Shown piece by piece: positions 1-47,078 of a stretch of 47,078 nucleotides of DNA. This DNA is from Clostridia bacterium. Lineage in GTDB: Bacteria; Bacillota; Clostridia; Oscillospirales; CAG-272. A model generated the notes under the pieces. The model was not told the origin of the DNA. It was given only the letters and a program-made list of their open reading frames with translations, and did not search any database. A program made the translations under genes and the position numbers. How positions within the stretch are numbered: the first letter of the stretch is position 1; each line of letters begins with the position of its first letter. The DNA is taken from the NCBI GenBank assembly GCA_017445085.1, contig JAFSUT010000107.1:1-47078 (forward strand), given 5' to 3'.

Positions 1-11
1 CGTTTTTTCAT
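1..11 (-). CDS. 5' end of a leftward gene cut by the window edge (Met-Lys-Lys...)
   Basis: ATG at 11..9 on the minus strand lies 6 nt downstream of GGAGAGGA (rc of 18..25). Fewer than 4 codons are visible, so no product call is possible. Confidence 0.3.
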
Positions 12-106
12 TTTCCATCCTCTCCGGAATATGCACACCGCAAATCGGATTTTTTTCGAGAAATCCGAAAGCAAGCGTACACAAACTCCACCGTAATTGT
101 ATAAAC

Positions 107-135
107 ATTATATAATGTCTGCCCGCAAATGTCAA
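107..135 (-). promoter_or_regulatory. sigma-A type promoter for the edge gene
   Basis: The minus strand reads TTGACA (135..130), 17 nt, TATAAT (112..107). The roughly 90-nt leader contains a 7-bp hairpin (46..67). Confidence 0.5.
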
Positions 136-192
136 ATCTGAATTTCCGGATTCTTTTTGCACGGATTTTTCATCTCCCGAAAGCAAAATCGG

Positions 193-230
193 TAAAAACG
201 GAGCGCCTGCGCAAAAAACGCAGGCGCTCC
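193..230 (-). terminator. rho-independent terminator downstream of the GH43-like gene
   Basis: A 12-bp GC-rich inverted repeat (GGAGCGCCTGCG at 200..211 and CGCAGGCGCTCC at 219..230) is followed on the minus strand by GTTTTTACC. Confidence 0.8.
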
Positions 231-240
231 GCCGTGAAAC

Positions 241-2319
241 TTATTTTACGGTCGCAAAATCGTGGACCGCCGAGAAAATCGAGGGCTGATTGTCCATGAT
301 CTTCAGTACGGTGTCCGTGCTGTACGGTCCGCCGTTCATATCAAAGGTCGTGCCGCTTAGCGTATAGGGCTGGATAAACACGTACCGCTTTGTCTTTGCC
401 GCGTCGATGTAGGCGTGGTAGATCATCCAGCGGTTGCCGGCGGCGTCTTTGGTAAACGCCGCGTGTCCCGGTCCGTAGACGCCGTTTTGGTGAACGAACA
501 TCGGGGTCTCGGATTTCGTCCAGTCGGTGGCTTTCAAAGGGTCGCCCCCTGTTTTGAGCACGAGCGCACCGAGGGCGTAATAGGTCGTCCAGTAGCCGCT
601 GCCCGTATACGTGACGATGATCGAGCCGTCGTCGGAATACACCTGCGTTGCCCCCTCGACGACCTCGGGATAGGAGGCGCCGGTGGTCGCATTGTACGCC
701 GCGCCGTGTTTTTCCCACGCATAGGTCGGCGTGTTGAAGATCACGGGCGTGCCCGAGATCTCATAGGGGTTTTTGAGGAGCGCGATGCTGTTGTTTTGCT
801 TGAAATTCGGCGTGCCGCGCCCGGTCTCGCTGGTCCACATCATATAGGTCTTGCCGCCGGCACGCAAAAGCGACTGCCCGATGCACCAAACGCTGTCGTC
901 CCCGATGACCGTTTTATACGGCAGATTGCTCTCCCCGGTCACGGGATGGACAAACGGCGCCGCGGTCGGGTCTTCGTTTGTCGAGCGGACGCAATACAAA
1001 CGGTGGTTGACGTTGTCGCCGTCGTCCGCCGAGAAGTAGAGCCACCAGCCGGCATATTCTTTGCCGAACTCGCTCTCTTCGATATAATGAAGTTCGGGTG
1101 ACCAGATATCTTTGGAATACATCCTGCTCGTATCGTTGATCTGCGCACCGCTCGGCGCCGTCCAGATCGGCACGCCGGTGGCGGTCGCCAGCCCGTCCAG
1201 CGTTGCCGATTTGTAGCAGCGGATCGGGTTGCCCGTGCAGACCATATAATAATAGCCGTCGCGGTAAATGACCCACGGGTCGGCGCCGGTGCGCAGCGGA
1301 TTGGTAAACTCGACCTCGGCTATGCCGCCGTTGGATTTAAGATTTTCCGCCATTTGCAAGGTGGAGTTTTCCCCGCCGCCGATCGACTCGATGAGCGGAT
1401 AGGTCCCGCCGCTCAAATTCAGGGAATAGGCACCGCTGAAAGCCGCCGAAGTATCTTGCAGACGGTCGATTTTTTTGCCGCTGACCTTACCGCCGTGGAT
1501 CTCGATCGAAAGATTTCCGCTGACGGTCGGAGCAGCGCCGATCTCGTTTGTCCCCGCACGCCCGACCGCGTAAAGCGAACTCATGATCGTGCCGCCGCTT
1601 ATGATGAGCGTGCTGTCGCCGCTTTGATTGTTCATGCCGGTCAGGGCGCAGACGTTGGCGGAAGAATCGGTTGCGGTAAAGGTGCCCTCGTTGATCACGA
1701 TCTTCGCATTGCCGGAGATGTTGCCAAACGGCGCCGCACCCGTGGCGCGGCGGTTGCCGCCGCGGAAATAGGAAAACTTGCCGCTGTTGACGGTCACGGT
1801 ATAATCGCGGGAAATGCTGCAATCTTCCGCGCGCATCCCCTCGGTGACGTTATAGCCGCCGATGAGAATGAGCGTCCCCACGGTTTTTACGCGGCTGCCG
1901 ACAGTAACGTCCTGCCCGCCGCACGCCAAAATCGCCGTCCCGGTCGGCGTGATCGAGATACGCTGCAAAACCGTCGGCCCCGAAAAGGTGAGCGACTCGG
2001 AAAAGGAGAGTGCGCCGAGCGGGAAATAGAACTTCCCGTCGGACGCCGTCAGCGTGACCGTCCCGCGCGACTTCGGCATAACGTACGCGCTGCCGAGTTC
2101 AAGTTTACTGCACAAAACGATCTGACCGTCGCCGTCGCCGAGCAGGGCGTACGCACGCTCTATCGTATTGACCGCGCTTTGGTAGGTGGCGCCGTCGTTT
2201 GTATCCGCGCCGCCGGACGACAGATACACGGTTTTTGACGCCGCGCTCGCCGTCACAAGGCAGAGGAGGAACACAAACGCCGGCACAAGGACGCGGCAGA
2301 TGTTCAAAACTTTCTTCAT
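241..2319 (-). CDS. secreted glycoside hydrolase, GH43-like C-terminal domain with a beta-helix-like Gly/Thr-rich N-terminal half
   Basis: 692-aa ORF with GGAGG RBS. Signal peptide MKKVLNICRVLVPAFVFLLCLVTASAAS. The C-terminal half carries GH43-type motifs DPWVIYRDGYYYMV, WSPELHYI and MIYHAY. Confidence 0.6.
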   Translation of the reverse strand: MKKVLNICRVLVPAFVFLLCLVTASAASKTVYLSSGGADTNDGATYQSAVNTIERAYALLGDGDGQIVLCSKLELGSAYVMPKSRGTVTLTASDGKFYFPLGALSFSESLTFSGPTVLQRISITPTGTAILACGGQDVTVGSRVKTVGTLILIGGYNVTEGMRAEDCSISRDYTVTVNSGKFSYFRGGNRRATGAAPFGNISGNAKIVINEGTFTATDSSANVCALTGMNNQSGDSTLIISGGTIMSSLYAVGRAGTNEIGAAPTVSGNLSIEIHGGKVSGKKIDRLQDTSAAFSGAYSLNLSGGTYPLIESIGGGENSTLQMAENLKSNGGIAEVEFTNPLRTGADPWVIYRDGYYYMVCTGNPIRCYKSATLDGLATATGVPIWTAPSGAQINDTSRMYSKDIWSPELHYIEESEFGKEYAGWWLYFSADDGDNVNHRLYCVRSTNEDPTAAPFVHPVTGESNLPYKTVIGDDSVWCIGQSLLRAGGKTYMMWTSETGRGTPNFKQNNSIALLKNPYEISGTPVIFNTPTYAWEKHGAAYNATTGASYPEVVEGATQVYSDDGSIIVTYTGSGYWTTYYALGALVLKTGGDPLKATDWTKSETPMFVHQNGVYGPGHAAFTKDAAGNRWMIYHAYIDAAKTKRYVFIQPYTLSGTTFDMNGGPYSTDTVLKIMDNQPSIFSAVHDFATVK

Positions 2320-2525
2320 AAGACGTGTAAAACCTCCGAACTACGAGTTAGATTTACGGTTTTATTATAGCATAACGGAATAAATGGTGTCAATCCGCAA
2401 TCTCCTCAAATTCCGCCCGAATTGTTCCGGATTTCAAACGAAATCTGCAGATGCGTTTGTATTTTTCACTTTTGTTGAATATTCTGCAAAAAAGAGTTTT
2501 TTTTTGCGTGAAGTTGTGTTATACT

Positions 2526-2534
2526 ATATTTTGT
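2526..2534 (+). promoter_or_regulatory. possible extended -10 promoter (TGtTATACT) ahead of the glycogen operon
   Basis: TGTTATACT at 2526..2534 lies about 30 nt upstream of the 2566 ATG. No good -35 element is present. Confidence 0.3.
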
Positions 2535-2565
2535 ATAACTTATTATTTAATGCAGAGGCGACTCC

Positions 2566-3033
2566 ATGAAAAACGACTACAAGATTGCCAATATTTATAT
2601 CGACAAATCAGGCACCCTCTACGGCGCGCCCTTCGGCAGGTCGGAGAAATACGGCAAACGCCCGATCGACCGCCTGTTTTTGCTGATGCCCGGCTACAAC
2701 GACGCCGCGCTTTGCGCATTTGTAAACCGTCTGTTTGACGTCTGCAACAGTGAGGACGCAAGAGACGATATGCCGCCGAGCATCCAGACCTATCTCAAAG
2801 CAAAATCGTACGGCGACGCCATCCGCAACCTCGGGCTTCTCGTCGCCTTTTACGCCCCGGATGAGGGATACGCGTTTACACCGGCGTCCAACACGGGGGA
2901 GCGCGGCTTTGCGATGCAGGAGGACAAGAGCGTCGAACTCCCCGCCGACTGCACGCAAAAAGAGATGGCAAGCGCACTCAAGCGCGCCATCGCCGCCGTC
3001 CGCATCGGCGCCGACCGAAAAGAAACCGATTAA
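2566..3033 (+). CDS. hypothetical 155-aa cytoplasmic protein, first gene of the glg operon
   Basis: The ORF has ordinary composition, AGAGG upstream, and ends 5-14 nt before glgB. I recognise no motif. Confidence 0.5.
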   Translation: MKNDYKIANIYIDKSGTLYGAPFGRSEKYGKRPIDRLFLLMPGYNDAALCAFVNRLFDVCNSEDARDDMPPSIQTYLKAKSYGDAIRNLGLLVAFYAPDEGYAFTPASNTGERGFAMQEDKSVELPADCTQKEMASALKRAIAAVRIGADRKETD

Positions 3034-3047
3034 AGGATATGTTTGCA

Positions 3048-4922
3048 ATGAAGAAAAAAAACGACGACCTTGCCAAATATCTTTTTTTGGAAGGCACAAA
3101 CTATCACACCTATGATTATCTCGGCGCACACGCATGCGACGGCGGCGTCGTCTTTCGCGTTTGGGCGCCAAACGCCGACCGTGTCTTTTTGGTCGGCGAT
3201 TTTAACGGCTGGGACGAAAGCTGCCCGATGGAAATTGCAGACGGCGTCTGGACCTATACGCTGAAAGACGCTGCGTTTGCGCGCGGCGCCGTCTACAAAT
3301 ACAAGGTCGTCCGCGGCGACCGTGCCGTCTACAAAGCCGATCCTTACGGCACCTTTGCGGAAGTGACGCCCGCCACCGCCAGCCGCTACTACGAGATCGG
3401 CGGCTACGAGTGGAAAGACAAACCGTGGATGGACGCCCGTATGGCGGCAAAGAACGATTTTTATAACCGCCCGATGAACATCTACGAGCTGCACGCAGGC
3501 TCCTGGCGGCGAAACGCCGACGGCAGTTACTACACCTATGAAAAACTCGCAAAAGAACTTATCCCTTACGTCAAGGATATGGGCTATACGCACATCGAAC
3601 TGATGCCGATCGCCGAGCATCCGTTTGACGGCTCCTGGGGTTATCAGATCTGCGGCTACTACGCGCCGACGTCCCGCTTTGGCACGCCGCACGACTTTAT
3701 GGCGCTGGTCGACGCCGCCCACCGTGCCGGACTCGGCGTGATCCTCGACTGGGTGCCCGCACACTTTCCGAAAGACGAGCACGGACTGTACGAGTTTGAC
3801 GGCGCCCCGCTGTACGAATATCAGGGCAAGGACCGTATGGAGCACAAATCCTGGGGAACGCGCTGCTTTGACGTCGGGCGCAACGAAGTCGAATGCTTTC
3901 TCATTTCCAACGCGGTCTACTGGGCAAAAGAATACCACATCGACGGACTGCGCGTTGACGCCGTCGCCTCGATGCTCTATCTCGACTACGACCGGGGGGA
4001 CGGCGAATGGATCCCCAACAAGTACGGCACCAACCGCTCGCTGGAAGCCATCGCCTTTTTCAAAAAACTCAACTCCACCATGCGGCAATACCATCCCGAC
4101 GTCCTTATGATCGCCGAGGAATCCACCGCCTATGAAAACGTCACCCGCTTTGACGGCGACGGGCTCGGTTTTCATCTGAAATGGAATATGGGGTGGATGA
4201 ACGACGCCCTCGCCTACGCCGCGACCGACCCGCTTTTCCGACGGGGCAATCACTCCAAGGTGACATTTTCGATGATGTACGCCTTTTCGGAATACTACGT
4301 CCTGCCGATCTCGCACGACGAAGTCGTCCACGGCAAAAAGAGTTTGCTTGACCGCTTTCCGGGACTGTACGGGCAAAAGTTTGACGGAATGCGCACCTTC
4401 CTTTTATATATGATGTGCCATCCCGGCAAAAAGCTATCCTTTATGGGCTCGGAAAACGGACAGTTTTCCGAGTGGAATTACAAAGGACAGGTCGAGTGGT
4501 TTATGCTTGAATACGACCAGCACAAAAAACTGCACGCCTTTGTGCGCGACCTCAACCGCCTCTATCTTGCAGAGAGTCCGCTTTGGCAGATCGACAACGC
4601 GTGGGACGGTTTTGAATGGGTGGAGGTGGACAACGCGGACGAGAGCATCCTCGCCTTTCGCCGCATCGACCGTGCGGGCAACCGTGTGCTTGTCATCTTA
4701 AACTTTACCCCCGTGGAACGTCCCGCGCACAGTCTGCACGCACCCGAAAAAGCCACCTATTCCCTCCTCCTTGACACGATGGAGGAAAAATACGGCGGCT
4801 ATCGCAAAGCCGCCCCTGCAAAGCGCGCCAAAAAGCAGCCGGACGGCACCTACCGCCTTGCGGTCGACCTGCCCGCGCACGGCGGACTGCTCCTAAAAGA
4901 AAAGATCCCGACAGCAAAATAA
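3048..4922 (+). CDS. glgB: 1,4-alpha-glucan branching enzyme
   Basis: GH13 branching-enzyme motifs HIELMPIAEHPFDGSWGYQ, DWVPAHFP, GLRVDAVASMLY and MIAEEST. The ATG at 3048 has better spacing to AAAGGA (3032..3037) than the track start at 3039. Confidence 0.9.
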   Translation: MKKKNDDLAKYLFLEGTNYHTYDYLGAHACDGGVVFRVWAPNADRVFLVGDFNGWDESCPMEIADGVWTYTLKDAAFARGAVYKYKVVRGDRAVYKADPYGTFAEVTPATASRYYEIGGYEWKDKPWMDARMAAKNDFYNRPMNIYELHAGSWRRNADGSYYTYEKLAKELIPYVKDMGYTHIELMPIAEHPFDGSWGYQICGYYAPTSRFGTPHDFMALVDAAHRAGLGVILDWVPAHFPKDEHGLYEFDGAPLYEYQGKDRMEHKSWGTRCFDVGRNEVECFLISNAVYWAKEYHIDGLRVDAVASMLYLDYDRGDGEWIPNKYGTNRSLEAIAFFKKLNSTMRQYHPDVLMIAEESTAYENVTRFDGDGLGFHLKWNMGWMNDALAYAATDPLFRRGNHSKVTFSMMYAFSEYYVLPISHDEVVHGKKSLLDRFPGLYGQKFDGMRTFLLYMMCHPGKKLSFMGSENGQFSEWNYKGQVEWFMLEYDQHKKLHAFVRDLNRLYLAESPLWQIDNAWDGFEWVEVDNADESILAFRRIDRAGNRVLVILNFTPVERPAHSLHAPEKATYSLLLDTMEEKYGGYRKAAPAKRAKKQPDGTYRLAVDLPAHGGLLLKEKIPTAK

Positions 4923-4969
4923 AATCCGCGTTTTTTTACAGTAAAATCATCTATCGGAGGAACGGATAA

Positions 4970-6157
4970 ATGAATCAAAAAAGAAAAGAATGCGTTGCAA
5001 TGCTGCTTGCAGGGGGACAAGGCTCCCGCCTGTATGCGTTGACCAAATCCACCGCAAAGCCCGCCGTTACGTTCGGCGGCAAATACCGCATCATTGATTT
5101 TCCTCTTTCCAACTGCATAAATTCGGGCATCGACACGGTCGGCGTGCTGACGCAGTATCAGCCGCTGATGCCCAACGAATACGTGGGCAACGGTCTGCCG
5201 TGGGACCTTGACCGCACCTACGGCGGCGTCAAGATCCTCCCGCCGTACCAGGGCAACAAAAAAGCCGACTGGTACAAGGGCACCGCAAACGCCATCTATC
5301 AAAATATGGCGTTTATCGAGCAATACGACCCCGAGTACGTCCTGATCCTCTCGGGCGACCATATCTACCGTATGGACTACGAGGCGATGCTGCGCTTTCA
5401 CAAAAAGAAAAACGCCGACTGCACCATCGCCGTTTTGGAAGTCCCGATGGAAGAAGCAAGCCGCTTTGGTATCCTGACCACCGAGGCGGACGGCAAGATC
5501 TACAAGTTTACCGAAAAGCCGAAAACCCCCGACTCCAACAAGGCGTCGATGGGCATTTATATCTTCAATAAGCGCAAACTCTTTGAATATCTCAATAGCG
5601 ACGAGGCTGATGAAACCTCCGACAACGACTTTGGCAAAAACATCATCCCCGCTATGCTGGAAAGCGGCGAGCGGATGTTTGCCTATCCCTTTGAAGGCTA
5701 CTGGAAAGACGTGGGGACCATCGGGAGCCTCTGGGAAGCCAATATGGATCTGCTCGGCGCAAAACCCGCATTCTCTTTGAACGACGAGTCGCGCGGGCGC
5801 ATCTATTCGCGCTCCTCGGTCAGCGCACCGCAATACGTCGGGGACGGCGCCGTGATCTCCAACTCGATCATCACCGAGGGCTGCGAGATCTACGGCACGG
5901 TCGTAAACTCCGTCCTCTCTCACGGCGTCACCGTGGAAGCCGGCGCCGTCGTGCGCGACAGCGTCATTATGGCAAACACCACCATCGCCGCGGGCGCCGT
6001 CGTCACCTATTCGATCCTCGATGAAAACATCACGGTCGGACAAGGCGCGCATATCGGTGCGGAAAAAGCCGACGGCGTCGGCATCGCCGTCATCGGAAAC
6101 GGACACAACATCGAGCCGGGGCAAACGATCGCCGCCGGCGAAATGATCTCGGATTAA
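4970..6157 (+). CDS. glgC: glucose-1-phosphate adenylyltransferase, catalytic subunit
   Basis: N-terminal [36 protein letters not shown] plus a C-terminal left-handed beta-helix region; GGAGGA RBS. Confidence 0.92.
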
Positions 6158-6170
6158 GGGGGAATACGAT

Positions 6171-7298
6171 ATGAACGCGCTCGGACTTATTTTTTCCAAC
6201 ATTCACGACACCGCCGTCCCTGAACTTACGCGCCGCCGCGCCATCGGCTCCATTCCCTTCGGCGGCCGTTACCGCCTGATCGACTTTGCCCTCTCCAATA
6301 TGGTCAACTCGGATATCAACAAGGTCGGCGTCATCACCAACTACAACTATCAATCCTTGATGGATCACATCGGCACCGGCAAAGACTGGGATCTTGCCCG
6401 CCGCAGCGGCGGTCTGAAACTCCTGCCGCCTTACGTCACCGCGCCGGACGCCGCCGACCGTGCGTTTTCCTCCCGGCTTGAACTGCTCAAGGGCGCAATT
6501 GACTTTCTCACCCGCTCGGATGAGGAATACGTCATTATGACCGACTGCGACCGGGTCTGCACGCTGGACTATCAAAAGGTGCTGGATCGCCACATCACCT
6601 CCCGCGCCGATATGACGATCGTTACAAAGCGCGAAAAGGTCAACGCCGACGGCATCGGCAAAGAGATCCTCATTGACGCCGATATGCTCGGACGCATCAA
6701 CGACATTTCGGAGCACACCGGCGCAGACGAGGGATACCACAACGTCTCGATGAATATTTTTGTGATGAAACGCGCGTTTCTTCTCACGATGATCCGCAGC
6801 GCCATCGCCCACGGCTACCGCAGCTTTTACCACGACATCGTCGGCAAAAACCTCATGCACGCGGAATACTATATTTACAACTTTGAAGGGTACAGCGCCA
6901 CCGTTGACTCTCTGCCCGCGTATTTTGCTTGCAATATGGACATCCTGCGCCCCGAAGTGCGGCGGCAGTTGTTTGACGTTCCCTACCACGCGGTCTACAC
7001 CAAGGTGCGTTCCTCTGCGCCGACCAAGTATCTTGACGGCGCGGTCGTGAAGAACTCGCTCATCGCCGACGGTTGTATCATTGAGGGCACCGTGGAAAAC
7101 TCGATCCTCTTCCGCGACGTGCATATCGCCGCCGGCTGCGTTGTCAAAAACTCAATCTTGATGCAGGACACCATCCTCGGGCGCGACGTTTCGCTAAGTT
7201 GCGTCATCACCGATAAAAACGCCGTTATCCGGGACAGCAGAGTGCTTGTCGGGCACGAAACGCTTCCCTTCTATATTGACAAAGGAGCGATCGTATGA
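6171..7298 (+). CDS. glgD: glucose-1-phosphate adenylyltransferase, GlgD regulatory subunit
   Basis: GlgC paralogue (IPFGGRYRLIDFALSNMVNS) without the GGxGxR loop. It sits directly after glgC, as in Firmicutes, and overlaps glgA through ATGA. Confidence 0.85.
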   Translation: MNALGLIFSNIHDTAVPELTRRRAIGSIPFGGRYRLIDFALSNMVNSDINKVGVITNYNYQSLMDHIGTGKDWDLARRSGGLKLLPPYVTAPDAADRAFSSRLELLKGAIDFLTRSDEEYVIMTDCDRVCTLDYQKVLDRHITSRADMTIVTKREKVNADGIGKEILIDADMLGRINDISEHTGADEGYHNVSMNIFVMKRAFLLTMIRSAIAHGYRSFYHDIVGKNLMHAEYYIYNFEGYSATVDSLPAYFACNMDILRPEVRRQLFDVPYHAVYTKVRSSAPTKYLDGAVVKNSLIADGCIIEGTVENSILFRDVHIAAGCVVKNSILMQDTILGRDVSLSCVITDKNAVIRDSRVLVGHETLPFYIDKGAIV

Positions 7299-8737
7299 GA
7301 AAGATCTTATTTGTCGGCGCGGAGGCGCTTCCCTTTGCCGCCACCGGCGGCCTCGGCGACGTCCTCGGTTCTCTCCCCGCCGAAATTCAAAAGGCGGGCG
7401 GAAAAGACGTGGACGTCCGCGTTATTTTGCCGCTCTACCGCACGGTCAGCGACGTTTACCGCGCACAAATGGAAACCGTCTACACGGGGGAGATCTCCCT
7501 CGCCTGGCGCCGTTTGTACGTCGGCGTCCGCCGCCTGCACTACAAAGGCATCATTTACTATTTCATTGACAACGAGCAGTATTTCGGCAGAGAGGGCGGG
7601 CTGTACGGTCACTTTGACGATGCGGAACGCTACGCCTTTTTCTGTGAGGCGGTCCTCGCCGTGCTGCCAAACATCGGCTTTGTACCAAACATCCTGCACG
7701 CGCACGACTGGCAGGCTGCCATGAGCGTTGTCTACCTCAAACTCAAATACAGAAACGACCCGCGCTACACCGATATGCGCAGTATCTTTACCATCCATAA
7801 TATCGAATATCAGGGGCAGTACGACCCGTACATCCTCGGCGACGTCTTCGGACTCGGCAACGAGCATCTCGGCACGATGCTGTACGACGGCTGCATCAAC
7901 CTGATGAAAGCCGCCGTGGAATGCTGCGATTTCGTTTCCACCGTCAGCCCCACCTATGCCGGCGAGATCCAAAACCCCTATTTCTCGCACGGGCTGGACG
8001 CCGAACTGCGCAAAGAGAGCGCAAAACTCTACGGCATCCTCAACGGCATCGACTACGACCTGTATAACCCGGAGACCGATACGCTGCTCTGTGCAAATTA
8101 CAGCGCCAAAGCGCCGGCGAAGAAAGTGGAAAACAAACTTGCCGTCCAGCGTGAAATGGCGCTTGCCGAGCGCCGCGACGTCCCGATGGTCTGTCTGATC
8201 TCCCGCCTTGTCGCACACAAGGGGCTTGACCTCTTTTGCGAGATCGCGGAAGCTCTCCTGCAAAACGATATTCAGCTCATCGTCCTCGGTCTCGGCGACG
8301 AAAAATACGAAAACTTTTTACGCGATCTTGAATACCGCCACCACGACAAAGTGCGCAGTTTGATCCTCTACAATCGCGATATGTCAAAAAAACTGTACGC
8401 CGCCTGCGACATCTTCCTGATGCCGTCCAAAAGCGAGCCGTGCGGTCTTTCCCAGATGATCGCCTCCCGTTACGGCGCCATCCCCGTCGTGCGCGAGACC
8501 GGCGGTCTTTTCGACTCGATCAAGGGCTATTATGAGGCGGACGGCGTGCTGCACGGCAACGGCTTTACCTTTGCCAATTACGCCTCCGGCGAACTCCTCG
8601 AGCGCACCGAAGCCGCCATCGCTCTTTGGCGGGATCCGAAACGCCGCCGCGCCTTTGTCCAAAAGATCATGAGAACCGACTTTTCCTGGGGCGCATCCGC
8701 GCAAAAATATCTCGAAATGTACAACAGATTATTCTGA
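7295..8737 (+). CDS. glgA: glycogen synthase (ADP-glucose type)
   Basis: N-terminal MRKILFVGAEALPFAATGGLGDVLGSLP and a GT5 C-terminal motif (PSKSEPCGLSQM). Confidence 0.92.
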   Translation: MRKILFVGAEALPFAATGGLGDVLGSLPAEIQKAGGKDVDVRVILPLYRTVSDVYRAQMETVYTGEISLAWRRLYVGVRRLHYKGIIYYFIDNEQYFGREGGLYGHFDDAERYAFFCEAVLAVLPNIGFVPNILHAHDWQAAMSVVYLKLKYRNDPRYTDMRSIFTIHNIEYQGQYDPYILGDVFGLGNEHLGTMLYDGCINLMKAAVECCDFVSTVSPTYAGEIQNPYFSHGLDAELRKESAKLYGILNGIDYDLYNPETDTLLCANYSAKAPAKKVENKLAVQREMALAERRDVPMVCLISRLVAHKGLDLFCEIAEALLQNDIQLIVLGLGDEKYENFLRDLEYRHHDKVRSLILYNRDMSKKLYAACDIFLMPSKSEPCGLSQMIASRYGAIPVVRETGGLFDSIKGYYEADGVLHGNGFTFANYASGELLERTEAAIALWRDPKRRRAFVQKIMRTDFSWGASAQKYLEMYNRLF

Positions 8738-8775
8738 TCACTATTTTTATACCTAGCATAAGGAGTACCTGACCC

Positions 8776-11211
8776 ATGAACAAAAATTCCAAAGCAGTCC
8801 GCCAACTCACCGAAAAACTCGAATCCAAACTCTCGCGCTATTTCGGCTGCACGCCGAAGGACGCCTCCGCCGAGCAGATGTACAAAGCCGCCGCCATGAC
8901 GGTCAAGGATATTTTGACGGCAAAACGCAAAAACTTCAAAGAAGAAGTCAACAAAACGGGCGCCAAGCGCGTTTACTATATGTGTATGGAGTTCCTTCTC
9001 GGCCGATCGCTCAAAACCAACCTCTCAAACCTCGGTCTTGTGGAAGAATACCGCACGGCGCTGAAAGCCCTCGGCTTTGACATCGAAAAACTCTACGAAC
9101 TTGAACCCGACGCCGGACTCGGCAACGGCGGCCTCGGTCGTCTTGCCGCTTGCTTTATGGACTCGCTGGCGTCGCTCGACTATCCCGCCACCGGCTTTTC
9201 GATTTGTTATGAATACGGTCTGTTTAAGCAAAAGATCATCGACGGTCTCCAGGTCGAACTCCCTGATATCTGGCTCCCCGGCGGCGAAGTATGGCTGGTG
9301 CCGCGTACCGACCGTACCTTTGAAGTCCGCTTTGGCGGTCAGATCCGCGAAAACTGGACGGACGGACGCTGTGAGATCGCTTACGAAAACTACGAAGCGG
9401 TGGAAGCCGTCCCCTACGATATGATGATCTCGGGCGCCGACAGCGACGCCGCCGGACGTCTGCGCCTGTGGAAAGCGCGTGATATCACAAACTTCAATAT
9501 GTCGCTCTTTACCCAGGGGCAATATACCAAGGCGCTGGAGGACAGCACCAAGGCGGAGACCATCTCCAAGGTCCTCTATCCCTCCGACAACCATACCGAG
9601 GGCAAACTGCTCCGCTTAAAACAGCAATACTTTCTTGTCAGCGCATCTCTGCAAAGTATCCTCCGCGACCACATCTCGCTCTACGGCACCATCGACAATC
9701 TTGCCGAAAAGGTCGCCATCCACATCAATGATACACACCCCGCCCTCTGCATCCCGGAACTGATGCGCATCCTCATCGACGACCACCAGTTCAGCTGGGA
9801 GCGTGCGTGGGATATGGTGACGAACATCGTATCTTACACCAACCACACCGTCCTGCCCGAGGCGCTGGAAACCTGGGATGAACAACTCTTTGCCATTACG
9901 CTCCCGCGGATGCATATGATCATCAAAGAGATCAACCGCCGCTTCTGCGCTGAGGCGTGGGACAAATTCCCCTCCGACTGGGAGAGGATCAATTCGCTCT
10001 CGATCCTGTCGGGCGGCCGCGTCAAGATGGCAAATCTCGCCGTCGTCGGCTCGCACATGGTCAACGGCGTATCCGCCATTCACTCGGATATCCTCAAAGA
10101 AACGGTGTTTAAGGATCTCTACAAGATGTATCCCGACCGCTTTATGAACGTGACCAACGGCATCGCACACCGCCGCTGGCTCTGCTACTCCAACCCGCGA
10201 CTGACGTCTCTGCTTGACGAGTGCATCGGTCCCGACTACCGCAAAGAGCCGCAGAAACTCGAAGACTTCCGCAAATTCAACAACGATACCGCCGTCCTCG
10301 AACGCCTCGGGCAGATCAAATATGAAAACAAGGTCGACTTTGCCAACCTCTTAAAAGAAAAGACCGGGCAGATCATCGACCCGCACTCGCTCTTTGACGT
10401 GCAGATCAAACGTCTGCACGAGTACAAGCGGCAACTGCTCAACGCCCTCAACATCATCAACACCTATCTCGATCTGCGTGAAAATCCCAATCTCGATATT
10501 CAGCCGCAGACCTATCTGTTCGGCGCAAAAGCCGCGCCCGGCTACGATATGGCAAAGCAGATCATCAAACTGATCTTCTATATTTCCAAAGAGATCGAAA
10601 GCAATCCCGTCATTCGGGAGAAAATGCGCGTGGTCTTCCTTGAAAACTACTGCGTCAGTATGGCGGAGGCGCTTGTCCCTGCCAGTGAGATCAGCGAACA
10701 GATCTCGCTTGCCGGCAAAGAGGCCAGCGGCACCGGCTGTATGAAACTGATGATGAACGGCGCCCTGACCATCGGCACGCTGGACGGCGCCAACATCGAA
10801 ATGCTTGAAAAAGCAGGCAAGGACAATATGTTCATCTTCGGTCTCAACTGCAAAGAGGTGGACGATCTTTGGATCAAAGGTTATCACGCCGCCGACTTTT
10901 ATCACAATAGTCCGGCGCTCCGCCGCGCGATCGACCGTCTCTCCTTCGGCTTTGCCGGCGAAAGTTTTGCAGGCATCGAAAACTACCTCATCGCCGCTTC
11001 CGGCGTGGCTGACCCCTATATGTGCCTTGCGGATTTTGAGTCCTACAAAAACACGCACGATCGCGCCGTCTCCCTCTATGCGGACAAAACGGCGTGGAAC
11101 CGGATGTCCCTCTGCAACATCGCGGGCTCCGGCTTCTTTGCCGCCGACCGCAGCATTGAGGAATACGCGTCTAAGATCTGGCATCTGCAAAAGGTGCATC
11201 TTACAAAATAA
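8776..11211 (+). CDS. glgP: glycogen/maltodextrin phosphorylase
   Basis: 811 aa. PLP-lysine region EASGTGCMKLMMNGALTIGTLDGANIE and LGNGGLGRLAACF; AAGGAG RBS. Confidence 0.92.
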   Translation: MNKNSKAVRQLTEKLESKLSRYFGCTPKDASAEQMYKAAAMTVKDILTAKRKNFKEEVNKTGAKRVYYMCMEFLLGRSLKTNLSNLGLVEEYRTALKALGFDIEKLYELEPDAGLGNGGLGRLAACFMDSLASLDYPATGFSICYEYGLFKQKIIDGLQVELPDIWLPGGEVWLVPRTDRTFEVRFGGQIRENWTDGRCEIAYENYEAVEAVPYDMMISGADSDAAGRLRLWKARDITNFNMSLFTQGQYTKALEDSTKAETISKVLYPSDNHTEGKLLRLKQQYFLVSASLQSILRDHISLYGTIDNLAEKVAIHINDTHPALCIPELMRILIDDHQFSWERAWDMVTNIVSYTNHTVLPEALETWDEQLFAITLPRMHMIIKEINRRFCAEAWDKFPSDWERINSLSILSGGRVKMANLAVVGSHMVNGVSAIHSDILKETVFKDLYKMYPDRFMNVTNGIAHRRWLCYSNPRLTSLLDECIGPDYRKEPQKLEDFRKFNNDTAVLERLGQIKYENKVDFANLLKEKTGQIIDPHSLFDVQIKRLHEYKRQLLNALNIINTYLDLRENPNLDIQPQTYLFGAKAAPGYDMAKQIIKLIFYISKEIESNPVIREKMRVVFLENYCVSMAEALVPASEISEQISLAGKEASGTGCMKLMMNGALTIGTLDGANIEMLEKAGKDNMFIFGLNCKEVDDLWIKGYHAADFYHNSPALRRAIDRLSFGFAGESFAGIENYLIAASGVADPYMCLADFESYKNTHDRAVSLYADKTAWNRMSLCNIAGSGFFAADRSIEEYASKIWHLQKVHLTK

Positions 11212-11218
11212 GTATGGC

Positions 11219-11243
11219 TTCGGGGCGGATGCACCGCCCCGAA
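11219..11243 (+). other. GC-rich hairpin after glgP (weak terminator or processing site)
   Basis: TTCGGGGCGG at 11219..11228 pairs with CCGCCCCGAA at 11234..11243. No clean T tract follows. Confidence 0.35.
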
Positions 11244-11271
11244 AATTCGCTGTTTTACGGAGTGCTCTTGC

Positions 11272-13137
11272 ATGGAACTTCTCATCAGAAAATCGGTCGG
11301 TGACGCCGACTGTTCGAGCGTCAACGCTTTCCCGGTAAACGCGACCGTCAAATTTACGCTCACGATCCCGCGGCAAATGGAAATGGTGGAACCCCGCCTG
11401 ATCTTTGCCCCGGACGGCGGCGAGGACACTACGCTTTATCCGGTCTACGACGGCTATGCGGACGGCGCGGACGTCTTTTCGCTCGAACTTTCCCTTTGCG
11501 ACATTTGCGAGGGCGACGGCGGGCTCTTCTACTATGAGTTCCGCTTTGCAAAAAACTACAAACACCTCTACACAAGCAGCGTCAACAACGTCGATTTTAC
11601 GATCTCCGAGCAGCCGGGGCGGCGCTTTGCGCTCCTCGTCTACGCTGCGGATTTTGAAACGCCGCGCGCCTTTTACGGGACGACGATGTACCACATTTTC
11701 GTTGACCGTTTTGCCAAAGGCAAAATGGTTTACCCCTGCCGCGACGATGCCGTGATGAACGAGGACTGGGAAAACGGCATTCCCGAATTTGCGCCGTATA
11801 ACGGCGCGCCGCTCAAAAACAACACCTTCTTCGGCGGAAATCTCGACGGCATTATCGAAAAACTCGACTATCTGCAATCGCTCTCGGTCAACTGCATCTA
11901 TCTCAGCCCGATTTTCAAGGCGTACTCCAATCACAAATACGATACCGGCGACTATCGAAAGATCGACGAGATGTTCGGCGGAGAAGAAGCCTTTTTCCGC
12001 CTGCTTTCGGCGTGCAAAGCGCGCTCCATCCGCGTGATCCTCGACGGCGTGTTCAACCATACGGGCGACGACAGTCTGTATTTCAACCGCTACGGCAAAT
12101 ACGACAGTCTCGGCGCTTATCAAAGTCAATCCTCGCCGTATGCCGATTGGTATCACTTTACCCGTTTTCCGACCCAGTATGAAGCCTGGTGGGGGATCGA
12201 GATCCTCCCGCGCCTCAACACAAAAAACGCCGCCTGCCGCGACTATTTCGTCGGAAAAGACGGCGTGTGCGCCGACTACGTCCGCAAAGGGACAAGCGGC
12301 TGGCGGCTGGACGTTGCCGACGAACTCTCAAACGACTTTCTCGACAGGCTGCGCACGGTGGTGAAAGCCGAAGACCCGGAGGCGCTGATCATCGGCGAGG
12401 TTTGGGAAAACGCCGCCGAAAAGGTCGCCTACGGCGTCCGCCGCCGTTACTTTGGCGGACGGCAGCTGGACAGCGTGATGAATTATCCTACCAAAAACGC
12501 CATCATTTCCTTTATGCAAACGGGCGACTGTACCCTGCTCTACAACACCGTCACCGAAATCTACGCCACCTACCCGCGCTGCGTATGCGACGTTCTCATG
12601 AACATCCTCGGTACGCACGATACCGAGCGCATTTTGACCGTCCTCGGCGGGGTGAGCGCGGAGGGGCGTACAAACGCCGAACTCTCCACGCTCAAAATGA
12701 GCGCGGACAAGCGCCGCACGGCGATTTCACGCCTCAAACTCGCCGCGGTCCTGCAATATACGCTCTACGGCTTTCCCTCGGTGTTTTACGGGGATGAAGC
12801 GGGGCTGGAAGGCTATCACGATCCTTTTTGCCGGATGCCGTTTCCGTGGGGACGGGAGGATGCAGACCTTACGGCGCACTACGCTTTCCTCGGCAAACTC
12901 CGCGCCACCCACAGCGCCTTTTTCGGCGGTGACTTTGCGGTCGCCGCGCACGACTGCGGACTCTTTGCCTTTACCAGAGAAAATGCGGATGAAAAACTGC
13001 TCGTCATTGTCAGCCGCGTGTCTTTCCCCGTCACCTACGACGTCGGCGGAAAATATCTCGACCTCCGCCACGACGCTACGGGCGAGGGCAACGTTACGAT
13101 CATGCCGGACGACTATCAAATCCTGAAACTTCTTTGA
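11272..13137 (+). CDS. GH13 alpha-amylase family enzyme (neopullulanase/cyclomaltodextrinase-like) with an N-terminal extra domain
   Basis: GH13 conserved regions VILDGVFNHTG, GWRLDVADEL, IIGEVWE and NILGTHDTER; ACGGAG RBS. Confidence 0.8.
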   Translation: MELLIRKSVGDADCSSVNAFPVNATVKFTLTIPRQMEMVEPRLIFAPDGGEDTTLYPVYDGYADGADVFSLELSLCDICEGDGGLFYYEFRFAKNYKHLYTSSVNNVDFTISEQPGRRFALLVYAADFETPRAFYGTTMYHIFVDRFAKGKMVYPCRDDAVMNEDWENGIPEFAPYNGAPLKNNTFFGGNLDGIIEKLDYLQSLSVNCIYLSPIFKAYSNHKYDTGDYRKIDEMFGGEEAFFRLLSACKARSIRVILDGVFNHTGDDSLYFNRYGKYDSLGAYQSQSSPYADWYHFTRFPTQYEAWWGIEILPRLNTKNAACRDYFVGKDGVCADYVRKGTSGWRLDVADELSNDFLDRLRTVVKAEDPEALIIGEVWENAAEKVAYGVRRRYFGGRQLDSVMNYPTKNAIISFMQTGDCTLLYNTVTEIYATYPRCVCDVLMNILGTHDTERILTVLGGVSAEGRTNAELSTLKMSADKRRTAISRLKLAAVLQYTLYGFPSVFYGDEAGLEGYHDPFCRMPFPWGREDADLTAHYAFLGKLRATHSAFFGGDFAVAAHDCGLFAFTRENADEKLLVIVSRVSFPVTYDVGGKYLDLRHDATGEGNVTIMPDDYQILKLL

Positions 13138-13154
13138 CAAGAGAGGACAATCAT

Positions 13155-14612
13155 ATGACCGATACCAAACGTCAAAACTTCACCATGCTCTGCGACTACT
13201 ACGAACTCACGATGGCCAACGGCTATTTCAAAGCGGGCATGGCAAATCGCATTTCCTACTTCGACGTATTCTTCCGCGACATCCCGGACGGCGGCGGTTT
13301 TGCCATTGCCGCGGGACTGGAACAGTTTATCGACTACATCAAAAATCTGCATTTCTCGGAAGAAGACATCGCCTACCTCCGCGCAAAAAATACCTTTGAT
13401 ACGGCGTTTCTCGAAAGTTTGAAAAACTTTCGCTTTACGGGGGATATCTACGCCATCCCCGAGGGCACGCCGATCTTTCCGCACGAGCCGATCGTCACGG
13501 TCCGCGCGCCCGCCGCGCAGGCGCAGTTTATCGAGACCTTTCTCCTGCTCTCCATCAACCATCAGTCGCTGATCGCGACCAAAGCCAACCGCATCGTGCG
13601 CGCCGCCAAGGGACGCGCAGTCGCCGAGTTCGGCTCCCGCCGCGCACAGGGCGCCGACGGCGCTTATCTCGGCGCACGCGCCGCCTATATCGGCGGTTGT
13701 GCCGCCACCGCCTGCACCATTACCGACCGCGATTTCGGCGTTCCCGCCACCGGTACGATGGCGCACTCCTGGGTGCAGATGTTTGACAGCGAATACGAAG
13801 CGTTTAAGACCTACTGCCAGCTCTATCCAAACAACGCCACTCTGCTCGTGGATACATACAATACGCTGAAAAGCGGCGTGCCGAACGCCATCCGCGCATT
13901 CAAAGAGGTCCTCCTGCCGCGCGGCATCCGCAACTTCGGCATTCGGCTCGACTCGGGCGATATCGCCTATCTGACCAAAAAGGCGCGCGCCATGCTGGAC
14001 GAAGCGGGACTGCCCGAGTGCAAGATCGTCGTTTCCAACTCGCTGGATGAGGACATCATTCTCGCGCTGATCCGGCAGGGCGCGTGCGTGGACTCATTTG
14101 GCGTCGGCGAACGGATGATCACCTCCAAATCCACCCCCGTCTTCGGCGGCGTATATAAACTCTGCGCCATCGAAAAGGACGGGCAGATCATCCCGAAAAT
14201 CAAAATCAGCGAAAATGCCGCAAAAATCACCAATCCGCATTATAAAAAGGTCTACCGCCTGTATGAAAACGCGACCGGCAAGGCCGTCGCCGACTACATC
14301 ACCCTCCACGATGAAGTCATCGACGAAACAAAGCCGCTGGAACTCTTTGACCCCGACTTTCCGTGGAAGCGCAAAACGCTCACCGACTTTACGGCAAGAG
14401 AGTTGCAGGTACCGATTTTCAAAGACGGCAAGTGCGTCTACACTTCCCCCTCGACAAGCGAGATCCGCGACTACTGCGCATCGCAGATCGACACCCTTTG
14501 GGATGAAGTCAAACGCTTTGAAAACCCGCACAACTACTACGTCGACCTCTCGCAAAAGCTCTGGAACATCAAGCAGGATCTCCTCAAAGCGGGCAACAAA
14601 AAAGATTTTTAA
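13155..14612 (+). CDS. pncB: nicotinate phosphoribosyltransferase
   Basis: Family-typical N-terminus MLCDYYELTMANGYF and length of about 485 aa. ATG 13155 follows GAGAGGA (13141..13147), whereas the track start is a TTG at 13134. Confidence 0.85.
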   Translation: MTDTKRQNFTMLCDYYELTMANGYFKAGMANRISYFDVFFRDIPDGGGFAIAAGLEQFIDYIKNLHFSEEDIAYLRAKNTFDTAFLESLKNFRFTGDIYAIPEGTPIFPHEPIVTVRAPAAQAQFIETFLLLSINHQSLIATKANRIVRAAKGRAVAEFGSRRAQGADGAYLGARAAYIGGCAATACTITDRDFGVPATGTMAHSWVQMFDSEYEAFKTYCQLYPNNATLLVDTYNTLKSGVPNAIRAFKEVLLPRGIRNFGIRLDSGDIAYLTKKARAMLDEAGLPECKIVVSNSLDEDIILALIRQGACVDSFGVGERMITSKSTPVFGGVYKLCAIEKDGQIIPKIKISENAAKITNPHYKKVYRLYENATGKAVADYITLHDEVIDETKPLELFDPDFPWKRKTLTDFTARELQVPIFKDGKCVYTSPSTSEIRDYCASQIDTLWDEVKRFENPHNYYVDLSQKLWNIKQDLLKAGNKKDF

Positions 14613-14624
14613 GACAAACGAAAA

Positions 14625-14656
14625 GCAGCCGTCGGATTTTTCCGGCGGCTGCTTTT
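14625..14656 (+). terminator. rho-independent terminator of pncB
   Basis: An 11-bp stem (GCAGCCGTCGG at 14625..14635 with CCGGCGGCTGC at 14642..14652) is followed by TTTT. Confidence 0.75.
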
Positions 14657-14664
14657 ACAACCAC

Positions 14665-14698
14665 AAAAAGCGGCGGAAGAATCTTCCGCCGCTTTTTT
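14665..14698. terminator. bidirectional terminator next to the potD stop
   Basis: A 10-bp stem (GCGGCGGAAG at 14670..14679 with CTTCCGCCGC at 14683..14692) is flanked by an A5 run on the left and a T6 run on the right. Confidence 0.8.
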
Positions 14699-14703
14699 GT
14701 AGT

Positions 14704-15954
14704 TTAATACATCTTTTCGCGCTTACTCTTTTGGATTTTGCTGATGATCAGCCACGCCGCGAGCGCCGCGACGATGACCAGCGCCGCCACGAGCGCCGTC
14801 GAAAGATAGTTCGCGCCGCCGGCGCCGCTCTCATCGCCCGAGATCTTGAGGTCTTCCCACAAATCGTTGACAAGCTTTAAGGTCTCGGGATTCAGATTGT
14901 GATAACTCATCGCATTGTAGTTTTCGGAAAAACTGAAATCCTCGGGATAGAGGACTTCCATCGCATATTCGCCCATATCCTCGCGGTAGTCTTCGCTCTC
15001 CAAAACGAGCGCGTTGGGGCAGGCGTAGCAGACGAATTCGGCGTTGGCGATCGCCGGTTCCTCGGAGAGCATAAAGTTGATATAGCATTCCGCAAGATCT
15101 TTGTTTTTCGCACCCTTCGGGATACAGAAAGCGTCCACAAACAGATTGGTCACGATCTGCCCGTCCGCATTGACGGGATAGTAAAAGCCGAGGTCCTCGT
15201 TGTTGTCGTACATAGTCAGAAAGTCGCCCGCATAGTATGCCGAAACGGCAGCCTCGCCCGACTCCATCTTATTAAAGATCTCATCCATAACATACCCTTG
15301 CAGGAGCGGCTTTTGCGCTTTCAGATCCGCCAGCGCCTTTTCCCAAACGGCGGGATCGGTGGAGTTGACGTCCGCACCCGCGCGGTAAAGCGCCGTGCCG
15401 AAACCGTCACGCGAGTTGTTGAACTGCAGGATCTTGCCGGCGTATTTCGCATTCCACATCAAATCCCAGGAGCGGTCTTTGACGTCCTCCTCGGCAACGA
15501 CCGTGCTGTTATACAGTACGCCGACCATACCGTAGCAATACGGGATGGAATAGCGGTTTTCGATATCATAGTAAAGTCCGCGATAGTCCTCGGTGATATA
15601 CTCGTAGTTCGGGATATTGTCAAAATTCAGCGGTTCGAGCATATCTTCGTCGATCAGGCGGGCGATCATATAGTCGGAGGGGATGATCACGTCATATCCC
15701 GTCGCGCCGCTTTTGAGTTTGGCGTACATATCCTCGTTGGAGGCGTAGGTGGTATATACCACGCGTACCGTCTCGCCGAAGGTTTCTTTATAATACTCTT
15801 CAAACGCACGGTTGACGTCCAGCGAATCCTCGCTGCCGTCGGAAATATACTCGCCCCAGTTGTAAACGTTGATCACGCGGTCTGCCGCAAAAGCCGAGAG
15901 GCAAAGCGCCGCAAGCATCATGCAAACCGCGATGAGAAAACCAAATTTTTTCAT
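14704..15954 (-). CDS. potD: spermidine/putrescine ABC transporter substrate-binding protein with an extra C-terminal transmembrane anchor
   Basis: PotD-like VINVYNWGEYISD. N-terminal signal MKKFGFLIAVCMMLAALCLSAFAA. The C-terminal tail is YLSTALVAALVIVAALAAWLIISKIQKSKREKMY. Confidence 0.85.
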   Translation of the reverse strand: MKKFGFLIAVCMMLAALCLSAFAADRVINVYNWGEYISDGSEDSLDVNRAFEEYYKETFGETVRVVYTTYASNEDMYAKLKSGATGYDVIIPSDYMIARLIDEDMLEPLNFDNIPNYEYITEDYRGLYYDIENRYSIPYCYGMVGVLYNSTVVAEEDVKDRSWDLMWNAKYAGKILQFNNSRDGFGTALYRAGADVNSTDPAVWEKALADLKAQKPLLQGYVMDEIFNKMESGEAAVSAYYAGDFLTMYDNNEDLGFYYPVNADGQIVTNLFVDAFCIPKGAKNKDLAECYINFMLSEEPAIANAEFVCYACPNALVLESEDYREDMGEYAMEVLYPEDFSFSENYNAMSYHNLNPETLKLVNDLWEDLKISGDESGAGGANYLSTALVAALVIVAALAAWLIISKIQKSKREKMY

Positions 15955-15965
15955 AGTTCAAACCC

Positions 15966-16763
15966 TCACTTTTTTTTCTTTTTTCCGTCCCGCTGTGCCA
16001 CGTTGGAAAGGATCAGCAAAATCAGCACGGCGAGAAAGATCAGCGTTGACAGCGCGTACATATCCGGTGTGACGCGCTTTTTGGTCATGGAATAAATACG
16101 GATCGGCAGGGTCTCAAAGCCGCTGCCCGTGGTGAAATAACTGATGACAAAGTCGTCAAGCGACAGGGTAAACGCCATGATCAGCCCCGAGAGGACCCCC
16201 GGAAAGATCGCCGGCAGTTCCACTTTGAGAAACGCCTGAAACGGCGTGCAGCCGAGATCCATCGCCGCCTCGGTCAGATGCGTATCCATCTGACGGATCT
16301 TCGGCATGACCGAAAGATAGACGTACGGCAGATTGAACGTGATATGCGCGATCAGCACCGTGACAAAACTGAGGCTGGAAGACAGCCCGAGCCGCATCCC
16401 GACAAAAACGAAAAGCAACATCATCGAGATACCGGTGACGATATCCGGATTCATCATCGGGATATCGGTCAGCGTCTCGACCGCGGAGCGCAGCATACGA
16501 TTTTGCATCTTGGAGAGACCGACCGCCGCCGCCGTGGCGATCACGCAGGAGATCAACGAGGATAACACCGCCAAAATCAAGGTGTTTTTCAGCGCGGTCA
16601 AAGTCGCCGCGTCCTTCATCAGTTCCTGATACCAATGCAGGGAAAATCCCGCAAAGATCCCCGTGGAATTGATGCTGTTAAAGGAAAAGAGGATCATCAC
16701 GGCGATCGGGGCGTACAGGATCACGTAAATGAGGATCGTATAGATTTTCGAGAGCGCCCTCAC
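15966..16763 (-). CDS. potC: spermidine/putrescine ABC transporter permease
   Basis: Six-TM permease with an EAA-type loop (EAAMDLGCTPFQAF). GTG start overlaps the potB stop as GTGA. Confidence 0.85.
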   Translation of the reverse strand: MRALSKIYTILIYVILYAPIAVMILFSFNSINSTGIFAGFSLHWYQELMKDAATLTALKNTLILAVLSSLISCVIATAAAVGLSKMQNRMLRSAVETLTDIPMMNPDIVTGISMMLLFVFVGMRLGLSSSLSFVTVLIAHITFNLPYVYLSVMPKIRQMDTHLTEAAMDLGCTPFQAFLKVELPAIFPGVLSGLIMAFTLSLDDFVISYFTTGSGFETLPIRIYSMTKKRVTPDMYALSTLIFLAVLILLILSNVAQRDGKKKKK

Positions 16764-17587
16764 GCGACAAGCCCCCCTTCCCCATCCGAATAGCGATTCA
16801 TGATCGCCATCGAAATCAGAATGATGACCATAAGGACAAGCGACATCGCGGCGCCGAGATTGTAGTTGTAGGCGCTTTGAAACTGCCGCTCGATACTGTC
16901 ACCGATGAGGTCATACTTTGCACCGCCGAGTTTTTGGGAAATATAAAAGGTGCTGACCGACGGGACAAACACCATCGTCACGCCCGAAACCACGCCCGAG
17001 CGGCTGAGCGGCATCACCACGCGGGTAAAGGTCTGCGCGGGTGTGCAGCCGAGATCCGCCGACGCTTCGAGGAGGCGGACGTCCAGGCGGGAAAGCACCG
17101 TATAGATCGGCAGGACCATATACGGCAGATAATTGTAGATCATACCGAAAATGACCGCGGCAGACGTATTGATGATATGCACCGAGGGGATCCCCAGCGA
17201 GTTGAGGATGGTGTTGAGAAAACCGTTGTCCTCAAGGATCGCCATGATCGAATAGGTGCGGATGAGAAAGTTCATCCACATCGGGAGCATAATGAGCATC
17301 ATATACACTTTCTGTGCGCGGGGGGTCGCCCTGGATATCGCATAGGCAAGCGGATATGCCACCAAAAGGCAGATCACGGTCGCCACGAGGGCAAACGCCA
17401 TCGAGCGGAGAAAGATGGTGAGATATTTTGCATCGAGAAGCAGACGGAGGTTCTCGGTCGAAAACGCGCCGGATGCGTCGGTAAACGAATAGTACAGCAC
17501 AAACAGCATCGGCGCGGCGATAAACAAAATCGCCCACAAAATATGCGGCGCCGCCATGATGCGCGCCATGTACGACTTAGTTTTCAT
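16760..17587 (-). CDS. potB: spermidine/putrescine ABC transporter permease
   Basis: Permease with [17 protein letters not shown] 17587 lies 9 nt after GGAGG, and the longer track start would overlap potA by 50 nt. Confidence 0.85.
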
Positions 17588-18704
17588 CCCCCGTCGCCTC
17601 CGCGCCACTTTTATCCATCTCGTCAAAATAGGTGGAATAGTCGCCGTACAGATCCGAATACTTGGATTTTTTCATAATGTGGATCTCATCCGGAAGGATG
17701 CGCAACCCGACTTCGGTGCCGGGCGCGGCATAATCGGTGGTCTGCACCATCCACTTAAAGCCCTGCACGTCCACGATGATTTCATAATGGACGCCCTTAA
17801 ACGTGACCGTGTTGACCACGCCGTGGATCGGCACGCTGCCAAGCGGCACGATGTCTACGTCCTCCGGGCGGATGACCACGTCCACCGGCTCGTCCTTTTC
17901 AAATCCGCCGTCCACGCATTCCAGCGTGTGTCCCGAAAACTCGACCAATTTGTCGGCGTGCATGATTCCGTCGAGGATATTGCTCTCCCCGATAAAATCG
18001 GCGACAAAGGCGTTTTTCGGCTCATTGTATATATCTTCGGGCGTTCCGATCTGCTGGATCACGCCGTTGTCCATGACGACGACGGTATCGCTCATCGAAA
18101 GCGCCTCTTCTTGATCGTGTGTAACGTAAACGAAAGTAATACCCATGCGCTGCTGAATTTTTTTTAGTTCCACCTGCATATCCTTGCGCAGTTTGAGGTC
18201 AAGTGCGCCGAGCGGCTCGTCAAGGAGCAAAACGCGCGGCTGATTGACCAGGGCGCGTGCGATCGCAACGCGCTGCTGCTGTCCGCCCGAAAGTTTTTCG
18301 ACGTTGCGTCGCTCAAATCCTTCGAGGTTGACGATTTTCAGCATTTCTTTTACGCGGCGGGCAATTTCCTTTTCCGCCACTTTACCGAGGCGGAGCGCAA
18401 ACGCAACGTTTTCATAAACGTTGAGGTGCGGGAAAAGCGCATATTTTTGAAAAACCGTATTGACCGGGCGTTTATACGGCGGAAGATCCGTGATCCGTTT
18501 GCCCTCAAAAAAGACGTCCCCTTTGTCCGGCGTTTCAAAACCGCCGATCAGGCGCAGCGTTGTCGTTTTGCCGCAGCCGGAGGGACCGAGCAGAGTTACA
18601 AATTCCTTATCCAGAATATACAGGTTAAGGTCTGTAAGCACGGGGGTACCGTCAAATTCCTTTGTGATGCCCCGCAGTTCAATCAGTTTCTCGTTTTTTT
18701 CCAT
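17577..18704 (-). CDS. potA: spermidine/putrescine ABC transporter ATP-binding protein
   Basis: Walker [10 protein letters not shown], signature LSGGQQQR and Walker B LLLDEP. Start chosen at [12 protein letters not shown] (18704); the upstream part of the track ORF is AT-rich leader. Confidence 0.88.
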
Positions 18705-18778
18705 TTTCTTAGAGTTTATACACATCCTTTTGTACCGATTAAACCCGCAATAAAACTGCGAATTCATGACGAAAAACA

Positions 18779-18807
18779 TTATATAAAAAACAAAGTGAAA
18801 ATGCAAT
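18779..18807 (-). promoter_or_regulatory. sigma-A promoter of the pot operon
   Basis: The minus strand reads TTGCAT (18807..18802), 17 nt, TATAAT (18784..18779). Confidence 0.6.
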
Positions 18808-18911
18808 AGTTTTTTTACAAAAAAATCGTCAAAAACTTGCATTTTTCAAACTTTTATCGGTTTCTCATGGAATTTATCCGTCAAAAAACCGCGATTTCCT
18901 CAAAAATGCTC

Positions 18912-19508
18912 TTAAATCCTCTCAAATTCTCCGTTTTTCGCAAGAAAGAACAAAGAGAGCAGTAAAAGATACATCCCGCCCTCTCCCACCGCAAGAAGAT
19001 AGGAGGAAAAGAGAAACAAAAGATAAGAAAACAAAAGACCGATCCTACGCACGCCCCGCGCCGCGGTGAGCGGATCCGTACAAGCGGCAAGCAAAAGTTC
19101 AAACAGCCGTCCACCGTCGAGCGGGTGCAGCGGCAACAGATTGACCGCGGCAAGAAACAGGCTGACCGTGAAAAAACCGAACCACGCGCCGTCCGCCGGG
19201 TGCACAAATAAAAAAACAGCGAGCGCAGAGAGCAAATTGACGGCGCTCCCCGCCGCCGCCACCGCCGCCTCGGAGGCAAGAGAGAGCGTATTTTCATCGA
19301 GCGTGATGCAAAGTCCGAACGGGGAGGGCAAAAACCGCCGTACCCTGCCGCCGACAAGCCAAAGGACGAGGAGATGCCCGCCCTCGTGGAGCAGGACCGC
19401 CGCCGCCACGGGAATGCCGTAACTGCGAAACTGCATACAAAAGAGCGCCGGGGCGATCAGGGTCGAAAACAGGCGCACCGCGCGGCTAATCACACGAGTA
19501 CTTTTCAT
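18912..19508 (-). CDS. small M50 family site-2 metalloprotease (SpoIVFB-like core, no extra domains)
   Basis: HEGGH zinc motif inside a TM segment and NLLPLHPLDGGRLF second motif. The start at MKSTRV (19508) is tentative. Confidence 0.7.
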   Translation of the reverse strand: MKSTRVISRAVRLFSTLIAPALFCMQFRSYGIPVAAAVLLHEGGHLLVLWLVGGRVRRFLPSPFGLCITLDENTLSLASEAAVAAAGSAVNLLSALAVFLFVHPADGAWFGFFTVSLFLAAVNLLPLHPLDGGRLFELLLAACTDPLTAARGVRRIGLLFSYLLFLFSSYLLAVGEGGMYLLLLSLFFLAKNGEFERI

Positions 19509-19752
19509 TGTATGCTGCAATATACGCCGCGGCCTGCGCCGTCGCATCCTCCGGCGTATCCGCCGCGGGCAGATCCAAAAAGGCGGCAACGGCATTTTCA
19601 TCAAAAAAATCCGCGACCTGCTTTATCAGCGGCGGCATTGCCTCCCCTGCCCCCGAAAGGCGCGGATACAGCGCCGTCGCGCAAAGGAGCGAGAGGATCA
19701 GCAAGATCATAGCGAGAGAAAGCAATCTGCGCGATGATATCGACATTTTCAT
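19486..19752 (-). CDS. 88-aa single-pass membrane protein
   Basis: AGGAGG lies 7 nt before ATG 19752. N-terminal TM LLSLAMILLILSLLCATAL. The gene overlaps the M50 gene start by 23 nt. Confidence 0.55.
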   Translation of the reverse strand: MKMSISSRRLLSLAMILLILSLLCATALYPRLSGAGEAMPPLIKQVADFFDENAVAAFLDLPAADTPEDATAQAAAYIAAYNEKYSCD

Positions 19753-19785
19753 AACATTCCTCCTTTCTATCGTTTTATGCGCAAA

Positions 19786-19824
19786 AACAAAAAAACAGGA
19801 CAGTTTTTCTGTCCTGTTTTTGAA
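19786..19824. terminator. bidirectional rho-independent terminator after galT
   Basis: A 9-bp stem (ACAGGACAG at 19795..19803 with CTGTCCTGT at 19809..19817) is flanked by A-rich and T-rich runs. Confidence 0.8.
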
Positions 19825-19831
19825 AAAAACG

Positions 19832-21328
19832 TTATTTTGCATTGACGGCGGCAACAAAGCGGTCAAACGCCGCTCTGCCGGCAGGGTCGCATTTATACAC
19901 GCCGGCGTGTACCAAAACCGTGGCAAAGACCTTGCCGATCTCCTCCTCGATGACCTGATCGATGTTCTCGGCGGTCACCTTTCGGGCAGACAGAATGTCC
20001 TCCGCCCAGTCGGCGTGCTTTGCAAGCGTTTCATCCGCACGCAGGTCGCGCCCCTGTAGCATCGCCTTTTTCAGTGCGTCCATCTCGCCTTTGAGGCGGG
20101 AAGGCAGCACCGCAAGTCCCATCACTTCGATAAGACCGATATTTTCCTTTTTGATATGATGCAGTTCGGGGTGCGGATGATAAACGCCGAGCGGATACTT
20201 TTCGGTGGTGATGTTGTTGCGGAGCACGAGATCCAGCTCGTATTTTTCACCGCGGCGGCGGGCGATCGGCGTCAGCGTATTGTGCGGCTCGCCGTCCGTC
20301 TGTGCAAGGATAAACGCCTCTTCGTCGGTATAAGCGCGCCAGGCGCCGAGGATCTTGTCCGCAAGGTCGATCAGGCGCTCCCGCGACGTTGACGTAAGGC
20401 GGATGGTGGTCAGCGGCCACTTGACAAGCCCCGCGTCTACGTCGGAAAAGCCGACAAACGACAGTTTTTTCTCGATCGGCGCCTTGGTCATGGCAAACTC
20501 GTAGTTGCCGCCCTGGAAATGGTCGTGGCTGAGGATCGAGCCGCCCACGATCGGCAGATCCGCGTTGGACCCGAGAAAATAATGCGGGAACAGCGTGACA
20601 AAGTCCAGCAGTTTACCAAACGCCGCGCGGTCGATCTTCATCGGCGTATGCTCGCCGTTGAAAGCAATGCAATGCTCGTTGTAGTACACGTAGGGGGAGT
20701 ACTGCAAGTACCACTGCGAATCGTTGATCGTGATCGGGATCGGGCGATGGTTTTGCCGTGCCGGCGCATCCACTCTGCCCGCGTAGCCCTCGTTTTCATG
20801 ACAAAGCTGGCACTTCGGATACGAAGACTTTGTGCTGTTTCTGGCGGCGGCGATCGCCTTTGGATCTTTTTCGGGCTTGGACAGATTGATGGTAATATCC
20901 AAATCGCCGAAATCGCTCTTGTACTTCCACCTCAGATCTTTTTTGACGCGGTAGGTGCGGATATAGTCGGTGTCGCGGCTGAGTTTGTAATAATACGCGG
21001 TCGCCGCTTGCGGCGACTCTGCATACAGCGCCGAAAACATATCGATCACTTCATGCGGCGCCGGGGTAAGAAGTCCCATCAGTTTGGTATCAAACAGATC
21101 GCGATAAACGACCGAGTTCTCAATGATCCCCGCCTCTGCCGCATAGTCAAGGATCTCTTTCAGTGTAGATTCAAGATCAACGTCGGCATAGTCCTCTGCC
21201 GGCTCGACGTATTCGTCAAGGTGCAACGCTTCCAACACGCGGTTTGTCGCCCATACGCGATCCACCGGCGATATGAGATAATGCTCCGTGGCGTAGGTGA
21301 TCAGTTTCTTTACGCTCTCATAAATCAT
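19832..21328 (-). CDS. galT: UDP-glucose--hexose-1-phosphate uridylyltransferase (type 2, Gram-positive long form)
   Basis: 498 aa with SILSHDHFQGG active-site region, positioned directly after galM. Confidence 0.88.
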   Translation of the reverse strand: MIYESVKKLITYATEHYLISPVDRVWATNRVLEALHLDEYVEPAEDYADVDLESTLKEILDYAAEAGIIENSVVYRDLFDTKLMGLLTPAPHEVIDMFSALYAESPQAATAYYYKLSRDTDYIRTYRVKKDLRWKYKSDFGDLDITINLSKPEKDPKAIAAARNSTKSSYPKCQLCHENEGYAGRVDAPARQNHRPIPITINDSQWYLQYSPYVYYNEHCIAFNGEHTPMKIDRAAFGKLLDFVTLFPHYFLGSNADLPIVGGSILSHDHFQGGNYEFAMTKAPIEKKLSFVGFSDVDAGLVKWPLTTIRLTSTSRERLIDLADKILGAWRAYTDEEAFILAQTDGEPHNTLTPIARRRGEKYELDLVLRNNITTEKYPLGVYHPHPELHHIKKENIGLIEVMGLAVLPSRLKGEMDALKKAMLQGRDLRADETLAKHADWAEDILSARKVTAENIDQVIEEEIGKVFATVLVHAGVYKCDPAGRAAFDRFVAAVNAK

Positions 21329-21340
21329 GTACCCGCCGCC

Positions 21341-22366
21341 TCAATTCAGTTTGAAAACCGTGATATGATGATAAACCTGTCCTGGATCAAGGCGTGCCTC
21401 GCCGTGCGAAGGGCTGTCCGGCTCATACTGCGTTTCAAAGCAGACGGCGGCGTGTTTGGTCTGCGGGACACCGCCCTTGAAATTGTTGGGATTGTCCCCG
21501 AGGAAGTTGCCGGTATAGATCTGGATGCCGGGCATGGTGGTCAGCACGGTCATCGTGCGCTCGGGCACCGAGCAGACCGCCGCCACTTTCAGTTCGTGCT
21601 TGCCGAAGAGTGCAGTCTCCTTGCCGTTTAAGATAAAGTTGTGATCATAGCCGGCGTAGCCCAACCCCGTCTTGTCGATGTCTTTGCCGATGGCCTTCGG
21701 GGTGCGGAAATCGAAAGCAGTCCCCGTGACGTCCGGGCGCTTGCCGGTCGGCAGGAGGGTCTTGGGATCGGCGTCGGTATAATTGTCAGCGTTGATCTTC
21801 AATACGTGATCAAGGCAGGAAGTGCAGTCCTGTCCGTGCAAATTGAAATACGAATGGTTGGTCAGATTGCAGTAGGTCGGCTTGTCCGTGGTGGCTTTAT
21901 AATCAATGAGCAATCCCTCGGGCTTCAGTTTATAGGTCACCGTCACTTCAAGTCTGCCGGGATAGCCTGCCTCGCCGTCCTCCGAAACGTAGGTACAGGT
22001 CAGCGTGGGTGCGCCGCACTTGCAAACGCCCTCCGTCACGTCCCACACCTTGGTGTTGAACCCGTGCGAGCCGCCGTGCAGATGGGCAACGCCGTTGTTG
22101 CGTTCCAGCGGATAATCCACGCCGTCCAGCGTGATCTTACCGCCGCTGATGCGGTTGGCGTACCGCCCGATGGAAGCCCCCTGGTTTCCGCCGCCTTTGC
22201 GATACCCGTCCAGCGTATCAAAGCCGCAGACGATATCCGTCCCCTTATGGACAAACTTTTGAATGGCTGCCGCATAATCGATCACGGTCAGCGAGAGGTC
22301 GCCCGCGCTGACGGTGTGCGCATAAACTTCTCTGCCGTCCGGCATAATTCCGAATAATTCTTTCAT
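21341..22366 (-). CDS. galM: aldose 1-epimerase (galactose mutarotase)
   Basis: Motifs GRYANRI and HLHGGSHGFNTKVW. ATG 22366 lies 8 nt after GGAGG. Confidence 0.85.
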   Translation of the reverse strand: MKELFGIMPDGREVYAHTVSAGDLSLTVIDYAAAIQKFVHKGTDIVCGFDTLDGYRKGGGNQGASIGRYANRISGGKITLDGVDYPLERNNGVAHLHGGSHGFNTKVWDVTEGVCKCGAPTLTCTYVSEDGEAGYPGRLEVTVTYKLKPEGLLIDYKATTDKPTYCNLTNHSYFNLHGQDCTSCLDHVLKINADNYTDADPKTLLPTGKRPDVTGTAFDFRTPKAIGKDIDKTGLGYAGYDHNFILNGKETALFGKHELKVAAVCSVPERTMTVLTTMPGIQIYTGNFLGDNPNNFKGGVPQTKHAAVCFETQYEPDSPSHGEARLDPGQVYHHITVFKLN

Positions 22367-22399
22367 AACTGTGCCTCCGAAATACAATTTTCTTTCTAA

Positions 22400-22428
22400 A
22401 TTTTAACGCTTTACACGATCGATGTCAA
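22400..22428 (-). promoter_or_regulatory. sigma-A promoter of galM-galT
   Basis: The minus strand reads TTGACA (22428..22423), 17 nt, TAAAAT (22405..22400). Confidence 0.6.
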
Positions 22429-22476
22429 TGTAGAAAACGCGTGTATTTTTTTCACGTTTATTATACTTTGCGTTGT

Positions 22477-23610
22477 TTATCCGTTTGCCGCCGCATAGCC
22501 GAGAGCGATCGCCGCCGCAAGGTTTTCCGCCGCCGCGCGGAGATTTTCCGCCGCGCCGTCTTTGACGTCCGCAAAGATGCAAAAATCGCGCAATGTGGAA
22601 AACGCCGCGTCCGCGCCGAAATTTCCCGTGCCGGAAAGCGCCCCCGACAAAAGAAAAACGGGAACTTCCACGCCCCTCGCGTGCCGGAGCACGCCGGAGA
22701 TCGCCTTGCCTTGTGTGCTTTGCACGTCGGTACATCCCTCGCCGGTGACGACGAGATCGGCGCCCTCGATCATTCGGTCAAAATTGAGCGCATCCAGCAC
22801 CGTTTCGACGCCGCTTTGCAGTTTTGCTCCGAAAAACGCCGCCGCGCCGCAGCCAAAACCGCCGGCGGCGCCCCCGCCGGGCAGGTCGGCAAGGTCAAGT
22901 CCGAGGTCGTCGCGTATGCGATCGAGCATATGCGCAGCGCCCGCCTCAAGGACGTCCACCATCGCGCCGTCCGCTCCTTTTTGGGGAGCATAGCGCTTTG
23001 CCGCGCCGTTCTCGCCGCACAGTGTCCCCGCAACGTCGGTCAGCGCGACGATCTCCACGCAGGAGAGCGCCGCCTTGAGTGCGGAAATATCAATTTTCGC
23101 CACTTCGTCCAGCGTGCCGCCGAGCGGCAGCATATCCTCGCCGGCGGCGTCTGAAAAGCGCGCGCCGAGCGCCGCCGCAGCGCCGCAGCCGAGGTCGTTT
23201 GTGGCGCTGCCGCCGAGGCAAAGCAAGATCTTTTTCACCCCGAGCGCAAGCGCGGTCGATATCATCTGTCCTACGCCGAACGTCGTGGTCAGCATCGGAT
23301 TTTTCCGCCCCTCTGCAAAATGCAATCCCGCCGCCTGTGCCATCTCAACAACCGCCGTTTTGCCGCCGTCGATCAGCGCGATCTTTACCTGCGTGTCCTC
23401 AAAATAGCAGTTTTTCACCGTCGTCACCACGATACCGCCGTCCAGCGCCTTGGCAAGGCAGGTGGCAGTCCCCTCGCCGCCGTCGGCAATGGGGCATTGC
23501 AGTACCCTGGCAAGCGGCAGTTTCTCACGCATCGCCCCGGCAATGATCTCCGCCGCCTCGGGAGAAGACAAGGTCCCCTTATAAGAATCGGGGGCTATCA
23601 CAATTTTCAT
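22477..23610 (-). CDS. glxK: glycerate kinase (GlxK/GarK family)
   Basis: Family-typical N-terminus MKIVIAPDSYKGTLSS, with internal motifs GGSATNDLGCG and VVTGEG. Confidence 0.88.
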   Translation of the reverse strand: MKIVIAPDSYKGTLSSPEAAEIIAGAMREKLPLARVLQCPIADGGEGTATCLAKALDGGIVVTTVKNCYFEDTQVKIALIDGGKTAVVEMAQAAGLHFAEGRKNPMLTTTFGVGQMISTALALGVKKILLCLGGSATNDLGCGAAAALGARFSDAAGEDMLPLGGTLDEVAKIDISALKAALSCVEIVALTDVAGTLCGENGAAKRYAPQKGADGAMVDVLEAGAAHMLDRIRDDLGLDLADLPGGGAAGGFGCGAAAFFGAKLQSGVETVLDALNFDRMIEGADLVVTGEGCTDVQSTQGKAISGVLRHARGVEVPVFLLSGALSGTGNFGADAAFSTLRDFCIFADVKDGAAENLRAAAENLAAAIALGYAAANG

Positions 23611-23646
23611 TTTTTATCTTTCCTTTCGCATCAGGGAAAAATGAGT

Positions 23647-24090
23647 TCACGATTTTTTCCGTAGTTCGTCCGCTGTTTGCAAAATGCGCGGCAGCGCCTC
23701 TGCCGGGTCTTCGATATCCATAACGGCGGACTCCATCGGGCAAAGCCCGTCGCCGCGCCGATTGACGATCCGCGCACATTCCGCATCATAGACATAGGGC
23801 GTCCCCGCCACGTCGAGCACCGCCTTCGCAGGGCTGCTTACAAGGCAGGCGTGCAGTGCCGCAACGCCGCCGTGGACGGCGAGCAGCGCCGCCGCCTTGC
23901 CGATGACTTTATCCGAGATCACCGCGCCGTCAAGTTCGCCGCGCGCGTGCGCGTCAAGCAGCGGCTGTATGCCGCGCTCAAAATACACCTTGACTTCTCC
24001 GTTTTTCAAAATCTGCGCGCAAGTCGCGTTTTGCGACGCACGCACAGATTTTGCGCTTTCTATTTTGTTTTGTAATGCCGCATCCATCAT
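23647..24090 (-). CDS. DUF1893 (TM1506-like) domain protein
   Basis: DKVIGKAAALL and IVNRRGDGLCPME match my recollection of the DUF1893 family. The start lies 13 nt after the larA-like stop. Confidence 0.5.
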   Translation of the reverse strand: MMDAALQNKIESAKSVRASQNATCAQILKNGEVKVYFERGIQPLLDAHARGELDGAVISDKVIGKAAALLAVHGGVAALHACLVSSPAKAVLDVAGTPYVYDAECARIVNRRGDGLCPMESAVMDIEDPAEALPRILQTADELRKKS

Positions 24091-24103
24091 CACTTTGCGC
24101 TCA

Positions 24104-25390
24104 TCAAGCGTCCTCGCGCATGACCATGACCGAGACACCGTCGGGGATAGCGGAAATCTTTGCATTCGAGTTGCCGAGCAGTTCCTGTGCCATCGCAACA
24201 GCGCTCGGCAAATCGGACGCCGGAATCAGATGATAGCCGCGCACAAGTTCGGGGGCGGCTTTGGAAACATAAATGACGCGCGCACGCATCAAAATGCGTG
24301 ATAGAATCTGCGTCATCCATTGGTCGCTGATCGTGTGGGCGCGGTCGCGCGTCATAATGTCGGCGTAGATCTCTCGGACGTCGTCTTTGGCTTTCATACA
24401 GCGGTAAAATTCGTCGCCGCCCGTGCCGTCCGCCGCCGACGCCAGCATAATGATCACGCCGCCGTCACGGACCGCCGCCTCCGCCGCCGTCATCCCCTTG
24501 ACCGACTGATAAATGTTTTGATCGAGGGGGTAGCCGCCGTTGGTGGAGATGACGATATCCGCGCCGCGGCTTTTTGCGCCGCAGTACCTGCTGAGAAAAT
24601 CACATCCCGCCTCGTGCGCCTTTTCCATATCGCCCGCAACCGCGTAGACGACCTTTTTTTCCGCGTTGATCACGACGTTGACGATATAGGCAAGTCCGGC
24701 GCGCCGCGCCGCCCATACCATGTCTTTGTGGATCGGATTGCCGCGGAGAATGCCCGTGCGTGCATAGGGGCTGTCGATAAACTCGGCGCAATGGTTGGCA
24801 AGCACCGTCCGGCGCGAGCAGATCCCCGGCAGGACGCTCTTGCGCCCGCCCGAATATCCGGCAAAAAAGTGCGGCTCGATAAATCCCTCGGCAAGGAGCA
24901 AGTCGGCCTCTACCGCAAGGCGGTTGACGATGCAGGCGCCGCCGGACGGCAAAACGCCGATGTCCGTAAGCATTGTCGCATCGTCGCAGTCGTGGACGTA
25001 AATCTTTTCGTTTTGGACGATCTCTTCCCCGAATTTGGCGACGAGTTCTTCTTTCGTCGTGCCGCGGTGGCATCCCGTTGCGATCAAAATGGTGATCTCC
25101 GCATTTGGATTTCCGCGGCGGATCTCTTCCAGCATCAGCGGCAGGATCACCTTTGACGGCACGGGGCGCGTGTGATCGCTTGCGATGATGACCACCTTTT
25201 GTTTGCCGCGCGCAAGTTCCCAAAGCGGCGGCGAACCATACGGCTTTGCCATCGCCTCTCTGACAAGCGTCACTTCATCCGCCGTCGGATGATAGTGATG
25301 CAGTCCGGACACAAGCACCTCGGAGAGCCGCGTATCCGGCACCGTATATTCGATTTGTTCTTTACCAAACGGGAATTTTAAGTTTTCCAT
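24104..25390 (-). CDS. LarA-family nickel-pincer-cofactor-dependent 2-hydroxyacid racemase/epimerase
   Basis: 428 aa counted from ATG 25390. SDHTR (R75), TGCH (H108), IEPH (H174), SGGRK (K184) and LANH (H200) fall at the same residue numbers as the functional residues of L. plantarum LarA. Confidence 0.8.
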   Translation of the reverse strand: MENLKFPFGKEQIEYTVPDTRLSEVLVSGLHHYHPTADEVTLVREAMAKPYGSPPLWELARGKQKVVIIASDHTRPVPSKVILPLMLEEIRRGNPNAEITILIATGCHRGTTKEELVAKFGEEIVQNEKIYVHDCDDATMLTDIGVLPSGGACIVNRLAVEADLLLAEGFIEPHFFAGYSGGRKSVLPGICSRRTVLANHCAEFIDSPYARTGILRGNPIHKDMVWAARRAGLAYIVNVVINAEKKVVYAVAGDMEKAHEAGCDFLSRYCGAKSRGADIVISTNGGYPLDQNIYQSVKGMTAAEAAVRDGGVIIMLASAADGTGGDEFYRCMKAKDDVREIYADIMTRDRAHTISDQWMTQILSRILMRARVIYVSKAAPELVRGYHLIPASDLPSAVAMAQELLGNSNAKISAIPDGVSVMVMREDA

Positions 25391-25538
25391 AACTTTACCC
25401 CACAATTCTGTATTTATACCTACATTATAGTTTATTTTTCCATAAAAGTAAATAGGCGACACGGAAAACAAAAAAATACACGATGTTCGACAGATTTTTC
25501 AACCTGCAACTTTTTCTCTTATTTTTCGTGAAATCTAC

Positions 25539-25567
25539 TTGACAAAACCTGTCGGCTTTGCTATAAT
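25539..25567 (+). promoter_or_regulatory. consensus sigma-A promoter of tRNA-Gln
   Basis: TTGACA (25539..25544), 17 nt, TATAAT (25562..25567), lying 35 nt upstream of the tRNA. Confidence 0.8.
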
Positions 25568-25601
25568 ACAAACTGTTCCGCAAGAGCGGCAAAACAAATC
25601 T

Positions 25602-25675
25602 TGGGGATTTGTGTAATGGTAGCACTGCAGACTCTGACTCTGCCTGTGGGGGTTCGAACCCCTCATCCCCAGCCA
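25602..25675 (+). tRNA. tRNA-Gln (anticodon CUG), CCA encoded
   Basis: Hand-folded cloverleaf. Acceptor TGGGGAT/ATCCCCA with U1-A72; D arm GTGT-AATGGTA-GCAC; anticodon arm GCAGA-CTCTGAC-TCTGC; T arm GGGGG-TTCGAAC-CCCTC; then G-CCA. Confidence 0.9.
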
Positions 25676-25681
25676 CAAAAA

Positions 25682-25718
25682 GAAAAGTCGCATCAGCGGC
25701 TTTTTCTTTTTGTTTTTT
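25682..25718 (+). terminator. rho-independent terminator of tRNA-Gln
   Basis: Hairpin GAAAAGTCGC-ATCA-GCGGCTTTTT followed by CTTTTTGTTTTTT. Confidence 0.75.
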
Positions 25719-25727
25719 GACTTGCAA

Positions 25728-25824
25728 GGGGTTCGAACGGGTCGGAAGTGAATGACTGCCGGTGGCAGTCAGAGCCGACCCTGACCGAGCCCGCAGGCGA
25801 GACCGAACCCCTCATCCCCAGCCA
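25728..25824 (+). pseudogene. tRNA-Gln 3' fragment (T arm to CCA) interrupted by a 65-nt insert
   Basis: GGGGTTCGAAC (25728..25738) and CGAACCCCTCATCCCCAGCCA (25804..25824) together recreate the T arm and acceptor 3' strand. There is no 5' half, D arm or anticodon arm. Confidence 0.6.
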
Positions 25825-25897
25825 CAAAAAGAAAAGTCGCATCCGCGGCTTTTTCTTTTTGTTTTTTGCGTTGTTTTTTCGTTAGCGCAAAGCGCTT

Positions 25898-27952
25898 TTA
25901 CGTATCTTCTTCGTCCGGCGGCGCTTCGGTTGCCGAGACGTCGGTCGACGCCGCGCCCTCCCCGGTCGCTTCTTCCGTAGGTGTTTGCTCCGCCGATGCT
26001 TCTTCCGCCGCGCCCGCGTCCGTTCGTATCACCGCTTCGATTTTTTCAAAATTGCGCGGGAAATAGGAAGCGTCTGTCGAGATCTCGGTATTTGGAAAAT
26101 AGAGCGCCAGGATCTGCTCGGCGGTCGCCCCTGCTTTTGCAAGATCCAGCGTGCCGAATTGACTGATGCCGACGCCGTGTCCCCATCCCTTGCCCGCAAA
26201 AATAAAGTTGTCCTCATCTTTGGCAGTATAGTTTTTTGTCATCCGCGTAAGTATCACGCCGGGGAAAGTTTCATTGCTCTCATAAATCAAGTCGCCGCCG
26301 CGCGCTACAAAGAGTTCACCCGTATGATTTACCGCGCCGGTCGCCGTCATAACATAGGTCTTTTGCTCCCCGCTTTCCATCACGCCGCCGGCGGTCAGCA
26401 CGTCCGGCGCCTCTCCGACTTCGGCATACGCCCGCTGCGTGCGGCTGTACGTGGAGTTGAGATCCACAGATTCCACCACGTCATAATCATACGCAAGCGC
26501 CCCCTTACCCACAAGGAAATTGGCGCTGTTGACGTACTTTGAAATGGTAGTACGCACCTTGTCACAGCGACTGATCGTCACGGATTTGCCGTCCGAATCG
26601 GTATAGGTGATCGAATACACGTAGGGACTGTCGCCCGAAAACGAATTGATCTTGATATCGGTGATCTTTTTCCCCGTCAGCGCAGAATACCCCTTGCTCC
26701 GCAAATGGTCGGCAAGTTCCTGTGCGTCAACTTCGGTGACCCAAAGTCCGTTGCCGTACTCGGCATAATGCTCCCACGGCGTTGCCACCGGGGTCAGATA
26801 GGGGGTGACCGTGCCGCCCCAGGTGTCGTAGCCGCCCGCCGTATATCCCCCCGTTGACGAGGAGTAATAGGTCACGACCGGCTTGCCCTGATAGGTCAAG
26901 AGGCTGCCGCGTGTGCTTTCTACCGCGCGATAGACGTTATCATTGGCGTTTCCGATCCCGCGGTACACCTGACAATGCGTCGTATTGCAGATATCAAAGC
27001 CGTACGCCGCATGGCGATTCAGATTGTTGACGGTATAACTGCGCACGGTAATGGCAAAAGCGCGCAGCGCCTCGTAATCCCACGTCGGACTGATCTCATA
27101 CGGCACGACGCCGCAGATATAGTCCTCGAGCGGCAGGAGATTGACCAGCTGGATCCCGTCTACTGCATCGGTACGGTAACGGGAATAGACAAACGCGCCG
27201 TCGTACAAGCGCCCCGCGGGCGTGCGGAGATACTGTTTTTTCCCCGCTTTATCCAGCGCCGTCAGCGCAAGAAAACTTTTACCGTTGTCGTCATATTCAA
27301 ATTGGATCTCATTTTTTGCGGGATCGATGACCGAGACTCCGGTTTTGGAGGGCGGAACGATTTGCAACTCCCGCGCCGCCGCAAGTTTTGGGATCGTGCC
27401 GAGTTTTTCCTCCATCTTGCTCTCTGCGGCGTAATCGCCGATGCGCACGCGGAACTGCCCGTCCACGTAAGCGATAAACGGGTGCATATCGCTCCCCTCC
27501 GCCAAAAGCGCCGCGGCAACTTCCGCAAGGAGTTCCTGCGCCGCCTGCGCCGTATCCACACCGTCCGCCGTTTCGATATGCCAACCGCCGACGACGCACG
27601 GATTTTTCCTCGTATAAATAGAATAAGCGCCCGCCGATTGTGAAAGATTATCGTCGCACGCTACTGAAATTTTTGTTTTATCAATGGTAAAGGAAAGGTC
27701 TGTCAATGTGCGCGTTTTACCGAGCGTGGCGGCATGGACGGCAAAACCGACCGTACTCACCGTTTCAAACCCGACCGTGACATCACTGCCGTACATAAGT
27801 CCGGCAGTGATGTAAGTTTCGGATACCGAGGTTTCGGGCTCTGCCGCGGACGCATTCGGTGCAAAGACGTAGAAAAGCACGGAGCCGCAGCTGCCGACCA
27901 TCAGTACAATGAAAATCCAAACGAAAATTTTCACCCAAAGTGGCTGTTTCAT
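25898..27952 (-). CDS. SpoIID/LytB-domain protein (long form, N-terminal membrane anchor, acidic low-complexity C-terminus)
   Basis: SpoIID-type motifs LEDYICGVVPYEISPTW, CNTTHCQVYRG and YYSSSTGGYT. ATG 27952 follows GGGAGGA. Confidence 0.8.
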   Translation of the reverse strand: MKQPLWVKIFVWIFIVLMVGSCGSVLFYVFAPNASAAEPETSVSETYITAGLMYGSDVTVGFETVSTVGFAVHAATLGKTRTLTDLSFTIDKTKISVACDDNLSQSAGAYSIYTRKNPCVVGGWHIETADGVDTAQAAQELLAEVAAALLAEGSDMHPFIAYVDGQFRVRIGDYAAESKMEEKLGTIPKLAAARELQIVPPSKTGVSVIDPAKNEIQFEYDDNGKSFLALTALDKAGKKQYLRTPAGRLYDGAFVYSRYRTDAVDGIQLVNLLPLEDYICGVVPYEISPTWDYEALRAFAITVRSYTVNNLNRHAAYGFDICNTTHCQVYRGIGNANDNVYRAVESTRGSLLTYQGKPVVTYYSSSTGGYTAGGYDTWGGTVTPYLTPVATPWEHYAEYGNGLWVTEVDAQELADHLRSKGYSALTGKKITDIKINSFSGDSPYVYSITYTDSDGKSVTISRCDKVRTTISKYVNSANFLVGKGALAYDYDVVESVDLNSTYSRTQRAYAEVGEAPDVLTAGGVMESGEQKTYVMTATGAVNHTGELFVARGGDLIYESNETFPGVILTRMTKNYTAKDEDNFIFAGKGWGHGVGISQFGTLDLAKAGATAEQILALYFPNTEISTDASYFPRNFEKIEAVIRTDAGAAEEASAEQTPTEEATGEGAASTDVSATEAPPDEEDT

Positions 27953-28010
27953 CACAGATCCTCCCTTCTGCAAAATTCAATTCTCTTCCCTTGCGGAAAA
28001 CAGAATGCGT

Positions 28011-28577
28011 TTATTTTTTTGCATCCTCAATGCGGTAGTCGCCGCGCACGAGGAGCCAAACCGTCCCGCCGGTCGCCAAAATGCCGCGCCCGTCGTCCCG
28101 CGGGATCAGGAGCGTATGGTTTTTCGGAACGGGCGCCGCATCGTAAAGTTCGACGCCGTCGGTCGTATCCGAAAGTCCCTGCTCCTCCCACTTTGTGGTA
28201 AAGGGGGAAACGACAATGGCGTCGCCCGCGCGGACGATGACTTCACAAACGTTCGGCGAGGCAAAAAGCACCTTGCCGTCTTCCAACTGCACGATCGTAA
28301 ACTGCGCGCCGGTATGCTCTGTCCCCGCGGGATACTCGATCTCCGGCTCTTTTTGCGGCACATCCGTCGTCAGCGTGACGTCCGAAATATCCTTGCCGCC
28401 GAAAGCGTCTGCGATCATCTCGGAAACTTTCGGCAAGATCACTTCATTGACATAGCCGAGGGAAATCAGCGGATCCTCTTTGGAGGAATAGGTCTCGGCG
28501 GCATAAATAAAGAGCGCGCCGCCGCAAAGCAAAACGGCAAGCAGCAAACTGCAAATGATCTTTGCCCTTTTGTTCAT
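28011..28577 (-). CDS. hypothetical signal-anchored protein (188 aa)
   Basis: GGAGGGAG RBS and N-terminal TM IICSLLLAVLLCGGALFIYAA. No motif recognised. It lies upstream of and is co-oriented with the SpoIID-like gene. Confidence 0.55.
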   Translation of the reverse strand: MNKRAKIICSLLLAVLLCGGALFIYAAETYSSKEDPLISLGYVNEVILPKVSEMIADAFGGKDISDVTLTTDVPQKEPEIEYPAGTEHTGAQFTIVQLEDGKVLFASPNVCEVIVRAGDAIVVSPFTTKWEEQGLSDTTDGVELYDAAPVPKNHTLLIPRDDGRGILATGGTVWLLVRGDYRIEDAKK

Positions 28578-28674
28578 CGTTTCTCCCTCCGAAAAAACAG
28601 AAAATCACATTTACATTATAAATGATTTGGCGCAAAAAGAAAAGAGTTTCGTCGAAATTTCCATAAATTTATTT

Positions 28675-29883
28675 TTATGATCTTTCATCCGCGATACCGA
28701 AATCGTTGTCGATATAACTCCCGCTTTTGATGGCGCCGCGCCCGAACTTTTTGCGGATATCGTCCATCACGCGCTCCCGCTTGTCTTTTTTCTCGCGGTC
28801 GTGTATGTTGTCAAAAAAACCGATCTGATCCGCCGTGTCCTCGGGGACGAGATTTGTCCCGGTGACCGTCAGGGCGCGGATGCCGAGCCGCAAATTCCAA
28901 CTTTCCCGCAGAAGCTGCATCGCGGCGTCCGCAAGATCGCACGCCAGCTGCGTGGGACTGTCCAGCGGGCGCTGGCGCTGGGTGACGACAAAGTTTTCAT
29001 CTTTGATGCTGAGTTGCACCGTCGTGCATTTGACGTGCTTTTCGCGCATACGCGCCGCCGCCAGATCACAAACGGCGGTGAGCCCGACCTCGATCTCTTC
29101 TTCACCGCAGAGGTCGCGCGAAAAGGTCATCCCGTTGCCGACGCTTTTGACCTGCCGCTCGTCGGTTGCCGCCGCCACCGGCTCATCGTCGCGCCCGTTG
29201 GCATATTCATAGAGCAAAAGCCCGCTCTTGCCGAGTTTATAAGACAAAAACTCCGGGCTTGTCCCGGCAAGTTCGCCGATGGTGCGTATGCGGAGATCGC
29301 TGAGCGCCTTTTGTGCGCTTTTCCCCACGAAAAGCAGACTGCCGACCGGGAGCGGCCAGACGATCTGCCGAAAGTGTTCTCTGTCGATACAGGTCACCGC
29401 ATCCGGTTTTTTGAGATCGCTGCCGAGTTTGGCAAAGCACTTGTTAAACGAAACGCCGACCGACACCGTAATGCCGATCTCACGGCGGATGCGGGCGCGC
29501 AGTTCGTTGGCGATCGTCAACCCGTCGCCAAACAGTTTTTGAGAGCCGCTGACGTCCAGCCAGGACTCGTCCATCCCAAACGGCTCGACAAGATCGGTGT
29601 ACGCGCGGTAGATCTCGTTGACCTCGCGCGATATGCGTACGTACAGATCATAATGCGGCGGCACAAGTACGAGGCGCGGGCATTTGCGTTTGGCGGCGTA
29701 CACGGTCTCCGCCGTGACGACGCCGTATTTTTTTGCCGCCTCGTTTTTGGCAAGGATAATGCCGTGCCGCCGGTCGGGGTCGCCGCAAACCGCCATCGGT
29801 ACGTCGGCAAGCGCGGGATTGAGCAACGTTTCCACCGACGCAAAAAACGAATTGCAGTCCGAATGCAAGATCACGCGTTCCAT
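28675..29883 (-). CDS. dinB: DNA polymerase IV (Y family)
   Basis: N-terminal ILHSDCNSFFASVE, with later motif SVGVSFNKCFAKL. ATG 29883 lies 7 nt after GGAG. Confidence 0.88.
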   Translation of the reverse strand: MERVILHSDCNSFFASVETLLNPALADVPMAVCGDPDRRHGIILAKNEAAKKYGVVTAETVYAAKRKCPRLVLVPPHYDLYVRISREVNEIYRAYTDLVEPFGMDESWLDVSGSQKLFGDGLTIANELRARIRREIGITVSVGVSFNKCFAKLGSDLKKPDAVTCIDREHFRQIVWPLPVGSLLFVGKSAQKALSDLRIRTIGELAGTSPEFLSYKLGKSGLLLYEYANGRDDEPVAAATDERQVKSVGNGMTFSRDLCGEEEIEVGLTAVCDLAAARMREKHVKCTTVQLSIKDENFVVTQRQRPLDSPTQLACDLADAAMQLLRESWNLRLGIRALTVTGTNLVPEDTADQIGFFDNIHDREKKDKRERVMDDIRKKFGRGAIKSGSYIDNDFGIADERS

Positions 29884-29917
29884 ACCCACGCTCCTCTCTT
29901 TTTTTGAGATCCCGTTT

Positions 29918-30367
29918 TTATTTTTCCCGCTTGCGCTTAAAAAACGCGCGCAAAAGTTCGGCGCATGCGTCCTCGCACACGCCGCCGTCGATCTGCGGTT
30001 TGTGATTGAGCTGATAATCGTTGAGATTCAATACGCTGCCAAAGGCGCCCGCACGGGCGTCGTAGGCGCCGAACACCACGCGCTCGATCCGCGCGTTGAC
30101 GATCGCCCCCGCGCACATCGGGCAGGGTTCCATCGTGACGTAAAGCGTTGTGCGCGGCAGGCGCCAGCCGCCAAGCGCCGCGCACGCGCGGGCAATGGCG
30201 GATGTCTCGGCGTGGCAGAGGGCGTTTTTATCGCCCTCCCGGGTATTGTGCGCCGATGCGATGACCCGATCGTCCTGCACGATGAGCGCGCCCACGGGAA
30301 CTTCATCCGCCGCCGCGGCAAGCCGCGCCTCGTCGATCGCCATTTGCATATACTCAAAATCATTCAT
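29918..30367 (-). CDS. tadA: tRNA adenosine(34) deaminase
   Basis: CDA zinc motifs HAETSAI and PCPMCAGA; 149 aa. Confidence 0.9.
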   Translation of the reverse strand: MNDFEYMQMAIDEARLAAAADEVPVGALIVQDDRVIASAHNTREGDKNALCHAETSAIARACAALGGWRLPRTTLYVTMEPCPMCAGAIVNARIERVVFGAYDARAGAFGSVLNLNDYQLNHKPQIDGGVCEDACAELLRAFFKRKREK

Positions 30368-30376
30368 ACCCTGACC

Positions 30377-31174
30377 TCAAAGCGAATTGAAAACGATCAG
30401 CGCCGTCGTCACGAGAAAATAAAGGATCGCAAGCGGCGACAAGGTCGCAAACACATCCCGCACCCATACCCGGCGAAAAAGCCGCAGCATCTTTTCCCCG
30501 ATGGACGAGCGCCAAAAATGAAACGCCGAAATACAAAATACAACGATGATCGCACCGATCGCGATCGCAGAGGCAGAGTTGCCCCGCACGCGCGAGAGGC
30601 AAAGCGACGTAAAGTTGGTCAGTGCGTGAAACGCCATACCGAGGTAAATATTTTCGGTGAGATATACGATCGCCGAGAGCATTATCCCCGCAAAAACGGC
30701 GTAGGGCAGGCGGGCGACCGAAAGATGCGCAAATCCGAAAAACAGCCCCGCAAGGATCACGCCGACGCCGCCGTAAACCGAGCAGATCCGCAAAATGTGC
30801 CCGCGGAACAGCCATTCTTCAAAAAAAGCGGGCAAAAGGCAGGCAAAGACCAGCCGGTATAGAAATGACCCCGGATTTGACGGCAGATCGCCGCCGAGCA
30901 TTTTGATGGTCAGCGACGTGCAAAAGGAAACAAACGCGCAGCCGCTGACAAAAAAGAGCGCAAACCAAATATAGTCGCGCTTTGGGAACCGCCGCGCGTT
31001 GGTATCACGCGCACCGAACGCGCCCTTTCTTGCCAAAGCGACGATCGGCAGTGTGCAGGCAAAAATCGTCGAAAAGGAAGCCCACGCCGGCAGGAGAAAC
31101 GAAAAGAACATCTGCACCGCAAGCCAAATGAACAAGTACAGTGCGGCAACGTCAATATGTCTTAACTTTTTCAA
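30377..31174 (-). CDS. CPBP family intramembrane glutamic endopeptidase
   Basis: Motifs FFEEWLFRG, FGFAHL and AFHALTNF. The start is uncertain: TTG 31174 after AAAGG was chosen because the track start would overlap the upstream gene and its terminator. Confidence 0.65.
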   Translation of the reverse strand: MKKLRHIDVAALYLFIWLAVQMFFSFLLPAWASFSTIFACTLPIVALARKGAFGARDTNARRFPKRDYIWFALFFVSGCAFVSFCTSLTIKMLGGDLPSNPGSFLYRLVFACLLPAFFEEWLFRGHILRICSVYGGVGVILAGLFFGFAHLSVARLPYAVFAGIMLSAIVYLTENIYLGMAFHALTNFTSLCLSRVRGNSASAIAIGAIIVVFCISAFHFWRSSIGEKMLRLFRRVWVRDVFATLSPLAILYFLVTTALIVFNSL

Positions 31175-31246
31175 AGTGTTCAACCTTTCTGTAAGAAAGA
31201 CGGGGGCAACAGCCTGCAAAAGCAGGAGAGGCGCACCGCCGTGTGA

Positions 31247-31281
31247 AATCAAAAGTCCCTCCGGTAAAAACCGGAGGGACT
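31247..31281 (-). terminator. rho-independent terminator of the MsmX-type ATPase gene
   Basis: An 11-bp stem (AGTCCCTCCGG at 31254..31264 with CCGGAGGGACT at 31271..31281) is followed on the minus strand by TTTTGATTT. Confidence 0.8.
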
Positions 31282-31292
31282 CTCTTTTGCAC

Positions 31293-32405
31293 TTAGTGAA
31301 GAATAGCGCGTTCGGTATCCTTATCAAAGAGGTGGATGCGGGAAACATCAAGCGCGACCTTGATGGTATCGCCCGCTCTCGCCTGACTGCGCGAGGATAC
31401 GCGTGCGATCATACGCTGCTCACCGGTGACAAGGTAGAGATAAATCTCTGCGCCCATAAGCTCGGTCACTTCCACGTAAGTTTCAATCACGCTCTCCGAG
31501 AGGCTGGAAAGATACATCGGCTCATCGTGTACGCTTTCGGGACGGAGACCCGCGATCACTTCCTTGCCTATGTAAGACTCGATCGCCGGATTGTCCGCCT
31601 TTTCTGCCGGAAGTTTGATCGAATTGCCGGCAAAGTTGAAGAAGACGTCGCTCCCCTTCTTTTCCAGCGTACCGTTGATAAAGTTCATTTGCGGGGTGCC
31701 GATAAAGCCGGCAACAAAGACGTTGCAAGGCAAATCATAAAGATTTTGCGGCGTGTCTACCTGTTGGATGATACCGTCCTTCATAACGACGATACGGGAC
31801 GCCATGGTCATAGCCTCGACCTGGTCGTGCGTAACGTAGATAAAGGTGGTGCCGACCTTTTTGTGGATCTTGGTCAACTCGGTTCTCATCTGCGCACGGA
31901 GCTTTGCGTCAAGGTTGGAAAGCGGCTCGTCAAGAAGGAATACCTTCGGATAACGGACGATCGCACGACCGAGCGCAACACGCTGCTTTTGACCGCCGGA
32001 CAAAGCCTTCGGCTTTCTGTCAAGGAGGTGCGCGATGTCGAGGATACGCGCTGCCTCTTCAACGCGGCGCTTGATCTCTTCTTTCGGCGTCTTGCGCAGT
32101 TTCAAACCGAACGCCATGTTTTCAAACACGGTCATATGCGGATACAGCGCGTAGTTTTGGAACACCATCGCGATATCTCTGTCTTTCGGGGCAACGTCGT
32201 TGACAAGTCTGTCGTCAATGAACAATTCGCCTTCGGTAATCTCTTCAAGACCCGCAATCATACGCAGAGTGGTGGACTTACCGCATCCGGAAGGACCGAC
32301 GAAAATCAAAAACTCTTTATCTTTGATCTCGAGGTTAAAATCAGATACAGCGGTAACGCCGCCGGGATACTTTTTGTAAATATGTCTGAGCGACAAGCTT
32401 GCCAT
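31293..32405 (-). CDS. stand-alone sugar ABC transporter ATP-binding protein (MsmX/MalK/UgpC type)
   Basis: Walker [10 protein letters not shown], signature LSGGQKQR, Walker B FLLDEP and a C-terminal regulatory domain. No adjacent permease genes. Confidence 0.88.
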
Positions 32406-32457
32406 TGGGGCATCCTCCGTTTTATGAGACCGAAACGGTCATAAATTTTCAAATAGT

Positions 32458-32466
32458 ATTATAGCA
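32458..32466 (-). promoter_or_regulatory. extended -10 promoter (TGcTATAAT) of the MsmX-type gene
   Basis: The minus strand reads TGCTATAAT (32466..32458). The -35 element is poor. Confidence 0.35.
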
Positions 32467-32599
32467 AAATTCTTTGCAAAAATATAGGGTGTAAATTCCC
32501 AAACTTTTATCGACAAGTTTGTACAATCTGCACAACAAGTTGCATCCGATATTTTTGTCAAAATCTTTTTGCGAAAAACCGTTCTCATTTATTAGAAGT

Positions 32600-34756
32600 T
32601 TATTTTGCGTCGCGCATGGTCAGTCCGATACGGTGCTTGGCAACGTCCACGCTCTTGACGCGCACGGTGATGACGTCGCCGACCGAAAGCACTTCCGACG
32701 GATGTTTGATATATTTATCCGCGATCTCGGAAATATGCAAAAGTCCGTCCTGATGCACCCCGATATCCACAAACGCACCAAAATCCACCACGTTGCGCAC
32801 GGTGCCGCGCAGTGTCATCCCCTCACGCAAGTCCTCAAGTTTCATCACGTCCGCGCGGAGGATCGGCGCAGGCAGTCCGTCGCGCACGTCGCGCCCCGGC
32901 TTTTCAAGTTCGGTGACGATATCTTCGAGCGTCGGCAGACCGACCCCGATCTTTTCGGCGACCTCTTTCCTGCCGGCGCGCTCGATCTTCCCCGCAAGTC
33001 CGCCGAGGGCGCGCGCACGCACATCCGCCGGCGAATAGTCAAACATCGAAAGCAGTTGGCGCGCCGCCGGATAGGACTCGGGATGTACGCCCGTGCAGTC
33101 CAGGATCTCCTCCGAGCCGCTCACACGCAAAAATCCGGCGCATTGTTCAAACACCTTGTCGCCGAGGCGCGGGACTTTTTTGAGTTCCGCGCGGCTTGCA
33201 AAACGCCCGTTTGCCTCGCGGTATTTGACGATGTTTTTGGCGCAAGAGGCGCTGATGCCCGCCACGTAGGAAAGCAGAGAGTCGGACGCCGTGTTGAGTT
33301 CCACGCCGACCGCGTTGACGCAGTCCTCCACCACGCCGCCGAGCGTGAAATCCATTTTTTTCGGCGGCATATCGTGCTGATACTGCCCGACGCCGATGGA
33401 TTTCGGCTCGATTTTGACAAGTTCCGCCAGCGGGTCGATCAGTCGCCGCGCGATCGAGATCGCGCCGCGTTCAAGCACGTCGTAGGTCGGCAGTTCCTCC
33501 GCCGCTTTTTTCGACGCCGAGTAAATGGAAGCGCCCGCCTCGTTGACGATCACGTATTTGACGTCGCGCTCCACGTCTTTGATGGTTTCGGCAACAAACT
33601 GCTCGCTCTCGCGCGACGCCGTGCCGTTGCCGATGGAAATCACGTCCACGCCGTGCTTTGTGATCAGCGTGCAAAGCGTTTTTCGTGCGCGTTCTTTCTC
33701 ATTTGCCGAGCGCTCGGGATAGATCACCGCCGTATCAAGGATCTTGCCCGTGGCGTCCACCACTGCAAGTTTTGAGCCGTTGCGGATCCCCGGGTCATAG
33801 CCGAGGACCACCTTGCCGCGCACCGGCGGCTGCATCAACAGTCCGCGCAAATTCTGCGCAAACACCCCGATGGCGCCGTCCGTGGCGACTTCTGCGAGGT
33901 CGGCGCGGATCTCGCGCTCGATCGAAGGGGCGATCAGTCGCTTGTACGAATCTTGGATCGTCGCGAAAAGGAGGGGGGCGGCGGGGCTGTCCGCCGACGT
34001 GATGATCTCACGCGCAAGATAGGCGTACACGCTCTCCTCCGGCACCTTGACCGACACGCGCAGGTACTCCTCTTTTTCGCCGCGGGCGATGGCGAGGTAA
34101 CGGTGCGGGCGCACTTTGGTCAGCGGCTCGCTGTACGTATAGTAGGGCGCGTATACCGAGTCTTCTTCTTTGGCGGCGGAAGCGTTCAGCGTGCCGAGGC
34201 GCATACTTCCCTCGCGGATCACCTTGCGAAACGCCGCGTTTTGCGCGATATCCTCCGCCAAAATATCCAAAGCGCCGGCGATCGCATCCTGTGCGCTCTC
34301 CACGCCCGTCTCCTCGGAAACATACGTCGCCGCCGTTTCTTCGATCGACGGCGTATAGGTCGGCGCGCAGGACAAGATCAACGCGGCAAGCGGTTCGAGC
34401 CCCTTTTCCCGCGCCACCGAGGCACGCGTTTTCTTTTTCTGCTTATACGGCAGATAAATATCTTCCAGTTCGTTTAAGGTTTTCGCCTCTTCCAGCGCCC
34501 GTACGATCTCCTCGGTCAACTTTCCCTGCCCCTCGATGGCGACGCGGATATCCTCACGGCGTTCTTCAAAGCGGCGCAGGTAGTCCAGCCGCTCTTCCAA
34601 TTTGCGGAGCTGCTCGTCGTCAAGGCTTCCCGTCGCCTCTTTGCGATAGCGCGAAATAAAAGGGACGGTATTGCCGTCGTCCAGCAGTTCTACCGCTTTT
34701 TCCACCTGCCAGCGCTCCACGCCGAGTTCCGTACCGAGTTCTTTGATTATATCCAT
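32600..34756 (-). CDS. tex: Tex-like transcription accessory protein with C-terminal S1 domain
   Basis: 718 aa. N-terminal VERWQVEKAVELLDDGNTVPFISRYRKEATG and a C-terminal S1 domain (GTVRNVVDFGAFVDIG). Confidence 0.9.
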   Translation of the reverse strand: MDIIKELGTELGVERWQVEKAVELLDDGNTVPFISRYRKEATGSLDDEQLRKLEERLDYLRRFEERREDIRVAIEGQGKLTEEIVRALEEAKTLNELEDIYLPYKQKKKTRASVAREKGLEPLAALILSCAPTYTPSIEETAATYVSEETGVESAQDAIAGALDILAEDIAQNAAFRKVIREGSMRLGTLNASAAKEEDSVYAPYYTYSEPLTKVRPHRYLAIARGEKEEYLRVSVKVPEESVYAYLAREIITSADSPAAPLLFATIQDSYKRLIAPSIEREIRADLAEVATDGAIGVFAQNLRGLLMQPPVRGKVVLGYDPGIRNGSKLAVVDATGKILDTAVIYPERSANEKERARKTLCTLITKHGVDVISIGNGTASRESEQFVAETIKDVERDVKYVIVNEAGASIYSASKKAAEELPTYDVLERGAISIARRLIDPLAELVKIEPKSIGVGQYQHDMPPKKMDFTLGGVVEDCVNAVGVELNTASDSLLSYVAGISASCAKNIVKYREANGRFASRAELKKVPRLGDKVFEQCAGFLRVSGSEEILDCTGVHPESYPAARQLLSMFDYSPADVRARALGGLAGKIERAGRKEVAEKIGVGLPTLEDIVTELEKPGRDVRDGLPAPILRADVMKLEDLREGMTLRGTVRNVVDFGAFVDIGVHQDGLLHISEIADKYIKHPSEVLSVGDVITVRVKSVDVAKHRIGLTMRDAK

Positions 34757-34781
34757 CTTGTCTTAACCGTTCCTTCTGTAT

Positions 34782-35483
34782 TCAAACTTTATATTCCTGC
34801 AGTTTTTCGATCTCTTCTTTGCGCAGATACCGCCACGCGCCGACGTCCAGCCCGTCCGGCGTCAAAAAAGCAAAGCGCACGCGCTCCAGGTACAAAACGC
34901 GGTTGTCCACGGCGTTGAGCATCAGTTTGACCTGGTGGTATTTTCCCTCGCAAAGCGTGATCACGCCCGCCGTCCCCCCGTCGGTCGTCACCGTGCAGGG
35001 CGCCGTGACGTAACCGCCGATGTCCACACCCGCCGTCAGGCGGTCAATGTCCGCCGCGGAAAGCGGTCTTGCGCTCTCAAAGCGGTAGACCTTTTCCACA
35101 TGACGGCGCGGGGAAAGCAGACGGTGCGCAAGATCGCCGTCGTTGGTCAGGAGCATCAGCCCCTGCGTGTTTTTGTCGAGCCTGCCGCACGGAAATACGC
35201 CGAATTTGTTGACTTCCTCCGGCAAAAGTTCCAATACCGTGCGCTCATTTTTATCTTCGGTGGCGCTCACGTAGCCGTCCGGCTTATTGAGCAGTACGTA
35301 GATGTATTTGCGGTATTCGACCGTCTCGCCGCAATAGGTGACCGTATTGCACGCCGGATCGACCGGCGTGTCCGCACGGCGGACGATATTGCCGTCCAAA
35401 AGGACGTTCCCGCGCCGGATCGCCTTTTCCGCCTCACGGCGGGTGGCGACTTTACAATCGGATAAAAATTTGTCGATTCTCAT
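34782..35483 (-). CDS. rRNA pseudouridine synthase, RsuA/RluB family, with N-terminal S4 domain
   Basis: MRIDKFLSDCKVATRREAEKAIRRGNV (S4 domain) and catalytic GRLDKNTQGLMLLTNDG. ATG overlaps the rarA stop as ATGA. Confidence 0.85.
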   Translation of the reverse strand: MRIDKFLSDCKVATRREAEKAIRRGNVLLDGNIVRRADTPVDPACNTVTYCGETVEYRKYIYVLLNKPDGYVSATEDKNERTVLELLPEEVNKFGVFPCGRLDKNTQGLMLLTNDGDLAHRLLSPRRHVEKVYRFESARPLSAADIDRLTAGVDIGGYVTAPCTVTTDGGTAGVITLCEGKYHQVKLMLNAVDNRVLYLERVRFAFLTPDGLDVGAWRYLRKEEIEKLQEYKV

Positions 35484-36715
35484 TTTGTGTCTTTCTTTTT
35501 GATCGTATCCCAATAGGCTTTTGCCGCCTGTTCGTTTTTGTTTTCACCGTAGGTATAGTAGACCTTGCCCGCAAGGTCATCCGGCAGATACTGCTGGCGC
35601 ACGTAGTGATTTGGATAATCATGCGGGTACTTGTAGCCGCGGAACATCGGCGACTGCAAATGGACGGGCACGTCCTGCCCGCGCCCCGCGAGAAAATCCG
35701 CCTTTGCGGCATGATACGCCATATAGGCGCTGTTGGACTTGGGCGCCGTTGCCAGCATCACGGCAAGGTCGGCAAGCGGGATCGCCGCCTCGGGCAGACC
35801 GAGTTCCTTTGCGCTGTCCACGCAGGCTTTGGCGTAGATCGCCGCCTGCGGATACGCAAGCCCGACGTCCTCGTTTGCCATGACCAAAAGGCGCCGGCAA
35901 GCCGAAAGCAGATCGCCCCCCTCCAAGATCCGCGCAAGGTAAAAGACGGCGGCGTCGGGATCGGAACCGCGCACCGATTTTTGAAGGCAGGACAAAAGGT
36001 CGTAATGCACGTCGCCGCTGCGGTCAAAGTTGCCGGTAAAGGCAGGCGTAAAGTCGCGCACGGCGGCAAGCGTGATCTTATCTTTTGCGATCGAATAGAC
36101 ATTTTCCAGGACGCCGAGCGCCGCGCGCACGTCGCCGCCGCCGATGCCGGCGATATAGTCCAGCGCATCCTCCTCCACCGAAATATTCTTTTGGTTTTCG
36201 GTATTGAGCAGGGCAAGTCCGCGCGTCAGCGCACGGGTGATCTCCCCTGCCGAAACCGGCTTGAATTCAAACACCGCGCACCGTGACAAAATGGCGTTAT
36301 AGATGCAAAAATACGGATTGTCGGTGGTGGAAGCGATCAGCGTCACACGCCCGTCTTCAATATATTCAAGAAGCGACTGCTGTTGTTTGCGATTGAAATA
36401 CTGGATCTCATCGAGGTAGAGGAGCGTTCCCCCGGCGCCGAACAGGTTTTGCGACTGCGCGATGACGTCCTTGACGTCCGAAAGCGACGCCGTGGTGGCG
36501 TTGAGTTTATAGAGCGTCATGCCCGACTGCGCGGCAACGATGTTCGCCGCTGTCGTTTTTCCCGTCCCCGGCGGACCGTAAAAGATCATATTGGTCACGC
36601 GCCCGCTGTCCAGCATCTTGCGGACGACGCCGTTTTTGCCGAAGAGGTGCGTCTGCCCGACCATATCGTCGAGGCTTGTCGGGCGCAGTCTGTCCGCAAG
36701 CGGTTGATTTTGCAT
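35480..36715 (-). CDS. rarA: replication-associated recombination protein A (AAA+ ATPase)
   Basis: Walker A GPPGTGKTT, Walker B LYLDEIQ and the MgsA/RarA C-terminal region (HYDLLSCLQKSVRGSDPDAA). Confidence 0.9.
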   Translation of the reverse strand: MQNQPLADRLRPTSLDDMVGQTHLFGKNGVVRKMLDSGRVTNMIFYGPPGTGKTTAANIVAAQSGMTLYKLNATTASLSDVKDVIAQSQNLFGAGGTLLYLDEIQYFNRKQQQSLLEYIEDGRVTLIASTTDNPYFCIYNAILSRCAVFEFKPVSAGEITRALTRGLALLNTENQKNISVEEDALDYIAGIGGGDVRAALGVLENVYSIAKDKITLAAVRDFTPAFTGNFDRSGDVHYDLLSCLQKSVRGSDPDAAVFYLARILEGGDLLSACRRLLVMANEDVGLAYPQAAIYAKACVDSAKELGLPEAAIPLADLAVMLATAPKSNSAYMAYHAAKADFLAGRGQDVPVHLQSPMFRGYKYPHDYPNHYVRQQYLPDDLAGKVYYTYGENKNEQAAKAYWDTIKKKDTK

Positions 36716-36744
36716 ATCGAAACTCCTTCCGTATCAAAGGTCTG

Positions 36745-38877
36745 TCAGTTGAGTGTGTCCGCGCCGAGCGAGAGCACCGCGGAAACGCCGTCTTTCAGCG
36801 GTGCAAAGGCGGGATCTTTCAGCTGTGGGTCGGCGGCGAGGATCTTTTCCGCCGCCTCTGCCGCCGCCGTAAAGAGCGACGGGTCGTTGCAGAGCGCCGC
36901 CATACGGAAAAACGTTTCCTGCCCGCTCTGCTTTGCGCCGTTTCTGCCGAGGAGATCGCCGGGGCCGCGCATCTGCAAATCCCGTTCCGCGATTTCAAAG
37001 CCGTCCGCAGTATGGCAAAGGAGATGCAACCGTTCTTTGGCGTGTGCGCCGTCGGTATCCGAAACCAGAATGCAATAGGATTTCAGTCCGCCGCGCCCGA
37101 CGCGTCCGCGCAGCTGATGAAGCTGCGAGAGCCCGAAGCGCTCCGCGTTTTCGATGATCATCAAATTGGCGCGCGGCACGTTGACGCCGACTTCGATGAC
37201 GGTGGTGGAAACCAGAATTTGGATCTCCCCCGCCGCAAACGCCGCCATGATCCCGTTTTTTTCATCGGCTTTCAGCCTGCCGTGGACCACGGCGACCCTG
37301 TACTCCGGAAAAACTTTTGCAAGCGCCGCGCCGTACTCCACGGCGTTTTTCAGCGGCGGCTTGTCAGCGGCAAACACCGTCTCGCCAAACGCCGTGACGG
37401 TCGGCGCATCTTCGGCGTCGTCCGCGGCGGGCTCAATGGCGGGGCAAACGACGTAAACTTGTCCGCCCGCCTCGATCTGGCGCCTGATAAAGCCGTTGAG
37501 CCGCGTGCGGTAACTCTCATTGACGAAGTAGGTGTCGATTTTCTGCCGCCCCGCCGGCATCTCGTCGATCTTGGAGATCGCCAGATCCCCGTAGAGGACA
37601 AAGTGCAGCGTGCGCGGGATCGGTGTGGCGCTCATGACCAAAATATGTGCGTGCGGACATTGCGACAAAAGTTTTGCGCGCTGCATCATCCCAAAGCGGT
37701 GCTGCTCGTCCACGATCACGAGGGCGGCGTCCGAAAAGGCAACGTCATCCTCGATCAAGGCGTGCGTGCCGACGACGAGTTGTACCTTGCCGCTTGCAAG
37801 TTCGTCTTTGACTTTCTTCTTTTCGGAAGCACGCATACTGCCCACGAGTTTTGCCACGCAAAAACCGAGGTCCGAAAAGAGGTTTTTCATTTCATTGTAA
37901 TGCTGCGTTGCCAAAATCTCGGTCGGCGCCATGAGCACCGCCTGCCTGCCGCTCGCCAGCGCGAGATAGAGCGCCGCCTCGGCGCAAAAGGTCTTGCCGC
38001 TACCGACGTCGCCGATCAAAATGCGGGACATCCGCGCGGTGTATTCGCCTGTCCCGCGGCAGAGATCGGCGTAAATCTCGGCGATCGCACGCGACTGCGC
38101 CCCGGTCGGCGCATACGGAAAAGCGGCGTAAAACCGTTTGGTATCCACCGCGTGCAGCCGATAGGCGTCCGCACGCGTTTGCCGCATCCGCATCAGCCGC
38201 GCGGCAAGCGCGCTTTCCAGCATCTCGTCAAACGCCAGCCGCCGCGCCGCACGGTCAAGGGTGGAAAGGTCGCCCGGCGCGTGGATCTTTTCCAGTGCAA
38301 ACGCACGCGAACACAAGCCGTGAGTCTCCAGGAGCTGCGGCGGCAGCGTTTCGGTGATCTCCGCTTTGCAGATCTCAAACGCCGCGGCGGCAGAATCGCG
38401 GATCAGGCGGCTGTTTAGCCCTTTGGTGAGCGGATACACCGCATAAAGGTCGGCGAGGGCTTTCCCCGGCACGCAGAGTTCGCTGATCGGCTCGGTGATC
38501 GAATACCTGCCGTTCTTTTCGGCCAGGCGCCCGTAAAAGCGAAAGGTCTGCCCGGGATAAAATCGCTCTTTGATGTAATCTTTATTGAAATAAACGATCT
38601 CAACACTGTCACTTTCATCCACCGCGCGAAACTTGGTCAGCACTCTCCCGCCGGACAGACGCGCCGAGTGCGGCGAGGTCGCCACCGTGAGAATATAGGA
38701 CTGCGGAGAGGTAAGACTGCCGTCGGCAAGCGGCGTGACCACCCCGCGGTTTTCGTAGCGGGAGGGAAAATAGCCGATGAGGTCGCCGAGCGTGTGCAGT
38801 CCGAGCCTTTCAAACGCCGCCGCTTTGACTTTGCCGATGCCGCTAAGCGTGGAAATCGGCAGTTCGCATTGTCCCAT
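36745..38877 (-). CDS. recG: ATP-dependent DNA helicase RecG
   Basis: GDVGSGKT, DEQHRFG and the wedge-domain N-terminus. ATG 38877 follows AAAGGAGAGGA. Confidence 0.9.
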   Translation of the reverse strand: MGQCELPISTLSGIGKVKAAAFERLGLHTLGDLIGYFPSRYENRGVVTPLADGSLTSPQSYILTVATSPHSARLSGGRVLTKFRAVDESDSVEIVYFNKDYIKERFYPGQTFRFYGRLAEKNGRYSITEPISELCVPGKALADLYAVYPLTKGLNSRLIRDSAAAAFEICKAEITETLPPQLLETHGLCSRAFALEKIHAPGDLSTLDRAARRLAFDEMLESALAARLMRMRQTRADAYRLHAVDTKRFYAAFPYAPTGAQSRAIAEIYADLCRGTGEYTARMSRILIGDVGSGKTFCAEAALYLALASGRQAVLMAPTEILATQHYNEMKNLFSDLGFCVAKLVGSMRASEKKKVKDELASGKVQLVVGTHALIEDDVAFSDAALVIVDEQHRFGMMQRAKLLSQCPHAHILVMSATPIPRTLHFVLYGDLAISKIDEMPAGRQKIDTYFVNESYRTRLNGFIRRQIEAGGQVYVVCPAIEPAADDAEDAPTVTAFGETVFAADKPPLKNAVEYGAALAKVFPEYRVAVVHGRLKADEKNGIMAAFAAGEIQILVSTTVIEVGVNVPRANLMIIENAERFGLSQLHQLRGRVGRGGLKSYCILVSDTDGAHAKERLHLLCHTADGFEIAERDLQMRGPGDLLGRNGAKQSGQETFFRMAALCNDPSLFTAAAEAAEKILAADPQLKDPAFAPLKDGVSAVLSLGADTLN

Positions 38878-38893
38878 TGCCGTCCTCTCCTTT

Positions 38894-39901
38894 CTAAGTG
38901 TCAAGTTGATAAAACAATTCATATCCGGCAAGCGTATCCATGCCGAAATATGCCAGGATCATATCGTAAGAAGTTTCTTTGATTTTTGCAAGCGTTTCTC
39001 TGCCGGCATAGCGCAGATCCACCATATCCACGTCAAAATCCCGGCAAAGATGCGGCACGAGCGCACAGCCGAAACTGTCGCAAAACATCAGCATCCGCCG
39101 TGCGTTGCCGTTTTCGATCCGCGTATATCCGCAAAGATAGCCGGGGAAAACGCCGTAAGCGTCGGCGTCACCTTTTTTGTCGAGATGATAGATTCGCTCG
39201 TCGCCGGCAAAGCGAAAGATCGCCAGCCGGTCGCCGCCGGGGAGAAGCATCTTGCGCGCCTCGCTCCCGACGAAATCGGCGTCCAGCACCTCGACGTGCG
39301 CATCACGCCTTGCGGTATAGCCGAGCGGCGCCTGCAACTGCCGGTACACCTCAAAGCTGCCAAGCGAGGTCAAATGATGGTCGCCGCGGTAGTAAACATA
39401 CTTGCCGCCGTCCGCCGCCGCACGCAAGATGGGACGCACGTCGACAAGCCCGACGCCGCCGCCTTTTGCCGCCGCCCAAAGCGACGGGCGCGCACAGGTG
39501 AAAAAGCGCGGCAGGTTTTTCGTTTGCACTTCGGCTTTGTTCGGCACGAGCACAGTTTGCAGCGGTATGCCGCGCTGTGCCGCATACGCCGACAGAAAAC
39601 CGAGATTGTTTGACAGCGTCCCTACGTCGGTCTGCGGGATAGAAAACAAATAGCCGTCCTTACCGCAGATCGCACCGCCAAACTCGTTTTGCGAGAGAAA
39701 GAGCGCCTTATCGCGCGAAAGCGTGAGCAGGGCGCGGCGCCCGGGCAAACGGTCAAAAAGAAAATCGTCGATCGCCGCATACGAAAACGCCGTATACGGT
39801 CGGTTTTCGTCGGCAAGCAGCGCGGGGGTCGGGCAAATGAAAATAAAGGCGACCGTCACGGCGCACAAAAGCAGGGTGAGGCAAAGCAATCTTTTTTCCA
39901 T
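38894..39901 (-). CDS. DHHW family protein (partner of the MBOAT acyltransferase)
   Basis: N-terminal signal anchor, YYRGDHHLTSLG (DHHW-type motif, here DHHL) and GAGGTGAG RBS. It starts 9 nt after the MBOAT gene. Confidence 0.7.
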   Translation of the reverse strand: MEKRLLCLTLLLCAVTVAFIFICPTPALLADENRPYTAFSYAAIDDFLFDRLPGRRALLTLSRDKALFLSQNEFGGAICGKDGYLFSIPQTDVGTLSNNLGFLSAYAAQRGIPLQTVLVPNKAEVQTKNLPRFFTCARPSLWAAAKGGGVGLVDVRPILRAAADGGKYVYYRGDHHLTSLGSFEVYRQLQAPLGYTARRDAHVEVLDADFVGSEARKMLLPGGDRLAIFRFAGDERIYHLDKKGDADAYGVFPGYLCGYTRIENGNARRMLMFCDSFGCALVPHLCRDFDVDMVDLRYAGRETLAKIKETSYDMILAYFGMDTLAGYELFYQLDT

Positions 39902-39909
39902 TTCTCACC

Positions 39910-41175
39910 TCAAAATGCGGCGTAGAGGAAAGGTTTGTGCCCGCCCGCCAAAAGATCGCAAAGCCCCACGCAAAACAAGCAGACCGCCACGCCGTAACGC
40001 ACAAGCAGCGGCGTTTTCCAAAGGCGCACGGTAAGTTCTGAAAGTCCCCCGCGGCTGATGAAAAACGAAAGCAGAAATAGCGGCAAAAGGCGAAAAAAAT
40101 GATACAGATCGCTTGGCAAAAACAGGGGGCGCGCACCGAGACAAAAGAGATACGAGAAAAAAGAAGCGGCGGACTGCGGCGTTGGACACAGAAAAAAGAC
40201 AAAGCCGAGCCAAACGCAAAGCAGAGTGCCGACGTTGCCGATCCCGCGACCGCCAAAGACAAGTTTTTCGGCGGCGGAGAGCAGAAAGAACCACGCGCCC
40301 CATAAAAGATAGCAAACAGACGTCCCGTGCCAAAGCGACGAGCAGAGCCAGACCGCAAACAGAGAAAGCAGCGTCCTTGTCCGCCCGCATCGACTGCCGC
40401 CGAGCGGCAGATAAACGTAGGTATAGAGGAGTTTCCCAAAACTTATGTGCCAGCGGCGAAAAAAATCGCTGACCGAACGCGCCGCATACGGATGATCAAA
40501 GTTTTGCGGCAGGTTGATCCCAAACATCTCGGCAAGTCCGCGCGCCATATCGGTGTACCCGGAAAAATCAAAGTAAAGTCCGAGGCAAAAGGCGCTGAGC
40601 GTTGTCCACGCGCCGAGCGCGCTTGCGGGCGGCGACGTGCGTGCGACCGCCGCGTACAAAACGTCGGCAAAGGCACATTTTTTGAAAAAACCGACGGCAT
40701 ACAGCACAAGCCCGTCAAACCGGCGGCGGGTGTCGCACGCCGGAGAAAACGAAAAGGCGGGGAGAAGTGCGACCGGTCCCATCCAAAGCGAGGGAAATGC
40801 CATAAGATAGATCGCGCCGTCTGTCGGGGACAGCCGTTTTCTCTCCCCGTAAAACGCATACGCCGCGGCACGCAAAAACAAAAAGGACAGTCCGCCGCAG
40901 GAAAACGAACACAAGCGGCACATGACCAGCGCACAAAACGCAGGCAACACCGCAAGATAACGCGTGTGCGAGAGCGCCAGCGTGAGCGCCGTGACAAGGA
41001 GCAGGATCAGTGCGGACGCGCCGCCGAACGCCAAAAACGAAAACAAAACGCTTACAAAGAGAAAAGCCGCGGCGCGGCGGCGCACGGGTACCGCCGTATA
41101 CAAAAGCGCCGCAAAAGGCAAAAACAGGAGAAAGAATGACGGAGAGACGAGTGTCACGACGATCCTCACTTTCAT
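39910..41175 (-). CDS. MBOAT family O-acyltransferase (AlgI/DltB-like)
   Basis: Polytopic membrane protein with FFRRWHISFGKLLYTYVYLPLGG and SSLWHG (conserved MBOAT His). Confidence 0.8.
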   Translation of the reverse strand: MKVRIVVTLVSPSFFLLFLPFAALLYTAVPVRRRAAAFLFVSVLFSFLAFGGASALILLLVTALTLALSHTRYLAVLPAFCALVMCRLCSFSCGGLSFLFLRAAAYAFYGERKRLSPTDGAIYLMAFPSLWMGPVALLPAFSFSPACDTRRRFDGLVLYAVGFFKKCAFADVLYAAVARTSPPASALGAWTTLSAFCLGLYFDFSGYTDMARGLAEMFGINLPQNFDHPYAARSVSDFFRRWHISFGKLLYTYVYLPLGGSRCGRTRTLLSLFAVWLCSSLWHGTSVCYLLWGAWFFLLSAAEKLVFGGRGIGNVGTLLCVWLGFVFFLCPTPQSAASFFSYLFCLGARPLFLPSDLYHFFRLLPLFLLSFFISRGGLSELTVRLWKTPLLVRYGVAVCLFCVGLCDLLAGGHKPFLYAAF

Positions 41176-41260
41176 GTCAACTTTATCCTATTTATATTCA
41201 ATATTATAACCGAATAGCCCCGAAAAAGGAAGTGTTTTTTTGCTTTTTTCGTCCGACGGC

Positions 41261-41289
41261 TTGAAAAAAAACAAAAAAGCGTGTATACT
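41261..41289 (+). promoter_or_regulatory. sigma-A promoter of the 81-aa gene
   Basis: TTGAAA (41261..41266), 17 nt, TATACT (41284..41289). Confidence 0.55.
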
Positions 41290-41333
41290 GTATTTGAGAT
41301 CCAAATAAAACGAAATGCAAAGGAGAAGTCGCG

Positions 41334-41579
41334 ATGAAAATGAACATAGATAAAATCATAACGGCGCTTGCGAAAAAGATCGGCAACATCCGCCCCACCC
41401 TTGACCGCCGCTACAACTTCACCTTGACGCTGAAACGCAAAAAGCGCGACGCCGCGCCCCTCCTTCGCGCCAATTTCAGCGGCGAAGTCCCGAAAGAATG
41501 GATCGCAGTCCTTGCCCTCATCGGACTTTTGACGCTGACCGCCTCTATCGTTAAACTCATCCGTCTCTTCCATAGATAA
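41334..41579 (+). CDS. hypothetical 81-aa basic protein with C-terminal TM segment
   Basis: AAGGAG RBS with its own promoter and terminator. C-terminal WIAVLALIGLLTLTASIV. Confidence 0.5.
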   Translation: MKMNIDKIITALAKKIGNIRPTLDRRYNFTLTLKRKKRDAAPLLRANFSGEVPKEWIAVLALIGLLTLTASIVKLIRLFHR

Positions 41580-41612
41580 CAAAAAGCACCGAACATCGGT
41601 GCTTTTCGATTT
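41580..41612. terminator. bidirectional terminator between convergent genes
   Basis: A 7-bp stem (AGCACCG at 41585..41591 with CGGTGCT at 41597..41603) is flanked by AAAAA on the left and TTTCGATTT on the right. Confidence 0.7.
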
Positions 41613-41629
41613 GTAGGATTTGCCTCGTA

Positions 41630-42151
41630 TTATTCGGCAGCCGTTTCTTCGGCAGGTGCGGTTTCTGCAGCCGCCGTTTCGGCAGGTGCGGGCGTACCCG
41701 AGGTGACCGTTGCGGTCTGCGTTGCCGCGTCCCATTCCACCGTCATCCCAAACAGCTCGGAGATGGCGCGGACGGGCACAAGCGTGCGGTCGTTGTAAAT
41801 TTCTGGCGCAACGTCCATCTTGGTCTGCGTCGGAAGCCCGCCGCTGACATAATCGATCGTCGTTGCCGTCATCGAGCCGATGACCATCACCACGCTCTTT
41901 GTACCGAGCGTTGCAAGAATGGTACGCGTTTTGCCCTCCCAGCTCAGCGTAGCGCCGAGCGACTCAAGCACCGCGCGCAGCGGAAGCAGCATACGGTCAT
42001 GGACGATCCGCGGCGGAACGTCGCACACAAGGAGTTTGCCGTTGACCACCACCTGCGGTCCGGCAGGCGCGGCATCCTCTGCAAAGATCCCAAACGGGAG
42101 CGCCGTACAAAACATAAGCAAAGCGAGGAAAAACGCAAGATTTTTCATCAT
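41630..42151 (-). CDS. secreted copper-amine-oxidase N-terminal-like (stalk) domain protein
   Basis: Signal peptide MMKNLAFFLALLMFCTALPFGIFA. Two halves share LLPLRAVLESLGATLSWE and LVPVRAISELFGMTVEWD. Ala/Glu/Thr/Pro-rich tail; GGAGGA RBS. Confidence 0.7.
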   Translation of the reverse strand: MMKNLAFFLALLMFCTALPFGIFAEDAAPAGPQVVVNGKLLVCDVPPRIVHDRMLLPLRAVLESLGATLSWEGKTRTILATLGTKSVVMVIGSMTATTIDYVSGGLPTQTKMDVAPEIYNDRTLVPVRAISELFGMTVEWDAATQTATVTSGTPAPAETAAAETAPAEETAAE

Positions 42152-42238
42152 CTTGTCCTCCAAGCGCAATAGTTTCTGCCTACAGAATAGCACACCGCGC
42201 ACAAAATGTCAATTCTTTTCACCGCATTTGGCAAAAAG

Positions 42239-42267
42239 TTGACATTCGGGCAAGGGTGTGCTATGAT
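42239..42267 (+). promoter_or_regulatory. sigma-A promoter of the amidohydrolase gene
   Basis: TTGACA (42239..42244), 17 nt ending in TGc, TATGAT (42262..42267). Confidence 0.65.
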
Positions 42268-42299
42268 ATTAAAGCAAATTCCGTACAGAAAGAGTCAAT

Positions 42300-43106
42300 A
42301 TGAAAAACTATAAGATCATCGACGCGCATTGTCATATCTATCCGCAAAAAATCGCGCTGAAAGCGGTGCATGCCACCGACCTTTTTTATGAAATGCCGCA
42401 CGCCTCCCCCTACGACGGCACGACCGACACCCTGCTTGCCGTGCAGAAAGAAAGCGGGATCGCCCGTTTTATCGTCCAGTCGGTCGCAACGACCCCGCAT
42501 CAGGTACACAGCATCAACACCTTTGTCGCCGCCGAAGTTGCCGCACACCCCGACACCTTTACGGGGCTCGGCACCCTGCATCCCGACAGCGAACATATCG
42601 AAGAGGACGTGGAAGAGATCATCTCCCTCGGTCTGCACGGGGTAAAACTCCATCCCGATATCCAAAAATTTGCCGTGGATGACAAAAAATGTCTGCCGAT
42701 CTACGAGTGCTGCCGCGGACGACTGCCGATTTTGATGCACACCGGCGACAAGCGATACGACTTTTCCAACCCGAACCGCCTTTTGCGCGTTCTGCACGCC
42801 TTTCCGGATCTCACGATCGTCGGCGCGCACCTCGGCGGCTGGTCGATTTGGGAAGAAGCCTCCATGACGCTGACCGATATTGACAATCTCTACGTGGACA
42901 CCTCGTCCACCATCGGATTCATCGGCTTTGAAAAGGCGCGCGAGTGCATCCGCCGCTTTCCACCCGAAAAACTGCTGTTTGGCACCGACTACCCCATGTG
43001 GCGCCCGCAGGATGAAGTGACGGCGCTCCTTGACATGGACTTTACCGACGACGAATACGAAAAAATCTTCCATGCGAATGCAGAAAAGGTGTTTAGCATT
43101 CGTTAA
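42300..43106 (+). CDS. amidohydrolase-2/TIM-barrel metal-dependent hydrolase family protein
   Basis: N-terminal IIDAHCHIYPQ (HxH metal motif), with later ILMHTG, GAHLGG and FGTDYP. Confidence 0.7.
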   Translation: MKNYKIIDAHCHIYPQKIALKAVHATDLFYEMPHASPYDGTTDTLLAVQKESGIARFIVQSVATTPHQVHSINTFVAAEVAAHPDTFTGLGTLHPDSEHIEEDVEEIISLGLHGVKLHPDIQKFAVDDKKCLPIYECCRGRLPILMHTGDKRYDFSNPNRLLRVLHAFPDLTIVGAHLGGWSIWEEASMTLTDIDNLYVDTSSTIGFIGFEKARECIRRFPPEKLLFGTDYPMWRPQDEVTALLDMDFTDDEYEKIFHANAEKVFSIR

Positions 43107-43111
43107 TCCAT

Positions 43112-43150
43112 CAAAAAAGGCGGCTTACTTTGCCGCCTTTTTATATTTTT
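43112..43150. terminator. bidirectional terminator closing both the amidohydrolase gene and the rSAM operon
   Basis: An 8-bp stem (AAGGCGGC at 43117..43124 with GCCGCCTT at 43132..43139) is flanked by A6 and T-rich runs. The 3' arm overlaps the last codons of the rSAM gene. Confidence 0.75.
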
Positions 43151-44483
43151 CGTAGGCTTTCAGCATCTGCCGTTCGATCCGGTTTTGCCTTAAAAACTTA
43201 TCCGCTTTTCCGCAAACCAACGGCTCGTCCGGACAGAGTTTGAGGCGATTACAGATCGGATAAAACGAACAGCCGCCGCACATTTCCGGCGTCTTTCCGG
43301 ACGCCGCAAATTCCAAAAACTGCGCGCGGTCGGTAATCCCGTTTTCCACATCGCCGATAAAATGATCCTCCGAATAGTGCTCGCATTTCCCGAGTTTGCC
43401 ATTTGGCAGGATAATCACCGCGTGCGGCGAATCCGCCATACATTTGGTAATCTTGTGCGCATCTTCGAGCATGTGAACGCCGAGCAGACGGTTCGCTTGC
43501 AATTTTTCCTCGAGCGCCGTCATATTTTTCGCCTGCAAAAGCTGTGCGTCATCATCGCCGGTGAATTTTTTGCGATCGGTATCAAAAAGCAGGTGCGTAT
43601 AGATGAAAAAACCTTTTTTGCCGCCGAAGCGCGCAACGAGTTCGTCAATGAGGAGCGAAAGATTTTGAAGATTCTGCGCGCTGACATTGAGGCGGATGGA
43701 AACCGAAATCCCCGCATCCAAAAGCCCGTCGATGTTCTCCATCACAATCCGATACGGGTTGCCTTCTTTATAAATATAGGCCTTGGAACGGTTATAAACT
43801 TCCTCGGTACCGTCCAGCGAAATCTGTACGCGGCGCAAATGCCAGCGTTCTTTGGCGTTGATCAAATTTTCGCCGCGCATCAGATAACCGTTTGTGACCA
43901 TGGTAGAGGCAAAGGTCACCCGCTCTTCGGACAGCCGGCGGGTAATATAATTTATGACCTCGGCATTGTAGAGCGGCTCGCCGCCGAACCATGCGAGAGA
44001 AATGCCGTTTTTCTTCTCTTTTTTGGTGCGCAAAATAAAGCGCACGACTTTTTCCGCGGTTTCCTGCGTCATCGATATGCGCGGGCGCCCCATCTCATAG
44101 CAATAATAGCAGCGTGCGTTGCAATCCATGGTGGTAAATATCCGATAGGCGGAAAAATATTCATCTCTGTTGACAAACAGACGCAAAAAGGCATAAAACT
44201 CATCCGCCAGCTTTGTCTCATCCTGCGCCTGTTCCACAAAATAATGCTTTTCTGCAAAGGGGCGGATCGCCGCATCGCCCGCGGCATGGGTTTCGGTCAG
44301 CAATGCCGCTTCTGCGGGAGAGAGCAACAAGAGTTCCTTTGTCAGCGCATGAAAACAAAGCACCCCGTCCGCGCACTTTGCAAAATGCAAAAAGGAACTC
44401 GGGCGAAGCAGCGTATCATCGGCAAAGGTCGGAGCGCCGATAAACTGCTTTGCGTTTTTTTCCATCGGTTGAATGATGACCAT
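43125..44483 (-). CDS. radical SAM/SPASM peptide maturase paralogue 2 (452 aa)
   Basis: CNARCYYC (C121/C125/C128, 44100..44123). SPASM pattern C-x13-G-x4-C (CMADSPHAVIILPNGKLGKC) plus CGGCSFYPICNRLKLC. A 120-aa N-terminal domain is present. ATG overlaps the upstream stop as TAATG. Confidence 0.85.
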   Translation of the reverse strand: MVIIQPMEKNAKQFIGAPTFADDTLLRPSSFLHFAKCADGVLCFHALTKELLLLSPAEAALLTETHAAGDAAIRPFAEKHYFVEQAQDETKLADEFYAFLRLFVNRDEYFSAYRIFTTMDCNARCYYCYEMGRPRISMTQETAEKVVRFILRTKKEKKNGISLAWFGGEPLYNAEVINYITRRLSEERVTFASTMVTNGYLMRGENLINAKERWHLRRVQISLDGTEEVYNRSKAYIYKEGNPYRIVMENIDGLLDAGISVSIRLNVSAQNLQNLSLLIDELVARFGGKKGFFIYTHLLFDTDRKKFTGDDDAQLLQAKNMTALEEKLQANRLLGVHMLEDAHKITKCMADSPHAVIILPNGKLGKCEHYSEDHFIGDVENGITDRAQFLEFAASGKTPEMCGGCSFYPICNRLKLCPDEPLVCGKADKFLRQNRIERQMLKAYEKYKKAAK

Positions 44484-45871
44484 TATTTTTCTTCCCCGTT
44501 TTCGCTTTGGGCCGCGCGCAGATAGCGCCGATAGACAAATCGGACAGCGTTTTCCAATTTGTGCAATCTTTCCGCTTTGTAAGATGCGTCGCATTCTGCC
44601 GGACCGTCGTCACGGCAATTTTTCAGCCGGATACAATCGGTGTAGATCGCACAGCCGCGGCAGTTCGCCGGTGAATTTGCGCGTTCCCGCCACATCGTTA
44701 CCGCCTCTTGCGAAAGGACGCCGTGTACCACATCCCCGCAAAGGCACCCTTCAGCGGCATGGTCGCACTTGGAAAGCTGCCCTTCCGGAAAAATCTGTAT
44801 CGCCGACGGATTGTCGGCAAGGCAGCGGCGCAGTTTGATATTGTTGCCGAGCGGATTTTCCCGTGCTATACCGAGTCGGCGGCAGTAGTTGTCAAACTCT
44901 ATAATGGCGTTGACAATCTCCGTGCGTCCATCCGCCGTGCGCACCGTGTTGATATTTTCACGATCCTCGTAGAGTCCCACGGCGTAAACGCCCAGATTTT
45001 CCGGCGAGCCGAAGCGTGCATAGAGTTCATCCGCCAGCGATTTTAACATGTCCATATTATGGCGGTCGATATTGACGCGCAGATACAAAGTGACGCCGGT
45101 CTCCAAAAGCAGACCGATATTCCGCATCACACGTTGATACGGGCTCGGATCATCCTTATATATATACGCTTTGCAGGTATTATAAATCTCTTCCGTACCG
45201 TCGAGAGAGATTTGTACGCGCATAAGATGCCACGCCTCCATCCCCTCCCGCACAATATCAGCGTCGAAAAGATAGCCGTTGGTATAAATTTCCGAAATAA
45301 AGTCCTGCCCCGCCGCCGTAAGGCGCCTGACAATCGTGCGGATTGCCTCGATATTGTAAAGCGGTTCGCCGCCGTGCCAGCGCAGCATAACGCGCTTGCC
45401 GTGTGCGTGTGCAAGAATATAATCGGCAACGGCATTTGCCGTTTTTTCGCTCATCGGCACGTGCCGCGCGATTCTGTCCGTTTCGTAGCAATAAAAGCAG
45501 CGCGCGTTGCAGTCATGCGTCACAAGAATCTGATAATCCAAAATCACGTCCGGCGTAGATTTTGCCGCCGCGACCAAAGCGCGCACGCGCTCTACCGTTT
45601 CATAAGCGTCAAACTCCGGCGCGACCAAATACCATTTCTCCGCAAACGTCCGCGCGAGCGCACCGCAAAAGCGGTTTCCCTGAAGAAAAGCCAATTCCTC
45701 CACGCTCAGGAGCAAAATCTCGCGCGTTAAAAGATTGGCGGCAAGGACATTTCCGTCCTCCGCCGTCACAAAAATGCAAAACGGACTCACGCGGTATTCC
45801 TTTTCCGCATCATATATCTGCACACCGAGCAACCGCGCCGCATAACCGGAAGCGCCTTTAATGATTTGCAT
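44483..45871 (-). CDS. radical SAM/SPASM peptide maturase paralogue 1 (462 aa)
   Basis: CNARCFYC (C121/C125/C128, 45488..45511). SPASM pattern CLADNPSAIQIFPEGQLSKC plus CRGCAIYTDCIRLKNC. GGAGGAG RBS. The start overlaps the upstream gene by 14 nt. Confidence 0.85.
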   Translation of the reverse strand: MQIIKGASGYAARLLGVQIYDAEKEYRVSPFCIFVTAEDGNVLAANLLTREILLLSVEELAFLQGNRFCGALARTFAEKWYLVAPEFDAYETVERVRALVAAAKSTPDVILDYQILVTHDCNARCFYCYETDRIARHVPMSEKTANAVADYILAHAHGKRVMLRWHGGEPLYNIEAIRTIVRRLTAAGQDFISEIYTNGYLFDADIVREGMEAWHLMRVQISLDGTEEIYNTCKAYIYKDDPSPYQRVMRNIGLLLETGVTLYLRVNIDRHNMDMLKSLADELYARFGSPENLGVYAVGLYEDRENINTVRTADGRTEIVNAIIEFDNYCRRLGIARENPLGNNIKLRRCLADNPSAIQIFPEGQLSKCDHAAEGCLCGDVVHGVLSQEAVTMWRERANSPANCRGCAIYTDCIRLKNCRDDGPAECDASYKAERLHKLENAVRFVYRRYLRAAQSENGEEK

Positions 45872-46610
45872 TTTTCTCCTCCGCTTTGATGCCCGCATAC
45901 GCTGTTTCTGCGGCGGACACATCCATATTGCACTGCATACAATAGACCGGAACGGCCGCAAGCATACGATCCAGATATTCGAGCTGCTTTTGCAGGTCAG
46001 CCGAATTTTCCACTTCGATCTGCCCAAGCAAAAACGGAACGGCCTCCTCCACGGGAATCTTTTTGAAATGATTTTCCGCGCCGCGCCGGAGCAGTAAAAT
46101 ACCGGCGAGCTTTACGCTTGACGCCGTATGATAGTGTTCTTTGCCGCACCAAGGCGTGCCGTAACCGTAAATACCGTCCTCCGTGAGGCGAAAAATCGGC
46201 TTGTCGCCGTTGATGACGTGCACATTCTCTTTGCCGAACGCTTTTTGCCAAAGCAGCATATGCGTCGTTTTCCCGGTGCCGCTTTTGGCGGTAAACAAAT
46301 ATCCTTTGCCCTCATATTCAATCAAAACGCCGTGCATCACAAAAGCGCCGTATTGCAAAATCATATTGTTGATTTTGCGATGCAGAGCGTTGAGCTCGAC
46401 CAAGGCTATGTTTTTGTGCGCCGTGCGATCGCGCGTGTGGTCGGGATCAAAAAACTCAAATTCCCTGTCGATATCCCCTTGCGTGACCGTGATCGTAAAA
46501 TCCGCCCGCTCCGCCGTGCTTTTGAAGGCCTTGAAATCAGACAGATGGTTAAGAAGGAACGGATGCACAAGTTGAATATCTATATGAAAACCGCCGATAG
46601 AATAAAGCAT
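45858..46610 (-). CDS. HPr-kinase/phosphorylase-C-terminal-like P-loop protein (250 aa)
   Basis: HGVLIEYEGKGYLFTAKSGTGKTTHMLLW parallels the HprK/P core (HGVLv..G.GvLitG.SG.GKSE.AL). Walker A lies at 46266..46289. GGAG RBS. Confidence 0.6.
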   Translation of the reverse strand: MLYSIGGFHIDIQLVHPFLLNHLSDFKAFKSTAERADFTITVTQGDIDREFEFFDPDHTRDRTAHKNIALVELNALHRKINNMILQYGAFVMHGVLIEYEGKGYLFTAKSGTGKTTHMLLWQKAFGKENVHVINGDKPIFRLTEDGIYGYGTPWCGKEHYHTASSVKLAGILLLRRGAENHFKKIPVEEAVPFLLGQIEVENSADLQKQLEYLDRMLAAVPVYCMQCNMDVSAAETAYAGIKAEEKNANH

Positions 46611-46686
46611 ATGTACTCCGTGAAAATAAAAATGATTCGTACTTATCTATAGTTTCTCACCGTTTCCGTGAGAGATTTTACTTGTT

Positions 46687-46713
46687 GAAAAAGGCGGGAT
46701 AAACCCGCCTTTC
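46687..46713 (-). terminator. intrinsic terminator/attenuator between the precursor peptide gene and the maturase genes
   Basis: The minus strand reads AGGCGGG-TTTAT-CCCGCCT followed by TTTTC, starting 17 nt after the peptide stop codon. Confidence 0.7.
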
Positions 46714-46729
46714 TCTGTTTTCAGCCAAC

Positions 46730-46855
46730 TTAGATCATGTACTCGCAGCCTGCGAACGGATCGTCGTCACCGCAATCTTCCTCACAGCTACTGGTCATGA
46801 TGAGAGCCGTCATCTCAAGGGATACGAGCTCAGCTTCAGGTGCTACATATTTCAT
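46730..46855 (-). CDS. 41-aa candidate RiPP precursor peptide MKYVAPEAELVSLEMTALIMTSSCEEDCGDDDPFAGCEYMI
   Basis: Hand-translated and absent from the ORF track because it is shorter than 60 aa. ATG 46855 lies 8 nt after GGAGGA (46869..46864); TAA stop at 46732..46730. It has its own consensus promoter and sits directly upstream of the rSAM/SPASM genes. Confidence 0.75.
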   Translation of the reverse strand: MKYVAPEAELVSLEMTALIMTSSCEEDCGDDDPFAGCEYMI

Positions 46856-46899
46856 GTGAATAATCCTCCGAAATTCAATATCCCATATTACGTGTCTAT

Positions 46900-46928
46900 A
46901 GTATAGCAATCTTTTTGTCTAATGTCAA
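46900..46928 (-). promoter_or_regulatory. near-consensus sigma-A promoter of the peptide operon
   Basis: The minus strand reads TTGACA (46928..46923), 17 nt ending in TGc, TATACT (46905..46900). Confidence 0.7.
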
Positions 46929-46963
46929 TACATTTTTGAAATTTTATTCTTGATAGATTTCTT

Positions 46964-47078
46964 TTAATTCTTTTTGCCGATGGAGATCAGCCGCAGGATA
47001 ACGGGGGCGAGGACGAGGTTGACCGCAAGTTCGATGATAAAGTTGACGCCGGCAAGTCCGAGGAACATATAGCCGGCA
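46964..47078 (-). CDS. 3' end of a hydrophobic membrane protein gene (partial)
   Basis: The open frame reads ...AGYMFLGLAGVNFIIELAVNLVLAPVILRLISIGKKN with TAA at 46966..46964. The family cannot be assigned from 37 residues. Confidence 0.4.
   Translation of the reverse strand, partial: AGYMFLGLAGVNFIIELAVNLVLAPVILRLISIGKKN

Follow-up and report, generated by a model that had tools for sequence, protein, structure and literature searches.

Ranthipeptide and SCIFF maturases such as CteB and PapB combine an N-terminal domain with a radical SAM domain and a seven-Cys SPASM domain, and PapB forms Cys-Xn-Asp/Glu thioethers with n = 0-6 (PMC9413430). In Firmicutes, some lasso-peptide clusters encode HPr-kinase homologues of the PadeK/ThcoK type; these HPrK-fold enzymes phosphorylate lasso-peptide precursors, according to a passage of PMC7533575 that cites Zhu et al. 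2016, and provide a precedent for the phosphorylation of a precursor peptide (PMC7533575, PMC4289311). Finally, the SynChlorMet cassette (ScmC with ScmE and ScmF; TIGR04249-04251) brings together an HPrK-like protein and two radical SAM (rSAM)/SPASM paralogues; it is itself uncharacterised, and a literature search retrieved nothing about it.

A four-gene operon in the window, i.e. the whole 47,078-nucleotide stretch of DNA analysed, resembles each of these systems in part. Its two rSAM/SPASM enzymes have the domain organisation of CteB and PapB, and its peptide core resembles the targets of PapB in being acidic and rich in Cys, with C-x-x-D motifs; the operon differs from ranthipeptide systems in its leader, its two paralogous maturases and its obligate HPrK-like partner. 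The combination of an HPrK-like protein with two rSAM/SPASM paralogues recalls the SynChlorMet cassette, but the other genes of that cassette are absent and the taxon, gut Clostridia, is a different one. With the lasso clusters the operon shares an HPrK-fold enzyme dedicated to a ribosomal peptide; here, however, the enzyme is paired with rSAMs, the four genes include neither a lasso cyclase nor B proteins such as the B2 protease, and the peptide ends in Ile, whereas the known lasso kinases use a C-terminal Ser. The first-pass annotation could match the operon to no characterised class, and since no named family in NCBIfam 20.0, Pfam or the searchable literature accommodates it, the term 'undescribed' holds within that scope. 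The scores fall far under their cut-offs for PapB (NF047865; rSAM2 104.4 and rSAM1 77.5 bits versus 340), for the SCIFF maturase (TIGR03974; 54.2 and 52.2 bits, respectively, versus 425) and for ScmC (TIGR04249; 20.8 bits versus 125, the best E-value among 26 relatives, 2.7e-9, likewise staying under the cut-off). Of the ScmE and ScmF equivalogs (TIGR04250/04251), ScmE is matched by rSAM1 at 43.6 bits versus a cut-off of 400, and neither is among the best 25 families matched by rSAM2. The suggested likeness to SynChlorMet thus extends to the gene combination and to ScmC as the nearest named family, but not to membership. We consider it moderately probable that the locus is a leader-dependent RiPP-type operon, in which rSAM cross-linking (probably thioether) together with an ATP-dependent modification would yield a strain-specific product; a peptide family with conserved leader and variable core, maturase folds of the CteB type and the HPrK-fold partner all support the RiPP assignment that had been proposed.

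The operon, which serves a small ribosomal peptide, is real, and its promoter, ribosome-binding site (RBS), 41-aa open reading frame (ORF), hairpin, 250-aa protein, two overlapping rSAM genes and terminator were all found where the first-pass annotation had placed them, with the four genes on the minus strand. A sigma-70-type promoter, TTGACA-17-TATACT with an extended -10 TG (46928..46900; 11/12 matches), is the top promoter-like site of the region; both it and the GGAGGA RBS of the peptide gene (46864..46869, minus strand) are also kept in the near-identical strain L171. Eight nucleotides downstream of the RBS, the ATG at 46855 opens the precursor ORF (46730..46855, minus strand; 41 aa, MKYVAPEAELVSLEMTALIMTSSCEEDCGDDDPFAGCEYMI), directly 3' of which lies an attenuator, an intrinsic-terminator-like hairpin followed by a U-run (46690..46712, minus strand; -21.6 kcal/mol, z = -4.3, with 0/200 shuffles as stable). 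The remaining genes, all on the same strand, encode the ScmC-like protein of 250 aa with an HPr-kinase/PEPCK-type P-loop fold (45858..46610), rSAM1 of 462 aa (44483..45871) and rSAM2 of 452 aa (43125..44483). The ATG of rSAM1 sits 14 nt inside the upstream gene, and rSAM1 and rSAM2 meet at a TAATG junction with a single A common to stop and start. A bidirectional terminator hairpin (43114..43142; -17.7 kcal/mol, z = -4.8), with A- and T-runs on either side, is common to the operon and a convergent amidohydrolase gene (42300..43106, plus strand). Plus-strand ORFs within the operon genes (43362..44525 and others) are unsupported and were set aside as antisense artefacts. None of the four genes encodes a protease, an exporter, an immunity protein or a receptor. 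To judge by these signals, the single strong promoter would give rise to plentiful short transcripts that carry the 41-aa precursor ORF and terminate at the hairpin, with read-through supplying the three translationally coupled enzymes.

The operon is a member of a widespread, uncharacterised family in gut Clostridia. Its small ORF, proposed early on to be a precursor, is one of an unnamed peptide family of 89 clusters that combine a conserved 22-aa leader, MKYxAPxAELVSLE..S, with a hypervariable, acidic core of 0-3 Cys, and a strong hairpin follows the peptide gene in all 16 family genes examined; both features mark it as a genuine gene of the precursor type. With an adjacent precursor gene of this make-up, conserved in its leader and variable in its core, the locus agrees with rSAM/SPASM RiPP maturases in general. 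In the window the leader, MKYVAPEAELVSLEMTALIMTS, comprises residues 1-22 (46790..46855, minus strand) and is kept across 14 loci and the 89 protein clusters, while the core, SCEEDCGDDDPFAGCEYMI, occupies 46730..46789 (minus strand) together with the stop codon; Ser22/Ser23 at the leader-core junction is near-invariant in the family. At least one Cys is present in 80 of 85 unique family cores, and Asp is over-represented at +2 to +4 after Cys (z = 4-6, a statistic that ignores relatedness). Counted after position 22, the 19-aa window core contains the three Cys and seven acidic residues originally reported. It includes C-E-E-D, C-G-D-D and C-E-Y, two of its three Cys lying in C-x-x-D motifs, and ends in ...CEYMI; as in ranthipeptides, Cys stands near a potential Asp/Glu/Thr acceptor.

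Near-identical strains exchange the peptide core and its enzymes as a single block. In L171, the proteins flanking the operon are 94-99% identical to those of the window, but the core is different and the ScmC-like protein and rSAM are only 40% identical each. At the nucleotide level (blastn), the two loci are 88% identical as far as about leader codon 22 and 94% identical again once the terminator is reached, with just short patches at 73-83% in between, which delimits a hypervariable cassette comprising the core codons and the genes for the ScmC-like protein and the rSAMs (43143..46790, minus strand). Because the core varies together with the ScmC-like enzyme and the rSAMs, as a cassette, the product is taken to be strain-specific, which would fit a signal of the pheromone type or an antagonist with a narrow spectrum. 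A conserved precursor N-terminus and a hypervariable mature part are likewise found in ComQXP of Bacillus and agrBDC of Staphylococcus, where the mature part co-varies with the modifying enzyme among otherwise near-identical strains. The product could accordingly be a strain-specific signalling peptide (pherotype) rather than an antimicrobial, its core and enzymes co-evolving as in ComQ/ComX and AgrB/AgrD and its receptor being encoded elsewhere, a reading that is possible but rather unlikely. In its favour are the limits of the variable block, from the leader-core junction to past the enzymes, the absence of immunity and export genes from the operon, and the peptides of sister loci, whose tails replicate that found at the C-terminus of an SLH cell-surface protein encoded alongside. 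However, at none of the loci looked at is there a receptor or histidine kinase gene in or beside the cassette, hypervariability between strains is also seen in bacteriocin loci, and the likeness to ComQXP and agrBDC involves a block without a receptor gene and an entirely different chemistry.

Across the family, the peptide and the ScmC-like enzyme form the conserved core of the system and the rSAMs are variable accessories. A ScmC-like gene adjoins the peptide gene in 17/17 distinct loci, among them 3/3 loci retrieved starting from the peptide, while the number of rSAM copies per locus is 0, 1 or 2. The two-maturase layout seen in the window is not unique, since locus L174 carries the same pair of paralogues. 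Every rSAM-bearing locus has at least one Cys in its core, and L003, the clearest locus without an rSAM, has none; the cores of L011 and L172, both rSAM-less, still have one Cys each. The leader is fully kept in L003, which implies a leader reader other than an rSAM.

The AlphaFold2 (AF2) model of the 250-aa protein (pLDDT 92) retrieves HPrK/P in Foldseek at E = 3e-7, and also PEPCK, in line with an HPrK C-domain/PEPCK fold; when the His-(x)n-GxSGxGKS/T core was tested for, the MHGAVIEYEGKGYLFTAKSGTGKT stretch aligned with a 25-residue stretch. The earlier description as an HprK-like P-loop protein therefore stands by fold, with ScmC as the nearest named family (weak matches to TIGR04249 from 25/26 relatives, and a weak match of the window protein to PF27840 'ScmC'), but the protein falls under the cut-off of every HprK model, including that of bona fide HPr(Ser) kinases (TIGR00679; 14.1 versus a required 240 bits). 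Together with the neighbours of the wider ScmC-like family, which are a lasso-type PqqD chaperone, an S26-like peptidase, NTP_transf_5 and an ABC exporter rather than rSAMs, these scores leave room for the view, to our minds an unlikely one, that the protein is no peptide kinase but a leader-binding scaffold or ATPase serving the rSAMs, or an enzyme with a different substrate, for instance the SLH tail that the sister-locus peptides match. PqqD, NTP_transf_5 and the ABC exporter are shared with the PadeK/ThcoK lasso clusters. Against a scaffold, H93, the SGTGKTTH P-loop (K114), NGDKP (D136) and YGTPWCGKE are invariant in ScmC-like proteins, and the conservation of the His, the P-loop Lys/Thr and the NGDKP Asp across 26 diverse members argues for catalysis; moreover, the gene stays with the peptide at the three loci where the rSAM is absent (L003, L011, L172). 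A more speculative view, which we deem improbable, places the leader peptide and the HPrK-fold enzyme at the heart of the system, with the rSAMs as add-ons and the product being a free, sometimes Cys-cyclised copy of a cell-surface protein's C-terminal tail that would mimic a surface ligand in a strain-specific way.

The two rSAMs of the window are old paralogues (37% protein identity) from two clades, rSAM1 grouping with L171, L085 and L174a, and rSAM2 with L083 and most single-rSAM loci. The CX3CX2C motif (C121/C125/C128 in rSAM2 numbering) is invariant in 30 sequences including rSAM1, as are the SPASM cysteines C348, C367, C402, C405, C411, C417 and C424. PF04055 is matched by both enzymes at 51 bits versus a cut-off of 29.5, but the Pfam SPASM model finds no match in them at E < 0.01; the fold follows CteB and anSME through the C-terminus. 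CteB, TigE and SuiB are the top fold matches over about 450 columns, which cover the whole protein, N-terminal domain included, with CteB the best and also the top PDB sequence match (5WGG). All of the best NCBIfam matches are Cys-rich-peptide or ranthipeptide maturases, none of the RiPP models reaching its cut-off. The recognition-type N-terminal domains that had been suggested find support in structure, through a beta-strand and helix N-domain in the AF2 model and the alignment with CteB, a protein that has an RRE, but not in sequence (hhalign probability 0.2% against the PqqD neighbours). This fold class carries out several chemistries of which the thioether is just one, TigE forming cyclopropylglycine and SuiB a Lys-Trp link. 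It is highly improbable that the rSAMs are non-peptide enzymes (e.g. sulfatase-maturase-like or cofactor enzymes) beside an incidental small ORF: they match anSME, MoaA, NirJ and AhbC models weakly, like any SPASM protein, and anSME is among their fold matches, but anSME folds rank below CteB, TigE, SuiB and SkfB and are without the N-terminal domain, the anaerobic sulfatase maturase model gives 52-55 bits versus a cut-off of 349, a sulfatase gene was seen no closer than about 3 kb upstream of the peptide gene, and this in L085 only, and the small ORF is kept in the family, comes with an RBS and a hairpin of its own, and varies in step with the enzymes.

In the leader-dependent RiPP pathway that we favour, the rSAM/SPASM enzymes would bind the leader and form intramolecular thioethers from Cys to nearby Asp/Glu, in the manner of ranthipeptides and PapB, or to other acceptor carbons, rSAM1 and rSAM2 each probably serving different Cys sites. 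The ScmC-like enzyme would most likely use ATP to phosphorylate or otherwise activate the peptide, a role proposed on the precedent of the HPr-kinase homologues that act on lasso-peptide precursors; candidate sites are Ser22/Ser23, where leader and core meet, or some residue within the core. The operon itself has no genes for leader removal or export.

An unnamed precursor family of 89 clusters with an obligate HPrK-fold partner is now defined in uncultured gut and rumen Clostridia, and both are connected with an uncharacterised rSAM/SPASM family of very large size (over 2,800 proteins at E <= 1e-30), which extends to Prevotella and other Bacteroidales. The window operon, compact at four genes and representing both rSAM clades, is well suited as a test case for heterologous reconstitution, and the mimicry of SLH tails offers a concrete, testable pointer to the target. 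If the surface-mimic reading were true, surface-ligand mimicry, be it in signalling or in envelope competition, would be a peptide logic undescribed for any RiPP class, with a specificity block exchanged among strains in pherotype fashion. That the block has been replaced in near-identical strains suggests that a peptide product is under strong diversifying selection in the gut ecosystem.

The operon is encoded on the minus strand and opens with a near-consensus promoter (TTGACA-17-TATACT with TG, 46928..46900), downstream of which lie a GGAGGA ribosome-binding site (RBS) and the ORF of the 41-aa precursor peptide (46855..46730), which reads MKYVAPEAELVSLEMTALIMTSSCEEDCGDDDPFAGCEYMI. The peptide ORF is followed by a GC-rich hairpin with a U-run (46712..46690; -21.6 kcal/mol, z = -4.3), the gene for a 250-aa ScmC-like protein (46610..45858) and two genes for radical SAM/SPASM maturases (rSAMs); rSAM1 (45871..44483) overlaps the ScmC-like gene by 14 nt, and rSAM2 (44483..43125) starts within a TAATG junction. 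The final hairpin (43142..43114) is common to the operon and a convergent amidohydrolase gene. All the features that the first-pass annotation had claimed for this four-gene operon, including promoter, RBS and two hairpins, are present in the sequence; these signals, the leader/core layout of the peptide and the folds and motifs of the enzymes are read from the sequence and from comparisons with other loci. The locus is found in two ENA metagenome assemblies with identical calls for the four genes. Genes for a protease, an exporter, an immunity protein or a receptor are absent from the operon. There is little to suggest a foreign GC island, as the operon has a GC content of ~52% versus 51-60% in the remaining window. 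The only Rfam/ARAGORN match in the 47-kb window is a single tRNA-Gln (CTG) gene (25602-25675). Downstream of the operon, an MBOAT gene and an ALGX/DHHW-type gene form an O-acyltransferase-like module (38894-41175), and a Cu_amine_oxidN1-domain protein is encoded at 41630-42202; all three genes are kept in syntenic strains.

The model of the ScmC-like protein is confident (pLDDT 92), and its structure matches are the HPrK/P catalytic domain and ATP-dependent PEP carboxykinase; the segment MHGAVIEYEGKGYLFTAKSGTGKT aligns with the HPrK core. H93, the SGTGKTTH P-loop, NGDKP and YGTPWCGKE are invariant among 26 diverse relatives. Among named families, ScmC from the SynChlorMet cassette comes closest; its model gives the window protein 20.8 bits (cut-off, 125), and Pfam PF27840 is matched weakly. 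The ScmC model is also matched weakly by 25 of the 26 relatives, and 11-13 of them also match the models of HprK, HprK-related A or HprK-related B, with no relative passing the cut-off of any of these models. Relatives of the ScmC-like protein number in the hundreds (at least 588 species-level genomes and >580 metagenome contigs) and almost all of them belong to Clostridia of the gut or rumen. Most members of the wider family belong to another type of cassette, in which a membrane protein and the ScmC-like protein are followed by a PqqD of the lasso type and an S26-like peptidase, with NTP_transf_5 and an ABC exporter as optional components. In loci L014-L082 from other genomes or contigs (e.g. 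L021 5157-8106, L065 4042-6693 and L041 5645-9754), the membrane protein of these cassettes is 219 aa long, the S26-like peptidase is sometimes fused to the ScmC-like protein, and there is neither a lasso cyclase nor an obvious precursor.

In the ScmC-like clade nearest to the window, unlike most of the wider family, the linkage is to a small peptide. This peptide has a leader of the pattern MKYxAPxAELVSLExxSVILxS, in which M1, K2, Y3, P6 and A8 are invariant and S22 is near-invariant, and its C-terminal part is acidic and hypervariable. A profile search recovered 89 peptide clusters, none of which carries a functional name or Pfam domain, and the window peptide belongs to no family in Pfam or NCBIfam scans. 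One to three Cys residues are present in 80 of 85 unique cores, and Asp is over-represented two to four residues downstream of Cys (z = 4-6), a value that is indicative only because the sequences are related. A strong hairpin follows the peptide gene in 16 of 16 examined cases, and all three peptides picked from the peptide search adjoin a ScmC-like gene. Five loci, L005 and L007 plus the rSAM-bearing L090, L091 and L138, were searched for a leader-type peptide, and none was recognised. Locus L013 carries three precursor genes (3392-3790 and 6856-6996): the two upstream copies, with two Cys each, are identical except for leader residue T4/V4, and the third (MKYIRPEAEVILFQ...LPNFFE), which is divergent and Cys-less, lies downstream of the ScmC-like gene. 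In L083, a second and more divergent leader-type peptide (MKNYVKPHLDTVELSLCDVLLTS..., 51-209) is encoded ahead of a 1284-aa dockerin protein, at a distance of ~4.2 kb upstream from the main precursor gene.

PF04055 is present in both rSAMs, and their best NCBIfam matches (TIGR04463, CefB, FlmE/OhkG, PapB, Clo7bot and geopeptide maturase) are peptide maturases with Cys-rich or ranthipeptide substrates; the best scores of 77-122 bits reach none of the cut-offs (340-600). An alignment of 30 rSAM relatives shows no variation in the CX3CX2C motif or in seven Cys towards the C-terminus. The AF2 model of rSAM2 (pLDDT 88.6) has its best match in CteB, a thioether synthase (5WHY/5WGG, E ~2e-15, ~450 aligned columns), followed by TigE, SuiB and SkfB, with anaerobic sulfatase maturase at a lower rank and over a shorter alignment; by sequence, too, CteB is the top PDB match of rSAM1 and rSAM2. 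Given its length, the CteB match covers the N-terminal domain of rSAM2 as well. A putative N-terminal recognition element in the rSAMs is assigned from structure only, because a sequence-profile comparison (hhalign) of the rSAM N-domain with the PqqD proteins of related loci was negative. A recent tandem duplication of rSAM1 and rSAM2 can be rejected, since the two share 37% identity and fall into separate clades; both clades are old, and single-copy orthologues of each occur at other loci. The wider rSAM family is very large (>2,853 proteins at E <= 1e-30), and none of five members tested against NCBIfam scored above any cut-off. It includes Prevotella/Bacteroidales members with ~40% identity (L166 2032-3845 and L168 1545-3351), where PqqD is separate or fused, small peptides starting MKKxYxxPxxE are present and the ScmC-like gene is absent. 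The leader type thus seems to be older than its link to ScmC.

Comparisons between loci show a constant linkage of the peptide and ScmC-like genes and a varying number of rSAM genes. Two rSAM genes are found in the window and in L174/L175, where the order (ScmC, clade 1, clade 2) is that of the window, one in L008, L009, L010, L012, L013, L083, L085, L088, L170 and L171, and none in L003, L011 and L172; L004 and L006 were left out of this count because of contig ends. The rSAM-less L003 has a Cys-less core, and L011 and L172 have one Cys each and no rSAM, so a rule connecting Cys and rSAM is imperfect. The leader is fully conserved even in loci without an rSAM, from which we infer that the ScmC-like enzyme, as the sole constant partner, may also be leader-dependent.

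Locus L171, which comes from a near-identical strain, reveals cassette replacement between strains. The flanking genes of the window and L171 encode highly similar proteins (ECF component, 99% identity; Cu_amine_oxidN1 protein, 96.5%; MBOAT, 96%; amidohydrolase, 94%); the ScmC-like proteins share 40% identity, as do the single rSAM of L171 and rSAM1 of the window, and the peptides are identical in the leader only. DNA similarity is 88% over the promoter, RBS and leader, ends at ~codon 22 and returns (94%) from the terminator after rSAM2. The intervening segment (window 43143..46790 versus L171 6066-8303) is thus a hypervariable block, in which core and enzymes are exchanged together as a unit. 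The window ScmC-like protein is 56% identical to that of L083, and hence closer to it than to that of L171, whereas the L083 flanks are more distant from the window (66-85%); block and flanks thus differ in history.

Some loci harbour a gene for an SLH-domain surface protein between the peptide and ScmC-like genes, and in these the peptide ends in 7-10 residues that match the C-terminus of the SLH protein. In L003 (1805-2773) both tails read GNNMGGSDDL, and the two decapeptides are separated by four synonymous codon changes and zero replacement changes. The peptide and SLH tails are NNSMGDEEL and NNSMGDVEL in L012 (531-1549), PNQGSGSGWD and PNTGSPSGWD in L085 (4984-6004), and EDMLEEF and EDELEEF in L174 (367-1363). 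The match is locus-specific (permutation p ~0.001). In L006 (247-1274), the tails of the peptide and the adjacent SLH protein match too. A search for a tail partner of the peptide core in the 47 kb of the window and in L171 and L083, which are both syntenic, found nothing above noise, the best score (27) belonging to an unsupported antisense ORF. Immediately ahead of the peptide gene, the SLH-type loci L003, L004, L011, L012, L013 and L172 repeatedly encode giant surface-type proteins, which reach >2000 aa and have a conserved C-terminal region.

Mechanistically, the rSAMs would bind the leader and then form Cys-based cross-links, most likely thioethers to Asp/Glu, as C-x-x-D motifs are present and the relatives are of the CteB/PapB type; substrates of PapB can have the form Cys-Xn-Asp/Glu, where n = 0-6 (PMC9413430). 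The ScmC-like enzyme would carry out an ATP-dependent modification, for which the phosphorylation of lasso precursors by HPr-kinase homologues (PMC7533575, PMC4289311) is a precedent. The product would be strain-specific and could be a signal or an antagonist.

Overall, the operon works in a manner like that of ranthipeptide/sactipeptide-type pathways. The SynChlorMet cassette, to which the first-pass annotation had likened it, also combines an HPrK-like protein with two rSAM/SPASM proteins; this likeness stands, but by score the operon falls outside the cassette. The proposal that the combination matches no characterised class has been borne out, since the cut-offs of all named families are missed and the searchable literature holds nothing on an HPr kinase plus radical SAM RiPP system, only mentions in lasso clusters. 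What gives this peptide system above-average interest is its obligate partner with an HPrK fold, together with the replacement of whole blocks between strains and the mimicry of SLH tails.

What the first reader, a model, noticed from the sequence alone, without database searches (positions are those of the whole stretch)
46730..46855. Unannotated 41-aa precursor candidate with a hydrophobic/acidic leader and a CxxDCxDDD...GC core
Hand translation gives MKYVAPEAELVSLEMTALIMTSSCEEDCGDDDPFAGCEYMI. The gene has the best expression signals in the window: a consensus -35, TGnTATACT, and GGAGGA at optimal spacing. The first 20 or so residues (YVAPEAELVSLE, MTALIM) look like a leader that could bind an RRE as a beta-strand. 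The last 18 residues hold all three Cys (C24, C28, C37) among seven Asp/Glu, with no Lys or Arg. There is no GG or GA cleavage motif. The Cys-Asp spacings (C24-x2-D27; C28-x1-3-D30/31/32) recall the Cys-X3-Asp thioether sites of the ranthipeptide freyrasin. The E38-Y39 C-terminus also leaves room for PQQ- or mycofactocin-style C-terminal chemistry. The peptide's sequence family is unknown to me.
Basis: partly seen in the sequence, partly recalled or inferred. Interest (0 to 1): 0.8.

Follow-up and report, generated by a model that had tools for sequence, protein, structure and literature searches.

The report
Kinase-plus-radical-SAM modified peptide precursor
The 41-codon gene is real and almost certainly encodes the precursor of a modified peptide in an uncultured gut Clostridia bacterium. 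It is followed by an HPr-kinase-like enzyme and two radical SAM enzymes, a combination I found described nowhere.

Summary
The ORF is on the minus strand (46730-46855), with a near-consensus extended -10 promoter, a GGAGGA Shine-Dalgarno and a conserved hairpin just after the stop. A 74%-identical homologue keeps the frame: 15 synonymous-only against 8 non-synonymous codon changes, with in-frame indels.

The peptide opens an operon: precursor, an HprK-like P-loop protein ("ScmC-like"), then two RRE-radical SAM-SPASM maturases whose closest solved structure is the thioether synthase CteB.

The leader (KYxAPxAE...hydrophobic x3-x-S) belongs to a family of about 30 peptides found next to ScmC-like genes. 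It carries the YxxP...Ser signature of lasso and "linear polyphosphorylated peptide" (LPP, 2026) leaders. In LPPs an HprK-like kinase phosphorylates exactly that serine.

Cores are hypervariable and acidic. Only two of the three Cys are conserved. Across the family Cys is followed by Asp/Asn at +3 (16 of 26 Cys, 4.4 expected), which fits C24-D27 and C28-D31 here.

Best reading: a hybrid RiPP with Cys-X2-Asp thioether ring(s) plus phosphorylation of junction Ser22. The chemistry is inferred, not shown. The PQQ/mycofactocin idea is not supported. Novelty: new variant of known kinds.

The parts
46900..46928 (-). Sigma-70-type promoter: TTGACA, 17 nt spacer, TG-n-TATACT (extended -10)
   Evidence: 11 of 12 matches, TG present. 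The -35 hexamer, the TGCTAT part of the extended -10 and the spacing are conserved in L001.
46864..46869 (-). Shine-Dalgarno GGAGGA, 8 nt upstream of the ATG
   Evidence: Sequence read; conserved in L001.
46730..46855 (-). Precursor peptide gene, 41 aa plus TAA stop
   Evidence: The frame is conserved with 15 synonymous-only against 8 non-synonymous codon differences.
46790..46855 (-). Leader, residues 1-22 (MKYVAPEAELVSLEMTALIMTS). Y3-x-x-P6 lies at 46838-46849. The family-conserved Ser22 codon lies at 46790-46792.
   Evidence: Leader HMM hits in about 30 loci and alignment A4: Y3 and P6 conserved in at least 90% of sequences, Ser22 column in at least 70%. The YxxP...S motif of LPP leaders is described in PMC13381572. 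The leader/core boundary is inferred.
46733..46789 (-). Core, residues 23-41 (SCEEDCGDDDPFAGCEYMI). C24-E-E-D27 lies at 46775-46786, C28-G-D-D31 at 46763-46774 and C37 at 46745-46747.
   Evidence: Hypervariable across homologues. Cys-X2-Asp/Asn enrichment.
46690..46712 (-). GC-rich hairpin 17 nt after the stop, followed by a T run. Probable partial terminator between the precursor gene and the enzyme genes.
   Evidence: listed on the + strand; the stem is palindromic. One search gives a 12-bp stem within a fold of -32.8 kcal/mol, z = -5.5. It is 100% conserved in L001 while the flanks diverge.
46651..46677 (-). Second hairpin in the intergenic spacer
   Evidence: partly conserved in L001.
45858..46610 (-). 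ScmC-like protein, 250 aa, with an HprK/P-like P-loop kinase fold. H93, the P-loop S110-G-T-G-K114-T-T-H, and N134-G-D136-K-P are invariant.
   Evidence: AF2 model pLDDT 93.5. Foldseek best match HprK/P, E 6e-7, prob 1.0, TM only 0.35-0.5. Motif MHG...SGxGK aligns to HprK/P His140/Lys161. PF27840 ScmC (weak). TIGR04249 at 20.8 bits, far below its cut-off of 125.
44483..45871 (-). Radical SAM/SPASM maturase 1, 462 aa. Overlaps the ScmC-like gene by 14 nt.
   Evidence: CNARCFYCYE motif plus the SPASM cysteines.
43125..44483 (-). Radical SAM/SPASM maturase 2, 452 aa, with an N-terminal RRE-like beta-sheet and helices
   Evidence: AF2 model pLDDT 89.7. Foldseek shows a full-length match to CteB 5why/5wgg (E 2.5e-15, 456 aligned columns) and to TigE.
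43114..43142 (.). Bidirectional terminator-like hairpin closing the operon, shared with the convergent amidohydrolase gene

Best explanation
The ORF encodes the precursor of a ribosomally synthesised, post-translationally modified peptide (RiPP). It is the first gene of a four-gene operon: precursor, HprK-like kinase-fold protein, radical SAM/SPASM 1, radical SAM/SPASM 2.

Shown here:
- The gene is under coding selection and has strong expression signals.
- A conserved hairpin separates it from the enzyme genes, as expected if the precursor is made in excess.
- Its N-terminal 22 residues belong to a conserved leader family with a YxxP motif and a conserved Ser.
- Its C-terminal part is hypervariable, acidic and Cys-bearing.
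- The partner enzymes have the folds named above.

Inferred:
1. The YxxP leader is bound by the RRE-like N-terminal domains of the two radical SAM enzymes. No discrete PqqD protein is encoded in the operon.
2. The radical SAM enzymes make intramolecular thioether bonds from Cys sulfur to a carbon of the residue three positions downstream. C28 to D31 is the conserved site, C24 to D27 a second site in this strain, and the partner of C37 is unknown. The presence of two enzymes suggests two different sites or linkages.
3. The HprK-like protein phosphorylates, perhaps repeatedly, the conserved junction Ser22 (or Ser23). This follows LppK acting on Ser3 of LPP cores. The peptide has no Ser or Thr downstream of residue 23 and no C-terminal Ser.
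4. The leader is removed, and the very anionic product exported, by proteins encoded elsewhere.

The product's role is unknown. It is unlikely to be a cationic membrane-active bacteriocin. Sibling loci point to the cell surface.

The confidence of 0.6 is for the whole statement. That it is a genuine RiPP precursor for this operon I put at about 0.85. That both thioether formation and Ser phosphorylation occur as described I put at about 0.45.
For: Coding and expression.

Leader family and YxxP/Ser conservation. Every precursor I found next to a ScmC-like gene has Ser at Y+19 or Y+20. The LPP consensus YxxPxVLxHQxIxFETxxS places its phosphorylated Ser at Y+18 (PMC13381572).

Kinase fold and catalytic His/Lys.

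LPP-like gene sets: ScmC-like homologues in other Clostridia sit with PqqD, an SpI/SipW-like peptidase, an MsbA-like ABC transporter and NTP_transf_5.

Radical SAM enzymes: RRE-rSAM-SPASM architecture. CteB is the closest solved structure by sequence and by fold. The best NCBIfam hits are all Cys-peptide maturases.

Cys-X2-Asp/Asn: 16 of 26 Cys against 4.4 expected, 0 of 5000 shuffles. P0248, found later, adds C-Y-F-D and C-A-D-D.

Cys goes with the radical SAM gene: all 10 distinct loci with a radical SAM gene have at least one Cys in a core. The syntenic locus L004 has neither a radical SAM gene nor a Cys.
Against: - No chemistry was observed; everything about the modifications is by analogy.
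- Neither radical SAM enzyme reaches any curated family cut-off. The best are 121.6 bits (FlmE/OhkG, cut-off 500), 117.3 (TIGR04463, cut-off 525) and 104 (PapB, cut-off 340).
- The N-terminal domains gave no significant profile match to the discrete PqqD proteins.
- The HprK-like protein keeps only three of the four His-Lys-Asp-Asp residues reported essential in lasso kinases: NGD136, a single Asp. It was not compared directly with LppK.
- The spacing and sequence between YxxP and Ser differ from the LPP consensus.
- Cys37 has no Asp/Asn at +3.
- One locus (L012) has a Cys in the core but no radical SAM gene in 9.5 kb.
- The operon has no leader peptidase or exporter.
- The Cys-X2-Asp/Asn statistic rests on 14 related peptides that I selected.
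Confidence: 0.6

Rival explanations
1. A thioether (ranthi- or sacti-type) peptide only. The ScmC-like protein is not a peptide kinase. It could be an ATP-binding scaffold or leader-binding chaperone for the radical SAM enzymes, or it could act on another substrate.
For: The family hit is to ScmC of the SynChlorMet cassette, a protein with no function given in its family name that accompanies two radical SAM/SPASM enzymes. One of the four catalytic residues of lasso kinases is missing. The operon lacks a discrete RRE, so some protein may have to present the leader.
Against: H93, the complete P-loop, D136 and about 20 further residues are invariant over 30 diverse homologues, which suggests catalysis. 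Homologues sit in LPP-type gene sets where the kinase role is experimentally established for LppK (PMC13381572). Locus L004 has a precursor and a ScmC-like gene but no radical SAM gene, so ScmC-like has a job of its own.
Confidence: 0.2
2. The radical SAM enzymes perform chemistry other than thioether formation, such as C-C or C-O cross-links involving Phe34/Tyr39, epimerisation, or Cys-to-formylglycine-type oxidation.
For: RRE-rSAM-SPASM enzymes of similar fold make cyclophanes, ethers and epimers. SuiB, anSME and TigE are also among the fold matches. No curated family threshold is reached.
Against: Cys co-occurs with the radical SAM gene, and the Cys-X2-Asp/Asn motif is strongly enriched. 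Aromatic residues are not conserved among cores. The best sequence and structure matches are thioether synthases.
Confidence: 0.12
3. A redox-cofactor precursor of the PQQ or mycofactocin type that uses the C-terminal Glu38-Tyr39.
For: An E-Y pair lies near the C-terminus. Radical SAM/SPASM enzymes with an RRE also occur in those pathways.
Against: E-Y is conserved only in the 74%-identical homologue. The close relative P0245 ends ...SCNEMGDFL. PqqE does not appear among the 25 best families listed for either enzyme, and the closest cofactor-family hit, the quinohemoprotein amine dehydrogenase maturase, scores about 48-58 bits against a cut-off of 453. The operon has no PqqB/C/D or MftB/D/E-type genes.
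Confidence: 0.02
4. Not a product at all: a short regulatory leader ORF or a structured 5' leader RNA controlling the downstream enzyme genes.
For: The ORF is followed by two hairpins before the next gene.
Against: The substitution pattern shows coding constraint. The SD is strong. The leader/hypervariable-core layout is shared by about 30 peptides. No Rfam match was found. The hairpin after a precursor gene is usual in RiPP operons (own knowledge).
Confidence: 0.03

Closest known systems
Linear polyphosphorylated peptides (LPP; lppA-K-B-S-D-N of Paenibacillus alginolyticus; Popov et al., Nat Commun 2026, PMC13381572)
   Same: The precursor has an N-terminal YxxP RRE-binding motif, a conserved Ser about 19 residues downstream and a hypervariable C-terminus. 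An HprK-like kinase-fold protein is encoded next to the precursor. Homologues of the window's kinase-like protein in other Clostridia sit in full LPP-like gene sets: PqqD, SpI-like peptidase, MsbA-like ABC transporter, NTP_transf_5.
   Different: The window operon has no discrete RRE, SpI-like peptidase, exporter or NTP transferase. It has two radical SAM/SPASM enzymes instead. The core is short, Cys-bearing and acidic. The leader sequence between YxxP and Ser differs, with Ser at Y+19 rather than Y+18. The LPP paper mentions neither radical SAM enzymes nor Clostridia.
Ranthipeptides: freyrasin/PapB (Cys-X3-Asp beta-thioethers) and SCIFF/thermocellin CteB (Cys-Thr gamma-thioethers)
   Same: RRE-radical SAM-SPASM maturase. 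CteB is the closest solved structure. The core is acidic with Cys followed at a fixed short distance by Asp.
   Different: The motif is Cys-X2-Asp/Asn, one residue shorter. There are one to three motifs rather than six repeats. The enzymes are far below the PapB and SCIFF family cut-offs. There are two paralogous maturases (35% identical), and a kinase-like partner is not a described feature of ranthipeptide clusters (own knowledge).
SynChlorMet (SCM) cassette of TIGRFAMs/NCBIfam (ScmC, PqqD-like ScmD, radical SAM/SPASM ScmE and ScmF)
   Same: The architecture is the same: small peptide, ScmC-type protein and two radical SAM/SPASM enzymes. It is the only named family the 250-aa protein hits.
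   Different: Scores are far below the cut-offs: ScmC 20.8 against 125, ScmE about 43 against 400. There is no ScmD. As far as I know (own knowledge) the SCM cassette has no assigned chemistry. My text search for ScmC, SynChlorMet or 'SCM cassette' found no occurrence of 'SynChlorMet' or 'SCM cassette' among the listed hits, and every listed 'ScmC' hit was an unrelated acronym.
Phosphorylated lasso peptides (paeninodin PadeK/ThcoK)
   Same: YxxP leader; Thr two residues before the probable core start (T21); an HprK-like tailoring kinase that acts on the linear precursor.
   Different: The operon has no lasso cyclase and no B2 protease. Those kinases phosphorylate a conserved C-terminal Ser, whereas this peptide ends in Ile.

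Membership tests
LPP (linear polyphosphorylated peptide) BGC | Precursor leader with the YxxP RRE-binding motif and a conserved Ser (consensus YxxPxVLxHQxIxFETxxS) | tested here: inconclusive
   Y3-x-x-P6 and the family-conserved Ser22 are present. However, Ser lies at Y+19, not Y+18, and the intervening residues do not follow the consensus.
LPP (linear polyphosphorylated peptide) BGC | HprK-like kinase (LppK) | tested here: inconclusive
   HprK/P fold and the His/Lys signature are present. I did not look for the LppK sequence, so orthology was not tested. One Asp of the H-K-D-D motif is missing.
LPP (linear polyphosphorylated peptide) BGC | Discrete RRE (LppB) and SpI-like leader peptidase (LppS) | tested here: not met
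   Neither is encoded in the operon or its flanks. Both are present beside ScmC-like genes in many other Clostridia loci.
LPP (linear polyphosphorylated peptide) BGC | MsbA-like exporter and NTP transferase | tested here: not met
   Absent from the gene calls and Pfam assignments around the operon.
LPP (linear polyphosphorylated peptide) BGC | Multiple phosphorylation of the Ser | not testable with these tools
   Needs mass spectrometry.
Ranthipeptide (PapB/freyrasin type) | PapB-family radical SAM/SPASM maturase (NF047865, cut-off 340 bits) | tested here: not met
   77 and 104 bits.
Ranthipeptide (PapB/freyrasin type) | Repeated Cys-X3-Asp motifs in the core | tested here: not met
   Asp/Asn is enriched at +3 (16 of 26) but not at +4 (5 of 26, 4.1 expected).
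Ranthipeptide (general: non-alpha-carbon thioether) | S-to-C-beta or C-gamma thioether made by an RRE-rSAM-SPASM enzyme | not testable with these tools
   The enzyme architecture is met. The linkage needs MS/NMR.
SCIFF / CteB | TIGR03974 maturase (cut-off 425) and a six-Cys-in-45 precursor | tested here: not met
   52-54 bits. The precursor has 3 Cys and no SCIFF family hit.
SynChlorMet cassette | ScmC (TIGR04249, cut-off 125), ScmE/ScmF radical SAM enzymes and ScmD (PqqD-like) | tested here: not met
   ScmC 20.8 bits; ScmE 43 bits against 400; no ScmD. Only the gene architecture resembles it.
Lasso peptide | Asn-synthetase-like lasso cyclase and B2 transglutaminase-like protease | tested here: not met
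   No such genes in the operon or its flanks.
PQQ / mycofactocin precursors | Conserved C-terminal Glu...Tyr (PqqA) or Val-Tyr (MftA), with PqqE or MftC | tested here: not met
   The C-terminus is not conserved among relatives. Neither PqqE nor MftC is among the 25 best families listed for either enzyme.

The most novel reading that the evidence does not exclude
This would be a previously undescribed RiPP class of gut Clostridia in which one YxxP-type leader directs two unrelated chemistries to one short, hyper-acidic core. Radical SAM enzymes would make Cys-X2-Asp/Asn thioether rings, and an RRE-less HprK-like kinase would (poly)phosphorylate the junction Ser. In sibling loci the cores match the C-terminal tails of co-encoded S-layer-homology proteins. 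That would imply that the mature peptide acts at the cell surface, either by mimicking or competing with those tails or by sharing their processing, rather than as a conventional bacteriocin.
Probability: 0.3. Interest if true: 0.75.

Novelty: new variant of a known kind. Interest (0 to 1): 0.6.

Why it matters
HprK-like "ScmC" proteins occur in at least 588 of the GTDB species-representative genomes searched, nearly all gut and rumen Clostridia. Those with a source name are labelled only "hypothetical protein".

Linking them to the newly described LPP phosphorylation pathway gives a testable function for a large unannotated family. This operon also shows the same leader logic recruited to radical SAM thioether chemistry.

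If confirmed, it would add three things:
- a Cys-X2-Asp/Asn ring type to the ranthipeptide repertoire;
- the first phosphorylated radical SAM RiPP;
- a lead to why peptide cores copy the tails of S-layer-homology proteins in related loci.

The four-gene operon is compact, about 3.8 kb, and suits heterologous expression.

Tried and rejected
Searches that gave little:
- The word-indexed search with the 41-mer found only itself and one homologue.
- An exhaustive profile search found only two further small peptides. The other hits were large proteins matched several times over on the acidic part of the query; I did not inspect their sequences.
- A back-translated core pattern found nothing in GTDB genomes.
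- A back-translated leader pattern found 8 metagenome stretches, 5 of them genuine.
- Pfam and NCBIfam have no model for the peptide.
- Profile-profile comparison of the radical SAM N-termini with discrete PqqD proteins was not significant. The RRE assignment therefore rests on the AF2 model and its full-length match to CteB.
- No protein in the window carries a C-terminal tail like the core, so the SLH-tail phenomenon is not visible in this genome fragment.

Literature:
- Searches for ScmC/SynChlorMet, FlmE/OhkG/CefB, and HprK plus radical SAM returned nothing relevant.
- The PMC id I tried for the Haft and Basu 2011 paper is not held.

Readings rejected: lasso peptide, PQQ/mycofactocin precursor and untranslated leader RNA, for the reasons given under rivals and membership.

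Weak point: two closely related radical-SAM-only precursors lack the junction Ser (L096, L105) but a third keeps it (L098). A link between that Ser and ScmC presence is therefore only weakly supported.

Full report
**1. Observation**

The ORF is real but lies on the minus strand, at 46730-46855.

Upstream signals:
- TTGACA, 17 nt, TG-n-TATACT at 46928-46900, scoring 11 of 12. It is the best promoter-like site in the 43000-47078 stretch scanned; the rest of the window was not scanned.
- GGAGGA at 46864-46869, 8 nt before the ATG.

Seventeen bases after the stop lies a 12-bp GC-rich hairpin followed by T residues, then a second hairpin. The 96-nt spacer folds at -32.8 kcal/mol, z = -5.5. No Rfam family matches the region.

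**2. Is it a gene?**

Identical copies lie on contigs from two other metagenome samples. A 74%-identical, 45-aa homologue lies on a fourth: P0002/L001, MKKYMAPEAELLDLELTALIMASVTPVEEEECGDDDPFAGCEYMI.

Codon by codon, the two genes show 19 identical codons, 15 synonymous-only changes and 8 non-synonymous changes. The indels are 3 and 9 nt. Much of the promoter (the -35 hexamer and the TGCTAT of the extended -10), the SD and the first hairpin are conserved, the hairpin at 100%. Cys24 is replaced by Glu in the homologue, so only Cys28 and Cys37 are conserved.

**3. Neighbours**

Three genes follow on the same strand, tightly packed with overlapping stop and start codons.

*A 250-aa protein (45858-46610).*
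- It hits only ScmC of the SynChlorMet cassette, weakly (TIGR04249, 20.8 bits; PF27840 weak).
- Its AF2 model (pLDDT 93.5) matches HPr kinase/phosphorylase best, then ATP-dependent PEP carboxykinase (Foldseek E 6e-7, probability 1.0, TM-scores only 0.35-0.5).
- The family profile aligns MHG...SGtGKt to the HprK/P signature [24 protein letters not shown]. That equates H93 with His140 and K114 with Lys161.
- H93, the P-loop, N134-G-D136-K-P, GTPWxGK and other residues are invariant in 30 diverse homologues.
- Lasso-peptide kinases need a His-Lys-Asp-Asp tetrad (PMC9266682). Here only one Asp is kept.

*Two radical SAM/SPASM proteins (462 and 452 aa).*
- They are 35% identical to each other and carry CNARCFYCYE and a full SPASM cysteine set.
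- Neither reaches any curated family cut-off. The best hits are all Cys-peptide maturases: TIGR04463, CefB, FlmE/OhkG, Clo7bot and PapB.
- The closest solved structure is the thioether synthase CteB, by sequence and by fold. The rSAM2 model (pLDDT 89.7) aligns over 456 columns to 5why/5wgg at E 2.5e-15 and TM 0.63-0.67, and also to TigE.
- That alignment includes the N-terminal beta-sheet and helices typical of an RRE.
- A direct profile comparison with discrete PqqD proteins was not significant.

*Flanks.* Upstream is an ECF-transporter S component, cut by the window end. Downstream is a convergent amidohydrolase behind a bidirectional terminator.

**4. The leader family**

ScmC-like proteins are common: 479 word-search hits and at least 588 of the GTDB species-representative genomes searched, almost all gut or rumen Clostridia MAGs.

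An HMM built from small ORFs next to these genes recovers about 30 peptides. The peptides share:
- a conserved leader of the form K-x-Y-x-x-P-x-(A or hydrophobic)-E..., then three hydrophobic residues, x, and Ser;
- Tyr and Pro conserved in at least 90% of sequences;
- Ser at Y+19 or Y+20 in every ScmC-linked precursor;
- a hypervariable, acidic C-terminal part.

Even a locus whose ScmC-like protein is very similar to the window's (L101; 293 bits over the 166 residues on the contig) has a different core, GGEEEEEESCNEMGDFL.

**5. Link to known biology**

Popov et al. (Nat Commun 2026, PMC13381572) described linear polyphosphorylated peptides (LPPs) in Bacilli. Their features:
- precursors with the leader YxxPxVLxHQxIxFETxxS;
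- an HprK-like kinase LppK that adds up to four phosphates to the Ser of that motif (core Ser3);
- a discrete RRE, LppB;
- an MsbA-like exporter and an NTP transferase.

Many of my Clostridia loci carry just that set around the ScmC-like gene: PqqD, a Peptidase_S24/SipW-like protein (sometimes fused to ScmC-like), an ABC exporter and NTP_transf_5. So the ScmC-like family is the clostridial counterpart of the LPP/lasso tailoring kinases. The conserved Ser is therefore the best candidate phospho-acceptor.

In the window peptide this is Ser22. There is no Ser or Thr after residue 23 and no C-terminal Ser, which excludes the paeninodin mode. That paper mentions neither radical SAM enzymes nor Clostridia. 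A text search for HprK together with radical SAM and RiPP found no paper.

**6. The window's subfamily**

Leaders beginning MKY(T/V)AP occur in loci ordered precursor, (SLH protein), ScmC-like, (radical SAM), with no discrete PqqD and no SpI-like peptidase.

All 10 distinct loci with a radical SAM gene have at least one Cys in a core:
- the window (two radical SAM genes);
- L084, L088, L089/L010, L009, L011, L095, L013, L014 and L100.

L004 is syntenic with L013 and L014 but has no radical SAM gene and no Cys. L012 is an exception: one Cys, no radical SAM gene seen.

Across 14 non-redundant cores, Asp or Asn lies three residues after Cys in 16 of 26 cases. Within-peptide shuffling predicts 4.4, and none of 5000 shuffles reached 16. 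No other offset from -4 to +6 is enriched. P0248, found afterwards, adds two more cases, C-Y-F-D and C-A-D-D.

In the window, C24-E-E-D27 and C28-G-D-D31 fit; C37-E-Y-M does not. The motif is one residue shorter than freyrasin's Cys-X3-Asp.

The same radical SAM family is very large, with at least 2914 proteins at E < 1e-20. It also occurs without ScmC-like, beside a discrete or fused PqqD and similarly led, Cys-bearing peptides, on contigs attributed to Prevotella and on one with a Bacteroidales-like gene context.

**7. Mechanism proposed**

The shown and inferred steps are separated under Best explanation. In short:
- The precursor is strongly transcribed, and the hairpin probably limits read-through into the enzyme genes.
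- The RRE domains of the two radical SAM enzymes bind the YxxP leader.
- Thioether rings form between Cys and the residue at +3. C28-D31 is the conserved one. The second enzyme probably serves C24-D27 or C37.
- The HprK-like protein phosphorylates Ser22 or Ser23.
- Leader cleavage and export use proteins encoded elsewhere.

The product would carry about nine negative charges before phosphorylation. Metal binding or a surface or matrix role is therefore more plausible than membrane attack.

**8. Verdict**

The finding is a genuine, unannotated RiPP precursor. The cofactor idea is not supported. The kinase partner and the LPP/lasso-type leader are the main additions.

The operon is not a member of any defined family (see the membership table). 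I rate it a new variant combining two known kinds. Interest is moderate to high.

Noticed in passing
L004:1724-2773, L013:486-1552, L007:229-1274, L014:3386-4636, L005:4971-5987, L012:3636-4556: In the loci closest to the window's, an SLH-domain secreted protein (about 260-290 aa) lies between the precursor and the ScmC-like gene. It ends in a tail nearly identical to the C-terminus of the small precursor of the same locus. Examples: L004 ...GNNMGGSDDL in both; L013 NNSMGDEEL against NNSMGDVEL. So a leader-bearing peptide and a signal-peptide-bearing surface protein share a 'core'. The window has no such protein.
   Followed up: partly
L084:2051-8738 compared with window 43125-46855: The nearest ScmC-like homologue (55% identity) sits in the same chromosomal slot, just upstream of the same amidohydrolase, MBOAT, ALGX and RecG genes. 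Its cluster is rearranged: a 586-aa protein, a 52-aa precursor-like ORF, a 1284-aa dockerin protein, a 42-aa precursor (MKYVAPKAVALELALADVVLTSPEALPEIECIGDQLPLEWDC), one radical SAM gene, then ScmC-like. The locus behaves as a variable island.
   Followed up: partly
L015-L034, L086:7348-9447 and many others: The commonest context of ScmC-like genes in gut Clostridia is a four-gene module: a 217-aa membrane protein (no Pfam), ScmC-like, PqqD, and an SpI/SipW-like peptidase. It has no radical SAM gene, and I found no YxxP-type precursor within 6 kb. The substrate of this module is unknown.
   Followed up: no
L096:2032-3845, L103, L105, L098:1545-3351: Radical SAM enzymes about 40% identical to the window's occur on contigs attributed to Prevotella, and on one with a Bacteroidales-like gene context. 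They have a discrete or C-terminally fused PqqD domain and similarly led peptides (for example MKKKYFAPEMEEVKVDEVVVLDNVVEPSKEKIADECDDDGEA), beside dockerin-containing proteins and without ScmC-like.
   Followed up: partly
L014:71-3376, L012:4636-9480, L005:1179-4952, L089:2721-6854: Very large proteins (1100-1950 aa) with no significant Pfam match in the one member scanned (L014) precede the precursor in several sibling loci. They share a conserved C-terminal motif (...Y-S-D-A-A-K-A-L-F or ...NYCNKAAAYFAK).
   Followed up: no
window 38894-41175 (-): An MBOAT membrane acyltransferase and an ALGX/DHHW-type protein form a pair next to recG. This suggests an O-acylation system for a surface polymer. 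It is syntenic in L084.
   Followed up: no
window 25602-25672 (+): This is the only Rfam match at gathering score in the whole window: one tRNA gene.
   Followed up: no
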